64,000 nt of DNA from Prasinococcaceae sp. CCMP 1430 (GCA_013416795.1 RQSC01000010.1:149949-213948), one strand, 5' to 3'; counted from the first letter of the stretch, positions 1-64,000 are shown. Numbers and translations are program-made. The notes: generated by a model from the sequence alone, not told the origin.

Positions 1-293
1 GGGCGGGGTAGGGTGATGGCGAGGGAGGGAAGTCGGGCCGTGGCGGGGCGCGAGAACGGTCAGCGTGCGGATGGGGCGTGCGGACAGCGAGCGAGAGGGC
101 GCGAGAGCCGCGGGGTCGGCGCGCAGCCGCGCGCGTAGCGCGCGCTGTAGCCAGTGCCGGCGGGCACCACCGGCTCTCTCGTGATGCGCGAGCACACGCT
201 CCCATAACCCTCGCCGCCGGCGGGGCATTCGCCCTCCTTGGCGAGCGGGCAAACCCACACCCGCCGCCGACCGCGTGCGGGCCCAAGCGAGGA

Positions 294-1756
294 ATGCTAT
301 CACCGTCGCGTCTGGCGTCGGCAGCTGCGGCAGAGATGGCGTGGTCGGATGCGGCGCAGGCTACGCCGCCCGCGGGCGCCGACGTGTTCGCGCAGCCGCC
401 CGGGGGCGCGCTGCGCATCGAGCTCCCGTTCGCCGCGCGCGTGGTCGTGCGCACGCACGCGGCGAGCTTCGAGGAAGTCGCGGTGGAGCTGTCGAGCGCT
501 GCCACCGCTAGGACCGGCTCGGCGCTCGCCGTGAGGCGCGACGAGGCGGCGAACGAGGTCTCTGTGGCCACTTCGGGCGCCACCGTGTCCGCCGCAGGAG
601 ACGAGGTGGACGTGGTACCTGAGGACTTGCCGCTCGTGCGCGCGTGGGTCCCCGAGCGCTTCTGCTCGGTGGCGGTGGTGTCGCCCGGCGGCGATGTGGA
701 GGTGCAGGGCGTGCGCGAGGCCGACCTGCGCGTCGAGGGGCCCGCACGGCGTGTGAGCGTGGGCTCCGCCAAGGGCGGCGCGTTTGTTGCGCGCGCGGGC
801 GCGGGTGGCGTGCGCGCGGCGTCGCTCGCCGCTGACGTGTGCGTGGAGGTGGCTGACGGCGGTGCGGTGGAGCTCGAGCGCGTGGTGGGCAATGCGGTCG
901 AGGTGGCGTGCGCTGGTGGCGAGGTGGACATTGGGACGCTGTACGCGCCGCGCCTGGAGCTGCACACCAGTGGCGGGGACGTGCGCGTGCGCCACGCCGA
1001 CATGCGCGAGCGCGATGGCTCGAGCGCGCGTGATGGCTCGTGCACCGCGCGCGTCGACACTGGCGGCGGCAGCGTTTGCTTTGACGGCATCGACGGCAGC
1101 TTGGACGTCCGCACGGGCGGGGGCGGCGCCGTGCTGCGCGCCAACGCCGGCTGCGGTGAGCTTGCGCTCGACACCGGCGGCGGCGACGCGGACGTTCTCA
1201 TTGACCCCCAGGCGCTGCCGTGTGCATGCGCCGTCGACGGCGAGGGAGGCGTGCGCGTTGACGCGGCCCTCCTGCTAGAGGGCGGCATGCTCTCCGAGGC
1301 TGTGGCATCAGACGGCGCGCACGGAGGCATGGGCGAGTCGGATGGAGCGGGAGGCGTCGAGCAGGTGCGCGTCGGGGCGGGGTTGCACACGCGCGGGCAG
1401 GGGGTGGTGGGTTCGTGCCACGGCGTGCGCGCGCGAGCGGTCGATGCGGTTGGAAACGTAGCTGACTGACATGCTTCGTCGCCCGCTCCCTCGTCCACGC
1501 GTGCACGCACGCACGGGCGCGCGGACGCACGGGCGCACGCACGCATGCACCCTCGCACGGCGCGCACGTGCTGTCCAAGGCGCTCCGACGCGACGCCATG
1601 TCGCGCGCTGCGCGGCTGTCGGTGCGCCACGGCCGGGGCGGGCTGCGCGTGGGGCCAATGTCGTGGTGGGCGGCCAAAATGGGCGGCTGGGCCGAGCCGC
1701 AGGCGCCCACGCGCGCGCAGCGCATTGCCGGGGCGCGGCCGGACAGGGGCCAGTGA
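294..1756 (+). CDS. DUF4097/FAM185A-like beta-repeat protein (spliced)
   Basis: ORF 78-1469 from ATG 294 has repeated 'v.t.gG.v.v' beta motifs (GGDVEV, SGGDVRV, TGGGSV, TGGGDAD). A GTGCGC donor lies near 1364. A probable last exon (ORF 1568-1756, RLSVRHGRGGLRVGPMSWW) closes the gene; the acceptor is not resolved. Confidence 0.6.
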
Positions 1757-1840
1757 GGCGCGGTCGTGTCGGGTCGCAGGGGCGAGGGTGCGACGCTGTT
1801 TGCACGTGTAATACCGTTCACAATGTGTACAATGGCGAGC

Positions 1841-2610
1841 TCAAAGCTGGTTAGTCGCCTCCATGATCGAGTCCCTACCGAGCGAGCCCGAGGCCGTCAC
1901 CTCCGAGTCGAGCATCTCGGCGTAGTTGAAGGCGCCCTGTGCCTTGCCCGCGCCGCCCTCGCACTCGAGCGCGCAGGTGCTCGCGCACAAGGCCTGGCTG
2001 TCGACGCCGCCGCTCATCGCGACCGTCTCCTCGCAGCCGGGCACGCACGAAGCCACGCACTGCGCGAGCCTGACGTCGGGCGCGCTGCCCACGGACCCGA
2101 TCCCCGCTCCGCTGCCGCCGACGGCCGACGTCCCCACGAGCATCGCCTCGCTGGTCGACGCCTCCACCGGCGTGGGCTCCGACGGTGTCTATGCGCGCCC
2201 AACGAGCGCCCGCGAGCGCGCGTCAGCGCCAGGCGGCGGCGAACGCTTGCTACCCACGCGAGCGCGGCGCCGGCTCGGGTGCAGGCAAGGTGCGCGCGGC
2301 GCAGGCATGGCGCAACCATGCCTCCTCCTCCCTCTCCTCCTCCTTCTCACGCTCCCACGCGCGACTCTGCCTAGCTCCTCCGTCGCTCGCGGCCCTCTGC
2401 ACGCAGGCGCTCTCACCGTGAACCAGAAGAACCCGACGACGGCGGCGGCGCCCACCGCGTACGCGCCGAGACCCTTGTAGAGCGCCGGCGACTCGATCGC
2501 CGCGCCGGTGAGCGTGCCCCGCTGCGTGCCCCGGGGCCGCAGGTTGCCGAGCTGGTTCTCGCCGCGCCGCACGACGCGCGGCTTCGTCTTCGGCTCCTCC
2601 GCGGCCGCGC
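1841..2610 (-). CDS. Uncharacterised single-pass membrane protein with Cys cluster (5' end unresolved)
   Basis: An exon with a TM helix (LGAYAVGAAAVVGFFWFT) is followed by a GTGAG donor near 2417 and a TAG acceptor near 2190. The next exon reads TPSEPTPVEASTSE...CVASCVPGC...CASTCALEC...stop 1841. Confidence 0.4.
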
Positions 2611-3724
2611 GCGCCGCTCAGTGCCGCGCGGCGGCGCGCCCGCACTCACTCGCGCGCGCCGCGCACCGCGCGCGCGCGCAAAAAATCCGCTTATCCGACC
2701 ATCAAAACGCACCTCCCCGCGCCGATCGCGCGCGCGCGAAATTTGCCGTCGCGCTTCCCGTGTGTGGCTGGGATCGCGCGCGGCGCCGCTCCGATAACAG
2801 ATTTCGATGATGCACACTCAGAATGGTCACCGATTGCAACCTCATTTTTCGGACTTACGCGCGTTTTTATTTGTATCTCTTTCAATCATAGGAACGCACA
2901 TGTTGCCATCGAAATTAGGATATTTCCGTGAATGGAAGAAGCGCTGCGGCAGAGTGACCTCCCGGTGCACCACTGGGCGTTTTTTTTTTTTTTTTTAAAT
3001 TCTCGCCCCCTTTCCTGCGCGCTACCTTCTCTTCTGATGATGGCGAAAGAAAAAAAAGAAAAGCTTTTTCTCTGAGTTTTTGAGTCCGTGATCCGAACGT
3101 CAAAGTGAACGCGACACACACACCTTTTTTTTTGTTTTTTTTTTAGCGGCGAGCGGTGCGGCCGGCGTCGTTCCCCGAGCGCGGCGCGTTCCCCGAGCGC
3201 GCTCCCTCGGCGAGAGCGCGGCCTGTCCGGGAACACCCGAGGAGGGCGAATGAGAATCGTGTGACAGATGGCGAGCAGGCGCTGGCGTGCGAGCGCTGGC
3301 GCGGGCGTGCGAGCGCGCGCGCCTGCTCTTTCCGGCCGCGGCCGTCCGCCTCCGTGCGCACGCGGGGGTGGCCTCGTGGACACGTGGCCCTGCGCGAGGC
3401 GGTGGGCGGATGGGCAGGTTGGGTGGGGCGGGGTGGGTAAAGGAGAGGGGGGACTGCGCCTCGTGGGGCCGCCCGCGCCCGCGCGGGCGTCCGGGCAGAG
3501 CGCGCGGTGCGCGCCGATCCGAGGCGCGCCGCGGTCGCTGCCCGCCACTGGACGCGCGGGACGCGCGGTGCGGGCGGCGCGGGTGCGCGAACGCGCGCCC
3601 TTGAGAGCGGAAAGGAAGGAAACGCAGAGAGGGAGGCTGGGAGGGAGAGAGAGAGGGAGGGAGCGGCGCGTGCGGAGGTCCAGCACGTGGGCGGCGGGCC
3701 GGCGCAGCGAGGCACCCGCGCGCG

Positions 3725-5624
3725 ATGGCGGTCGCGGAGGCCATCGCGTTCACGCCTGGGGCCGTCGACGACGACGGAACGGATAGCGACGCGTCGCTGA
3801 CTCCGCACGTGCACAGGCGGCTGACCAGCGACAAGCTCAGGGCCGAGATGTTCGAATCGGGTGCGTGCGCGCGAGCGAGCGCCTGCGTGCGCGCGCGCGC
3901 GCGTGCGTATGTGTGCGTGCGCGTGCGCGCGTGCGCACCGGCGAGCGCAGGCACCGTGCAAGCCGGCGCTGACGCGCCTCCTCGCAGGGCTGATGTGCGA
4001 CGGCGGCGGCGAGGCGGATGGGGTCGGCGGCGCGCAGCTGAGCAACGCGGAGAGCGCCGCGGCGAGCGCCGACGCGCTCTTCAACACGGGTAAGGTCGCA
4101 CCCGGCACTAATACGATGGGCTACCGCTTCGACTCGCCCGAGTGGGAGGCGGAGGTCAAGCAGCAGCGCAAGGCCACATGGGAGTGGCTCAAGGGCGTGG
4201 GCTCCAAGGTGTTCGAAGGTGTCAATCTCACGCGCATCTCGCTGCCGGTGCGGCTCTTCGAGGGGCGCTCCTACCTCGAGCGCATTCGCGACAATTGGAG
4301 CTACCTGCACCTGCTCGAGCGTGCCGTGGCGGAGCGTGACCCCGTGCGGCGGTGCGTGCGCGCTGACTCGCGCGCGCGTGTGCGTGCGCGTCGCGCGAGC
4401 CTGCCGCGCTCGCTCGCGGCGCGCGCGGCTCAGCGGCGCGCGCGAGGTGCTGGCGGCCGCGCTTTGCTGACCCGTCACGCGCATGCGCACGCCACGCCTC
4501 GGGGACGCACACTCTCGCAGGATGACCCTGATGGTTGCCTTCGGCGCCAGCGGGCTCTGCAGGCAGGTGAGCTTCGCCAAACCCTTTAATCCTATCCTCG
4601 GCGAGACGGTGAACGCCGAGTACACCAACGGGTACACCCTCGCGTGCGAGCAGCTCTCCCACCACCCTCCCGTGAGTGCCTACCAGCTGGTCCCCGCGGA
4701 CGGCGGTTTCGAATTCTACGGCCACGCGGGTTGGAGCGGCAAGGTGTACGCCAATACCGTCAAGGGCTTCCAGCTGGTGCGCCGCGCCGACCGGCGAGCT
4801 TCGTTGTGTGCCTGCGTGCTAGTGTGCGCGTCCACACGCGCTGGCTGCGACTGCGCCTTCTTTACTCGCTCGTCCAATCGTTCGCTCTCCCGCCGAGCGC
4901 TGACGCGAGGCCCCCCTCCCCTCTCTACACCCATCCACCACCACCATCGCCACCACCACCAACCCACACGCGCGACGGCCGCCCCGCACGCACGCAGGGC
5001 CTCAACACGCTGCGCTGCGCAAGCACCGACGGCGCGCGCATCAGCTGGAACCTGCCGACGGTCGTCATGAAAAACATCATGTTCGGGGTGCGGGTGCTCA
5101 CGTACGAGGGGGAGATGGTCTTTCGCGACGACAGAAACCGGCTCACGTGCCGTCTGCAGGTGGGCGGCGGCAGCAAGGGGTCGGTGGCGGAAGACGAGGA
5201 GGCGGGGAGCAGGAACCGGAGCAAAGGCGGCGCCAGCGGCAGCAAGAAGGGCGGAGGCTTCTGGAAGCGGAAGTTCGGAAAGGGCAAGGGCTCCCCTGAC
5301 ATGCTGTCAGGGCGGGTGGTGTGCGACGACGAGCCGAGCGTGGCGCTCGCGACCTTCGAGGGGAACTGGATCACGCATCTCGACTGCGACGGCGAGCGGC
5401 TGTGGGAAAGCTCGATGCCGACCGTGCGCGCGACGCGCTTTTCGCGCAAGCTGCCCTCGGACGGCTCGCTGCGGCCCGACTGCAACGCCGTGGCGGCGCG
5501 CGAGTGGAACAGGGCGCAGCGCGCCAAGGAGATGCTGGAAAACCGCCAGCGCGCCGACGCCAAGCTGCGCAAGGAGGCGCTCAAGCGCATCGCCAAGGCC
5601 GAGAAGGCCACGCGCAAAATTTGA
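3725..5624 (+). CDS. Oxysterol-binding protein-related protein (ORP/OSBP), 4 exons
   Basis: ORD motifs RISLPVRLFEGRSYLER, KPFNPILGET and EQLSHHPPVSAY, plus C-terminal AQRAKEMLENRQR. GTGCG...CAG introns at about 3861-3987, 4352-4520 and 4777-4998. Confidence 0.93.
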
Positions 5625-6128
5625 CCAGGCGGGCGCGGGCGCAGGGCGCGAGCCGCACAGTAAGCGAGCTCCGCACCAGAGGGGTCATCCCGCTTCCGCT
5701 GAATAGCTTCCCACCGCGTCCAAGCCGAAAGGCACCGCAGCTTCGCATGCTACAGGAGCAGCGCGACTCCGCCTGGTATCGCGGCGCCCCATGCGGTTCC
5801 CCCGGCGCCCGCCCGAATTGTCGCGGATTTCCGGGCACTCGGCAGCGGCCGTGGAGGTGGGCGTCGCGCGGCGAGGACGTGCGCTGGCGTTGATGAGGGG
5901 AGGGCGCGCGCGGTGGGTGGGTGCTTGGGTGCTTGGGTGGGTGGCGGGCCGCGGGGGCTACACTCCGCGCTCGCCCGGCGCTGCGGCGCCGCGGCGCTGC
6001 GCGGCCGCGGGGCGCTTACACCAAGGCCGAGCCGCTGACGCGCATCCGCGACATCGCCCACGGCAAGGGCGGTGTGGCAGCCGAGGGGCGGAGGAGAGCG
6101 AGGGCTGGAGGGTGGGGGGGGCGCAACC

Positions 6129-8084
6129 ATGGACGCGCCCCGCGCTCGGGACACGCTGGTGGAGGCTGCGTCCTCCCGGCGCGGCCTGGCGAATCTGGGC
6201 AACACGTGCTTCCTCAACGCGACGCTGCAGTGCCTCGCTGCGACGCAGCCGCTCGCCGACGCGCTCGTCCTCGGCCACTGCGGCGCGCATGGCGCGCCCG
6301 GGCGCCGCGGCGCGCCCGGGCGCGTGCGCCGCGGCGCACCATGTGCGATGCGTCTCGTGGAGCAGACAGTAGGTGCGCTCAGCAGAGGAGGGGGCTCCAC
6401 GCACGCCCCGCGCGAGCTCGTGTCGGCGCTGCCCTCGCTCGAAGGCGTGCAGCGCGGCACGTTCGTGCGCGGCCGCCAGGAGGACGCGCACGAGGCGCTG
6501 CGAGCGCTGCTCGAGGGCATGCAACGAGCTTGCGTGCGCGAGGAGCGAGCCGCGCGTGGGGTCAGCGAGCGGGTCGTAAGCGGCGCAGACCTCATCAAGG
6601 AAAGGATGAGCGTGCCCAGGCAGGTGTTCGGAGGGGAAGTCCGCTCGCGCGTGCACTGCCAGGTCTGCGGCGCCAACTCGGATACGTTCGAGCCCTTCCT
6701 GGACCTCAGCCTCGAGGCGCGCTACTCGAGCCTCGAGGAGGCGCTCGCTGCGCACACGCGCGCCGAAACCTTGTCAGGCTCCAACGCATACTGGTGCGAT
6801 CGCTGCCGCGCGCTGGTGAGCGCGCACAAGAGCGTTTGCGTGGTGCGCGCGCCTCGCGTGTTGGCCGTGCACCTCAAGCGATTCGAGGGCGGCATCGGAG
6901 GCGGCGGCTTCGGCGGCTTCGGGAGCTTCGGCGGCTTTCGGAGCAGGGGCAAAGTTGCCTCGCACGTGAAGCTGCCGCTGTGCCTAGAGCTGGGCGCGTA
7001 CATGACCGACGCAGAGCAGAGGCGGCCGGCAAACTCGCATCCGGGCCCGTATCACCTGTACGCCGTGCTCGTTCATGCTGGCTCGGGTGCATCCTCGGGC
7101 CACTACTACGCCTTCGTGCGCGACGCCGAGGGCTGGTGGCGCGCGGACGACTCCCGTGTATCGCGCTGCTCGCAGGAAGAGGCGCTGCGAGCGCAGGCGT
7201 ACATTGCGTTTTACTCGCAGGACGACGCGCGCGCGGCCAAGGGCGCGCACGTCCCGCCTTCGGCCGTCGAAGAGGCCCCTTCACCAGCGAGGGTCGGCGC
7301 CCGCCCGCCCGCCAGCATGCACGTGCCCGTGCACTCACCAGTGCGAGCAGCTGCGCAGCCGGGAAGCAGAGGGGTGTGCACGGACGGTGCAGCCGGGAGT
7401 GCGGTGGCGCTCAAGCGCGCAGAGGAGCGAGCGCGCACGCTGGCGCGCGCGCGTGATACCTCGCTCGCGAATGGGCGAGTAGGCAGTGCGCACGTCGCGC
7501 AGGCCCGCGCGTATGCTCGCGCGGAGGCGAGTGCACATGCCGCCGCGCACGCGCACGCGCGCGCACGCGCGCGCGTCAGCCAACAGGCGCGAGTAGCGCC
7601 CCATTGCATCGGGAGTGCGTCGGCCGCATCGAGCGCAACCTGTCGGCTACCGCTGCCCCCACTTGCGCACTCGCACGCACACACGCAGCCAGAGCCCGCA
7701 CGGGCCCCGTTTGGTCGCCGCGCAACACTTGGCCTGGATTCGGGCGGCAGCGCGAGCGGCGAGTCGGCACTGACACGGTCACGAGAGAGGCAACGTGTGG
7801 CAGAGGCTGCACACGCGGCTCGGCGAAAGGCCGCCGCCTACGGCATCAGCGCTGGCACGGCGGGCCTCCGCGGTGGGCAGCGCGCGCGCTCGCCGCAGTG
7901 GCTGATGGGGGCGCGCGCACGCTCGCGTGAGAGCGTCCGAGACGGAGGGCAGGCGCTCACGCGCCAGGCACCGTCGGCTGGGAGGCGGCATAATGCGGCG
8001 TCGCTGCGCACGAGTGCGTCCTCCAGCAGCGGACCGCCGCTTGACCTCCTGCGTGCGCCCGCGTATACACGCAGCACGACGTAG
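6129..8084 (+). CDS. Ubiquitin-specific protease (peptidase C19, USP36/42-like)
   Basis: Cys box GLANLGNTCFLNATLQCL, QEDAHE, His box LYAVLVHAGSGASSGHYYAFVR...DDSRV; long low-complexity C-terminus. Confidence 0.93.
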   Translation: MDAPRARDTLVEAASSRRGLANLGNTCFLNATLQCLAATQPLADALVLGHCGAHGAPGRRGAPGRVRRGAPCAMRLVEQTVGALSRGGGSTHAPRELVSALPSLEGVQRGTFVRGRQEDAHEALRALLEGMQRACVREERAARGVSERVVSGADLIKERMSVPRQVFGGEVRSRVHCQVCGANSDTFEPFLDLSLEARYSSLEEALAAHTRAETLSGSNAYWCDRCRALVSAHKSVCVVRAPRVLAVHLKRFEGGIGGGGFGGFGSFGGFRSRGKVASHVKLPLCLELGAYMTDAEQRRPANSHPGPYHLYAVLVHAGSGASSGHYYAFVRDAEGWWRADDSRVSRCSQEEALRAQAYIAFYSQDDARAAKGAHVPPSAVEEAPSPARVGARPPASMHVPVHSPVRAAAQPGSRGVCTDGAAGSAVALKRAEERARTLARARDTSLANGRVGSAHVAQARAYARAEASAHAAAHAHARARARVSQQARVAPHCIGSASAASSATCRLPLPPLAHSHAHTQPEPARAPFGRRATLGLDSGGSASGESALTRSRERQRVAEAAHAARRKAAAYGISAGTAGLRGGQRARSPQWLMGARARSRESVRDGGQALTRQAPSAGRRHNAASLRTSASSSSGPPLDLLRAPAYTRSTT

Positions 8085-8123
8085 CGCGCGAGCGCTCACT
8101 GTACATGTACCAAGACCCCAGAC

Positions 8124-8128
8124 TGTAA
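8124..8128 (+). promoter_or_regulatory. TGTAA chlorophyte-type polyadenylation signal (also at 51161, 53772, 53780)
   Basis: TGTAA lies 14-60 bp downstream of the stops of the USP, rhodanese and 53718 genes. Confidence 0.45.
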
Positions 8129-8236
8129 CATACGGCACACACGCGTGCGAGCGACCGGGCTGCACGAGCTCGCTTGCGTGGACGCGCGCGCGCGCGCGCG
8201 CTCTAGCGCGTGCCGCTCGCGAGCTCGTGCGTAGTG

Positions 8237-9340
8237 TCACAGCGCCGCGAGCGCCTCCATGGCGAGCTCATACACAACGAAGATTGCGCCGTTTGTGGGA
8301 CCGGCACGGAGCAGTGCAGGCGTGAGCCCGCGCCACAGCGCTCGCGTGCCACCGCCCTCGCGCAGGATCCGCGAGAGCGCTGCCCTCGCGCTCGCATCCA
8401 ACTCCGGAGCGTGTGCGCCCACCGCCCCGCGCGCGCGCGCGAGCTCCACCCTGGCGGCCTGTGCCTGCATGTTGCATGCGACAGTGTCCAAAGGGTAGCT
8501 CACTAGCCAATTAGCGGTGCCGGCAGCCCAGCCCGCGCCCCCTTGGGCTGCCATCCGAAGGAGGCGCCCATCCTCCCGCGGATCGGTGCCGCCGCCGAGT
8601 GCTCGCCTGAGCGCCTCCTCGGCGCGCGCGTACACAAGGAATCGTACTCCATACGAGATGCCGTCGCCAATTGCCCCTGGTGTGACCCCACGATAAAGTT
8701 CGCGCAGTCCTCGTGCTCGCCATGCGTGCGCAGTGCAACGCAGCGGCGACGAGAGCGACGCCGCCAGCACGCGCGCGCGCTCCGCTGTCGCCGGCGCGCG
8801 GCTCGCGCGTGCTCGCGTACTTTCGTTCGAGGCACGTGCTCGCGCGTGCGCGCCGTGCGACGTGCCTGAGTGCGGCTCCGCCGACGCTCGCGTGAGCGCT
8901 TCCATCGAGTCTCCGTGCTTGAACACTTGCAGCTGCACTTTGACGTACTTGATCGGATTAAGGGCCACCGCCATGGTGACGCCAGCGATGCCACCTGCCA
9001 GTGCACGTGCGGCGCTGTCTGCGCCGTCATCGATGGTATCGCCGTGTGGCCGCAGCATCCCGTACGCAGCGGCGTTGGCGCTAAATACCAGTGCCTGCTC
9101 GGCGCCCTTGGCGGCTAGCGGCAGCGACATGCCATCGAAGAGCGCGAGGAAGCCGCCCGACAGCAGCCTTCGCGGGGAGCCACGTTGTGTCGCCTGCGCC
9201 TGCATGCGCGCCTTGATGGTGTCGAGTGGGTGGCCTATCACGCAGCCCGCCGCGCCGGCCGCCGTGCCCGCCAGGACATCGTGCCACCACCGCGGCGGTG
9301 GCGCGTGCGCAGGCGCCTCGCAACTCGCCGCGGGGGGCAT
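8237..9340 (-). CDS. Mitochondrial carrier (SLC25; carnitine/basic amino acid carrier-like)
   Basis: Three carrier repeats with PxD/ExxK signatures (HPLDTIKARMQ, NPIKYVKVQLQ, YPLDTVACNMQ) and LWRGLTPALLRAGPTNG. Confidence 0.9.
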   Translation of the reverse strand: MPPAASCEAPAHAPPPRWWHDVLAGTAAGAAGCVIGHPLDTIKARMQAQATQRGSPRRLLSGGFLALFDGMSLPLAAKGAEQALVFSANAAAYGMLRPHGDTIDDGADSAARALAGGIAGVTMAVALNPIKYVKVQLQVFKHGDSMEALTRASAEPHSGTSHGAHARARASNESTRARASRAPATAERARVLAASLSSPLRCTAHAWRARGLRELYRGVTPGAIGDGISYGVRFLVYARAEEALRRALGGGTDPREDGRLLRMAAQGGAGWAAGTANWLVSYPLDTVACNMQAQAARVELARARGAVGAHAPELDASARAALSRILREGGGTRALWRGLTPALLRAGPTNGAIFVVYELAMEALAAL

Positions 9341-9561
9341 CACGCGCCGGGCGCCCGCGTCGCTCCCATCCTCGGCGTGCGGTGCGTGTGTGTGCGTGTG
9401 TGTGTGTGTGTGTGCACCCCTCCTCCGCCTTGCGTGTGGCGAGGCGCCCTGCGCCCGCCGAGGGGCCGCGCACTCCCTCGCTCGCTCGCTCGTGTTCGTA
9501 ACCCGGCGCCGGACGCCCTGCTCAAAACGCACACAAACCTGATTGCATTGGACTACAATAG

Positions 9562-9648
9562 GTCAGTTGTGATCAACTTTACCCACGGGCTACGGATGAC
9601 GAACAAGTCAGTTGTGATCAACTTTACCCACGGGCTACGGATGACGAA
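9562..9648. repeat. Exact tandem duplication of 42 bp, period 45 bp
   Basis: gtcagttgtgatcaactttacccacgggctacggatgacgaa occurs at 9562-9603 and 9607-9648 in a divergent intergenic region. Confidence 0.95.
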
Positions 9649-10026
9649 TGACCCAGCGAGGCCGCGTCGGGGTTGTTGCGCCCCGCGGGCGCGCGGCGGC
9701 GGACGACGCCACACCGCTGGGGCCGCGCGCAGGAGAGAGAGGGGACGGCGGAGGGGGCCCGGGAGGGGGGGCGTGCGCCGCCGCGCGGCGCAGAGCTCCT
9801 TGTCGGGTGGGGCTTGGGGAGGGGGGGTGCGGTGGGCGCGGCCGCGGCGCGGCCGCGGCGCTCCCGGCCGGCCCTCCCAGCGGCTCGGGGGGCAACTGGC
9901 TAGCGGGGGTCAGCTGGGGTCAGTGGGGGTGTCGCTCCCGCTCCCACCCACCCACGTACCAACCCACCCTGCGCGCGCCCTCTTGTCGTTCTGCGCCGCA
10001 GCCGCCTGCGCCCCTGGGAAACGGCC

Positions 10027-11819
10027 ATGGGGATGATGGGAGCGACGTTGGCCGCGAGGCCGGCGCGCGCGGCGCATGGCATGCCCCTTGCGCCGCGTGC
10101 GCGGCGCGGGCGAGCGCGAGAGCGGCGCGTTGCGGCAAGAGCGGACGAGGGCGGGCGCGATAGGGCAGCTGGCGGCGACCGGGCCGCTACGGGCGATGAT
10201 GAGGGCGCCGCACTTATTGAGTGCGCCGATGAGCTGGGAGCCGGTGCCAGCACCACCGGCAGTGGCGACGCAGCATCCGAATCGGCCAGCAGCAACGACG
10301 AGCCCGTAGCCCTGCCGGCTGCCGGACCGGCTGCAGCGAAGGGCGGTGCACTGCGCGCGGCGTTCGCTACGGTGGTCTTGCTTGTGTGCGCTGGCGCATC
10401 GGCCGCCTACGCGGGCGTCCTCCCGACGCTCGACCATCTGCCCGGCTGGCGCGAGCTAGTCCCATTCCTCGAGAGCCAGCTGCACAAGGAGCTGCAACAG
10501 CTGTACATGCCCGCGCTGTCCGCTGCAGCGCGCCTCGGGGCGCTCGTCGTCGTGCGCCTGGCCGCTGAGCCTGTGGCGCGCTTCCTCTACACGACCATCT
10601 TCGGATCTGGGGCCGACTCGCAGTGGGAGAACAGCTTCGAGCGCCGCCTCGTCGTGGCCGCCAAGGGCCCTGCGGAAGTCGTGCTGCTGGTGAGCGCGGT
10701 CTGCGCGCTGCTGGAGCACGTGGTCGGTCCGCTCCTCGCGCTGCCGCCGTCGAGCGTGCGGCTGCTCACCAACCGCGTGACGTCGCTCGCGCTGGTGCTC
10801 GCGCTGGGGCGCGTGCTCTTCGCATGGAAGGATCAGCGCCGCACCGAGGCCGAATGGCAGGCGGAGATCTCGGGCGAGGCCGACCCCGCCATCGGCTCCG
10901 TCGACAAGCTTCTCTCGGCCCTCATCGTGGCCATCACTGCAGTGGTCTCGCTGCAGTCGCTGGGCTTCGACGTGAACTCGCTGCTCGCACTAGGCGGCAT
11001 CGGCGGTCTCGTGCTCGGTCTGGCCGGTAGGGACATCTCAGAGAATTTGCTGAGCGGCCTCATGGTGCTGACGACGAAGCCCTTCGCTGTGGGTGACATC
11101 GTGCGCTTCTACGGCCCAAACAGGAGAGAGGTCCACGGAGTCGTGCTCGACATCGGCTGGTATCGCTCGACGATCCGAAGCTTCGACTTCGAGGTCTTTG
11201 TGGTTCCCAACAGCGTATTCACCAGCGCAGTCCTCCTCAACATTAGCCGCCGAGGACGAACGTTTAGGTGCGTTGAACGCACGCGCGCGCGCGCGCGTGA
11301 GGGTCAGTGCGCGCGATGTCGCTGACTTGCGCTCGCGCTCCCACGCGCAGGTACAATGACATGTTCTGGTTGGCCCCAGAGGACGTGCTGAAGGTCGACA
11401 CCGTCGTGCGCGACTTCCGTGCGTACTTGCGCAACGCCGAGTTTGTCATACAGGGCGGCCCAGGCATGCACAGGCGCGTTTTCCTCTACGAGATCAAACC
11501 CGAGGCCTGCCTCGTCTACGTCTCCTGCTACGTGGAGGCTGCAAACCGCGACGCCTACCTCAACTCGCGCGAGGCGTTGATCCTGCAGTTTGCGCGCTGC
11601 ATGGAGCGTGCGGGTGTGCGCTTTGCCGCGCCGCGGCGGGTGGGCCTCGCGGGCGACCCTTTCGCAGTCGACCCGGGCTTCAACCACGACCGGGCGCAGT
11701 CGATCGCCCAGGCCAACGCGAACAGCACGGCCAACAGGGCGTCCATCGAGCAGGCCGGCGGCGTCGAGCCGCAGCCGGGCGGCGCGCGCGGGGTGGAGCG
11801 GCTATGTACGGTGCGGTAG
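10027..11819 (+). CDS. MscS-like mechanosensitive channel, plastid MSL2/3 type (2 exons)
   Basis: Transit-peptide-like N-terminus, TM helices, LLALGGIGGLVLGLAGRDISENLLSG, KPFAVGD, HGVVLDIGWYRSTIRSFDFEVFVVPNSVF. Intron 11268-11350 joins R|YNDMFWL in frame. Confidence 0.92.
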
Positions 11820-12168
11820 GTGGCGGCGCTGCAGCCCAAGTGCGCGCGGCGGGGGCGCCGGAGCTGTGCTCGCGGCGGGCGCGGCGGTGCTCGCGGCGAC
11901 GGACCAGCTCGGCCCCAACACCGAGTAGGCAGGATCCTTAGGAGCTCGAGGAGGGTCTGCCGTTGCGCGTCAGCTGCAGCTGTATTTTCTGCTTATGTAT
12001 GCCTCGAATTCCGTCGTTTGTACATGTGAAAATATATGAGCGACAAAATCGCGCGGGGTTCACATTTTGCTGCGATTCTGTTGTGCAGTTGCTGCGGTGC
12101 GTGGGTGCCACAGAGCGCGCGCTGGGAGGTGCGGGGTGGGCGGCCAGCCCTCCCTCGCGCCGTCCCCG

Positions 12169-13791
12169 ATGGCGTTGGCGGCGCTGGCAGCGCTCGCGGC
12201 GCGGCGCGCGGAAGGCGCTGCCCCGCTTCGCCGCGGCCGCCGGCGCTGGCGATGGCGATGGCGAAGGCGGGGGCGACGAGGGGGGTGCGGGCGGGGACGA
12301 GGCCGGTGGTGGAGCGGCGGGAGAGGCCGATGCGCCCGCCGGCGGGGCGGAAGCCGGAGCGGAGCCCGCCGAGCCGAAGGCGAGCGCGGAGAGCGACGAG
12401 GCTGTGCGGGGTTTCCTCTCCTTCACGGGCTTCGGAGGTGCGCCTCGTGCTTGTGCGCTGACCGCAGCGTGCGGCTGGCTGCTGCGTTAGGGTTGGCGAT
12501 GCGCAGTGCCGCACAGCGCTCGCACGTGCGCGGCGAGATGATGGCGCGCCCGCGCTGACTGTCCCGCGTGGTGGCGGCGTGCCGCGCAGCTGGGGCGCTT
12601 CCCAACGGCGGCTTCGGTCCCGACGAGCCTGTGGCGATGCCGGACCCCCGTGAGGACGAGACGCTCTTCGACGACCTCGCCATCGAGGATCCGCGTGAGC
12701 GCAGGAAGGCGGTGCGGCGCGAGCGGAGGCGGCGCTTCGGTGGTGGCGAGGGTGGCCAGCCGGAGAAGCTCGCCGAGGGGCAGAACGTGTGGGTGGAGCG
12801 CATGAAGCGCAACGGCAAGCTCATTCCCTACGGGCAGGGCATCGTCGATGACTGGCAGCAGTATGAGCTCGACGAGGTCAGCAACGAGGTGCACGGCGAT
12901 CTGTCCGACTTCGCGGGGCGCGTGCACGACCCAGAGCGCGACGAGGCGTTCTGGAACATGTACCGCAAGGCGATTGCCGAGCTCGGCTCCGAAATCGATC
13001 GGCGTGCGAGCGCCGACCGTGCCGTCCCTGCGCGTAAGGTCAAGCGCATGCTAGGCACGCCTTTCGTTCGCTGGACCAACGTGGTGGCCACTCGCACCGA
13101 TGGCAGCGCCTCGCCCATGGCGAAGAAGGTCGCCGCCGAATTCTCTGTGCCCGACGCGGCCGCCCACTTCGGACTGACGCCTGAGCAGGAGCTGCGCATG
13201 GTCGAGCTCGCGGGCACGCGCTACAACCCCCGCAAGCGTTCCATTCGCATCGTGTCGAGGCGTTTCCGCTATCGCGAGCAGAATCAGCGCGACATCGCGC
13301 GCATCATGGTTCGCCTGATTGCGGAGGCACGGCGCGCGAAACCGAACGTGGATACAGAGAGCATTGCAGCTTCGGGAGAGGGCGAGGGCGAGGGCGGGGG
13401 CATCGACGAGGCGCTGTTGAGCGCCGAGGCGCGCGAGGAGCGCGCGGCGCAGCTGGAGGAATGGTACGCGCACGTTCGCGCGAGCGTGCATGCCCAGGAG
13501 GAGGCGGAGGCGGAGGGTGAGGCGGAAGCGCTTACTGCAGCCGAGGTCGAGGCTGAGGTCGGGGCAGAGTTGGAGGCCGAGACGGCAAGTGCAGAGGTTC
13601 CAGGCGCCCCAGTGGAGGCCGACGTGGCAGCCGAGGCAGCCGAGGCGGTGACAGGTGAGGGGGATGGCCTTGCAGCCCTGAGTCGGAAGGAGCTGCAGGC
13701 GCTCGCCAAGGAACACGGCCTGAAGGCCAACGCTCGCAGCGAGGAGCTGATCAAACAGCTGCGCGCAGCGGGGGCGAAGGTACCGCAGTGA
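12169..13791 (+). CDS. Mitochondrial small-subunit ribosomal protein mS35 (MRP-S28 domain) with C-terminal SAP-like motif
   Basis: AKKVAAEFSV...LRMVELAGTRYNP...IRIVSRRFRYREQNQRD matches the mS35 core as I recall it. Intron about 12438-12590. The first exon needs a 1-nt shift near 12210. Confidence 0.7.
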
Positions 13792-14330
13792 CACGAGCTG
13801 CGCGCGCCCCTGCGGTCATCTATTTTTTTGGCGCGAGCGTACGACGCGCACGCGAGCACAGACCGCCCGCACCGCACGACGCGCAGCGCGGATTGGCTCG
13901 AGCCAGCGGTCAGCGGTCAGTAATCAGCCACATTGGCAGCGAGGCTCGTCCCATACACGCCCTGACTGCGCCAACGTGCGCGCCTGTTGAGCCCTGCCCA
14001 TGGGCCGCGCGCTTGCCCCTGGCGACGAGCGCCTCGAGGCAGCGCGCGTGGCAGAGCGGCGGACAGAGCGCCCGTCCAACGTCTTGTAGCAGTCACACGG
14101 GTCGACCGGCTCGCGCTCGGCGCTGGCCTCGAGCACGTTGCAGAAGCAACAGCGCCCACGCGGCATCGCAGCGCCGCGCGCTGTCACGTGGGGCGCGTCG
14201 CTCGCCGCAGCGCCGCCGTGGCCATTTGCCGCAGCTCGGTGCCGCGCTGTGACTCGCGCGATTCGACCATGCTTGTACAAATCTGGCGCTGCGGCGCCAT
14301 ACCGCACCGGCGGCGGCGGTGGCGGCACCG

Positions 14331-15250
14331 ATGGCGCCGGTGATCACGCCGACGGTGGTTGAGGCCACGCCCAACGAGTGCGCGCTCGACGCGCCGCTCA
14401 CGCTGCGGGTAGCCTTCACGACCGACGAGGACATCGCCGCTGGGCGCTGGGAGGTCAGGTGCGTGGCGGGCTGCTGCTGCGGTGGCGCCGGCGGCGGCGA
14501 CGGCGGCGACGACAGTAGCGGCGTGCTGCGGTTGGGCGCCGTGCGTGCGACCGCGTGCAACAGGGGCAGCAGCGGCGCCGTACGGGTGCCTCTGCTGAGC
14601 CGTGGCGCGTCGAGAGCGCGGGGCAGCCAGCGCGTGCTTGACCCACACGCGCCATCGTCCGCTGCCCGGATGTGATCGCTCTGACCACTCTTCTTTCGCA
14701 GATACATGGTGGACATGACCGGCCGGCGGCACATCGTCGAGGTGGGCAAGTCTGACGGCGCCACCGCGTACGCAGCGGGGACGCCGCATGAGTTCACCAT
14801 TTCGGTGCCGACCATCGAGCTCACGGGCGTGAAGAAGTCGTGGCTGCAGAACGCGGGCCTGCTGCTCGCGTGCCTCATCGACGACGCGAGGTGCGCGAAG
14901 CGAGCGCGGCCTGCTCGCTCGCCCTGCGCTCGTCCAAGCGCGACCGCCCCTCAATCGGCAGTCCATGCCTCTCTGAGCGCGCCCTCGCCCGCTCACCCGC
15001 GGCCGTGCGCGCACCACGGCACGGTCTGCACTTCCGCGCGGTCGTATCTGTGTGTGTCTTCGTGCGTCAGAGCTGCTGCCCGCATGCGGCCGCCACACAG
15101 GCTGGGGTGTGAGCGTGGAACGCTGACAGGCGCGGGTGCGGCGCACTCCCCACACCCAGCGGCGATGAGATTGTGCAGATCAGCGCCGTCGTGCAGGTGG
15201 TCAAGAAGGGCGACGTGTACGAGCGCACCATCATGTCGCCGCTGGAGTGA
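14331..15250 (+). CDS. Small uncharacterised beta-sandwich protein (ASF1-like topology suspected), 3 exons
   Basis: In-frame splicing at 14459-14701 and 14891-15159 gives MAPVITPTVVEATPNECALDAPLTLRVAF...WLQNAGLLLACL...GDEIVQISAVVQVVKKGDVYERTIMSPLE*. Confidence 0.7.
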
Positions 15251-15447
15251 GATCACCCACTCCGCGCGCCCCGCGCGGCGTAATGCAGGGCAATCGCACG
15301 CAACAAGAGCGCGTGGGCAAGCACGCCCGGCGCTCGGCGAATCATCCGAGCGTCGCCGGCATAGCGCTCGCGCGCTAGCGGCCGACCGCTGGCCGCGCGG
15401 TGGCACGCGCACGCTCTCACGAGAGGGGTGCGAGTTGGCACGGAGTG

Positions 15448-16345
15448 TTACGAGCGCCGCATCCCCAGCGCGCCAAGCAGCGCTTCCTGGAGTGGGTGCG
15501 CAGGCGGGCGGGCGCCCACGGCACGCCACAGAGCTGACAGCGAGCCCTCGATGCAGCGTGCGAGCCGCACCGAGATCGGGTCGCGGCGCGGCGCGAGGGG
15601 CTCGACCGCCAGCGTGAGCATGCCCATGCGGTTGCCGTACACCACGTCTGCGCGAGGAATTCAGCCGCGTGCGCACGCGTGGCGTCTCACGTCAGACACA
15701 TCGTCCAGTGCGCGCGCAAAGGCGGGGAGGGGCGGGGGAGATGGGAGGGGGAGCTGGCGTGCGAGGGAGAGCACAGTGAACGTCGCGACCCCGCGTTTGC
15801 TATGCGCACGCACCGGTGAGGATCCTGTCGCCGACGAAGAGCACGCGATCCGTGCCGAACGCAGCCGCCCCCTCGCCCAAACCCCCTTTGCCACGCTCCT
15901 TTGCACCGCTGACATCGACATCGACCCTTCCCGCCGCATCGACTGGACCGCCGCCCGCGAAGTGCGCCTCAATCTCCTCGCGCGTGCCGCGCGGCTTCTT
16001 GTGCGCGTGGCGGAGCACGCGCACGCCGAGGCGCTCCTCTAGGTCGGCCGCGAGCTCGCCATCGGGGTCAAACTGTGTGAGGCCCGCCGAGTTGCTCATA
16101 ACGGCCACGCGGTCGCGGCCAAACGCGGCGACGGCTGCGGCGAGTGCGCCGCGCAAAGGCCCGTGTGCGTCCTCCTCGAAAGGCAGCGTGAGCGTGTTGT
16201 CCTTGTCGAACAGCACCCCTTGCACGCCTGCGTCCCTGAGCGCGGCGAAGTCCACGCAGCTGATGTCCGCGCACGCCGCGTGCGGCACGGCTTCGGTGGG
16301 ATCGCGCAGCACCTTGAAGAATGCCGCTGCGCCCCCCGCGTTCAT
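15448..16345 (-). CDS. HAD IIIA phosphatidylglycerophosphate phosphatase (PGPP1/GEP4-like); N-terminal extension unresolved
   Basis: Motifs FDKDNTLT, VMSNSAG, HKKP and FVGDRILT|DVVYGNRMG; intron 15648-15813. Confidence 0.9.
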
Positions 16346-16828
16346 GTTCTGCCGCAGCAGCGCGAGCTTGGAGGGCCGAGGCGCCGGCGCCGCGAGCGGC
16401 GAGCGCTCGTTCACACCTGCGCCGCCCGCCGCGCCCGCTGCGCCCGCTGCGCGGGCCCGCGGCGGCCGCCACCGGTCCGGCGGGCGCGCCGGCCACCCGC
16501 ATCGTCGCGGGGGAAGATTAATCCTCCGCTTCCCAGCACGTTGCTGCACCCCTCCCCGCCCCGCCCCGTGCTCGGGGCGCCCCGCCCTGCGCGTGCGGTG
16601 TGGCTCTACAAGAGGCTCGGTTTTGTTACGCATGGGACGACGCTGGCTCCGCGGCGCCACAGCCGGTGCGGCGCGAGGGAGGGCGCCGAGCCAGAGGGGC
16701 TCCTCCCATCGAAACGGCTGACGCCGAGCCCGCGGCGCGCCTGCCGGCTGTGCTGGTGGTGACGCCGCTTGCATGGCTGGCGCCGGCCTGCTGCGCCGCC
16801 GCCCGCCGCCCGCGCCCCCGTCGCCGGG

Positions 16829-19750
16829 ATGGGGCTTGAGGCAACGGCGCCCACCTCGACCCTCCCGATAGCCGTCCTTGAGGCGCAGGGGCCACCCCGT
16901 CCCAGGGTGGTGAGCCTCAGCACAACACACACCGCGCTGCTGGCGTGTCACTTGGACGCCGGCGGCGTGTTGGTGGGCGTGGACACGTTTAGCGCGCGCG
17001 ACGCGAGATGCGGTCCGCACGTCGCGGGGCTGCCGACGTTCGACCCGTGGGCGCCCGATGCCGACGCCATTGCGGCGCTCCGCCCGGACCTCGTCATCGT
17101 GAGCTACCAGGTGACGGCGGACGCGATGGCGGCTGCTAAACTCTCGGGCGCCAACTTTGAGACGCTCCACCTGCCGTGTCCCGAGGGGGAGGGGGCGATC
17201 GAGCAGGCGTACGCGCAGTGGCGGCGGATGGCCGACATCACGGGAGCGCCGTGGCGAGGCGAGCGTCTGGAGTGCGACGCGAGGGCGCGGCTGCGCGAGG
17301 CAAAGGAGCGGGTGGAGAGAGCGCCGGGCTTTGCGGGATCTTCCTGCGTTTTGGAGTTCGACCCCGCTGGGCCTTACCTCGGCAAGAGCACCTCTCTCGT
17401 CGGGAGCCTGCTGAAGACCGTCGGGATGCTCGACAACCTTGCGGATGCCCTGGCGAGCGACTCCTCTTACCCTCACGTGGCGCAAGCTGACCTTGAGACC
17501 ATGGATCCGACCTTCTACATCGTGCTTCACGAGGGTGGGCCTTCCGTACCGCAGCGGGTGGCGGAACGAGGCCGCTCGATGCGTTGCTTGGACTCGGGGC
17601 GCGTCGTACGCGCCTTCTCCCCAGACGCCGCCAGCCAATGGACGCCCGACGTGGTGGGCCTCGTGGAGTCCATCCTCGCACAGCTCACGTACGGCCCGCC
17701 GCCGCCCGGCCACACGCCTCCGCGCACGGTGTGCTTTCTCGGTGCCGCGACGGAGATCGTGTGCGAGCTCGGCCTCGCCTCGGCGCTCGTCGGCCGGTCG
17801 CACGAGTGCAAGGAGCCCGCGAGTGTCTGCGCGGCGCTCCCTCAGGTCTCATCCCCGGCGTTCAACGCGCACTGCGCCTCCCCTGACATCCCGCGTGCCG
17901 GCGAGGAGCTCCTCAAGGCAGGCCTAGCGCGGTACGAGGTGGACGTCGAGGCGCTCGCCGCGCTTGCGCCGGAGCTGCTCGTCGTGCAGGACGCGTGCAG
18001 CGTCTGCGCCGTGACCTCAGCAGATTTGGAAAGGGCGGCAGCGGACCATCTGGGCGGGTGCCGGATCCTGTCTTTAAAGCCGCTTGTGCTGGACGACGTG
18101 CTGGACGCGCCTCGGTCGATCGGAGCGGCGATCGGGGCTGCTGATGCCGGCATTGCGCTCGCGGACAGTCTGCGCCGGCGCGTCGAGGCGGTGCGGACCG
18201 CCACCTCTGCGCTCTCCGAGCCGCCGGTGCGCGCTGCATGCCTGCAGTGGTGCTCTCCGCTCATGGGCGCAGGCTACTGGGTGCCAGAGATGCTCGCCGC
18301 GGCCGGTGCGGTGTCTGTCACGGGCGAGCCAGGCGGCGGCACGCCCATGATTACGCTCGACGCGCTTGTCGAGGAAGACCCGGACGTGGTGGTCGTCATG
18401 TGCTGCGGGTACACGCTGGAGCGCGCACTGCAAGACTTCTCGCAGTACCTCGCCGACGATCCGCGGTGGGGCAGCCTGCGCGCGGTCCAGGCCGGCCGAG
18501 CATTCGTCGCCGATGGCGACCGTTTCTTCAACAACTCTGGCCCGTCCGTCGCCCGCTCGGTCGAGCTCCTCGCCGAGATGTGTTACCCGGGCACCTTTGG
18601 CGACGGCGGAATGGTCGCCGGCGCGTACGTCGCGCTGCGGGACCGCGGCGCGGCAGCGCGGAGGCGACAATATCCGGGGCAGCTCGTCGCAGCCCCACGT
18701 GGCGGCCTGAGCGCGGAGACGATGGCCACCTCGTGCCGCAGCGCGCTCATCGAATCTATGCGCGAGGCCGCCGCGCGCCACCCCCGAGCGGTGGTGCTTC
18801 TCTCGGGTGGCGTCGATACCGCGGCGGCGCTCGAGGCGAACGCCTCGCTGCCGCCCTCCGAAGCCATGGAGTTGTCGTCAGCTGTGACGGTGTTCGCGTC
18901 GGAGGCCGCCACGGACCGGCCGTACGCGCCGTTGGTGGCGGAGCGACACGGCCTCCGACACGTGGTGCTGGACGTGCGGCTAGACGCAGTGCTGGAAGTG
19001 ATTCCCGCGTGCGTGCGGGCGTTGGAGACGTTCGACGGGATGGAGCTGCGCAACGCGGCGGCCGTCATGCTCGGTCTACGCGAGGCGAAGCGGCTGGGCG
19101 CCACCGCCGTGCTCACGGGAGACGGGGCGGACGAGCTGCTGGGAGGGTATAGCTTCGTCTGGGGCACGGATGAGCCCGCGTGGAGCCAGAAGCGGAGGGA
19201 CATGGCGTCGTCGATGGCCTTCACGACCCACGCCCTCGCCGCGAAGCTGGGCATGGCGGCCGAGAGCCCCTTCCTCACTTCGCTCTTCATCCGGTGGGCT
19301 CTCGACCGCACGTCCAAGCGGGAGTGCGTCGGCGAGAGGGAGGTAGAGCTGTCGCCCACGAGCGGCCGAGTCCGCCACGCCACGGGCAAGCTCTGCCTGC
19401 GCGACGCATTCCCGGAGTCGCCCTCGGCATGGCGTCGCAAGGACCCCATTCAGCTCGGCAGCGGCAGTGAGGGCCTCCCCGCACTGCTCCAGTCGCGCAC
19501 ATCGGAGGCGGAGTTCGAGGCGTCCAGGGCTCGGGCGCTGAAGGAGGACGGGGTGCGCCTCAGGGATGCGGAGTCCCTCTACTACTTCGAGGTCTTCAAG
19601 AGTGCGTTCCCGGGCGGCCTTCCCGGGGTCGAGCGCCCCGGCGCCGGCGCGCCCGGCGCGTGCGTCGCGTGCGGCTACCTGCTCCCGCCCGGCGCCAACA
19701 ACTTCTGCCGCGTGTGCGGCGAGTGGCCCGCCACCGGCTCCGGAGGGTGA
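16829..19750 (+). CDS. Fusion: two BtuF/TroA-like substrate-binding domains + asparagine-synthetase-like ATP-PPase domain + C-terminal Zn-ribbon
   Basis: One intronless ORF. SBP1: RVVSLSTTHT, DAIAALRPDLVI. SBP2: VCFLGAATEIVCELG..VGRSHEC, QDACSVCAV, GYWVPEM, FNNSGP. AsnS-like: LLSGGVDT, LTGDGADELLGGY, SPFL, KLCLRDAF, RRKDPI. C-terminal CVAC...FCRVCG. Confidence 0.85.
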   Translation: MGLEATAPTSTLPIAVLEAQGPPRPRVVSLSTTHTALLACHLDAGGVLVGVDTFSARDARCGPHVAGLPTFDPWAPDADAIAALRPDLVIVSYQVTADAMAAAKLSGANFETLHLPCPEGEGAIEQAYAQWRRMADITGAPWRGERLECDARARLREAKERVERAPGFAGSSCVLEFDPAGPYLGKSTSLVGSLLKTVGMLDNLADALASDSSYPHVAQADLETMDPTFYIVLHEGGPSVPQRVAERGRSMRCLDSGRVVRAFSPDAASQWTPDVVGLVESILAQLTYGPPPPGHTPPRTVCFLGAATEIVCELGLASALVGRSHECKEPASVCAALPQVSSPAFNAHCASPDIPRAGEELLKAGLARYEVDVEALAALAPELLVVQDACSVCAVTSADLERAAADHLGGCRILSLKPLVLDDVLDAPRSIGAAIGAADAGIALADSLRRRVEAVRTATSALSEPPVRAACLQWCSPLMGAGYWVPEMLAAAGAVSVTGEPGGGTPMITLDALVEEDPDVVVVMCCGYTLERALQDFSQYLADDPRWGSLRAVQAGRAFVADGDRFFNNSGPSVARSVELLAEMCYPGTFGDGGMVAGAYVALRDRGAAARRRQYPGQLVAAPRGGLSAETMATSCRSALIESMREAAARHPRAVVLLSGGVDTAAALEANASLPPSEAMELSSAVTVFASEAATDRPYAPLVAERHGLRHVVLDVRLDAVLEVIPACVRALETFDGMELRNAAAVMLGLREAKRLGATAVLTGDGADELLGGYSFVWGTDEPAWSQKRRDMASSMAFTTHALAAKLGMAAESPFLTSLFIRWALDRTSKRECVGEREVELSPTSGRVRHATGKLCLRDAFPESPSAWRRKDPIQLGSGSEGLPALLQSRTSEAEFEASRARALKEDGVRLRDAESLYYFEVFKSAFPGGLPGVERPGAGAPGACVACGYLLPPGANNFCRVCGEWPATGSGG

Positions 19751-20412
19751 TGGTGCCGCGGGCGTGCCAACGCTGCAAGTCGCCGGCACGGCGCGACACG
19801 TTGCGATGTTTTCGTGTTGGCACGTGCGCTCGCCTCGCACCCCCTCTCCGGCGCGTTCCCCGGCGCGCTCGCACGCGCGCGCGATACCAATGGTGGCACA
19901 GACTCCCACCATATCACGTCTCATCTAGTCTGATGTAGAGTGCCATGTACAGTGCAACTGCAAGAGTGCTGTACCAGTTCAAAACGCTGCTCTCATGCGC
20001 TCCCGTGGTTCCTTTTGCCCTCAAAACAGCATTTCCCCCCTCGCTTCGGCGCCGGGGCGGGCTTGGTCGGGTTCGGGATGTGGCCTTATCCGCGCGCGCG
20101 TGGCCGATCGTGAGCGCGCGGCCGAGAACGCTCGCGCGCATTGGGCGGTGCGGTGCGGGGGAATTCGCGGGCGGGCGAAATGCGGGCGGGGCGGGTGCGG
20201 TGTGATACGGACGAGCGGAGGGGAACGCGACGTCGGGCGGGGGTTGGGTCGAGCGGGCCGCGCACCGGCCTCGCTCCCGCTGCTGCGGCGGAGGGCCGGA
20301 CGGCCGGGCGCGGGCGCGGGGGGGGGGTGCGAAGGGGGGATGCGGCACACAGGGTCGAGCGATCGCGGCCCCTCGCTCCTCCCCCCTCTCCCCCCCCGCT
20401 TCCGACCCCAGG

Positions 20413-22140
20413 ATGGCGATGGCTACCCGCGCCGCGTGCCCCGCGGCGGCCGCGCGCGCGTGCGACGCGGCGGCCGCGCTCGCCGCGGCGGCCGTCGTGC
20501 TGTCGACGGCCGGGCCGGCCGATGCGGCGGCGACCATCGACTGGAAGGCGCGCATGGCCGAGAAGGGTAGCACCGAGAAGGTGAAGCTGGTCAAGAAGGA
20601 GAAGAAAACCGCCGCCGAGATGGAGGCCGCTGCCGCGCCTGCACCCGAGGCCAAGGCCGCGCCCGCGCCCGAGGCCAAGGCCGACAAGGCCACTGCCGCG
20701 GAGTCGAGGGCCGAGAAGGCCGCTGCCGCCAAGGCCGCTGCCGCCGAGGCGAGGGCCGAGAAGGCTGCTGCCGCCAAGGCCAAGGCCGAGGCCGCCAAGG
20801 CCGCTGCCGCCAAGGCCAAGGCCGAGAAGGCCGCTGCCGCCAAGGCCAAGGCCGAGGCTAAGGAGGCTGCTGCCGCTCAGGCCAAGGCCGAGAAGGCCGC
20901 TGCCGCCAAGGCCGCCGCCGAGGCTAAGGAGGCTGCCGCTCAGGCCAAGGCCGAGAAGAAGGCCGCCGTCAGCGACGAGCTGCCATCGTTCGCCGAGCTG
21001 TTTGAGGTAAGGCCGCGAGAGCGCGCGAAGAGCGCGCGCGCTACTCGAAGGAAGTGGCCCACGCGCGTGCGAGCCGTGTCGGTGCTTTGCGCCCGATGGC
21101 GAGCCTACCCGTCTGTGGCGCCTGGGCGCGCGCTGTTCGGCGCGCGAGCGCGCAAGCTGACTCGCGCTGCGACGCTCGCACGCGGCTCTCCAGACCCCTG
21201 CGGCACCGAAGGCTTCTACCCCGGGCATCGACCCGGCCAAGGAGAAGCGCACCAAGGTGACCGAGGTGCCCGAGCCCGCCGCGCCGGCCGCGCCGGCGCC
21301 GGAGGTCAAGGTGGTCCGCAAGACAAAGGATGAGGTCACGGTGCCCGTCGCCAAGGTTGTCGAGGAGAAGACTGACCCCGTGCGCGAAGCTGTGCCCACT
21401 GGCCTGGGCAAGACCTCGGAGCCCAAGACGGCTGTCTGCTCCAAGGACGGCGCGCTCTTCAAGTGCACCAAGGAGGTGCGTAGACGCGGCCATGAGCCAT
21501 GCGGTCGCCCCCTCCGCTTCCATCTTAACTGCCAACAAGCACCCAAGCGCGTGTTGGTGCAGGCGCTGCCCATTGCGTGCGTGCGTTCAGTGCTGACCCC
21601 CTGCCCTCGTCGCTGGGGCTCCGCAGGAGGCGAAGGCTCTGGCCGCCGAGGAGGCTGCCGCTGCCAAGGCTTCCTCTTCCATTAACCTCCCGTCGTTCGG
21701 CGGCGGCAAGAAGGAGAAGGCCGCTGCTAAGGCCCCGGCGAAGGCCGTCATGGCCCCCGCAAAGGCGAAAGCTGTTCCCACGGACGGGAAGGTGACGGGC
21801 TTTGCGGCCGGCGAGGAGGGGTTCGAGCTGGACGTTCTAATCAAGTCGGCCATTCTGTTCTCCCCGCTACTGATTGTGACCGTCGTCATCGGCAAGGATG
21901 CGCTCCTCGTCTTCCGCAACCTCTTGACGAAGGGCGAGGTGCGTGGTGTCAGCGGACTTGGGCAGCTAGCAATACGCCCGTCTCAGCTCGATGTTTTGCG
22001 CGCGCTGCGTTTGCACGCGTGCGCTTTGACCGGGCATGCGCCCATCAATCTTGTACATCGACACGCATGCGCGACGCTGACGTTATTCGCCGCGCCACCT
22101 ATCACGGCACGAGCTGAAACATCTGCAGGGCTTGTACTGA
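20413..22140 (+). CDS. Ala/Lys/Glu-repeat (TolA-like) protein with thylakoid-transfer-like signal and C-terminal TM, 4 exons
   Basis: Signal AAAALAAAAVVLSTAGPADA; (AEKAAAAKAK)n repeats at 20640-20970. Introns 21007-21193, 21476-21626 and 21939-22128 splice in frame. TM ILFSPLLIVTVVIG. Confidence 0.7.
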
Positions 22141-22607
22141 GTAACCCTCTCGACGCCGACTGTAAGCTCACTCACAAAAGCGTGCGTTGCTCGCGTCCGT
22201 CGTTGCACGCCTAGCGGCGCCCCGCCGGCGCTGGCATCAGCGCCCGGCGGCGTCGCCTAGGCGGCAGCAGGCGTTGCGCGCGCGAGCTGCTCGAGCGGCT
22301 GCGATTGGGGCGGAGGCCAGCGCCGCTGCCGCGACGGCACGCAGCCGCGCCCGGCACGCCGCCGCGCAGAGCGCACACACTGCCGCGGCCTCCCTTGTGC
22401 GCCCCGGCGGGTCGCCGAAGGTGTCGCATGTCGCACGTCATCCTTTCAGGTTACGACAAGATACGCACATATTTAGGGTTTGTGGAATTTTGCGACGCCC
22501 GTAACCCTCACAGTGGGAGGCAAAGGTAGCCGCCGGCGTGCGCCACACGCCGCCCGCAGGGTGGCCCCCACCCCCCTGACGCCCCCCCGGGCGGCGCGAG
22601 GCGGCCC

Positions 22608-24446
22608 ATGCTACGCTCGGCGCTCGGCAGCGCCCTGCGCTCGGCACGCGGCGTGGCGCGCTCGCCTGCTGCCGCGCCATTTTCCATCAGGCTGGAGCCC
22701 GCATAGGCCTGGAAGCTGCCGGCCACGTGCCCGGCGCGGTCGAGCGGGCCGCCAATATCCTGGGTGATCGCGCTGCCATCGGGCGCAAAGGTCTGGAGCG
22801 ACAGCGTGTTGCCCGCGGAGCGGTGCGCCTGGCCCTGGAAGCCCTGGTTGGAGCGCCAGATGGTGTTGTCGATCAGGCGCATCGTGTTCAGGTCGGTCGC
22901 GCTCGGCGCATAGTCCTGGGCGGCGGCGGGCGCGGCGAGTTCCGCTCGGACGCGGACGTCGCCGGTGGGCGCGTCATAGAGGACGCGGCAGCGGCGTGTG
23001 GTGCCGACGTCGTGCCGCTGGTGGTGCTCAAGCGTGGCAAGGCGCGGCTCTTTCGCGAGGGCAATCCGCTCGTGTTTGGCGGCGCCGTCGACTGCGTGAT
23101 CGGCAGCCCTCCGCCACGCTCGGGCGACCGCGTCGTGGTGACCGATGGTGCGCGCAACCCTGTTGCGTGGGGCGTCTTCAACTCAGACAGCATGTATCGG
23201 TGCGTGCGCGTGCGCTTGCGGGCCAGGAAGGCCATGTCTTGGCCCCCCTGCCCGCCTCGGCCAGCTCTCCTGTACCCCGCCATCGTGCCACACTCGGACG
23301 CGACGCTGACCCCAGCGCTGTCCACCGTGCGCCAGTGTACGCGTGCTGCAGAGCGCTGCGGATGCTGCCGCTGAGCCCGAGCTCGCGCTCGACGTGTCGC
23401 GATTATTGCGCGCGCGCGTCGCCGAGGCCGCGCGCTTGAGAGAGCTCATGGGCGTCACGCCGACCCCCGCGCAGGCCAGCGCGGGCGAGCCCACCAGCGC
23501 GTTTCGCCTCCTCAACGCTGAGGGCGACGGCCTGAGCGGTCTGGTCGTCGACGTGTTCGCGCACGCGGCGGTGGTGCAATCAAACGCCCAATGGACCGAA
23601 AACAATCGCGCGCACATCGAGGAAGCGCTGCTCAAAGAGCTCCCCTACGTGCGGCGCATCGTATGGCGGCGTAACGAGGCGATGCTCAAGCTTGAGGGTG
23701 GCGAGGACGCGCTCGAAGATGCACACGAGGGCACACTCGGCGGCGAGGGGGAGGGCGAGGGCGACAGTGGCGGCGAGGGCGACACCGTCGAGGTGTGCGA
23801 GGGCGGGCTGTCGTTCGGTGTGGACCTCGCAAAGGGTCAGAAGACCGGATTCTATTGCGACCAGCGTGATTCGCGCGCGTGGCTGCGCTCGTTGGCGGGG
23901 GTGCGGGGCGCGAGCGTGCTTGATCTATGCTGCTACACCGGTGGCTTTGCGCTTTCCGCTGCTGCGGGCGGCGCGGGGCGCGTTTTGGGAGTGGACTCGA
24001 GTGAGCGTGCGGTGACCATGGCGCAATCGAACGCGCAGCGCAACGAGGCGCTCGTCGGCGAGACCCAGCTGTCGTTCCGCGCGGGCGACGCCATCGATGT
24101 GGCGCGCGAGCTTGCGGCATCTGGGGAGCGCTTTGATATCGTCGTTCTCGACCCGCCCAAGCTCGCACCGAGCGCAAAGGCAGTGCGCAAGGCCGAGAGG
24201 AAGTACGCGGCGTTCAACGCGGCGGCGCTCGAGTGCCTGCGGCCGGGCGGTATATTGGTGACCCACTCGTGCTCTGGCGCCGTTGCGCGCAGCGGTCAGC
24301 TGCGCGAGATAGTCGAGGGGGTCGCTCTCAGGGCAGGTCGTCGCGCACAGCTCGTGCGGCGTGCGGGCGCCGCGCCCGACCACCCGGTGTCGGCATCCTA
24401 TCCGGAGTCGCAATACCTCGACTCGCTGGCGTTTGTCGTCAAGTGA
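22608..24446 (+). CDS. RlmI-like PUA-domain SAM-dependent RNA methyltransferase (organellar); first exon interrupted
   Basis: VLKRGKARLFREGNPLVF (PUA), FRLLNAEGDGLSGLVVD, QKTGFYCDQR, VLDLCCYTGGF, VVLDPPK. Intron 23200-23335. Transit-like start MLRSALGSALR. Confidence 0.9.
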
Positions 24447-24829
24447 GGCAGCCGCGCGCAAACTCATAATACGTCACCCGCGAGCCCCATTTGGGTCCAA
24501 ATGTTCGTTCATTTGGGGTTTACTGTATTATCTATTAGGGTTTATTTGGTGGCCGGCCGCGCGCGCGTGCGCATGTAGAAAGTACAGTAGAGTGGGAGCG
24601 GACGTGGCGGGTGCGCCACATCCCACCCGCGGGTGTTGCTCACGCTCGTGCGCGGCTGCACGTGTGAGTCTGCGCGAACACGCTCGGCCGCGGCGGCAAG
24701 TGGGCATGGCTGCCGCGGGGCCGCGGACCTCCGCGCGAGTGCGGCCGGCCGCGGCCGCGTGGCTCGTCAGCGCAGGCCGCCCTAGCGGCGGCGGCGTGCG
24801 CGGCCGCGCGCGCCGATGGCGTCGGGAGA

Positions 24830-25543
24830 ATGAGCGTGACGCTCACGCTTCCGCCCATCTACGCCACCGAGCTGGACTCGTGGCCAGGTGGCATCAGGCA
24901 GCAGTTCCAGGTGCTGGCAGCGTGCCCGCTGCCTGACGGCGAGACGTTCGTCAGTACGGTGCTGAGGGGGGCGTCGGGCGGAGATGCGGGTGCCACGAAC
25001 CTGACATTTCAGGAGACGGCCATCGACAAGGGTGACGCAGTCGTGCGCTTCGACCCCGCCGCCGCCGGTAGTGGCGGCGCAGGCGGCGGCGCGCCCGCGC
25101 CTGCGCGCGGTGTGTCGTTTCCGACCGCCGACGCCCTGCGCGCTCTGCGGGCGATAGCGACCGAATGCGAGGCCGAGGACAGCGCGTGCGTGCTGGTGAA
25201 TCCACAATGGACACCGCGCGGTTCGCAGGTGATCAGCGACTTTGGCGTTGGGCCGTGGGCCGCGCGCGCGTACGAGTTCGTCGAGACATTTGCCACCGTC
25301 TTCGTATACAGGCAGATCCGCATGGAGCAGCGCGAGGTCGCCATTGTGCGCGCGTATCCCAGCGGCTACGACGCGTTCGTCCTGGGCTTCGACAAGGAGG
25401 AGGACCGGCACCTGGGCTCATTTGGAGACGTCGAGCCCACGTATGACCAGCTCAAGGGTGCCATTGACGCCGCCTTCGGCGAGACGACGCTGCTGGGAAG
25501 GCTGGCCAGCGAAGCGAAGTGGAACGCCGAAAATCTCCAATAG
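24830..25543 (+). CDS. DUF1995 (LPA3-like) plastid protein; true start probably upstream
   Basis: ELDSWPGGIRQQF, VLVNPQW, QVISDFGVGPW and IVRAYPSGY resemble DUF1995 motifs. Confidence 0.75.
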   Translation: MSVTLTLPPIYATELDSWPGGIRQQFQVLAACPLPDGETFVSTVLRGASGGDAGATNLTFQETAIDKGDAVVRFDPAAAGSGGAGGGAPAPARGVSFPTADALRALRAIATECEAEDSACVLVNPQWTPRGSQVISDFGVGPWAARAYEFVETFATVFVYRQIRMEQREVAIVRAYPSGYDAFVLGFDKEEDRHLGSFGDVEPTYDQLKGAIDAAFGETTLLGRLASEAKWNAENLQ

Positions 25544-25979
25544 CGGCCGCCCCTGCAACCGTGCCGCTTGTCGTCGGGGGGGGAAGGGGGGGGGGGAGGT
25601 CGTGCCGCGGTGGACCGGCGCGTGCGCGATGTACAACAGTAAAAGCCCGTGACCGTGGCAAGCAAACTCCCGCCGTCGCGTTTGCTCAGGGATTGATATG
25701 GCGCTTAGGTGAGACTGTAGATGGTATGTGGAAGGGGGGCTAGTTTGGGGGGGGGAGCGCGGCTGCGGCAGCGAGAAGAGCGCGCAAACGCGTGTTGCTC
25801 AAGTGTAACACTACTTGTCGGAATAACATCGTGGGTTGGTCGCGGTTGTCTCCGCGACGGTAGTTTGCACTAGTTGTGCTTCTGCTGCGGTGCCAGGGGC
25901 GACGCCGAGCCTTGGATGCGGTCCTGAGCGATTCTTTTGGATCGTCGATGTTCACGCGCCAGCTCGTGCAGCTGCGCGA

Positions 25980-26582
25980 TCATGCCTGCACAGGCAAGCA
26001 GAGGGTGGCCACCGCCACCGCCGCGAAGGCTGAGGCAGCGGTGGTAATGGTGGCAGCAGCGGATGAAACGGTGTCGTCATGGCCATGACCCTCGTGATCG
26101 TGGTCGCCGTGGTCGCCGTGGTCGCCGTGGTCGCCGTGGTCGCCGTGGTCGCCGTGGTCGCCGTGGTTGTGATCGTGATCACCCGCGCCGAGATCAGCCA
26201 TTCCGAACTCGCCACCTGGCGAGCACTTGAGCGGTTCGTCGATCGATGGGTAGCCGAAACCGTCCTCGCACATGCAGTGTGCGTTTGCGCCCTCGCCCAT
26301 CACCCATCCGTGGCCGCCGCACACCTCTTCCTCGTTGTCGTGGTCGCCGTGGTCGCCGTGGTCGCCGTGGTCGCCGTGGTCGCCGTGGTCGCCGTGGTCG
26401 CCGTGGTCGCCGTGGTCGCCGTGGTCGCCGTGGTCGCCGTGGTCGCCGTGGTCCGCCTCCAGCAGCGCGCGCGCGTAACTTTTGCTTGCGCTCGCGCCGT
26501 TGCCTGCGGCCACGTCGCAGATCAGCGCCCCCACGAGCGCGGCAGCGAGCGCGGCGGCTGCGGCCGCCCGCGACACCCGCAT
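25980..26582 (-). CDS. Secreted, probably GPI-anchored (Asp-His-Gly)n His-rich protein with EGF-like module
   Basis: Signal peptide; about 13 DH(G) units; CGGHG...HCMCEDGF...C; about 7 more DHG units; then Ser/Thr and a hydrophobic tail. Confidence 0.75.
   Translation of the reverse strand: MRVSRAAAAAALAAALVGALICDVAAGNGASASKSYARALLEADHGDHGDHGDHGDHGDHGDHGDHGDHGDHGDHGDHGDHDNEEEVCGGHGWVMGEGANAHCMCEDGFGYPSIDEPLKCSPGGEFGMADLGAGDHDHNHGDHGDHGDHGDHGDHGDHGDHDHEGHGHDDTVSSAAATITTAASAFAAVAVATLCLPVQA
26340..26453. repeat. 9-bp coding tandem repeat (gtggtcgcc)n; second block at about 26100-26170
   Basis: Directly visible perfect array with period 9. Confidence 0.95.
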
Positions 26583-27040
26583 CGCGCCGATCGACGCGTC
26601 AACTGCTCTCTCCCCTCGTAGTCCCTCCCCTCCCCACTTCCCGTCTGCGAGCCCGCTGTGGCGCGCCGAGTGGCTCCCTCCCTGGATCTCGCCGCCTCCC
26701 TCTCCGCGCTGCGCGCAGGCGTCCGCCGCTGGCGCGGCTTTCCGCTCGCGCATTTCGCGCGGCGCGCGCCCGCGGCGCCCGTCAGATTCGCGGGCGCGCC
26801 CCCGGCCTATCCGCGCCCGCGCGCGCACCGCCCGCGCACACCGCGCGCGCGCTCGGGGAACGCAGGCACAGGCAGGCCATCAACCAACACGCACTCGCCC
26901 GAAACCCCACTCCCACACTTCGAAGGATCCTCGTCACGCGACGCGAGCCACGGGCCCCGCAGGGGTGATGCCCGCCCCAAAGCGCGGCGTGCGCGCCCAC
27001 GCCGCGTGCCATCACTTTCAAAGGTTCAATCGAGCGAGTG

Positions 27041-27058
27041 TAAACCCTAAACCCTAAC
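27041..27058 (+). promoter_or_regulatory. Telo-box-like motif (two tandem AAACCCT units)
   Basis: taaaccctaaaccctaac. Similar single motifs occur at 22472-22481 (tttagggttt) and 24535-24543. Confidence 0.4.
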
Positions 27059-27404
27059 AAAGCCGAGGTTGCGCGTCGTTGTTGTGTTGCGCCATGTCCA
27101 TGCGGCGAGTGCATGGACCATCTGACGGTGGGACGCGCGCGCCCGAGGCGGCCCTCATCACTCGGGGAGTCCGTCCGTCAAAACGCATGCGCAGGGCGCA
27201 GGGCGGGCGCCTTACGGTACGTACGTACCACAGGTACGGCAGGTGGCCAAGCCCTCGCTCGCTCGCTCTCACCCTCCAGCAGGCTTCGCTTCAGGCCGGC
27301 GGCGGCGAGGTGCGGGGCAGGCGGAGGAGGCCGAGGCGGCGGCGCCATCGTCGCGGCGCGGATAGAGGTGCGCTGGCGCGCGCGCGCCCGCGCGTGCCGC
27401 AAGC

Positions 27405-27657
27405 NNNNNNNNNNNNNNNNNNNNNNNNNNNNNNNNNNNNNNNNNNNNNNNNNNNNNNNNNNNNNNNNNNNNNNNNNNNNNNNNNNNNNNNNNNNNNNNN
27501 NNNNNNNNNNNNNNNNNNNNNNNNNNNNNNNNNNNNNNNNNNNNNNNNNNNNNNNNNNNNNNNNNNNNNNNNNNNNNNNNNNNNNNNNNNNNNNNNNNNN
27601 NNNNNNNNNNNNNNNNNNNNNNNNNNNNNNNNNNNNNNNNNNNNNNNNNNNNNNNNN
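27405..27657. other. Assembly gap (N run)
   Basis: Run of n. Confidence 1.
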
Positions 27658-27761
27658 GCCCGAGGCGAGCGGAGCCGAGCCGGGGCGCGCCCCTCCCGCC
27701 CTCCCGCGGCGCCGCGGGTGGGCCCGCTGGGCCTGGCCTGACCTCACCCCATCGGAGGACG

Positions 27762-29063
27762 ATGCCGAGGACCATCGTCATCGGCGCCGCGGGGGCCGTG
27801 GGCAAGCGCCTATGCGCCGCGCTGCGCAAGGCGGGGACCGAGGTCATCGCGGCCGACCGGCTGAAGCACATGCCGTCGACAGTGCGCGCGGTCGCGCACA
27901 AGTTCGTGGGCGAGGTGGACGTCCGCGACCCTGAATCGCTCAACAAGCTCTTCCGGGACCACGGAAACGAGCAGACCAACGTGTGGAACCTCGCGGCCCC
28001 GCTCTCGGTGGAGACGGCCCTGTCGCCGGAGCTGTCCGAGCAGATTGTCATCGGGGGCATGAAGAACACGCTCGCGGCGATGCAGAAGGTCGGCTGCCGG
28101 CGCATCTGCTTCACGGACTCGATCGGGTCCTTCGGCGCCACCGCGCCGCGCGACGACGCCTCGGCGAGCTGGCTGGTCGACAACCCGACGCAAGACCCCG
28201 GCAGCGACTACGGCATCCAGAAGCGCAGGGTGCGCGAGCTGCTGAACGAGTTCCGGGTCAAACACAACGGCGACCCCCGCATCGCAGTGCTGCCCGGCGT
28301 GCTCCACAGCGCGCCCGTCTGGGGCAACGGCACGACCGAGTACGCCCTCGACGCGTTGCTGGCTGCGTCGCGCGGCAGGGTGTACGACTGCCCCATCGAG
28401 CCTGACACGCAGCTGCCGATGGTCTACGTCGAGGACCTGATGCGCGGGCTGGTCGCGCTGCAGTACGCAAAGGAGGAGGAGCTGCGCGAGCCCGAGCGCC
28501 TGTACTGCATCCCCGGCGTCTCTTTCTCGCCCCGGCAGCTCTTCGACGAGATCAGGCACTTCGCCCCGGACTTCAAGGAGAGCTACGGCCCCACAAACGA
28601 GAACATGCTCAAGTTTTCCAAGCTGTGGCCCGACTCCATCTCCGCCGTGGAGGCGGAGCGCGACCTGGACTACACCCCGGATGTCAACCTGCCCCGCATC
28701 GTCGCCAGCGTGCTCAACGAGCACTCAAGCCGCAACATCAGCAACAAAGCCGCCTTCCGCTCGATCGACACCTGCGGCAAGGGTCGAATCAACGCGAACA
28801 TGCTCACGAAGTACATCACCAAGTACCTGGTGCGCGGGCGCGATGAGTTCGAGTACAAGAGCGTCCGCCGCCAAGACATGGTCGCGGACATCGTGAAGGA
28901 GGCCATGGCCCAAATGGGCGCCGACGAGGACGGCGTCGTCACGATGGGCACCTTCATGTGTTGGAGCCGCAAAAACGACCTCGACGCCCTCGTCAACGAC
29001 TTCGCGGCGCAGCACTTCATGGACTACGTGGAGCCGCCGCCGCTCGAGCGCACCACCGCGTAA
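27762..29063 (+). CDS. SDR-type L-threonine 3-dehydrogenase with C-terminal EF-hand-like pair
   Basis: GAAGAVG Rossmann motif, NLAAPLS, SIGSFG, catalytic YGIQK, GTTEYA, QLPMVYVED, WPDSI; then FRSIDTCGKGRIN and MGADEDGVVT. Confidence 0.85.
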   Translation: MPRTIVIGAAGAVGKRLCAALRKAGTEVIAADRLKHMPSTVRAVAHKFVGEVDVRDPESLNKLFRDHGNEQTNVWNLAAPLSVETALSPELSEQIVIGGMKNTLAAMQKVGCRRICFTDSIGSFGATAPRDDASASWLVDNPTQDPGSDYGIQKRRVRELLNEFRVKHNGDPRIAVLPGVLHSAPVWGNGTTEYALDALLAASRGRVYDCPIEPDTQLPMVYVEDLMRGLVALQYAKEEELREPERLYCIPGVSFSPRQLFDEIRHFAPDFKESYGPTNENMLKFSKLWPDSISAVEAERDLDYTPDVNLPRIVASVLNEHSSRNISNKAAFRSIDTCGKGRINANMLTKYITKYLVRGRDEFEYKSVRRQDMVADIVKEAMAQMGADEDGVVTMGTFMCWSRKNDLDALVNDFAAQHFMDYVEPPPLERTTA

Positions 29064-29592
29064 TGTGGGCGCCGCATATCGCGCGAGTCAAACGAACTGT
29101 GCCTTGTGCGCGAGTGGCGCGTCACGGAGCTAATGATGGAAGGCACGGGACATGCGCCACGGTTGAACGAGTGTACCATCGCCCGGGCTCACTACTCGCC
29201 CGACGCGCCAGTACGTACTTTTGGTCACGGGAACACGAGAGCAGCGCACCGGTCTCCAGGCGAAACCCGCGCGTGGAGACATTCCTGGCGCCCAGACCGA
29301 CCCCCACACCACACCACACCACACCACCCAACCCACACCGCCTACACGCCCACACACCCACGCCCCTAATATGGTACAGTATGCTGTTGCGCGGACACGC
29401 GTCGTGGACAGCAGTACAGTAGTAACGAAACGCGATGGTTATTAACATCCTGGCAGTGCCAGGAGAGCCGCGCGTGTCGCTTGCGTCTTGTTGTGTGTGT
29501 TTGTGTGTGTGCACGCGCGCGCGCACGCGCGCGCGCGGGCTCTGCGTGGCGCCTTCGCGCCGCTCGTTCGCGTTTTCGAGGCCTGCAGGGCA

Positions 29593-30560
29593 TCACTTCA
29601 GCGAGAGCGCCTGCATGCCCGCTGGGACGTCACCGTTGGATGCCAACGAGCCTCCAGAACCACGAGCCCCGCGCTTCTTCTTGTCGCGCCTGCGCGAGCC
29701 GCGGCTGCTTCCCGAGCCGGAACCGCCGCCTCCATTCATGCCAGCCGAGGCAGGGGTGGCAACGCGACCATTGCCGTTGGCAGGCGCGCCGTTGGCGGCA
29801 GGTCCTCCGCCGTTTTGTGCGAATATGCTACCAGCAGCGCTACCGAGCATGCTCATGCCTGAGGACGAGTTTGGCGCGGGCGCCCCGCTGCCCTGCGAGT
29901 GGCTGTTCATCATGGACTGTGCGAACGCGTGGAAGTCGAAGCTCGGCGGCGCCACGGCCCCGCGTGCCGGTACGCCATTGGCAAAGCCCGGTGGGATGTT
30001 CTGTGGGGCGGCACCCGGCTGCGCGTGTGGGGCTGAATTGTAGGGGGATGGCCCACCTAGCGTCAGGCTGCCACCAGCGCCGTACGGCGCAGCAGGCGGC
30101 GTGAGTGGAGCATCCGTGGGAGATGTGCCAAGCCCGTCGCCACGCGCGAACGCGAACCTCGAGCGCGACCCAAGCCCGCCTAGCGGGTCCCCATTCATAG
30201 CTGTACTTGTGGGAGGTCCGCGCATTGGGATACTTCCCAGAAGACCTGAGGATGTCGCGGACAGTGCCTGCCCCTGCTGCGCGAAAGGCTGCGCAGCCGG
30301 GACTTGGGAATCCGACGCGCCGCTGGGTGCGTCGCGAGGGAACGAGCTCGTCACCCAGTCGTCGATGCTGAAAGTGCTGTCCATGCCGCCAGGCTTGGGC
30401 TGTCCACCACCGCCAACTGGGAAGCCCCCTGCAGGGGCCATGGCCTGCGGTACAGGCGCCGGCTGCGAGAACGGCCCCGGTGCAAGCGAGGTCTGCGGCA
30501 CCTGCTGCTGCTGCCGCCGCTGCTTTTGTTCCAGCTGCTGGCCGAGTTGCGATTGTGCCG

Positions 30561-30598
<38 letters not shown>

Positions 30599-32143
30599 GG
30601 CTGCTGCTGTGGCTGCTGCTGTGGCTGCTGCTGTGGCTGCTGCGGCGGCGACTGCTGGCGGCGCGCCGCCGCTGCTTGTCGCTTCGACTGGCCGGGAGGG
30701 GGTCCAGTTTGCTGCTGCTGCTGCTGCTGCTGCTGTATCTGTGGGGCATTCGCCGGCGCCGGTTCCTGCGGCACGGTCTGTCCAAGCGTCGGCCACTGCT
30801 CCTGGGGCGTCCCATTCTGATTCACGCCTTGCCCGTGCGCCCCAGCGCGCGGTGTAGTATCGGCAACACTAGGGTAGGCCGCCCCGCCATATATGGCGCC
30901 CTGCGGTGCCCCGCGCATCACGGGCATTGTGTGCTGCCGGTGCTGCGGCGGCGGTGGCTGCGACTGCTGCTGTCGCGTGCGTGGCTGCTGCTGCTGCTGC
31001 TGAGCCGGCACCTGCTCGCGGTGAGGAGCAGTTTGCTGCTGTTTCTGTGTCTGCTGCTGGCCCTTTCGGCTACCTTCCTTCGGCTGCGCGCCAAGCGCCG
31101 GAAACGCCTGCGAGAACGCCTCCGACACCTGTGGCTGCGGCTGCGCCTGTGGAGCTACACGCATCGCACCACCGACGAGCGCGTGCCCGCGCGTGTGCAC
31201 GGGCATCTGTGCACCAGGCTGCATGTGGGGCGGCACGCCTCCTCGCCCGCCTGCAGGCTGTCCGTGCATGTGCTGTTGCTGCGGATGCTGCTGCAGCGGC
31301 TGATGCTGCTGCTGCCCTTGTGCCTGCGGTGTCGGCGCGACCGCGCGGCCGTTGCCCATCGGCGTCGCCCCGGGCGGGAAACCCCCGGGCGGGAACCGCC
31401 CGCCCTTAGCATTACCCTGTGCACCCCCCGGCGGCCCGTGCGCCGCGCCCGTGCCGGCGCGGCCGTAGGCGGCAGCGAAAGCTGCGGGCGGTGGGTGACC
31501 GGCAGGGACATTGGGATGCCCCCCCGCGCGCCAGCCGGGCGGCGGCGGCTGCGCGCCGTGCAGCACCATTACCTTCAGCTGCCTGGCGCTGCCGCCGCCC
31601 TTTGTGTGTGTTGCCGTGTGGAAATCGCCTGGCGTCTGCCCGCCGTGACCGCGCGACTGGCGCGTGACCATCTCCTCTTTGGTGAACGAGTCGCTTTCGC
31701 CGCCCTTCTCGTGCAGGTAGAGGCAGTCGGGATTGTTGCACGGCACGTTCTTCAGGAACGCGTTGCAGTACTTGGTCGTGCCGAAGCACGCGCGCAGGAC
31801 GCGCCCCTCCATTACGCAGCCATCGACGCACTCGATGCAAAGCTGGGCGTCCTCCGCGCGGGCGTACGTCACGTACGCGCTCGCCGTGGGGCCCGTGCCC
31901 GTATTGAACGTGTTGGCGCGATTGGTCGCCACCTTCACGATGCGGCCGAACTGGCCGAAGTACTCGGGTCGCCGCAGCGTCTCCTCACGCGTGATGGGCA
32001 GCGGCAGGCCAATCACGTACACGAGGTTGCGCTGGATGACGCGCACGGAAGCCAGGTGGCGGCGGCTGGCCACGCTGTCGCGCTCGCGCGCGGACACACC
32101 GCCGTTGCCGCCGTGGCCGCCGCCGTGGCCGCCGCCCGCGCCG
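29593..32143 (-). CDS. NOT4: CCR4-NOT subunit NOT4/CNOT4 E3 ligase (RING N-terminus lost in gap)
   Basis: LASVRVIQRNLVYVIGL, EYFGQFG, SAYVTY, RACFGTTKYCNAFLKNVPCNNPDCLYLHE; Gln/Pro-rich tail. Confidence 0.93.
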
Positions 32144-32538
32144 NNNNNNNNNNNNNNNNNNNNNNNNNNNNNNNNNNNNNNNNNNNNNNNNNNNNNNNNN
32201 NNNNNNNNNNNNNNNNNNNNNNNNNNNNNNNNNNNNNNNNNNNNNNNNNNNNNNNNNNNNNNNNNNNNNNNNNNNNNNNNNNNNNNNNNNNNNNNNNNNN
32301 NNNNNNNNNNNNNNNNNNNNNNNNNNNNNNNNNNNNNNNNNNNNNNNNNNNNNNNNNNNNNNNNNNNNNNNNNNNNNNNNNNNNNNNNNNNNNNNNNNNN
32401 NNNNNNNNNNNNNNNNNNNNNNNNNNNNNNNNNNNNNNNNNNNNNNNNNNNNNNNNNNNNNNNNNNNNNNNNNNNNNNNNNNNNNNNNNNNNNNNNNNNN
32501 NNNNNNNNNNNNNNNNNNNNNNNNNNNNNNNNNNNNNG
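32144..32538. other. Assembly gap (N run)
   Basis: Run of n at the position where the NOT4 RING exon is expected. Confidence 1.
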
Positions 32539-32984
32539 GGGGCGGGCGCGCCCTCCCCAGGGCGCGCGCGCTGTGGCCCCACCCCCTCCGTCCCTCCCTC
32601 TCCCGCGCGCGCGCGCGCGCGCTCGGCTGGCGGCTACGCTGGCGGCTCGCGCGCCTCGCAACCCCGCGCGCGCGGACGCGCCTCACCACCACCACTGCGA
32701 TACTACATGTACATATACATCATAATAACCCACGGTAGACATTCTCTTCCACGCGCGCACATCAAAATGCATACGATGCGTCCGTCAGTAGTACTGGAAC
32801 GCCATCGAAGGCGCGACACAGCGGCAAACGTCATATGTGCAGTTGTATCAGCTTGTATCTGGCTGGCTGGTGCCACGTCACAAGGGTGCCCGTCACCATC
32901 AGTGCGGCATGCGAGGGGGGGGGCCGCGCGCGGGGCGGCGCGGCGCGCACGGCAGACCTCGGCAGGGCGCGCTCCGTGCGCGCG

Positions 32985-33400
32985 ATGAGCAAGGCCATGG
33001 CGCAGGGCCGCACCTCGGGCATCGTGCTCAACGTGCCCACGGTGCTCACGCTGGGGCGCGCTCTCGCGGTGCCCGTGTTCGCGTGGGCCTACCTGTGCTC
33101 GGCGCCCGCGCTGGCGCTGGCGCTGTTCACGGGCGCGGCGATCACCGACTTCCTCGACGGCTACCTCGCGCGCAAGTGGGACCAGTCGACGGCGTTCGGC
33201 GCGTTCCTCGACCCGGTCGCGGACAAGCTCATGGTGGTCACCGCGATGGTGCTGCTGTCGGCCAGCCCTCCGCAGGCATGGGCGGCAGCCGGCTGGTGCC
33301 CGGAGTGGTTCCTGCCCGCCTCGGCTGCGTGCGTCGCGGGGAGAGAGCTGGTCGTGAGCGCGGTGAGGGAGTTCGCCGCGGCGGCGGGGCCGGAAGGTGC
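32985..33400 (+). CDS. PGP synthase-like CDP-alcohol phosphatidyltransferase, N-terminal half only
   Basis: NVPTVLTLGR, AAITDFLDGYLARKWDQSTAFGAFLDPVADKL (DGxxAR...GxxxDxxxD), GRELVVSAVRE. The expected GKxKT and last helices are absent. Confidence 0.8.
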
Positions 33401-33499
33401 GGGTGCGGCGGGGCGCGGGCGCGCCGTGCGGCGAGGTCGGCTCGAGCGAGCGAGCGCGGTGCTCGGCGCGGGCGCGGCACTCGGCCGGGGGCGCTCGGG

Positions 33500-33745
33500 C
33501 TCGCGGGTGCCGACGGTGCCCCTCAACGGCGTCGAGGGCACCGTGGAGATGCCAATGGCTGGCCTCGGCGTGTGGCAATACAACAGCTCGCAGGCGGAGG
33601 CCGCACTCATGACGGCGCTGTCGGTGGGGTACAACATGGTCGACACCGCGCTCGGCTACGGGAACCAGTGCGTCGCGGCGCGCGCGAGCCGCGCGCCGCG
33701 CCGCGCCGCCGCTCCTCCCCCCCGCGCATGCTGACGCGGCCGCGC

Positions 33746-33786
<41 letters not shown>

Positions 33787-34535
33787 ACCCTGCTGACAGG
33801 GAGGGCGTCGGCCGCGCGCTCAAGAGGTGGTTCGCCGCGGGCAAGCTGCGTCGCGAGGACGTCTTCGTCACCTCCAAGATCCCCGGCGGGCTGACGGCGG
33901 CCGACGCCACCGCGGCGCTCGAGCGGTGCCTGGAGCAGCTCGGCCTGGATTTCGTCGACTTAATGCTGGTGCACTTCCCGGCGAGCTGGGAGGGCGTTGG
34001 CGGCGCCGCGCTCCGGAAAGAGCAGTGGCTGGCGATGGAGGACTTCGCCAAGAAGGGCGGCGCGCGCGCGCTCGGCGTGAGCCACTACTGCCCGCGGCAC
34101 CTCGACGACGTCCTGTCGGTGGCAACGGTTCCGGTGGCTCTCAACCAGGCGCAGTACCACGTGGGCATGGGAGCGGCCGACGATGATGCCACGGACGGCA
34201 TCGCGTACGATCGCCTGATGGGCGTCGTCTACCAGAGCTTCTCGCCGCTGTGCGGGCCCTGCGGCACGGACGAGCTCATCAGCGGCGAGCTGGTGACCTC
34301 CATCGGCGCCAAGCACGGCAAGAGCGGCGCGCAGGTCTCGTTGCGCTGGCAGATCCAGCAGGGCATCCCCGTGATCCCCAAGAGCGACAAGGAAGCGCAC
34401 CTCAAGGCCAACCTCGACCTCTTCGACTGGACGCTCAGTCCCGTCGAGATGCACATGCTCACCGTCGCCACCTCGCCCCCCGTGTCGGGCACCAACTCCA
34501 CGCCGCCCACCTCGGGGGACTGCGACGTCGCCTAG
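33500..34535 (+). CDS. Aldo-keto reductase (2 exons; no independent ATG seen)
   Basis: MPMAGLGVWQ, VDTALGYGN|QEGVG (intron about 33669-33798), VFVTSKI, LMLVHFP, LGVSHY, LRWQIQQGIPVIPKS. Confidence 0.9.
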
Positions 34536-34704
34536 GGCGGCGAGACGGACCGCAGCAGTTTTGTGTCTTCTGCTTACGTAAATACACGAATTCGTGCGAC
34601 TGTGGCGTGCCATCCGCGCACCCCAGCTCGCCTGTTCGCGTGGGCCGCAGCCAGCTGGCTGGGCCGCGCGCGCGTGCCCTCGCCGCCCCTCGCACCGCAA
34701 CCTT

Positions 34705-36852
34705 TCACTCAACCTTCGCGGCGTACGGTCCGCCCCCGGCCTCCCATTCCCCGAACACGCGGTGGACCGCAGCGCGCCCGCACTGCCTGCCGCACGCCCT
34801 CAGACGACCCTGGCCCTCGAGCTCCGCGTCCGCGACGACGTCGGCCGCCGACAACGTGGGTGGCAGGTGCATGCGCGCGTGCACGCGCTCCATGCGCACC
34901 GCCCGACGGAAGAAGAAGTCCTTGGCACGTCTCCGTAGCCTGGACTTCTTCTGCTTCCCTGGAGGAGAGTCAGAGGGCGACCCTGGCGAGGGCGGGGGGC
35001 TCGACGACGCGGCGGTGTCTCGCAGATCGTTCGCGCTGCCGGGCGCGCGTCGCAGCTCCGAGGGCACCATCCCGTTCAGGCTGCTTGGGCTCAGTCCTGA
35101 GACGACCGTGCTGCTCGCCTTCGCGTTGATGCCTGTGACGAACTCCATCCCGCTCTGCGCCCGGATCTCCTCGTCGCTGAGAATGCCGAAGCCCTGCGTG
35201 GTTCGCGAAAATAGATAGCACGTGCGTCAGCGCACGCGCGCGCGCGGGGCGCGCGGCGCTGGGCTCGCCCTTTCGCCGCACGTGCGCGCGGCACCAGCAG
35301 CGGCGCGCGCGCCGCGCTCGCTCCGTCGCACTCACCGCGGCGTGATTGGCAATCGAGTGAGCTGTGCATGACGATCTCATCGCTGCCGCGGGCCAGTCAA
35401 TGCCGTCGGGGTATCGACGGAAAGGGTTCATGAGAACGTTCGCGACATTGGCCCAGCCGACGAAGAGGAGCACCTCGAACAGTGGCACGAGCAGGTAGAA
35501 GTAGTACGTCTCGTTGGGTGGATCTACACGCCGCGGGGTGCGGGCGAGTGTGTTTGTTGCGCGTGTGTGCGTCAGCACGCGCCGAGAGCGTGCGCGCGCG
35601 CGCGCGTGCTGGGAGCTCGCCATGCAGAGCGGGCAGTGGGCGTCGCAAGAGCGCGTTCCTGCTATCGCGCACACCCGGGTGGCACAACAGCGCGAGTCCG
35701 CCATCGCGCACCCGCGCGGACGAACGTACTAGCGATGCTGTCGAGCGGCGCGAGGGCTACGATGATGACGTAGAGGCGCACGGTCAGGTTGACCAGCTGG
35801 ACGTAGGCCAAGGGCACGGGAGTGGCGCGCAGACGCTGCAGCGTGAAGCCCGCTCCGCGCGCGTTGCCCATGACGTCATCGAAGCTCAGCTCGAAGAAGC
35901 CGTCGGCGCCAAAAGCACCGTCCATGCACAATCTGTGCACCAGCGAGCTTACCCACACGAGCGGATACGTGAAGGCTGCAGCCGGTGCTCGCAGGCGGCC
36001 CTCCGAATCGCCGTCGATCTCCATCTGCTCCAGCGGCCCGCCGGGCCCCTCGAGGGCGATGCGTTCCTCCTTCGTGAGGAGCCCCCAGCACTCGAGCATC
36101 TTCGGCGTGGACAGGGCGTGGTGCTTGCCCTCGTACGTGGTCATCACGAGTATCGCGTGGCTCGCGTCAATCCACCTCAACAGCGTGTCGCGAACCGCGC
36201 GCCCGGGCAGCGGCGGGGCGGGCGGGCTCGCGCCACCGTTCCCGTCGCCTGCGGCAGCGGCTGCCATGCTACCATCGTCGCCGCCGTCGACGGCATTTTT
36301 GGTAGGTCCCACAGTACTGGACCTTTCGCCGCGCGGCTCGCGCTCGGCTGTGTCGCGAATGTTGGTGGCGATTTGCGCGGCCAGGTCCGCGACCCGCGCG
36401 CTGAAGTTCCCCTGGGCTGCGCGCACCTCGCTCCAACGGCCGTAGGCCGTCGTCGTAAAGAAGCCGAGCATCAAGCCGACCGCGGTCTTCATTCTTTCCG
36501 CGATCACGTCGAACACAACTGCGAGCGCGAGGAGCGCGTCAGCGAGCTGCTTGCGGGCGGGCGGGCGAGCGCGCGAGCGAGGGAGAGAGCGCGAGAGAGA
36601 GCGTGAGAGGGAGCGGCGGAGCGCGTCGGGCGGGCGCGCGAGCGAACCCTTGTACGCGTGCCAGGCCCCGTTGCCTCCCACCGCATCAGGTTCGACATAT
36701 ACGCTGATTGAGATCATCAACACACTGAAAGCGAGCACGATGACGAGTTCCACGAGGATGAGCTGGATGACGCCCCCCTGCCATTGGAGCAGCGTCGGGA
36801 TGAACGCGAGCGTGTACGGAGTCGCGGCGGGGTCGGGGTACGAGAACGGCAT
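34705..36852 (-). CDS. Bestrophin-family anion channel (multi-exon)
   Basis: LMLGFFTTTAYGRW, LLTKEE, PLVWVSSL, TPVPLAYVQLVNLTVRLY, GWANVANVLMNPF. Confidence 0.8.
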
Positions 36853-37341
36853 CGGCCCGCCCGCGAGCCACGCGATGGCCAAGGCCGCCGGCGGCGCTCG
36901 GCCGCGGCGCCGTCGCCGTGGAGCCCTCCAGCAGCGCCGGCTGCCGCCTTCCCTCCGCGCGCGCACGCGCTCAGTGTGGCACGCCTGCACAGCCATCCCC
37001 CCTCTCTCCCCTGCCCCTGTCGGCTTGTTTTTTTTTTGCGCGAGCGTGGCTGCCAGCCGGCTGGCGCCGCGCCGCGCGACGCACCCGCGCAGCGCGCACA
37101 TACGAAAGCTCATCAGAGTCGTCGCAAAAAGCGACGTTATCGATAGTCTCTCTCTAGAACAGTTGGTAGTTAGGGGGCGCTGTGCAACTGACACCTACTG
37201 CAGTAGCTATGCCCCGTACGCTGCGACTGTGTCTGACGCCGCGGCGAAGAGGAGAGCGCGATGCGTGGAAGAGGAGCATCGCGTTGCGGTCTTGGCGCTC
37301 TTCTGTGCTCCGTGCTGCTCTATTCCCCATCGATCGCACGC

Positions 37342-39016
37342 TCACGGCGAGGGCGTGCTCGCGGCCGCCTTGTCGGCCTTTGCCTTCAAGATCGCCTCGT
37401 ACTCGTCCTCCTTCTGGGCCATCGCTGTGACGATCTGGGCGGGGGTGTGGGCGAGCGCCGCAGTGCTCGCCGTGAGAGAGGTACCGCAGGTCACAGAGAG
37501 CGTGTATGGCCCCTCGGCGCCATTAAAGCCTGTCACCTGCACCAGGAACTTGCTGCCGCCATAGTTGTTGGGGTCGAATTCGAAAGTTGACTGAAAAAAG
37601 CCGCAGCCATCATCTTGACATCCGAGAATGGCAGAGGAACAGATGTCGCCTTCGAACAGGCGCAAGCCGGTGTCGAAGGATGCCCCGTCGCACGTCTCGA
37701 CCCGGCAGAGCCAATCGGTCGTGTCGCTCACACCCTCGAGCGAGAGCTCGTGATAGATTGCGGGGGTGTCGGTACTTCCGAAGCACTCGGTAGAGCCAGG
37801 AAAGTTGGTCAAACCCAAAATGCCCTTGCCGGTGCACGCTGGACCCACCCCTGAGGTGTCGCCACTCACGGTTAAGACGTCGCCGTTTGCGGCGTCGCAG
37901 ACGACGATCGAGTCCCCGACTTCGCCAGCAGCTGGTGTGTCTTGCGCCAGACAAGTCGTCGGAGAACATGCCGGCGGAGTGGGCGCCGGACAACCTTCTG
38001 TTGCGGGTGAGCTGGTGGGTGTGGCGGTTGGGGAGATGGTGGGCGCACCCGTTGGAGCGACCGTTGGTGTGGGAGTGGGGGAGACGGTCGGCGCACCCGT
38101 TGGCGTGTCCGTTGGCGCGGTGGTGGGCGTGACGGTGGGCGCGACCGTCGGCGAGCCCGTCGGAGTAGCCGTCGGGGCAGAGGTTGGTGCGCTCGTCTGA
38201 CCGCCACTTGGAGCGCTCGTGGGAGCAGCCGTGGGTGGCTCGTTCGGAACGGGGTCGATGATCTCGTAGTACGGCTCTGGCTCGGGTTCGGGCACGACCA
38301 CTGGGGACGCGGTGGGCGCCTTGGTCGGCAGGCCGGCCACGCAGCGCGGGCTGTCGGAGAAGCCGCTCTTGGTGCCGTACCCGCAGGCCTGCGTGCGTAC
38401 GCGTGAGCAATGACCCACACGTCGAGCAGACGAAGGAAAGGAAGGAAAGGCGCAGAAGCGGAGCTGAGCGTCAACAAGCGGACGCAGCAGACCTGGCGCC
38501 AGAAGTGTCAAAAGCACGCAACTCTGCCCACTAGCGCACGCTCGGCGCGCACCTCGCAGGCGTCGATGCAGCACTGCTCGCCTCCCGTGGCCGGCGCTAC
38601 CGTGAACGGCGAGTCGCGCGTCGGCGTCGCGATGGGCAGCTCCTCGTCGCCCTCCGACGGGGGTGAGCCGTTCGACGGGGATGAGATCAATGGGCGCGGG
38701 CGGGTCGGGGGCCACGCAGTCGGCGCGGCACGAGCACCCCGACGGCGCGAAGTCGTTGCAGAAGCCCACGCACGACGCCGAGGGCGCGGTCGGGGAGGCG
38801 GTCGGCCGCGGCGTGGCGCGCGTGGGCGACTTGGTCGGCGCCACCGTGGGCGACTTGGTGGGTGTGGACGGCGCATCCGTCGGACGCGCAGGCGCCGGCG
38901 CGGCGGGCGCCTCGGTGGTCCGGCTGCACGGCGAGCGCGGCGCCCGCGACGGCCGCGGCTGCGAGCGTGGTCGCGAGCGCCCTCGTGATGGCCGATGGAC
39001 GGCGGGGTCGGCCCAT
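37342..39016 (-). CDS. Secreted mucin-like Pro/Thr protein with somatomedin-B-like Cys module and C-terminal PPC-like domain; apparent frameshifts
   Basis: Signal peptide at 39016; PT(K)SPT repeats; SCVGFCNDFAPSGCSCRADC...CCIDACE; FDTGLRLFEG..GCQDDGC..FLVQVTGFNGAEGPYTLSV. The 5' part is spread over three frames. Confidence 0.6.
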
Positions 39017-40168
39017 GGCGGCAGTCTCGTTAGACTAGCGATGCGCGGATGGCGCAGCGCGGCAGTGCGTTGCCCCGGGGGAGGGGGAAGGAAGGATGGA
39101 GGGATGCGCGGGCTGTGCGACGTGTGGCCCCGCTGGCACAGCACGGCAAGGCACTGCACGGCACGGCGCGCGCCGCGCCCGCTTCTCGCGGAGCGAGCCA
39201 GCGGCACCCGTGGGGGATCGTGCGTGGGCTGCGCGACGCATGCCCCCCCCTTGCCCCCGCCTCTCCCCCCTTTGCCGTCGCCGTTTCCGCATGCGGCGTC
39301 GCCATTTCTGCATGCGGCGTTCTGACGTTCCGAAACGCGCCGCCGCGCGCACCCGCCAACCGAGGGCGCGCGCGCGGCCGCCGGCTCGGCTACGGAAATG
39401 GAAGCGCTTCCATTAGAATTGATCCATTAGAATTATCCACGGCCGTCGCCCGTGGGCGCGTGCACGGCCATCCGAGTCGAAAGTTCCAATGCTCGCGCGA
39501 ATGCGTCGCCGCTGCGATCGATCGAGCCGGGTTCCGAAAAAAAAAAACGCCCCGCGCGCTGCGACCTCCGAAAAGGCTCGAAACGCACTCCGAACCCTTC
39601 GCTGTCGAGATACGGCGCGTCCGCGGCGGCCGGATCCGAATCCAGATCGGCAACCGTTTGTGCGAGCGTTCAGTTCAAGTCTGAAGCGTCCGTCTCCTTC
39701 ATTCAGCGGGCAGCCTCAGAAAAACACAAGAGAACCTTGATGGTACAGGACCATCATGGATTAGCCTGGGCCTAACTTAGCCTGGACCTCACACGATGCC
39801 ATAAATGAAGTCTTTACGGTATGAGATGTCTCTAAGCTTCGTAGCTAGCGAAAACTACCAACGAACCAACCCAATATCCTGAAGGGGCATAGTAGTAATC
39901 ACACCGTACTGGTCATTTCGCCGAAATAGAGGTTACCTAAAACCTAACCCATCCGGGCCGCCCGCGCGGGCCGCCCGGCGAAGCACCCGAGGGCGAGTGG
40001 TGGCGCGTGCCCGTCAGGGCTTGCTGGGCCTGCAGACTACAACGACGCGCACTGACGAACAACCTTTCCTACCTGCAGCATGGGTGCTACAGATCGAAAT
40101 ACACAGTCCACGTCCACACCTACGAGTAACATCACGGTACCCTCGCGCGCCGCGGCACACACTATATG

Positions 40169-40498
40169 TGTAAGCGCGAATGTAGAAGCACGCCACTGAG
40201 CGCGCGCGCAGACACGTGGGTCGTTGGCCCCTGAGGGGCTTGAGTTAGCGACGAGTTAGATAAACCGCGCAGTGCGCGGTGTACGCGTTGTGTCGCGCCT
40301 GACTATGCGCGACAGTCCTGCACGGGTTTGGGGCCGTGTTCCCCTTTGGTCCTCCGTGCAGGGTCCCGCGCCTGTTCGTATCCCATGCCGTGCCTCTTGG
40401 GCCCTCGATCTGGGATCCCTGTATATTAGGGTTAGTACAGTGAGGATTGCGTGGAGTTTGATATAGGTTGAGGATCTGGATGCGGATTCCGTCTTACA
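40169..40498 (-). repeat. Complete 3' LTR (330 bp)
   Basis: Inverted TGTAAG termini; 40244-40498 matches 43197-43451. Confidence 0.9.
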
Positions 40499-40546
40499 CC
40501 CCCCCTCAGACTCATGCAATTTGAGCTGAGTGTTAGTAGTTTTTCA

Positions 40547-40846
40547 TTGCCGGAATTGAACCGGTCTTGGTTTGGCGTTTGAATTTATTCTTTAGAGAGG
40601 CGCCGGGAGGCCACCCGGTAACCTGTGTTGGTGACCGGAATTGAACCGGGTTGGTTTGGCGTTTTAATTTAAGTCCTTTCACTGTCGGTGATATCAAGCC
40701 GAACAGAGAGTGCGCCGGGAGGCCACCCGGTGACTCGTGTTGATTGCCGAGATTGAACCGGTCTTGGGTTGGCGTTTTAATTTAAGTCCTTTTACTGTCA
40801 GTGATATCAAACCGAACAGAAAGTGCGCCGGGAGGCCACCCGGTAA
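40547..40846 (-). repeat. Three imperfect tandem repeats (periods 85 and 112 bp) in the element 3' UTR, each with a B-box-like motif
   Basis: Recurring ccggaattgaacc / gccgggaggccacccggt units at about 40550, 40635 and 40747. Confidence 0.85.
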
Positions 40847-40970
40847 CTCTGGTGATGGTTGTGTGTGAGAGGTGTGCGTTCCCCGTGCGCCACTGTTGTG
40901 GGCGTTTGGAGAGACGCATCCTCGAATGTTGTGTTGTGTGTATGTTTTGTAGTGTTGTGTGGTGTGGCAG

Positions 40971-43103
40971 CTAGCTCAGCATTGACGCCGTGTGGCGTGA
41001 GAATGCGTCGCCGCTGAGTGGCTTGGTGAAGATGTCTGATGTGCACGACGCCGTGTCGACGTAGGTCAGGTTGAGTTCGCCGTCGATTGTGAGCTGGCGT
41101 GCATGGAACAGCTTGGGGTGAATGTGCTTGGACGAGTCGAAGTAGCTGCCGTGCTCAATGGTCGCGATGGCGTTGTTGCTGTCCGACGTGAGGAGCATGT
41201 GCACGCGGTGGCCGAAGATTTCTTCGATGAGGTGCCGGGTGAACAGGAGGTCGCGCGTCGCGAGCGAGATTGCTGAGAGTTCGGCGTCTTTGGTTGAGAG
41301 CGCCACGGTAAGCGTTTTGTCCAGTAGCTTGCTCTGCCAGTTGACGAGCATGTCGTTGATGCGCGTGTGGTATCCTCCGGTGGAATGGCCTCGGGCTGCG
41401 TCGTCACCGGCTATGAAGCCGTAGGATGCATCGCTGTTAGCCACGAGCTGTAGGTCAGGTGTCGTTGCTGTGGATGCTGAGAGACGGTTTCGACTGTAGA
41501 CGATGCCGAGGTGTCGAGTTCCTTGGAGGTACCGGATTGTGCGCTTGGCTGCCGTGAGCATTGCTTGACACGGCCGGTGATTGTATCGAGCTAGGATGCC
41601 GCATGTATATGCGATGTCCGGCCTGCACGTACACGCCAGGAAGTTCAGCGATCCGACTATGGATCTGTAGGTGGTGGCGTCGACTTCGACGGACGGGTCG
41701 ATAATAGTCCCGGGCGCGAATGGGGTAGTCGTGCTGGCGCAGTTCTCCATGTCGAACCTCTTGAGCAGGGAGTCGATGTATGCAGGTGCGCTGATTTTCA
41801 GTCCTTGCTCGGTCTGGGTGAGGTTCATCCCAAGAAGGTACGTAGGCGTCGTAGTCACCTTTAGCGCGTAGTGCTTGGAGAAGTGTTCGAAGATGTGGGC
41901 GTGTTGCCCAGTGTTGCAGTAGAGTAGGACATCATCAACCCAAATCATCATGAGATGGGTGACGACGCCGTCGGTGCCGTAAAGGACGTAGGTGCCCATG
42001 TCCTTGGTGAGTTGAATGAAGCCTGCGCTGATGGCGAGCGCGTTGAAAGCTTGATTCCATAAGTACGCGCCTTGCCTGGAACCCTCAAGGTTCTTGAGTA
42101 GCTTGCAGAGCATAGGTCTCCCTTGTTGGTCGCGCTTCGTGAAGCCTGGAGGCTGACGCATGTATACGTCTCTGTCGATCTCGGCATTATTGAATGCCAT
42201 TGTGAAGTCAGCAGTCTGGAGCGTCATTCCAAGGGAGAGCGCTATAGCGGATATGATCCGCAGAGTCTGGTATCGCACGGTGGGAGCGTGCGTTTCGTCG
42301 AATGTGCTCTCGTGTTGGATGTCGCCGCGTAGTACTATGCGGCACTTGTTGCGGGTGACGTTGTTGTTACCGTCAGTCTTGACTTTGTAACGCCACATGC
42401 ATTGCTCGATGCTGACGTCGTTGTCGTCTGCCTGGCGTTTGCCGTTGCTCTTGGCGTCGTATGCCGCCTTGACGGTGTCCGGTAAGTCGTTGTACTCGAC
42501 GAGCTGCCACGTAGTTCCTTCATGGGCGTCGACGACAGATTTCATTTCAGCGCTCCATGAGGGGCTTGACAGTGCATCAGACAGTGACTTTGGCGCTTGC
42601 GCCTCCAGAACAATCTGCGCCTCTGGTGCCCAGTAAGGTGCAGCCGAAGCCTTATACGCGGTGGCAGTTGGCACAGGGTGAACGAGCTGCGTCGGTCCTG
42701 GATGCGCTGCGAGCGCTGGGCGAGCGATGGTTACGGCGATGCCGTCTGCTGCTGGGTCGTCGCTGTCGGTGACGATCGCGGGAACTGATGTGAGTTGGAA
42801 AGGCGGCGATTTGTCGTTCAGGCGGTACGATCCGACGCCGTAGGTGAAGTCGTCGCCCATGGTGCGGACATCCCGCGTCTTGATTACTCTGTTAGTGCCA
42901 AGGTCCAGCACGTCAAACGCGTAGCTCCCCTGTGCAACGCCCAGCATGATGCCCTCGCGTCTAGGGGTTGATGCCTTGGCGGACCGTGCATGGTTGTGAT
43001 CGAGAATCAGCACGTCCGTGCCGAAAGTTGGCAGGGCAGTGAGGTCGTCATCGATGTTCGGCATCACTTGTTTCGCCGCTGATGTCGTCTCTCCCTGGCG
43101 CAC
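40971..43103 (-). CDS. Copia pol remnant: post-integrase region, reverse transcriptase, RNase H
   Basis: MWRYKVK, KCRIVLRG, ETHAPTV, TADFTMAFNN, VYMRQPPGF, IWVDD, YRSIVGSL, RPDIAY, SDASY, WQSK, LSTKDAEL, SKHI. Confidence 0.92.
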   Translation of the reverse strand: MRQGETTSAAKQVMPNIDDDLTALPTFGTDVLILDHNHARSAKASTPRREGIMLGVAQGSYAFDVLDLGTNRVIKTRDVRTMGDDFTYGVGSYRLNDKSPPFQLTSVPAIVTDSDDPAADGIAVTIARPALAAHPGPTQLVHPVPTATAYKASAAPYWAPEAQIVLEAQAPKSLSDALSSPSWSAEMKSVVDAHEGTTWQLVEYNDLPDTVKAAYDAKSNGKRQADDNDVSIEQCMWRYKVKTDGNNNVTRNKCRIVLRGDIQHESTFDETHAPTVRYQTLRIISAIALSLGMTLQTADFTMAFNNAEIDRDVYMRQPPGFTKRDQQGRPMLCKLLKNLEGSRQGAYLWNQAFNALAISAGFIQLTKDMGTYVLYGTDGVVTHLMMIWVDDVLLYCNTGQHAHIFEHFSKHYALKVTTTPTYLLGMNLTQTEQGLKISAPAYIDSLLKRFDMENCASTTTPFAPGTIIDPSVEVDATTYRSIVGSLNFLACTCRPDIAYTCGILARYNHRPCQAMLTAAKRTIRYLQGTRHLGIVYSRNRLSASTATTPDLQLVANSDASYGFIAGDDAARGHSTGGYHTRINDMLVNWQSKLLDKTLTVALSTKDAELSAISLATRDLLFTRHLIEEIFGHRVHMLLTSDSNNAIATIEHGSYFDSSKHIHPKLFHARQLTIDGELNLTYVDTASCTSDIFTKPLSGDAFSRHTASMLS

Positions 43104-43196
43104 GAGCCTATTGTAGGAGGGCGCTTTGGTGGTCGCGTCTGGTTGGCTGGAGCTTTCTTGGCGATCTCGAGTGCAGCTTTGAAGAGCTTGCAGTCG

Positions 43197-43451
43197 GTTA
43201 GCGACGAGTTAGATAAACCGCGCAGTGCGCGGTGTACGCGTTGTGTCGCGCCTGACTATGCGCGACAGTCCTGCACGGGTTTGGGGCCGTGTTCCCCTTT
43301 GGTCCTCCGTGCAGGGTCCCGCGCCTGTTCGTATCCCATGCCGTGCCTCTTGGGCCCTCGATCTGGGATCCCTGTATATTAGGGTTAGTACAGTGAGGAT
43401 TGCGTGGAGTTTGATATAGGTTGAGGATCTGGATGCGGATTCCGTCTTACA
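43197..43451 (-). repeat. Truncated 5' LTR (255 bp)
   Basis: No mismatch seen by eye against 40244-40498; joined directly to pol sequence. Confidence 0.9.
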
Positions 43452-44020
43452 ATATGCCAATGCAGGCGCGCGACCGCCCACTAAAAAGCTTCTTAGGTTC
43501 CAAGTCAGGCCTCAGGCGGATCCAAAAAGCCACTTTTGACATCCGGCGCGTGTCGTCGGCGGAGGCGGAAGCGCGTGTGCGTATGCCAGGTCAAAATGGG
43601 TCGAGTCACCGAACGACAGATGCCACCCAGTTCCGGCGGTCACGGCGGGCTTCCGTTTCCCATCAAAATCAAAGCGGACGCGCGGAAATAATGTGCGGAC
43701 GAACGTGTTGATCGGATCCGGATCGGATCCGCAAAAACGCGCGTACCGCGCGCGGCGGGCGGCGGCGCGTGCGGGCGCGAGGGGGGTAGTAGTGGTAGGC
43801 CCGTAGGGGCGGCGTGCTCGCGACGGTCCGCCGCGCTGCGCGGCGCCAGGCGGAGTGCGATGGGACGCCGCGCCACACGGAGCGCGCCGCGCGTGGCGCT
43901 GGGGGGGCAGGGGCGTCGTCGTTGGCGGCGGCAGGCCGCGCGTGCCGGCGCGCCGGAAGTTAGTTGGTCGGGCCGACCGGCGGCCGCCTCGGCGCACGGG
44001 CAGGGGCACGTCGGGCGTGC

Positions 44021-46354
44021 ATGCCACCCGGCCTGTGCGCACATCGGTCGCACGTTGTCGCGAGCGGTGTGGCCGCGCGCTCCGCCCTCGGCGTCGCCAG
44101 AGCGGCGCCCAGGCCTCCCCCGGTCCGCCGCGGCGGGCGCGGCGCGCGGGCGCGCGCCGTCGGAGCCTCGTCATCTGCGCCCGCCGGCAAGCCGAAAGCC
44201 AGAAAAAGAAGGACATCGGCACCAGAGGACGCGAGCGGCGTGGCTGCTACCGGCCGCGGCGGCAGTGAGAACAGGGACTCGGACGAAAGGGCCACGTCTG
44301 ATTTGAAGATCGGAGCGACGCCGTCTTCGACCGCCGCGGCAGCCACTAGGAGGAGGAGCATGCCGGTCGCGGCTGCCGGGAAGGCCGACGCCGCCGCTAC
44401 TGCCGGTGGCGCCGGCACCACCAACAATGGCGCGAACAAGAAAAGCAAAAAGGGGGTTCGCGCGCGCTTCCCCGACGATGCCGGCGCCGCCGGGGGGTCC
44501 GGTCGCGCATCGCGCCCTCCGTCGGAGCCCTCCGCTCCCTTGTCTCCCTCCGCCGCGGGCGTGGGGGAGACCAGCGCGGTGCTCAAACGCTTCTCGCATC
44601 ACCTTTCCGCGGGGCTGTCGCTCTCCGAAGGGGAACCGCTCGCGCGCGCGGGCAGGCAGTCCTCGCTGAACGCGGAGCGCGCCGCGGCGGACTCGCTGGT
44701 GGCGCCCGTATGCGACTCCGCCGCCGAGCCCTGCCTGGGCCCGGAGTGTTTCGGCAACGAGGAGCGCTGCAGGCCGCCCTCCAGCGTCGATCTCAGCCGG
44801 CTGGCGCATCCCACCAGCAAGAGCCGGCGGGCCAGCGAGGACGAGATCATCAAGAGGCAGATCGCCGCGCTGGTGAGGCGCATCGCCGCGCGAGACCCCG
44901 AACAGAGCGAGTTCCTGCAGGCCTTCGAGGAGGTGGCGCACGACCTCGTGCCCGTCTTCAGGCGCCAGCCTCGCTACATCAAGGTGCTCGAAACCATCGC
45001 CGAGCCCGAACGCGTGCACCACTTCCGCGTGCCGTGGCTGGACGACAACGGAAGGCAGCAGGTGAACCGCGGCTACCGCGTGCAGTTCTCGAGCGCGCTG
45101 GGCCCCTACAAAGGCGGGCTGCGGTTTCATCCCACGGTCAACCTGTCGATCGTCAAGTTCCTGGGCTTTGAGCAGATCTTCAAGAATGCGCTCACGGGAC
45201 TGCCCATCGGCGGCGGCAAGGGCGGCTCCGACTTCGACCCCAAGGGCAAGAGCGACGCCGAGATCCTGCGCTTCTGCCAGTCCTTCGTCACCTCGCTCGC
45301 CGAATACATCGGCCCTGACCAGGACGTGCCGGCGGGTGACATCGGCGTGGGCGGCCGCGAGATAGGCTACATGTACGGGCAGTACAAGCGCCTCACGCGC
45401 CGCTTCGAAGGTGCCTTCACCGGCAAGGACCCCAAGTGGGGTGGCTCGCTGCTGCGGCCCGAGGCAACCGGGTACGGAGTGGTGTACTTCGCGCAGGAGA
45501 TGCTGCGAGACGTGGAGGGAGAGGGCGCCACCCTGAGAGGCAAGCGCTGCGTGATCAGCGGCGCAGGAAACGTCGCGCAGAACTGCTGCGCGAAGCTACT
45601 CGAGCTCGGCGCAACCGTCCTGACGATGAGCGACTCCTCTGGCTTCGTGTACGCGCCGGCTGGCTTCGACGAAGAGCTCCTTGCAATCGTGTCGCGCGCC
45701 AAGAACGTCGACCGCGCTGGCCTCAAGGTCGCCGCCGACAGGAGCGGTGGGCGGCTGCAGTACTGCTCCGACATGCCCGCGCCCGGAGCGAAGGGCAAAG
45801 GACTCGGGCTGAAAGGAGCCGACAACGGCGACGCCGCGCCGACCAGGACTCGCGGGCGCGGCAGGGGCCCCGGCGATGCGCACGCGGCGGCGACCGTGAC
45901 CGGCACTCACCTGCACCCGCATCCTCGGCGTCCCTGGGGGACGTGTGCGCTCGACATCGCCTTTCCGTGCGCCACACAGAACGAAATCGACCTCGCCGAT
46001 GCCAAGGCGCTGCACGCCGCTGGCGTCCGGATGGTGGTCGAGGGTGCCAATATGCCGACGACCTCCGAGGCCGCCCGATTCTTCCACAGCAAGGGCATCG
46101 CCTTCGCTCCGGGGAAAGCGGCCAACGCCGGTGGCGTGGCGGTGTCGGCGCTCGAGATGACGCAGAACTCGATGCGGCTGTCGTGGACGCGTGAGCAGGT
46201 GGACGAGAAGCTGCACGAGATCATGCGCAGCATCTTCGCCATGTGCGCAGACACTGCGGCCGAGTACGGCGAGAAGGGGAACTACCGCGTCGGCAGCAAC
46301 ATCGCCGGGTTCCTCAAGGTGGCCAACTCGGTCGTCGAGCAGGGCACTGTGTAG
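44021..46354 (+). CDS. GDH: NADP-specific glutamate dehydrogenase with long N-terminal extension
   Basis: GYRVQFSSALGPYKGGLRFHP, GGGKGGSDFDPK, DVPAGDIGVG, RPEATGYG, GAGNVA, PCATQNE, EGANMP, GKAANAGGVAVS. Confidence 0.96.
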   Translation: MPPGLCAHRSHVVASGVAARSALGVARAAPRPPPVRRGGRGARARAVGASSSAPAGKPKARKRRTSAPEDASGVAATGRGGSENRDSDERATSDLKIGATPSSTAAAATRRRSMPVAAAGKADAAATAGGAGTTNNGANKKSKKGVRARFPDDAGAAGGSGRASRPPSEPSAPLSPSAAGVGETSAVLKRFSHHLSAGLSLSEGEPLARAGRQSSLNAERAAADSLVAPVCDSAAEPCLGPECFGNEERCRPPSSVDLSRLAHPTSKSRRASEDEIIKRQIAALVRRIAARDPEQSEFLQAFEEVAHDLVPVFRRQPRYIKVLETIAEPERVHHFRVPWLDDNGRQQVNRGYRVQFSSALGPYKGGLRFHPTVNLSIVKFLGFEQIFKNALTGLPIGGGKGGSDFDPKGKSDAEILRFCQSFVTSLAEYIGPDQDVPAGDIGVGGREIGYMYGQYKRLTRRFEGAFTGKDPKWGGSLLRPEATGYGVVYFAQEMLRDVEGEGATLRGKRCVISGAGNVAQNCCAKLLELGATVLTMSDSSGFVYAPAGFDEELLAIVSRAKNVDRAGLKVAADRSGGRLQYCSDMPAPGAKGKGLGLKGADNGDAAPTRTRGRGRGPGDAHAAATVTGTHLHPHPRRPWGTCALDIAFPCATQNEIDLADAKALHAAGVRMVVEGANMPTTSEAARFFHSKGIAFAPGKAANAGGVAVSALEMTQNSMRLSWTREQVDEKLHEIMRSIFAMCADTAAEYGEKGNYRVGSNIAGFLKVANSVVEQGTV

Positions 46355-46594
46355 CAGCGAGCGACTGCCGATGCCAACGGCGTTCTTCCAGGACCCCACC
46401 AACCCTCCTCCCGAAGCGCGGGCGGGCGAACTTTGAAGCGAGCGATAGCAGCTTCCCGTGCGCACTATATGCTCCGTGCACAGGATGAACGAAGCCAGGT
46501 ATACAAGTACATTGTACAGTAGTACTGTAGCCTCCGTAAGAGCGAGTGCCACTTCTTCTGCGCGCCTGCTCACTGCCACAAAGCAGCCATGCCC

Positions 46595-48181
46595 TCAAAC
46601 GAAGGCCAGCGCATTTGGTTGCTTGAGGCGCACGCGGCCGCGCCGCTCGACGCCGTTCAGCGCTCGCATCACCTCGCCACTCGCGGCATGAAGAGCCAGC
46701 ACTCTCCCTGACCTCGAACCGGGCTCGTGGCCCGAGTGACATGCGACGTACACGATGGCGCCATCGTCTGAGAGCACGGCGTCCCAGGGCTGCGCAAGCG
46801 AGTAGAAAGGACCGCGCGCGGGCGAGCCGCGCAGCACCCTCAGCGGCGCACCCGCCTGCCGCTCGCAGGGCCCCGCGAATACCCGAACCTCGCCGCCGCC
46901 TCCGAGGCTGGTGACGTACAGCTCCGCGCCGTCGGCCGAGAGCGCAAGGCCGCTCGGGCGGCAGAGGCTGCCCGGGGGCACCAGCACCCGTGGCGGCTCG
47001 AGGCGCGCAGACCGTGGCCCACGCCGCAGCACCAGCACCACCCCCGTGCGCCTGTCGGCGTCGAGGCGCGTGTAGCCTCCATCGTCATTGGCGCCCTCTG
47101 TGCCCTCGTCGCACGCCACCAGCAGGCACGCGCGCCCCCGAGCGCCCCGGCGCGCGTCCGCACCTCCCCCCTCCGCGTGCCGTTCTCTCGCGCGGCGCAC
47201 CGTCTCCTCCGCGTGGGCTGCTATCATACCCCACGGCACCATGTCCTTCGGTAGCCGCGCCGCCTCGCGCCACTCGCCCGCCATCTGCGCCGTGTTCCAG
47301 CGCACCACTCCGTCGCACGCGCTCACGCAATACACCAGCGCGCCCATGAACGCCACGCCTTCGGGCAGCAGCCCTCGTCCCATCGCGTGCGAGTCCCAAC
47401 ATGCGCCCGCACGCGCCGTCGCGCCCGCCCCCGCGCCGTCGCTGCCCACGACGGCGAGGCGGATGGGCTCCGTTCGCGGCGCAGAGGGCGCGCCTACGGT
47501 CGCGGTGTCCGACGGCGGGGCGCCGCCAACGCGCATCTTGACGAAGCCCGCGCGCTTGTACTCGGAGAGCCACACGAGCCTGCTGCGCGAGTCGACGGCC
47601 ATGCACGTCGTCCACGCGTCGGCGCGCTCCTCGCGCGCCTCGATCACGCGCACGCAGGCCGCCTGCGCGTCCGCGCGTTCCGGGTCGAGCGCGTGCACTC
47701 GCAGCGTCGAGCTGTCGCTCACGAGCAGCACGCGCCTGAAGCGCGGGCCTCCGCCGTGCCCCGACGAGGCCGCGCGGCGGCACGCCGCCGCGGCGTCCCT
47801 GAGCTGCGCGAGCTGATGGAAGAGCAGCCTGTTGTCGTGCAGGTAGCCCTTGTTGGCGAGCTCGGCGTCGCGCAGCTGCTGCTCCAAGTGCGCGACGCGC
47901 ACGCGCAGCTGCGTGAGCTCCGGTTCGGCGGCGCGCAGCCGCTGCGCCTCGGCGGCACTGTGAGCGGCGATGGCCTCGCTCGCGGCGCGCTCGCTCTCGC
48001 GCAGCTTGCGCTCCGCCGCGAGCGCCTCGCGCTCTTTCCGCAGGGCCTCCCCGGCGGCGCTCTGCGCGAGCTGCATCGACCCGACCTCGTCGCGGTGCTC
48101 GGCGGCGGCGGCCTCGGCCTCGCGCACGGCCTGGTCGGCGGCGCGGCGCGCGTCGTCGAGGTCGCGGAGCAGGCGCTCGCG
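46595..48181 (-). CDS. Coiled-coil + NHL/YVTN-like beta-propeller protein (5' end uncertain at n 48182)
   Basis: Heptad E/A/R region, then repeats LPEGVAF, CRPSGLALSADG.ELYVT, AQPWDAVLSDDG.IVYVA, KQPNALAF. Confidence 0.65.
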   Translation of the reverse strand, partial: RERLLRDLDDARRAADQAVREAEAAAAEHRDEVGSMQLAQSAAGEALRKEREALAAERKLRESERAASEAIAAHSAAEAQRLRAAEPELTQLRVRVAHLEQQLRDAELANKGYLHDNRLLFHQLAQLRDAAAACRRAASSGHGGGPRFRRVLLVSDSSTLRVHALDPERADAQAACVRVIEAREERADAWTTCMAVDSRSRLVWLSEYKRAGFVKMRVGGAPPSDTATVGAPSAPRTEPIRLAVVGSDGAGAGATARAGACWDSHAMGRGLLPEGVAFMGALVYCVSACDGVVRWNTAQMAGEWREAARLPKDMVPWGMIAAHAEETVRRARERHAEGGGADARRGARGRACLLVACDEGTEGANDDGGYTRLDADRRTGVVLVLRRGPRSARLEPPRVLVPPGSLCRPSGLALSADGAELYVTSLGGGGEVRVFAGPCERQAGAPLRVLRGSPARGPFYSLAQPWDAVLSDDGAIVYVACHSGHEPGSRSGRVLALHAASGEVMRALNGVERRGRVRLKQPNALAFV

Positions 48182-48361
48182 NACAGCAGCAAGTAAGCGG
48201 CGCCCAGCTAGTACTGCGCCGCGACTCCGTGCTGACGCCGCGCGCTCTTCACCGCCTTTCGCGCAGGCTGCTGGATGACCGAGTCTGTGATACCGCACAG
48301 CGTCGATCATCCATTCAAAAACTTCGACACTCCCCTGTAACATAGTACGTCATCTACAATC

Positions 48362-49983
48362 TCAGCCCGCTTTCGCGAGTTCGGACTTGAGCGGCGCAAG
48401 CTCAGCCTGCAGCTGCTCCAGCGCGCTCTCGGCGTTGGCCATCTTCTCCCCCAAGATGACCGTCTCGGCGCTGTCCTCCTCAACCTTCTTCCCTATTTCG
48501 TCCAGCTGCGCCCGCATGGTCGCCACGGAATTCTCCCCCGCATCCGCGGCGGCGGTGCCGAGTTCGAGCACCTCAAGCTTGGGCACCACGTCAGTCTCCA
48601 CCTTGCGCTTGAGCTCCTCCACGCTTGTGGCCATGCCATCAATCTTCCCGGCGGACTCCTCCAACGCGGCGATGCGTCCCGCGGCCTGCGCGACGCCATC
48701 GCCGAGCGTGTCAACAGACGCCTCGATTTTGTCGGTAAGCAGCACGACCGTCTTCTCCACTTCGGCCAAGTTCGTGGCGCCCTCATCCACGCGTGAGGCG
48801 ACAGAGTCCATGGCGTCGATGCGCGCTCCGAGCTCTTCCTTGAGGGCTTCGAGTTTCTCGCCCGAAGCATCGATGCTCTCGTGGGTGGAGATCTCCACCG
48901 CCGCGACGCGTTCACCGACCTTGGCCTCCATGTCCTCAAGACGTTGCATGATTTCTGTGGAGGTCTGCTCGAGGGCAGCGCTCGCCTCGGCTACGGCACT
49001 GTCCTTGGCCTCGGAGATGGTGTTGATTGCGTCTGCGCGGTTGGATCCGATGGTCGCCATTGCCTCCCCCTTGACGGCTTCCAGCTGGTCGGCCATGTCC
49101 TCGCGTGTTGCCTCCAGCGACTCCTTGGTGGCCACCAGCTCAGCGACAAGCTCCTCCTTGAGGTCCTCGCGCGCAGCGAGCGACTCGTTTTGCAGCGCGG
49201 CAATGTCTGCCAGCGTCTCTTCCTTGAGCTCGGCCAAGAGTACATTTGCTGACGCTCGCACCGACTCGAGCTCCTCGGAATTGTGCGAGATGGCCTTAGC
49301 GGCCTGCCGCGCCTCCTCGCGCACGCTTGCAATACTCCGCTCCATTTCGCCTCCCATCTCAGCGCGCAGCACCTCCTCGGCGGCGCGCGTGTCCGCCTGC
49401 GCCTCGTCGTGCGCTCGGCGGAGCGCATCGCACGCGGCGCCTGCCTCGCTCTTTGCGGTGCGTATGGCACCCTCGAGCGCCTGCCGTGCTTGATCGAGGG
49501 CCGCTGCCCCGTCTGCAGAGACGCTGGTGTCGCCGTGCACCCTGTCAGCCACCTCAGCGGCGATGGCCGCCTTGAGGCTGTGTTCAACCTCGCCGAGGCG
49601 AGCGAGTAGCTCCTCGCGCGCTGCTCCCAAAGAGGCTGCCGCTGATGATTCCAGCTCGCGCACCTTGGCGCTCTCATCCTCGGCGTCCTTGAGGCCAGCG
49701 CGCATAAGCTCCTCGAGCGACTCAAGGCGCGCTGTGAGCTCCTCGCGCAATTCGAGTACGCGCTTGCTATGACCGGTGGCGGCCGCCGCCTCATGACTCA
49801 GGCGCTGGCTCTGCTCTTCCGATAAGATAGAGCGCAGCTCATCAAAAGTCGCGTACACGTCCACACGGTGCGACTCAATCTCTGTGACGAAGTCGGCCGA
49901 CGTGCCCTCAAGGTCCCGACGAAGGGCGGTGTCGGCGGTCTCGCGGATCTTGGCTTCGCTCGCGAGCGCCTCGGCGGCATACT
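48362..49983 (-). CDS. Long coiled-coil protein (first exon unresolved)
   Basis: About 540 aa of E/A/L-rich heptads with strong coding codon bias, starting after a CACAG acceptor. Confidence 0.65.
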
Positions 49984-50353
49984 GTGAGGAACAGGGCGGC
50001 AGCGCCGACTGCTTCGGCCCGCGCACCCCGCGAATTCCCCGTCCTGCCGAAATTCAGACACGCGCGTTCTCATACAATCAGATCACCAAAAACGCAATTT
50101 CAACTCCGTGACGACGAGCTTCCTTTCCAAACCCCAAAACGATCGCATACCATCTGACGGAACAACAATTGGGGTTCGCGGTTTATTACACACTGCCGTG
50201 CGGTACTCATGCGCGCGCAATTTGAACCCTACTGTATACCCTAATCGCGGCTGCGATCTGTCGGGGTTGGTGCGCAGGGTGGTGGTTCCTCGGCTGGGTT
50301 GCGCACGCGCGGGGCGCGGTGGCGCCACACGCCGCGCGCCTCCCGCGGGGGCG

Positions 50354-51147
50354 ATGCTGTGCCGCGCCCAGCGCGGCGGGGTCTCGTAAGATTGACTTTC
50401 ACCCCGGCCTTAGCCGCGCGCTCGCGCTGGCGTGCGCGCCCGCCGCGCACGCGGCCGAGGATGAGTGCCCGCTTCCTGCCAACGTGAGCGTGGCCGAGCT
50501 CGCCGAGGCGCTGCGCGAGGGGACCGTGCGCGCCGTCGTGGATGTGCGCACGCGCTCCGAGTACCTCGGCGTCGGCGTCGACACGCAGCGCGACGGCATC
50601 GGCAGGGTGCCCGGGGCAGTGCTCGTGGACTCGCTGGCGACCGACCCCGCGCAAGAGGCGCGATTGCGCACGTGCAAATCTAGCGACAGTGGCGACGCGG
50701 AACGCCCGCGCAAGACGCTCGCGGTCATCTGTCGCACGGGCGTGCGCTCGCTCGTGGCCACCAAGCAGCTGCAGGCCAAGGGCTATCCCTGCGTGGCCAA
50801 CGTGATGGGTGCGTGTCGCACGGCGTGCGGGCGCGCGAGCGTGAGCGCGCGCGGCAGAGACGCGAACCCGAGTGCTGACAGCCTCGTGCGCGCCTGCCAC
50901 AGGCGGCACGCTCGCGTGGGCGGAGGACGGCTTCGACGTCGAACGGGGCCTGCCAGAGGGCGGGCTGCCGCAGGCGGGCGAGCCTGTGTGCGCCGCCGGA
51001 TCCGCCGCGGAGGCTCGCCCGACTCGCAGCGGCGTGCCCTCGGGAGCCGACGGCGGCACTGCGAGCTGGAGCGCCCCTGCGCGCGCGCCACGTTCCGAGT
51101 CCTCTGCCGTGCTCGGCGTGCTCGCGGCGCTCTGGCTGGCCACGTGA
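50354..51147 (+). CDS. Rhodanese-domain protein with signal-like N-terminus and hydrophobic (GPI-like) C-terminus
   Basis: VVDVRTRSEY, GRVPGA, VICRTGVRS, NVM|GGTLAW (intron about 50809-50903); tail SSAVLGVLAALWLAT*. The start assumes a 28-nt intron at 50386-50413. Confidence 0.75.
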
Positions 51148-51562
51148 GACGCGATCGCAATGTAATCAATTGTAGAGTACAGATGAATGATATGCGCACG
51201 CAGTGGGTGGCGCACGAGCGAATAGACGCACGCGTGCGTGCGTGACTGTTGGAAGGACGAGGCGGGGTGCCACACATCAGCTGATTGCCTCGGCGTGCCG
51301 GCGGTTGCTCGCTGGGAAGCGGAGCGTCGTTTGCCGCACGGCCGCGTCAGGGGCGGCGAGGGCGTGGCCGCGCGCGCAGCAGCACCGCAGGCGGAGCCAT
51401 CCGCGAGATGGCTGCGCCTGGCGTGCTGCAGCGCGCGGGGCGTAGCCCGCACTTGCCGCGGTGGCCATGAGAGAGCGGTCTGGATCGATCGCCCTGAAGC
51501 TCAGCTCATCACCGCCTCCTCGTCCTACGCAGAACTAGGCCCCCGTCGCCGGGGGCTTAGGA

Positions 51563-52358
51563 TCACGCGCCAGAGGAGCAGCAGCCTGCCTCTTTCGCCG
51601 TCGTGACTGTCGAGCGCACGCGGCGCGAGGCGTGTCAGCGCGCGGCGGCGCGCTCACTGCAGCGCCGCGCTCCCAATCCCCTTCTCTGCCCGGTTCGCCC
51701 TCGCGCTCTCACCGTTGGCGCCAAAGTCCAACTTGTTGGCCTTGCTGCCCTGCGTGACGGGGCCGCGCGCAGCGCGCTCGCGCCTGTCGGCCTCGAGCTG
51801 CGCATGCAGGCGTGCCTTCTCCGGATCGGCCGCGCGCTTGCGCGACGCCGCGCGGCGGTCCTCCTCCATCCTTTTCACCAGCGCAGCCATGGCGTCGTCG
51901 ATCGCGCGCACCTGCTGCATGGTACACTGCACCTTGAGTGGCAGCACGAGCGCGGTCTCGCCGTCACGCGTCTCCTCGACCCAGCCGATCTGGGCGAGCA
52001 CCCCGGCGCCGCCCGCTGCCAACATCGCCGCAATCTGCGCATGCGCGCGTCGGCGCGCGTGCGACCGCGCATGTCAGAGCCGTGGACGCGTGTGTGGCGC
52101 CAGCGCGATGGTGTACGCTCGCGTGGCACCCGCTCCCGGGGCGCCTCCCCTTCACCCCCGCACCTTTTCGTTGGCAGGGTTGAGCTTGCGGTACTTCTCC
52201 TCGCGCGGCGCCCCCTGCACGTTGCGCGTGAGCTTGCAGAGCACGGCGAGCGCCATCGCGCCGCCCGAGGTGCGCTCGACGGCGAGCAGCGCGCAGTCGA
52301 GCGGCGTGCGCTCCGACGGCGCCGGCGTCGAGGACTTGGGCGGCAGCTTGAACGACAT
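51563..52358 (-). CDS. PUB-domain protein (3 exons)
   Basis: LCKLTRNVQGAPREEKYRKLNPANEK|IAAML...LAQIGW; coiled tail; last exon VTTAKEAGCCSSGA*. Confidence 0.8.
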
Positions 52359-53121
52359 TGCCTCCGCCCGGGCTGAGGCCCACGGGCGCGGGTGGGTGGG
52401 GGTGTCGCGAGCGGAGGGCGCCGCTCCGCCGCGCGGCGCGGTGTGTGTGTGCCCCCCTCGCCTGCGCGCGCCCGCGCACTGCCCGCGCACCCCCACCCCC
52501 CGCGCGCGCTCCCGCTGCTTCCGCCTGCCCCCCCGGCCCCGGCAGCGATCTCTTTCCGAAACCCGTTTTCGCCGCCGCGTCGCGCCCCTCCCCTGCCGCA
52601 CCGCGCCTTCGCCCCGACCTCCGGCCGCCCCGCGGGCGCGCGCGAAAACGAGCCCGAAACCGGCGAATCGAATCGCTTGCCGGGGGGAAAAAGATGACGG
52701 GCGCGCGCGCTCGAAAAAGGGCGCCGCGCGGCCCGGCCTGTTGAACCGACCGGCCGGGCGCCCGACGCGCTCGCGCCGCCGCACCGCGAATTTGGGTAGC
52801 TACGCACGGCATTTCTCATGTGGACACGCGCTGACCGGAAGGTGTTTGGAGGTGCAGAATTGCCGATGTTTTGGCGGGAGTTCTGACATGTCACTTCCCG
52901 GCTGGCTGGGGCAAAAAAAAAAAAAAAAAAAGGATGGGGAGCCTCGCCTGCCCCGGCCGGGGCAGCAAAACCAGCATGCGGCCTGGCCTGGCCTGTCACC
53001 CCAACCAGCGAGGTGGGGCCCGTGTGGATTCCATGAGGATACGCGCTTGTGAAACGGATTCCATTTTGACGAATGTGCATGGTGGGAGCGTCGCGGTGGA
53101 ACCCGCGCCCAGCCGCTCGGG

Positions 53122-53718
53122 GTGCAGCGCGATGGGCGGGGGCTGTGGCCCGCGCGTGCCCTCNTCCGGTGTTCGCCGCGCACGCAACTCGCCGACCACG
53201 ACGAGTGCTGCCACGCAAGCCGCGCTCGAGTAGAGGGCTGCCGCGCGGTGAAATGCGCGACGCGCGAGCTGAACGAAAAAGATAGATGGAACTCGCGCGC
53301 GGCGGCGGCGAGGCGCGTGGCCGCGCGCGCGGCCGACACCGAGCAGGAGACGTACAACACGGGCTTCATCGGCGCCGACAGCGGCGGCAAGAGCAACGTG
53401 TTCGGCGTGGAGCCCACCGTCTACGTCGCCGGCTCCGCCATGGACGAGACCGGCGGCAACGGCGCCATCGGCGCGTTCGCGGGCGTGCTCGCGCTCATCG
53501 TCGTTGGCTCGGGCGTCAACGCGAGCCTGGGGCTGCTCAACGACAAGGAGTCGGCCGACGCGTCCAACGCGATCGTCGCTGCGGAGAAGCCGCCCGCGGG
53601 GTCGTCCATCGCGTCGTTCGCTAACGAGTTCGAGAGCGAGGCCAAGGCCGCCCAGGCTGCTGCCGCGGCCGCCGCCGCTGAGGCCGCTGCCGCGGCTGCG
53701 CCCGCGCCCGAGATCTAA
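53122..53718 (+). CDS. Small probably plastid membrane protein of unknown function (start unresolved near n 53164)
   Basis: Transit-like RRVAARAA, SNVFGVEPTVYV, one TM (AFAGVLALIVVG), Ala-rich tail; TGTAA signals follow the stop. Confidence 0.55.
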   Translation: MQRDGRGLWPARALXRCSPRTQLADHDECCHASRARVEGCRAVKCATRELNEKDRWNSRAAAARRVAARAADTEQETYNTGFIGADSGGKSNVFGVEPTVYVAGSAMDETGGNGAIGAFAGVLALIVVGSGVNASLGLLNDKESADASNAIVAAEKPPAGSSIASFANEFESEAKAAQAAAAAAAAEAAAAAAPAPEI

Positions 53719-54030
53719 CTAGATACCTTTTTGGTGGTAGGGATGATAGCGAGCGAGGCGGCAGCACTGTCTGTAACGCTGTAATGAACCTTTTTGGGGA
53801 CGCACCGTAGCGTGGCACGGGCGGTCGGCCGCGCTCGCGCCTCGGCAGCCGGCGGCAGCGCGAGAAGGGCATTGCCGCGGGGCAGCCCAGCACAGACAGC
53901 AGCGCGAGGCGCCGACGCATAGGCCCCGGTCGGAAAACTGACACGTCATTACACCCCCGTCCCGGCTGCTGCGGCGCGAGCGAGGCGCGCTCGCAGGCGC
54001 ACGCGCGCGCGCGCGCGCGCAGGTGGCGAA

Positions 54031-56249
54031 TCACGCCGCCGCGACTGCCGCCGGGATTGCCGCCGCGTCCGATGCCCGCGCGGCGACCGCCGCCGGCTGC
54101 GCGCACCCCACCGCGCAGCCCGCCGGCGCGACAGCGGGCCTGAAGCCGTGCCTCAGCGCCGCCTCCCACGTGACATCGATGCGGTCAATGTCGATGGCGC
54201 CCACCTCGTGGTGGTCCCAGCCCTCCAGCATGTGCGTGAGCGCGCCCGCGTGGCACGCGAACACGCGCCGCCGGGGCATGAAGAGCTCGCACGCCTTCAC
54301 GTCCGTGGCGGTGTCGGGCAGGTCCATCGCTGCGAGCTCGCCGTACGTGCAATCGCTCCGGTGCTTGGCGATGGGCGGAACGACCACCTGGTGGAAGTGC
54401 GTCCCCGGCGGGGCGCACGCCTGGTCCTTGGCGCCGCACATCTTCCCCACGATCCACGTCTTGCAATCGCCGCCGTCCCGGTGATGCTCGACGCGAACCA
54501 GCAGCTCGCGGTGCTCGGGCGCCGCCTCCGCGCGGATGGCCTCGAACCGCTCCACGCTCGACGTGAGCATGCGCACGCGCACGCCGCGGCGGCAAAGCCA
54601 CAGCGCCGCCGCGCGCCCCAGCTTCGACGTCGCGCCCGTCAGGAAGACCTCGCGCACGTCCGCGGGCAGCTCGTGGACCAGGCACGCGGCCGTGAGCGTG
54701 TTGCCGTGCACAACGCGCGTGCGCAGGTCCTTGATGGCCTCCGGGAAGATCACGCCGCCGCCGTTGACGTGCTCCGCCTTGTTGAGCGCGCCCAGCCCGA
54801 ACACCTTCACGCCCTGCGCGTCGGCCTTGCGGATGGCGCGCTCGATGAGCCCGTTGATGCGCCTGCGCTCGAACTTCAGGAAGTACTGAAAGCCGTAGCG
54901 CGGCGTCACCCACGTCTGCACGGGGTGGCCGTTGACGCGCTCCACGTGCGACGGGAAGGCCTCGCCCACCACCCACAGCACCGCCATCGCCAGCCACGCC
55001 AGCGGCCACAAGGGGTACAGGAGCCACGACTCGCTGTAGGGGTTCTTGGCGAAGCCGCGGAAGAACATCGGCAGGTGGAAGGTGCTGAGCAGGTCCGTGC
55101 CGTGCGCCAGGAAGACCGCGTCGGGCACCTCGTAGGTGCGCGCCATCGCCTCCGCCTGCAGTTTGTCGCTGGTCCACGTGCGCCCGTCGCGCTCCATCTC
55201 GAGCGTGCCGCCCAGGTAGTCGTACAGCGGCATGAAGAGGCAGAAGTTGGTGTGCACGCGCGAGTGGTGCAGCGAGTGGTAGCTGGGCGTGTACACCAGG
55301 TAGCGCAGCAGCGGCACCGCCTGGTACAGCCGCACCGGCACGAACTCCCAGTTGCAGTGGCCGATCATATTAAGCGTGTCGAAGGCGATCGTGTACGCGT
55401 AGAACATCGCCATGGACGCCCCCCCGAGGAACCACGTGCCCAGCATGGGGATGGCGAAGTTGGCCGTGTAGCCCAGGTGCTCCATGAACGGGTGGCAGCT
55501 GCCGCTGGTGGGCTCGGTCACGAACGACTTGTGGTGGTGCGAGTGGTACGCGCCGTACAGCGCGTGGTTGTGCAGCGCGCGGTGGAACCAGTAGTAGACG
55601 AACTCGGTGGGGCCAGCGTGCAGCAGCGCGCACTGCGCGAGGCCCGTCCCGTCGTACAGCGCGAAGTTCTTGAAGCCGGGCAGGATCCAGTGCACGGCGG
55701 TCATTACGAGGGCCTGCGAGGAGGGGAGGCACGCGAGGCGTCGTGGGGCGGGGTCGGGTTGGGAGCGGGGCGAGGCAAAGCGAGGCGGGTGGAGGGGCGC
55801 CGCGCGTCAGCGGATGCGCCTGGGATGCGCCTGGCCGCGCCGCGCCGAGCCTCTCTCTCGCGCGAGAGGCCTTCGACCCCGCCCGCCGCTTGCGCCACAC
55901 AAAACCCGCCCCCCCCCACAAAACCCGCCCCGCCCCTCTCTCTGCCCGCGCTGCGCACCTGCAGGATGAGGAAGTCGTCCCAGTTGTCCTCCCTGTCCAT
56001 CTGCTCGAAGTCGATCCCCCTCTTTTGGATGCGGTGCTTGCCGCTGATGGCGTGCAGGCGCGACGCCGTTATGAACAGCTGCGCGAGCGCGTAGCGCACC
56101 GCGACGAGCGTCACCATGTGCCAGCACCAATTGTCGGCGTCGTCGAGGCCGAGCGCGGCGCACGCGGCGAACGGCGCGAGCAGCAGGTACTTGAAGTTGC
56201 CCATCGGCTCCCACGGGAACTCATACATGAAGCCCGGCTTGGACGCCAT
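54031..56249 (-). CDS. ECERIFERUM CER1/CER3-family alkane-forming protein (2 exons)
   Basis: MASKPG..FPW start; His boxes HRALH, HSHHH, HSLHH; WAX2 C-domain VVHGNTLTAA, TGATSKLG, ACHAG; intron 55714-55958. Confidence 0.93.
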
Positions 56250-56315
56250 GGCGACCGGCGCCCCGCGGGCGCGCGTCGGCGCGCGCGCGCGGCAAGTGCT
56301 CGATCCGCCGCCGCN

Positions 56316-56615
56316 CGTGCGATCGGCGAGGCGAACGTGCGGGGGAGGGCGGCGATGGCAGCCGTCTCCGAGGCCGACAGGACCGGCGGCGACGGCACTG
56401 GGCTGTTCGGCCTCCTGACACGCGGCGGCTTCGCCGAGGGCGCGCTCGGGCGTGTCGTCGAGATCCAGCGCCACCGCTTCAACGACGACGACACCGTCGA
56501 CGTCCTCATCGTCGGCCGTGGTGAGTTCGTCGTGCGCGACATTAAGGCGCAGGCCGTCGCGGGGGCTCCACGCGCGCCGCCCCTGCTCGTCGGCGTTGTG
56601 GAATTCGTGCGGTGA
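56316..56615 (+). CDS. C-terminal fragment of a LON substrate-binding (PUA-like) domain protein
   Basis: LFGLL..GALGRVVEIQRHRFNDDDTVDVLIVGRGEFVV...LVGVVEF*, beginning at n 56315. Confidence 0.55.
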   Translation, partial: RAIGEANVRGRAAMAAVSEADRTGGDGTGLFGLLTRGGFAEGALGRVVEIQRHRFNDDDTVDVLIVGRGEFVVRDIKAQAVAGAPRAPPLLVGVVEFVR

Positions 56616-57322
56616 AGCCATGCCACATGCGGGCGCGGCGTGGCCCGGCGCTGCCTGCGTTGCTGTGTTTTTAGTAGTGGCCGCTGGGCTGTACACGTGT
56701 ATGTAACTTTTCGCCAATGTATCTCTGTTTCACTGGGCACACACACGCGCGCATGCTGCCGCGTGTGGTGGGCGCGGCGCGCTCGAGACCGCGCGGCGAG
56801 GGCGGCGCCGTCCGGACGAGTGCGCGTGTGTCAAAACTGTGCGAGCGTGCTGTGCCTTACCGCCGCCGTCCGCCGCGGCGACGCCCGCGTTTCGACCCCG
56901 CGAATTGGGCGCACTTCCGCCTCGCCAATGTTAGGGTTAATCATGTAGGGTTAAAATCGTCGCGCTGCGCACTCCTGTCCGTGTGCTTTTGATTGAAGCG
57001 AGATCAAAGCTGGCGTGAAAAAAGCGATGTCACTCGGAATCGTTCGGTTCGTTGGGAGAAATCGCGGGCGAAAGTGCGGCGCCGCGCGTCGGGAATTGAT
57101 CCAAGACTGAGCTGCGTCCGCGCGGCGGGCGAGGCATTCGGTCGGGAGGAGCCTACACTTGCACAAGTGCTGCCCACCGGCGAAACTGTACTGACTGACC
57201 TTTGCCGTTGGGCGCATTGGTTTGGGTTTTCCGTCGCGCATTTCGGCGTCTTTTCTTCCCGCGTTTCGGCGCGCGCGCGCGCGCCGCGCGGCCTCCGGCG
57301 GGCGGCCGAGGCCNCCGCGGTG

Positions 57323-58150
57323 ATGTCGGCGGACGCCGCCACCTGGGCGAACGCCGCGCTCGAGATCGCCGCGCGGGAGGACTTCGACCAGGCCGCACCG
57401 TCGCCCGAGTTCGGGGTGCGGCTCATGGAGGCGCAGCCGGCGCTGCACACGCTGCACTATGCGTTCACACGCTTTCGCGGCGCGAAGGAGGCCGCCTTCT
57501 GGATGATCTTCAGGCACACGGTGCGGCAGCAGCTCCCACAGGCGCTCGCCAGGGAGGGCATCACCGCGCACAACGGCACGCCCGTGAAATCCGCTCGCGG
57601 TGTGACGGGCACCGGCGCGGCGGACGGCGGAGGTGCCAACGCTGGCGGCGGCGAAGCGTCAAACGCGGCGGATGCACGCGCCGGCGTGGACGCTTCCGGC
57701 GCGACGGCCGAGGCCCCCAGCGGGGCTCGCGAGCCGAACGCGCCCAACGCGGGCGTCATTTTCGCGACCTTCCTTCCCTCACCGGAGATGGCGCTGGACG
57801 CGGCGGGCGCGCTGGATGTGGCGGTCGTCGTGAGTGGAGACGGCTTCGTCGTCGTGCCGCTCGGTGGCGGCGGCGCACCCACGGCGGGCGACGTGGCCGC
57901 CGCAGCAAAGGACGGCGGCGCTGGCGCCGCGGGCGCGCTGGCCGGCGCTCTGGAATTCTCCATCTACAGCGTCCTCAACTTTGCGATCGCCGAGCAGCGC
58001 TTCATTTTCCAGGCGAGTCGCAAGGAGGACAAGGAAATGCGCGTCTACACGCTGGCCGCGCGCGACGCGCTGGGCACGCGGCTTCTCGACTCGGCCGTCC
58101 GAGGGGCCATCGAGATGAAGATGAGGGAGCTCGGCTCGACGCCCAGTGGG
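57323..58150 (+). CDS. Uncharacterised protein with BSD-like N-terminus and PH-like C-terminal region (3' end unresolved)
   Basis: PALHTLHYAFTRFRGAKEAAFWMIF (BSD-like) and LEFSIYSVLNFAIAEQRFIFQA...LDSAVRGAI. Confidence 0.45.
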
Positions 58151-58189
58151 CAGCCCCAACCTGGGCGCGCAGGCGCTGACGACGCGAGC

Positions 58190-59026
58190 GCGCATCGCGC
58201 GGGGCGCCGTGCTCGCGCAGCTCATCGCCTTCGTGGGCTGGAAGGCGTACGGCGGCCGCGCGGCGCCATCGCTCGCCAACGCCGCCGCCGCGGTGGGGCT
58301 CGCCGAGCGGCCGGGCAAGGAGCTCGCGGGCACGACGCTCGAGCTCAAGCTCGACATCGGGCGCGAGAAGTTCACGTGGATGGAGCCGTCGTGGGGCCGC
58401 AGCGGGCGGCGCGTGGAGGTGGGCTGCGCCGTGGAGCTCATGGCCGACGGCAGCGTCGAGCCTCGGGGCGTGGGCGCGTTCTCGCGCCTCGAGCTCGAGC
58501 GCGGCACGTGGAGCGTGGAGGGCGACGTGCTGCGCTTCAATGTGGTGCTCGCGTCGGGCCTGGACAGGGCGGACATCTACCTGCCAGAAGGGGAGAGGCT
58601 GTGCTTCAAGTGCAATGCCTGGCCTTCCGCGCGTGCGGTGGGATCCAAGGGGACGCTGCTCGTGCGGGTGAGGGCGCGCGAGTTGGCGCGCGCGCGCGCG
58701 CGAGTGCGCCGATGCCATCCGCGGAACGATGCGCAGCGGAGCTGACACCCGCGACCACCCCCCGTGCGCTCGCCTGCACTCGCGCGGGCTCTCTCGCGCG
58801 CGTACAGCGCACGCGGTGGCTCATCCGGCGCGAATGGCGCACGGTTGGAAACTTCCGAGCGGCCGTGGTGGAAGCCGGAGCACCCGACGGCGTCGGAGAG
58901 GGCGAGGGCGAGGGCCGCCGCGTTCCCGTGAGCGTCGCACCGGCGCCGCTTCGAATGCGCCAGCGATTCGTTGACCGCGATACCGCGAGGGACGCGCGCG
59001 ACTCTGGCAGCGCGGGCAGCCCGTGA
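58190..59026 (+). CDS. Uncharacterised protein (LDIGREKFTWMEPSWGRSG domain), 2 exons; start unresolved
   Basis: A TM helix followed by a beta-rich domain; intron 58668-58807 joins LLVR|RTRWLIRREWRTVGNF in frame. Confidence 0.55.
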   Translation, partial: AHRAGRRARAAHRLRGLEGVRRPRGAIARQRRRRGGARRAAGQGARGHDARAQARHRAREVHVDGAVVGPQRAARGGGLRRGAHGRRQRRASGRGRVLAPRARARHVERGGRRAALQCGARVGPGQGGHLPARRGEAVLQVQCLAFRACGGIQGDAARAGEGARVGARARASAPMPSAERCAAELTPATTPRALACTRAGSLARVQRTRWLIRREWRTVGNFRAAVVEAGAPDGVGEGEGEGRRVPVSVAPAPLRMRQRFVDRDTARDARDSGSAGSP

Positions 59027-59262
59027 TTGCGCGCCACCGCGAGAGCGGCGGCAAGCGCCGCACGCGCGCGCTCCCGCGCAGCCCGCGGCGGCCACCTCGT
59101 AATCGGCGACTGCTGCGCCAGAGGGAGAACGACGCGAGGGCCCGTGCGCGCGGCGCCATGGGTCGCTCGATAGGAGGCGCGCGCTTTACTCGCCGCGGTT
59201 GCAGCGGTCGGCCCACACGCTCGGCGCGAACGCAGCGCAGCCCGTGTCCCCCTCAATATCTT

Positions 59263-60712
59263 TCACTGGGTCTGGCACTCGGGCGGCTTCTCGACGGGAA
59301 CGTCGCCGATCTTGGCCTTCTTGGCATCGGCGGCGGGCGGGGCGTCGACGGGCGCGGCCGCGCGCTTGGGCGGCACGCCTGCGGCTGCCGGCGCAGCAGG
59401 GTTCGCTCCGGGCGCAGACGGCGCACTGGAGGGATCACGCGCACACGAAACACGCGCGAGAGCGAGGGCGAGCGAGCGAAGGGGCGCCCCGTGTCAGGCT
59501 GGCTCGATGTGACAGGCGGCGCACGAGACCGCGTGGGCGCCCACGCACCCTCCGACCGGCTGCAGCGTAATCTTCTTCTTGTTGCCACCAACAACGCCCA
59601 GATTCTTGACCACCACCGGCCCCTGCGCTCCGTTTGTCCCGGTGAGCTGGGGCTTGTCGAACGCGCCCGCGCCCGCGCCGGCGCTGCCCGCAGCGGCAGC
59701 ATCTGCCTTCTGCTTCTCTGCGAGGGCCGCCGCGTTGGCCGCCTCGAGCTTGATGTCCTCCTCCTTGAGCATGATGTCCTGAAGCACCGCGGCGATGTCC
59801 GCGGCGTCCTCGGCCATGCCCGCGGCGGAGGCCTCCTTGAAAGCGCCCTCGAGGATGGCGCGCGCCTTGGAGCACTCCTTGACGGCCTCGTCGTGGCGCG
59901 GCACCCACTGCAGCGCCATCGCCGTGCGAAAGTGCGCCTGCGCAACGATGAGCTGGTCGGCGCGCGGCTCGGCGCGCTCGTACAGCTGCAGAGCGGTGTA
60001 GTAGTCCTTGAGGCAGCCCTGAAAGTCCTCGCGCTCGAGCGAGTGCTCGCCCAGCGCCATGTATGTGTCTGCAAGCAGCTCGTCGCGCATCTCCACCTCA
60101 CCTGGCGCCGCGCTCTCCCAGAGCGAGCGCGCAACCTCGTACATCTCCCACGCCAGCTGCATGTCACCGCCATCCTCTTCCTCCGGCGCGCCCTGCTTCA
60201 CGCCCGCGCCCTGCTCGGTGCGCAGCTGCACGCCCGCGGCGTGCAGCGGCCGCGGCGCCCTCGCTGCCGCTGCTCCCGCCGGCCGCGGCGCCCTCGCCGT
60301 CGTCAGTGTCCGCAGGCGCCTTCTCCTTGCCCTTGCCCTTGGCGTCGGCGGGACTCACGCCGGCGCCGGCTCCGGCTCCGGCGCCGCTTCCGCCTGCCGC
60401 GCCCGCGCCACTCGACCCTGCCGCGACGCCCTCCCCCGCCTGCTTGAGTTCGTCGCTGCCGAAGACGCCGCTGTCGCTCTGCGCCTTGAGGAAGAGCGCG
60501 CGGCCGTACTTGAGGTAGCTCTTGGCGCAGCGGACGCTTTCGGCGCCCCACTCACCCACGCGCAGCTCGAGCGCGCGCGCGAGAAGGTCGATCGCGTCGT
60601 CGAAGTTCTGACGGTTGATGCACGCGACGCCCTGCTGGTACGCACGCTCGGCGTCGGCGAGCGCGCCCGCGCCGGCCGCCGCCGATCCGCCCGCCCNCTC
60701 GGTTGAAGCCAT
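59263..60712 (-). CDS. NASP: NASP / SHNi-TPR histone chaperone (apparent 1-nt shift near 60240; start uncertain)
   Basis: YLKYGRALF, DMQLAWEMYEVAR, LADTYMALGEHSLEREDF, AQAHFRTAMAL, VVKNLGV; last exon ends EKPPECQTQ*. Confidence 0.88.
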
Positions 60713-60985
60713 TGCGAACTTTGGTGACACGTCCGGCCTTCGAGGTGGGCGTCATTCTCACGCTCATCATGCAGGGTGCGCTGATCGCCGTGCGCGTGGG
60801 CGTCCACCGGCGCGATGACGACAGCACGGCCGTAAATGCCGTTGCGGTGTTGTTCTCGATGGCGTTCGCGCTCGAGCTGGCCGCCAAGATTGCCGCGCGC
60901 GTGCACCCCGTTCTGAGGCTCGAGCTGTGGGGCACGCTCGACGCGGCGGTGATCGTGGTGTCGGCCGTGCTGGACGTGGCGAAGG
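60698..60985 (+). CDS. Voltage-sensor domain S1-S3 fragment (Hv1/VSP-like)
   Basis: FEVGVILTLIMQGALIAV (S1), SMAFALELAAKI (S2 FxxExxxK), WGTLDAAVIVVSAVLDV (S3). No S4 and no ATG visible. Confidence 0.6.
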
Positions 60986-61129
60986 CGGCGGGCGGGGCGC
61001 GGACGGGAGGGGCCGGGGCTGGGGTAAGGCAGGGGGCTTGGTGGGGGGGAGGGAGGGTGGGGGGCCGAGCGGGCAGAAGGCGGGGAGAGAGGGAGTTGGA
61101 GTTTGGGGGGGAGGGAAGCGCCGGGCGCG

Positions 61130-64000
61130 ATGTCCGGCGGGGAGCGCGGCGAGCGAGCCCCCCCCCCGCGCTCGCCGGCGCGCAGCAAGCTCGCCGGCAT
61201 GGTGCTGGGTGGCGCGGTCGACGATCACGAGGACGACACGGCGGTGGCGATCGCCGCCGCGGTGCACATCGCGGAGGAGCGGTCGCGCGCGGCCACCAGC
61301 GCGCGAAAGAGGGAAATGCCGCCGCTGGGCGGCAGGCGCGCCGGCGGCGCGCGAGGCGGCGGCGGCGGTGGTAGTGGCGGCGGCGGTCCTAGTGGCGGCG
61401 GCGGTGGGAACACGCAGCCATCAACGCGACGCGGCACGCCGACCCAAGCGATGGACGTGCCCCTCTCGGCACTCCGCCAAGCGCGCTCCGCGCTGAGCGC
61501 GTCGCTGGACGACCAGATGTCCGGCCTGGGCATGACGAATAGCGCGCCCACGTCGCGCGCGACCTCGCCGCCCTCTTCGGTGCACGGCGAAGGGGCGCAC
61601 ATGTTCAAGGGTTCGGAGAGCGCGCGCCAGCGGTGGGTGTATGCGGTTCAAAGTGTGCAGCGGCACCTCCAGCGATACGGCACGCAGGAAGACGTGCTCA
61701 TGTTCAAGGGGTCGGAGAGCGCGCGGCAGCGGTGGGTGTACGCGGTGGAAAGTGTGAAGCGACATCTCCAGCGACACCGCACGCACGATCTGTCGCGCTC
61801 ACCGCCTGGCGAAGGCGCCAGCCCGCTCGCAACCGGGCACGCTGTGGAGATGCGCCAGGACTTGGGTGCCGGCGAGCACCCGCGCCTCGGACGGCGCGGT
61901 GGCGCGCCCGCAGGAACGCGCTCGGACGCGCACGAGCGTGCCCACGCGCAGGCGCAGACGAACGCGCCGGCGAGCGGACGCGCCGGCAAAGTGCCGGCCA
62001 ACGGCGGTGCCACGCCGCGCGCCGATTTGCCCAGGGTGAAATTGCCGCTGCGGGGTCCCCTCGCGAGTGGTGCGCTTGTGCGCTCCCACGGTCTCTCGCA
62101 GTCGTTTACGACGGCGAGGGCGACCGGGGGCGACATTCTGACGGCCACGGAGCGCCATGCGGGGCGAGTGCAGCAGGGCGCGCGCGCGGTGCGAGGCTCG
62201 GCGCAGATGGTGCGCTCGACGAGCATGGAGCACACAAACACTGCCTTCGACAACGACTGCGACTCGATGGGCGATTGCGACGACGCGCAGGTTGTACTGG
62301 GCGTGTGCGCGCTGAGCAAAAAGGCGCGCTCAAAGCAGATGACGAAGATCCTCGAGCGGCTCACCAACTTTGGCGAGTTCACGGTGAACATCTTTGGCGA
62401 CGAAACCATCCTCGAGGAGCCCGTCGAAGCGTGGCCGATTTGCGACTGCCTCATCAGTTTCTTCTCGGAAGGGTTCCCGCTCGAGAAGGCCGAGGCGTAC
62501 GCGAGGCTGCGCAGGCCCTTCCTGGTCAATGACCTGGCAATGCAGCACGACGTGTTGGATAGAAGGCGTGTGTACGGCGTCCTCAAGGGCGCTGGCATTC
62601 CCGCACCGCCACACATTGTCGCGAGCCGCGACTCGCCCGACTGGGACGAGTCTGACTTTGAAGAGACCGAGGACTCGGTGCGCATCGGCGACGGCAAACG
62701 CATCATGAAGCCCTTCGTGGAGAAGCCGGTGAGCGGTGAGGACCACAACGTGTACATATACTTCCCGCCGAGCGCCGGAGGCGGCTGCAAAAAGCTCTTC
62801 CGCAAGAAGAACGACAGGTCGTCAGAGTACTTTCCCGACATCAACAGCGTGCGGCGCGACGGACAGAGCTACATCTACGAGGCGTTTTTGCCAACTGGCG
62901 GCACGGACGTGAAAGTATATACACTGGGGCCATACTACGCGCACGCAGAGGCGCGCAAGTCGCCCGTCGTAGACGGCAGGGTACTGCGAACCGCCGATGG
63001 CAAGGAGGTGCGCTTTCCCGTCTTACTCAACCCCTTTGAAAAAGAGATAGCGCGCGCAGTCACCTTGGCTTTTGCGCAAATGGTGTGTGGATTCGACCTG
63101 CTGCGTTCGAATGGGCGATCGTACGTGTGCGACGTCAACGGCTGGTCATTCGTCAAGAGCTCCGACAAGTACTACGACGACGCGGCGGGCATTCTGCGGG
63201 CGATGATGCTAGCTGCGGTCGCGCCGCAGAAGCTGACACGCAGGCCATACCCGATCATGCCGCGCAACGGCTCGGACAACTCTATCGCGGGCGGTGGCGA
63301 CGGGTCCGCATCGGACGATGGGACATCCGCCACCGACGGAGGCGACGCCCCTGGTGGCGCGGTGGACGAGCTTCCAGGCAAGGGTAGCAAGCATCAAGAG
63401 CTGCGCTGCGTCCTTGCGGTGATTCGCCACGGCGATCGCACACCCAAGCAGAAGATGAAGATGACCACGCGCCATCCTAAGCTGCTCAAGCTGCTCAAGA
63501 GGCACGGAGGCAAGCGCGGCGAGGCGAAGCTCAAGGCCCCGCATCAGCTTGAGGAGCTCCTGGAGGTCGTGCACGAGCTGATCGCCGAGAAGCGCGCCAG
63601 GCAGTCCAACCGCAGGCGCGGAGACCCAGAGTCGGACTCGGACACCGGTGAGGACACCGACATGCCCATGCGAAAGCTGCAACACCTGTGCTTTGTGCTT
63701 GAGCAGGGTGGGCACTTCAGCGGCATCAATCGGAAAGTTCAGTTGAAGCCACTGAGCTGGTCGACCGAACCAGAGAGCGACTCGAGCTCCGCAGGGGACA
63801 ACGTGACCGCAGACGGGTCCAGCTCAGCGGCCCCGAGCACGCCGCGCAGCGGCGACACGCCACGTGCCGGCGCAAATGGCGGCGGGGATGCACCACGCGG
63901 GCGCTGCACGGAGGCGCTGCTCGTGCTAAAGCACGGCGGGGTGCTGACACCTAAGGGGCGCGCGCAGGCGGAGTTCGCTGGCCGCGCGTTCCGCAGCGCT
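61130..64000 (+). CDS. VIP1: Inositol hexakisphosphate/diphosphoinositol-pentakisphosphate kinase (VIP1/PPIP5K), partial; absent from the ORF track because it runs off the window
   Basis: Hand-translated open frame from ATG 61130: LGVCALSKKARSK, WPICDCLISFFSEGFPL, KPFVEKPVSGEDHNVYIYFP, TDVKVY, HAEARKSPVVDG, VCDVNGWSFVK, phosphatase RHGDRTPKQK. Confidence 0.95.
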   Translation, partial: MSGGERGERAPPPRSPARSKLAGMVLGGAVDDHEDDTAVAIAAAVHIAEERSRAATSARKREMPPLGGRRAGGARGGGGGGSGGGGPSGGGGGNTQPSTRRGTPTQAMDVPLSALRQARSALSASLDDQMSGLGMTNSAPTSRATSPPSSVHGEGAHMFKGSESARQRWVYAVQSVQRHLQRYGTQEDVLMFKGSESARQRWVYAVESVKRHLQRHRTHDLSRSPPGEGASPLATGHAVEMRQDLGAGEHPRLGRRGGAPAGTRSDAHERAHAQAQTNAPASGRAGKVPANGGATPRADLPRVKLPLRGPLASGALVRSHGLSQSFTTARATGGDILTATERHAGRVQQGARAVRGSAQMVRSTSMEHTNTAFDNDCDSMGDCDDAQVVLGVCALSKKARSKQMTKILERLTNFGEFTVNIFGDETILEEPVEAWPICDCLISFFSEGFPLEKAEAYARLRRPFLVNDLAMQHDVLDRRRVYGVLKGAGIPAPPHIVASRDSPDWDESDFEETEDSVRIGDGKRIMKPFVEKPVSGEDHNVYIYFPPSAGGGCKKLFRKKNDRSSEYFPDINSVRRDGQSYIYEAFLPTGGTDVKVYTLGPYYAHAEARKSPVVDGRVLRTADGKEVRFPVLLNPFEKEIARAVTLAFAQMVCGFDLLRSNGRSYVCDVNGWSFVKSSDKYYDDAAGILRAMMLAAVAPQKLTRRPYPIMPRNGSDNSIAGGGDGSASDDGTSATDGGDAPGGAVDELPGKGSKHQELRCVLAVIRHGDRTPKQKMKMTTRHPKLLKLLKRHGGKRGEAKLKAPHQLEELLEVVHELIAEKRARQSNRRRGDPESDSDTGEDTDMPMRKLQHLCFVLEQGGHFSGINRKVQLKPLSWSTEPESDSSSAGDNVTADGSSSAAPSTPRSGDTPRAGANGGGDAPRGRCTEALLVLKHGGVLTPKGRAQAEFAGRAFRSA

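Follow-up and report, generated by a model that had tools for sequence, protein, structure and literature searches.

The question raised by this locus is what a single protein may do that carries two BtuF-like binding domains, an asparagine-synthetase-like domain and a cysteine ribbon in one chain. The gene lies in a window of 64,000 nucleotides, the whole stretch of DNA analysed here, from Prasinococcaceae sp. CCMP 1430, a marine green alga. This host has been reported as a B12 auxotroph (PMC7455551). The sequence-only reading had guessed at an intracellular enzyme that captures and amidates a corrinoid or another chelate.

The open reading frame extends over 16769-19750 of the plus strand, with its first ATG at 16829 and its stop codon at 19748-19750, and the product has 973 residues, close to the 970 or so first estimated for one uninterrupted frame (Table 1). 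The MMETSP/UniRef protein P0007 is identical to it (100% across 973 residues), so all domains are encoded on a single transcript. Genes flanking the frame are ordinary nuclear genes. By inspection, no hydrophobic stretch is found in the 25 residues preceding the first strand of domain 1, so no signal peptide is seen, as had been claimed, nor any transit peptide, and the protein is predicted to be cytosolic.

The frame is intact in all 10 natural variants found in TARA/Logan assemblies and pN/pS of the gene against L001 is 0.23; judged by these comparisons, the gene is under purifying selection. It is extremely improbable that faulty assembly or annotation produced the fusion, or that the gene is decaying. 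Such an explanation could draw on a metagenomic copy (L002) that a frameshift splits into calls of 626 and 342 residues, and on the substitution pattern of domain 1, which is nearly neutral in a small sample, but it conflicts with the identical 973-residue transcriptome product, the full length of the 10 independent environmental variants, the pN/pS value, the intact catalytic motifs and a fusion order that is shared by distant lineages.

Table 1. Coordinates of the gene and its features, counted from the first letter of the window
Feature	Residues	Position	Strand	Basis
Complete intronless coding sequence, 973 aa and stop		16829..19750	+	ORF and MMETSP transcript product P0007
Binding domain 1, class III BtuF/heme-type binding fold	~25-290	16901..17698	+	Pfam Peripla_BP_2
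Binding domain 2, cytoplasmic SHEC-type BtuF-like family	~296-592	17714..18604	+	Pfam
SHEC motif	324-327	17798..17809	+	alignment A2
QDACSVC motif	387-393	17987..18007	+	alignment A2
CCGY	525-528	18401..18412	+	alignment A2
Flexible linker, domain 2 to enzyme domain	~593-625	18605..18703	+	pLDDT ~30-60, full-length model
AsnB-like PP-loop synthetase domain (ASNL), no glutaminase domain	~626-935	18704..19633	+	Pfam Asn_synthase
PP-loop SGGVDT	659-664	18803..18820	+	alignment A1
FDGMELRN	735-742	19031..19054	+	alignment A1; pairs with AsnB YDVTTIRAS
TGDGADE	763-769	19115..19135	+	pairs with AsnB SGEGSDE
GKLCLRDAF and WRRKDP	853-873	19385..19447	+	pair with AsnB EKHILRECF (Lys motif) and WRQKEQ
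C-terminal four-Cys ribbon, CVAC (945-948) and CRVC (960-963)	945-963	19646..19732	+	alignment A1

Two class III binding domains had been recognised, and both are borne out by Pfam, in which the first and second thirds of the protein, scored separately, match Peripla_BP_2 with 38.7 and 61.5 bits (gathering score 27.5), and by AlphaFold models. Domain 1 modelled alone (AF2) has a pLDDT of 82.7 and a pTM of 0.80, and its Foldseek matches are heme binders and BtuF (TMt 0.7-0.83). Its best sequence matches, with 25-29% identity, are bacterial lipoprotein binding proteins aligned over their entire mature length; without close relatives of domain 1, the doubling of the binding domain appears to be lineage-specific, and domain 1 itself appears to be divergent and restricted to the lineage of the window gene. 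Amino-acid polymorphism is higher in domain 1 than in the other domains, and its constraint looks weak in these sequences.

Domain 2, which is modelled with pLDDT above 90, has V. cholerae BtuF (5ysc) as its top Foldseek structure and also matches E. coli BtuF (1n4a) with a TMt of 0.84 and 3.0 A rmsd, while the domain-2 profile matches 1n2z with E 5e-11. The solved structures nearest to it are B12 and heme binders, that is, of tetrapyrrole type. The SHEC-type family, which has no signal peptide, is marked by the motifs GRSHEC, WxxPLMxAGxWxPE, PCG and DGNxYFNRPGPR. The window protein shows SHEC, CCG replacing PCG, and DGDRFFNNSGPS in alignment A2, which places it in the family, and it shares 30-47% identity with other members. 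In this alignment the Cys of SHEC is invariant and its His and Glu nearly so, CCGY is the counterpart of a nearly invariant PCG, and QDACSVC is frequent, yet not invariant; SHEC could be a contact of the ligand or of cobalt. Stand-alone homologues of domain 2 number in the hundreds, have about 300 residues and in no case a signal peptide, and one NCBI MAG record labels a family member as 'cobalamin-binding protein'. Many stand-alone bacterial homologues were examined and are orphans in contexts unrelated to B12, which counts against a B12 reading. The ligand might instead be another chelate, such as heme or one of its breakdown products, a siderophore or a metal complex, in which case the B12 context of relatives described below would not be transferable to the window protein: heme-binding proteins were matched about equally to BtuF in sequence and fold, domain 1 also matches siderophore binders, heme has two free propionates, and the conserved Cys and His of domain 2 could be direct metal ligands.

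The enzyme domain matches Asn_synthase with 73.7 bits (Pfam, gathering score 21), and neither Pfam nor NCBIfam finds a GATase domain in the window protein, in agreement with the AsnS-like domain without Ntn glutaminase first described. It is modelled with pLDDT above 95, and Foldseek aligns it with the ASNS/AsnB C-domain (probability 1.0), beta-lactam synthetase and CarA. The name ASNL is given here to this AsnB-like synthetase domain together with its C-terminal Cys ribbon, which by alignment is a distinct, sharply defined and uncharacterised family. Its motifs in alignment A1 are LSGGxDT, FDxMELRN (FDPMELRN), TGDGADELxGGYSF, GKxxLRxAF, WRRKDPIxxGSGS (WRRKDPIExGSGS) and CxxC..CxxC; the window protein carries every one of them, has no glutaminase domain, and shares 34-50% identity with 25 stand-alone members. 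In E. coli AsnB, the family profile aligns with residues 206-510 (E 2.4e-34). S-G-G-x-D is invariant across the family, and SGGVDT pairs with AsnB SGGLDS; M, R and N of FDGMELRN are also invariant, and an invariant Asp stands where AsnB SGEGSDE has Glu. The PP-loop, Arg, Lys and acidic residue of the window domain all align with E. coli AsnB, so that the ATP-pyrophosphatase site that had been proposed is conserved in the residues shared with AsnB, and these ATP-site and catalytic residues are intact. The four-Cys ribbon is a family hallmark, with two of the four Cys invariant and two at 90% or more (alignment A1); its region has pLDDT 82-95 in 10-residue blocks, and Pfam gives a weak double zinc ribbon hint only. 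The motifs first picked out in the sequence (SHEC, QDACSVC, SGGVDT, TGDGADE and CxxC..CxxC) were all located as claimed.

The genomic context of ASNL is informative in bacteria. Its same-strand, tightly spaced neighbours are BtuB-type receptors, BtuF/FecCD/ABC ATPase (BtuFCD) genes, and CobU, CobT, CobS, CbiB, CobD, CobO and CbiZ, in B12-linked loci from Dehalococcoidia, Nitrospirota, Omnitrophota, Syntrophaceae, Clostridia, Anaerolineae and Thermodesulfobacteriota. The cobalamin riboswitch RF00174 lies upstream in 10 bacterial ASNL loci (E 8e-7 to 2e-29), and in locus L061 a cobalamin riboswitch stands immediately before ASNL. DUF71-B12, a PP-loop ATPase of the DUF71 group marked by the signature GExGE[YF]H, is the most frequent neighbour and adjoins ASNL in 13 loci. 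By their gene content, the bacterial ASNL loci are cobamide salvage operons. In Nitrososphaerota, the largest prokaryotic group that carries ASNL, the gene neighbourhood is uninformative, and this counts against the B12 reading.

Two Thermoplasmata MAGs hold the closest prokaryotic relative of the ASNL of the window. In each of them ASNL and a SHEC-type cytoplasmic binding protein are divergent neighbours, beside BtuF/ABC transporter genes, so the pairing of binding domain and enzyme noticed in the window recurs between separate genes. These binding proteins are orthologues of domain 2 (hmmsearch 367 and 321 bits; hhalign E 1e-72); one locus (L005) also has a CbiA-type amidotransferase and the other (L007) DUF71-B12. 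None of the loci examined has genes for heme or siderophores beside ASNL, and the conserved neighbours and fusion partners are all B12-specific. The window ASNL domain bears the full family signature and is 40-50% identical to family members, which speaks for carrying the context of the family over to it, and a heme, siderophore or other non-corrinoid chelate as ligand is quite unlikely.

The same loci bear on two other explanations. In one, which is unlikely, the binding domains serve to sense B12 or tetrapyrroles or act as docking modules, and ASNL amidates or ligates a non-corrinoid, such as the carboxylate of a protein or peptide (the way Dph6 modifies EF2) or some small metabolite that is required under B12 scarcity. 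The nearest enzymatic relatives (AsnB, beta-lactam synthetase, and lasso and macrolactam cyclases) do act on amino acids or peptides, the Cys ribbon could make protein contacts, and Dph6, a characterised DUF71 relative, amidates a protein side chain (PMC3541065). Operons under a B12 riboswitch that unite transport, adenosylation, loop assembly and ASNL nevertheless point to small-molecule salvage.

In the other, which is doubtful, ASNL acts on the side chain of the nucleotide loop rather than on a peripheral amide: it would activate the f-propionate of cobyric acid by adenylation and join it to an amine such as aminopropanol, aminopropanol phosphate or a different linker, and would thereby take part in lower-ligand remodelling, either in place of CbiB/CbiZ or in support of them. 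CbiB, CobD, CobU/T/S and CbiZ directly adjoin ASNL in several loci, a phyletic pattern reported in 2012 linked DUF71-B12 to the CbiZ/CbiB step (PMC3541065), and COBT/COBS explain algal pseudocobalamin remodelling only partly (bioRxiv 10.64898/2026.08.07.738727). The presence of CbiB in the same operons, however, indicates that ASNL is no replacement for CbiB, and CbiZ co-occurs with ASNL in L049, L050 and L068.

In eukaryotes, the named carriers of ASNL listed include haptophytes, green and red algae, Mortierellomycota, chytrids, Basidiobolus and an oomycete. The haptophytes, the green and red algae and the oomycete belong to groups that use B12, and non-Dikarya fungi have been reported as B12 users in a separate study (PMC8085122). 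Green and streptophyte algae and a lycophyte carry ASNL fused to a BtuF-like domain; examples are the window gene, Closterium and the lycophyte Diphasiastrum, and there are others. A BtuF-like domain, an AsnS-like domain and a zinc ribbon occur with a single binding domain in Closterium, Diphasiastrum and several further eukaryotes; this build is not unique to the window gene, and only the doubled binding domain appears to be lineage-specific. The statement that no protein of this architecture had been described thus holds for the searchable papers, in which nothing was found, and not for sequence databases, which contain unannotated examples. In the streptophyte fusions, one of them from a vascular plant, the PP-loop Asp and other catalytic residues are lost, so the module there must do something else or nothing.

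Further fusions join ASNL to DUF71-B12 in Corallochytrium (P0005) and Bryopsis (P0244), to MMACHC/CblC in the oomycete Thraustotheca (P0328; 44.8 bits, cutoff 27), and to an N-terminal-glutamine amidase domain (P0040), which could be an ammonia source. These eukaryotic fusions of ASNL are independent of one another. Three different partners that bind or process B12 are more easily explained by hand-over of a substrate than by regulation, which goes against a sensor role. The MMACHC fusion is more in keeping with a step on the completed cofactor than with one in loop assembly, and so are carriers such as Mortierella, for which nucleotide-loop assembly is not known.

Four independent lines (riboswitch operons, cobamide salvage neighbours, adjacency and fusion to DUF71-B12, and the MMACHC fusion) therefore link ASNL to corrinoids, to which the window gene adds its own B12 association, the fusion to two BtuF-like domains. 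What began as a guess about corrinoids is now strongly supported, each element of it that could be checked by computation was borne out, and it is very likely that the window protein is linked to corrinoid (B12) metabolism. Since its relatives lie in B12-controlled operons or in fusions with B12 proteins, the window protein probably takes part in B12 salvage or repair, in a step not described before. The preferred reading, with a probability of about 0.5, is that the BtuF-like domains capture a corrinoid in the cytosol and ASNL adenylates and amidates it, repairing or completing the cofactor; for ASNL itself, corrinoid side-chain amidation is about an even prospect.

We infer the atomic identity of the ligand, the carboxylate used, the nitrogen donor and the co-operation with DUF71-B12 as follows. 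An imported corrinoid would be bound by the BtuF-like domains, of which domain 2 (SHEC type, conserved and cytoplasmic) would be the likelier binder and domain 1 a later, looser addition, and it would be handed to the tethered AsnB-like PP-loop domain. This domain would use ATP to adenylate a free corrinoid carboxylate, and ammonia would then displace AMP. Lacking a glutaminase domain, the enzyme would take its nitrogen from free NH3/NH4+ or from a partner protein. No free carboxylate is present in intact cobalamin, and the substrates postulated are deamidated or incompletely amidated corrinoids (e.g. cobalamin carboxylic acid), which would be turned back into usable cofactor, probably together with another PP-loop enzyme, one of the DUF71-B12 type.

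A wider proposal, possible though somewhat short of an even chance, is that ASNL and DUF71-B12 represent an unrecognised B12 step in all three domains of life, the ATP-dependent re-amidation of corrin side-chain carboxylates by PP-loop enzymes, by which the cofactor would be repaired or completed. We know of no precedent for a PP-loop enzyme acting on corrinoids, as de novo side-chain amidation is performed by the unrelated CbiA/CbiP. If the proposal is true, eukaryotes carry out chemical repair at the corrin periphery of the vitamin that they import, and in Prasinoderma the enzyme is directly coupled to cytosolic BtuF-like domains for capture.

Among known systems, BtuF shares with both binding domains the Peripla_BP_2 match and the class III fold, with two Rossmann-like lobes and a single long helix, and its structures are matched with TMt 0.80-0.84. 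BtuF is exported and works with BtuCD, whereas the window protein is predicted to be cytosolic, has no BtuCD partner and is fused to an enzyme. Domain 2 falls in a separate cytoplasmic subfamily (SHEC, QDxCxVC, PCG, DGNxYFNRPGPR); the BtuF equivalog NF002894 does not match the window protein and gives stand-alone domain-2 relatives 24-33 bits against a cutoff of 234. CBA1 and MMACHC/CblC are likewise eukaryotic B12-handling proteins, the latter fused to ASNL in Thraustotheca as described. CBA1 has a predicted BtuF-like structure with little BtuF sequence similarity, and the diatom protein has a signal peptide (PMC10828217); Chlamydomonas CBA1 has no associated Pfam domain (PMC11439496). The window protein, in contrast, clearly matches Peripla_BP_2, would be cytosolic and has no MMACHC domain, so by the description of CBA1 it is unlikely to be a member.

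AsnB and the synthetase domain of human ASNS have the PP-loop ATP pyrophosphatase fold, and their SGGxD(S/T), the Arg of TTIR, the acidic residue of GxGxDE and the Lys of EKxxLR align with ASNL; by analogy, the chemistry expected is carboxylate adenylation followed by nitrogen attack. AsnB (EC 6.3.5.4) differs in its N-terminal Ntn (class II) glutaminase, which the window protein lacks, the alignment starting at about AsnB residue 206. The window protein stays far under the equivalog cutoffs (NF006949, 63.4 versus 499 bits; TIGR01536, 59.9 versus 267 bits), and ASNL has the invariant Asp for Glu, its own motifs MELRN and WRRKDPIExGSGS, the four-Cys ribbon, and a genomic context of B12 rather than nitrogen metabolism. 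Beta-lactam and carbapenam synthetases, which match ASNL structurally, are also AsnB-fold adenylating enzymes that do not use glutamine and whose substrate is not aspartate, but they retain an inactive N-terminal domain and catalyse an intramolecular ring closure, and the sequence similarity of ASNL to them (E 1e-12) is much weaker than to AsnB (E 1e-34).

For DUF71-B12, a subgroup of COG2102 related to Dph6, de Crecy-Lagard et al. predicted a role in B12 salvage in 2012 (PMC3541065). It is also an amidating-type PP-loop ATPase, clustered with btuFCD and cbiB, and probably works in the same pathway as ASNL, but it has the Diphthami_syn_2 fold and not that of Asn_synthase, and the window protein has no DUF71 domain (ENGEF/YH motif). 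The 2012 paper drew no link between AsnB-like proteins and B12, and interpreted archaeal fusions of AsnB with DUF71 as a means of supplying Dph6 with ammonia (PMC3541065). CbiA/CobB and CbiP/CobQ consist of a CbiA/MinD-like ATPase and GATase_3, of unrelated fold and without homology to the window protein. They use glutamine and form a phosphorylated, not adenylated, intermediate. These enzymes perform the very type of reaction proposed here, in which carboxylates of the corrin acetate and propionate side chains are turned into amides at the expense of ATP, and a CbiA-type gene lies beside the Thermoplasmata pair of ASNL and binding protein.

The gene codes for one uninterrupted protein of 973 residues, in a window with a G+C content of about 70%, which agrees with the ORF of about 970 aa proposed by the sequence-only reading. 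The MMETSP/UniRef product P0007 is identical to the protein over 973/973 residues, so both linkers lie within a single mRNA. The reading frame is intact in ten environmental variants, and the comparison of the gene with L001, an environmental copy, gives a pN/pS of 0.23. The near-identical contigs are from TARA and are of marine origin. One of them, the metagenome contig L002, is 98% identical to the window, and a frameshift in the linker region divides its copy of the gene into calls of 626 aa and 342 aa, owing either to an indel of the assembly or to a null allele that occurs naturally. The neighbours of the gene are ordinary nuclear genes whose order matches that of L002, and none of the four neighbours listed in the table is B12-related.

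Coordinates of the gene, its neighbours and the features of related loci
Sequence	Position	Strand	Feature
Window	16769-19750	+	Open frame
Window	16829-19750	+	Coding sequence from the first ATG (16829)
Window	19748-19750	+	Stop codon
Window	16901-17698	+	Binding domain 1
Window	15800-16600	-	Neighbour, mitochondrial PGP phosphatase
Window	12568-13791	+	Neighbour, MRP-S28
Window	10027-11325	+	Neighbour, MscS-like channel
Window	23343-24446	+	Neighbour, SAM methyltransferase
L002 (TARA)	10001-12921		Environmental copy with frameshift
L062 (Omnitrophota MAG)	4962-6398	+	DUF71-B12 + Peripla_BP_2 fusion ('TECCDYP'), 478 aa
L062 (Omnitrophota MAG)	2453-3949		Radical SAM/SPASM gene
L050	1461-2855		Radical SAM/SPASM gene
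L050	4254-5859		Radical SAM/SPASM gene
L049	5214-7277	+	BtuF-like + CbiZ fusion, 687 aa
L068	4755-5957	+	CbiZ + PgpA-like fusion, 400 aa

Pfam recovers the predicted two binding domains and asparagine-synthetase domain (Peripla_BP_2 twice, Asn_synthase once), and each third of the protein alone exceeds the gathering score, with 38.7, 61.5 and 73.7 bits. Every sequence motif listed in the earlier reading is present at its place, and no glutaminase domain is found by Pfam in the protein, as had been claimed. Inspection of the N-terminus likewise bears out the absence of a signal peptide and reveals no transit peptide either, because only a short segment without a hydrophobic stretch precedes the first β-strand of domain 1, which begins at residue 26. 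AlphaFold models of domain 2 and of the enzyme domain have a pLDDT above 90, and domain 1 folded alone has 82.7. In the full-length run domain 1 falls to 25-55, because the mixed alignment is poor in that region, and with a pTM of 0.49 the inter-domain geometry is not readable. Among the 1.8 billion representative proteins that were searched, the modules were found also as separate proteins.

The enzyme part together with the Cys ribbon defines a tight family, here called ASNL. E. coli AsnB matches its profile over residues 206-510 (E 2.4e-34), with conservation of the PP-loop, the Arg in TTIR, the Lys in EKxxLR and an acidic residue in GxGxDE. ASNL proteins score far under the curated AsnB cutoffs, which sets the family apart from asparagine synthetases, as an adenylating enzyme that resembles AsnB. 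The full set of catalytic residues is retained in the window protein and in P0021. The motif SGGxD(S/T) reads SGGLAS or SGGLGS in the streptophyte fusions P0003, P0020, P0002, P0004, P0032, P0038 and P0194; in several of them the motif Arg or Lys is missing too, and their disordered inserts and tails are very long. Judged by these residues, the streptophyte fusion proteins, that of the lycophyte Diphasiastrum included, are probably altered or inactive, yet the module is retained.

ASNL is carried by B12-using algae, early-diverging fungi, oomycetes, holozoans, many archaea and B12-salvaging bacteria. Among the best 120 of 893 matches, stand-alone ASNL is found in haptophytes, green and red algae, Mortierellomycota, chytrids, Basidiobolus and labyrinthulids. 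The non-fungal groups with stand-alone ASNL use B12. For fungi outside Dikarya, B12 use has been reported (PMC8085122), and the host alga is described as a vitamin B12 auxotroph in its genome paper (PMC7455551). ASNL genes are also present in Candidatus Jordarchaeum (Asgard, L010), Bathyarchaeia (L008, L058) and the ANME-related Methanophagales/Methanosarcinales (L026, L036), and no B12 genes were recognised in the examined flanks of these five loci.

The genes next to ASNL were clustered and annotated in 70 prokaryotic loci. In Dehalococcoidia, Nitrospirota, Omnitrophota, Syntrophaceae, Clostridia, Anaerolineae and Thermodesulfobacteriota, ASNL and cobamide salvage genes share a strand and follow one another closely. 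The operon partners are BtuB-type receptors, exported BtuF with FecCD and an ABC ATPase, CobU, CobT, CobS, CbiB, CobD, CobO and CbiZ. Cobalamin riboswitches (Rfam) are located upstream of ASNL operons in 10 loci, in one of which (L061) the riboswitch is immediately in front of ASNL. In 13 loci ASNL adjoins a Diphthami_syn_2 (DUF71) PP-loop ATPase with the motif GExGE[YF]H, which on this motif is the ‘DUF71-B12’ subgroup that was predicted to act in B12 salvage in a study where AsnB-like proteins were not tied to B12 (de Crecy-Lagard et al. 2012, PMC3541065). Around the ASNL of Nitrososphaerota the conserved synteny has no relation to B12 and is uninformative; it consists of Alba, Rpb6, S25e, deoxyhypusine synthase and an HTH protein.

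Several other genes were observed in these surroundings. Two cobamide salvage operons encode fusions of CbiZ, either with a BtuF-like domain and an N-terminal hydrophobic segment (L049) or with a PgpA-like domain (L068). Radical SAM/SPASM genes are located between or beside ASNL and DUF71-B12 in the B12 salvage operons of L050 and L062, in which no riboswitch was detected.

The prokaryotic ASNL proteins closest to the eukaryotic ones are from two Thermoplasmata MAGs, and they group with eukaryotic ASNL in an unrooted tree in which badly sliced streptophyte fusions gave very long branches. In both MAGs a divergently oriented neighbour of ASNL, beside a BtuF/ABC transporter, encodes a cytoplasmic binding protein of the SHEC type, the BtuF-like family of domain 2. 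These genes match the domain-2 profile with 367 and 321 bits (hhalign E 1e-72), so the algal fusion mirrors a prokaryotic gene pair. A CbiA-type amidotransferase is also encoded in L005, one of these loci, and DUF71-B12 in L007, the other. The N-terminal extension of a long ORF of L007 was considered as a binding domain and ruled out; the binding protein of L007 is encoded on the opposite strand.

Eukaryotic ASNL has several fusion partners. It is joined to BtuF-like domains in the window alga, Closterium, the lycophyte Diphasiastrum and several unidentified eukaryotes, and to DUF71 with the B12-type motif GENGEFH in Corallochytrium (P0005) and Bryopsis (P0244). The oomycete Thraustotheca clavata has a protein of 616 aa (P0328) with MMACHC/CblC, the eukaryotic chaperone that processes incoming cobalamin, N-terminal to ASNL; the MMACHC match has 44.8 bits against a Pfam cutoff of 27. 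Two further proteins, P0155 and P0090, have the same build with an MMACHC score at or below threshold. In P0040 (482 aa) an N-terminal-glutamine amidase domain (Nt_Gln_amidase) is fused to ASNL and might supply ammonia in place of the missing glutaminase domain. In bacteria, the DUF71-B12 fusion of L062 is a counterpart of the eukaryotic fusions of enzymes with binding domains.

Domain 2 belongs to a large family whose members have about 300 aa; their N-terminus coincides with the first strand, which leaves no room for an export signal. Common motifs are GRSHEC, often QDxCxVC, WxxPLMxAGxWxPE, PCG and DGNxYFNRPGPR. One member is named ‘cobalamin-binding protein’ in the NCBI record of a Phycisphaerae bacterium MAG. 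There is no solved structure within the family, and among solved proteins binders of heme and of B12 come closest; a fold search with domain 2 gave V. cholerae BtuF as the top match and a TMt of 0.84 for E. coli BtuF. The invariant Cys and the nearly invariant His of SHEC might, speculatively, touch the cobalt or the ring. The window protein is unlikely to belong to CBA1, going by published descriptions, in which CBA1 has little sequence similarity to BtuF. The genome context of the stand-alone bacterial homologues P0035, P0042 and P0192 is uninformative: the genes are orphans or, in one case, located behind a TonB receptor. SHEC-type domains also occur with C-terminal extensions, in P0098 (512 aa) and in P0092, P0099, P0076 and P0086 (480-580 aa); one extension is AHSA1/SRPBCC-like and the others have no Pfam match.

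Domain 1 has only distant relatives, bacterial lipoprotein binding proteins with 25-29% identity over the whole mature length. Environmental variants have 16 variable amino-acid positions in domain 1, 8 in domain 2 and 9 in the ASNL part, and domain 1 differs from L001 by five nonsynonymous and two synonymous changes; constraint on domain 1 looks relaxed, on small numbers. Only one binding domain is present in each of the other eukaryotic fusions, and domain 1 looks like a later, lineage-specific addition.

The earlier proposal that the protein captures corrinoids and amidates them is supported by independent comparative evidence, from operons, riboswitches, DUF71-B12 and fusions, all read from sequence. 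A link of the window protein's ASNL to corrinoid metabolism is given a probability of roughly 0.85. AsnB-type PP-loop domains adenylate a carboxylate, and nitrogen then displaces AMP. Finished cobalamin has no free carboxylate, so a corrinoid substrate must be either cobyric acid, whose f-propionate is free, or a form that has been deamidated or was never fully amidated. The BtuF-like domain, acting as a capture domain tethered to an AsnB-like amide synthetase, would keep this bulky substrate in place, and ASNL would re-amidate peripheral side chains of the corrin, in a repair or completion of the cofactor. The main rival, a remodelling step that ligates at the nucleotide-loop side chain, is unlikely: re-amidation of peripheral side chains is favoured because many eukaryotic carriers obtain B12 by import alone, because MMACHC, which handles incoming cobalamin, is one of the fusion partners, and because CbiB is present beside ASNL in bacterial operons. 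Peripheral re-amidation has about even odds as the predicted chemistry. The regular pairing of ASNL with DUF71-B12, a second PP-loop enzyme of the amidating type, would, speculatively, suit two classes of side chain, acetate and propionate.

Vitamin B12 limits marine primary production, and the window gene indicates an extra enzymatic step inside the cell. If damaged or incomplete corrinoids are re-amidated, the marine and soil pool of ‘bioavailable B12’ extends beyond cobalamin alone, a second and non-homologous route to corrin amides exists besides CbiA/CbiP, and DUF71-B12, a partner family orphaned since 2012, gains a concrete functional hypothesis. As binder and enzyme are in one soluble polypeptide, the hypothesis is directly testable in vitro. 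Literature searches found no publication on the ASNL family or its B12 link, and nothing relevant tying asparagine synthase/synthetase to cobamide, corrinoid, the cobalamin riboswitch, BtuF or algal B12 responses; the DUF71 paper alone surfaced.

The evidence supports the window protein as a new variant within AsnB-like enzymes, with a predicted function in B12 metabolism. Unlike AsnB, it has no glutaminase domain and lies under the AsnB cutoffs. Three features separate it from BtuF: a cytosolic location, the lack of a transporter partner and membership of a separate subfamily. Conceptually, it comes closest to DUF71-B12, whose function is itself predicted, and to CbiA/CbiP, which share the proposed reaction and have an unrelated fold.
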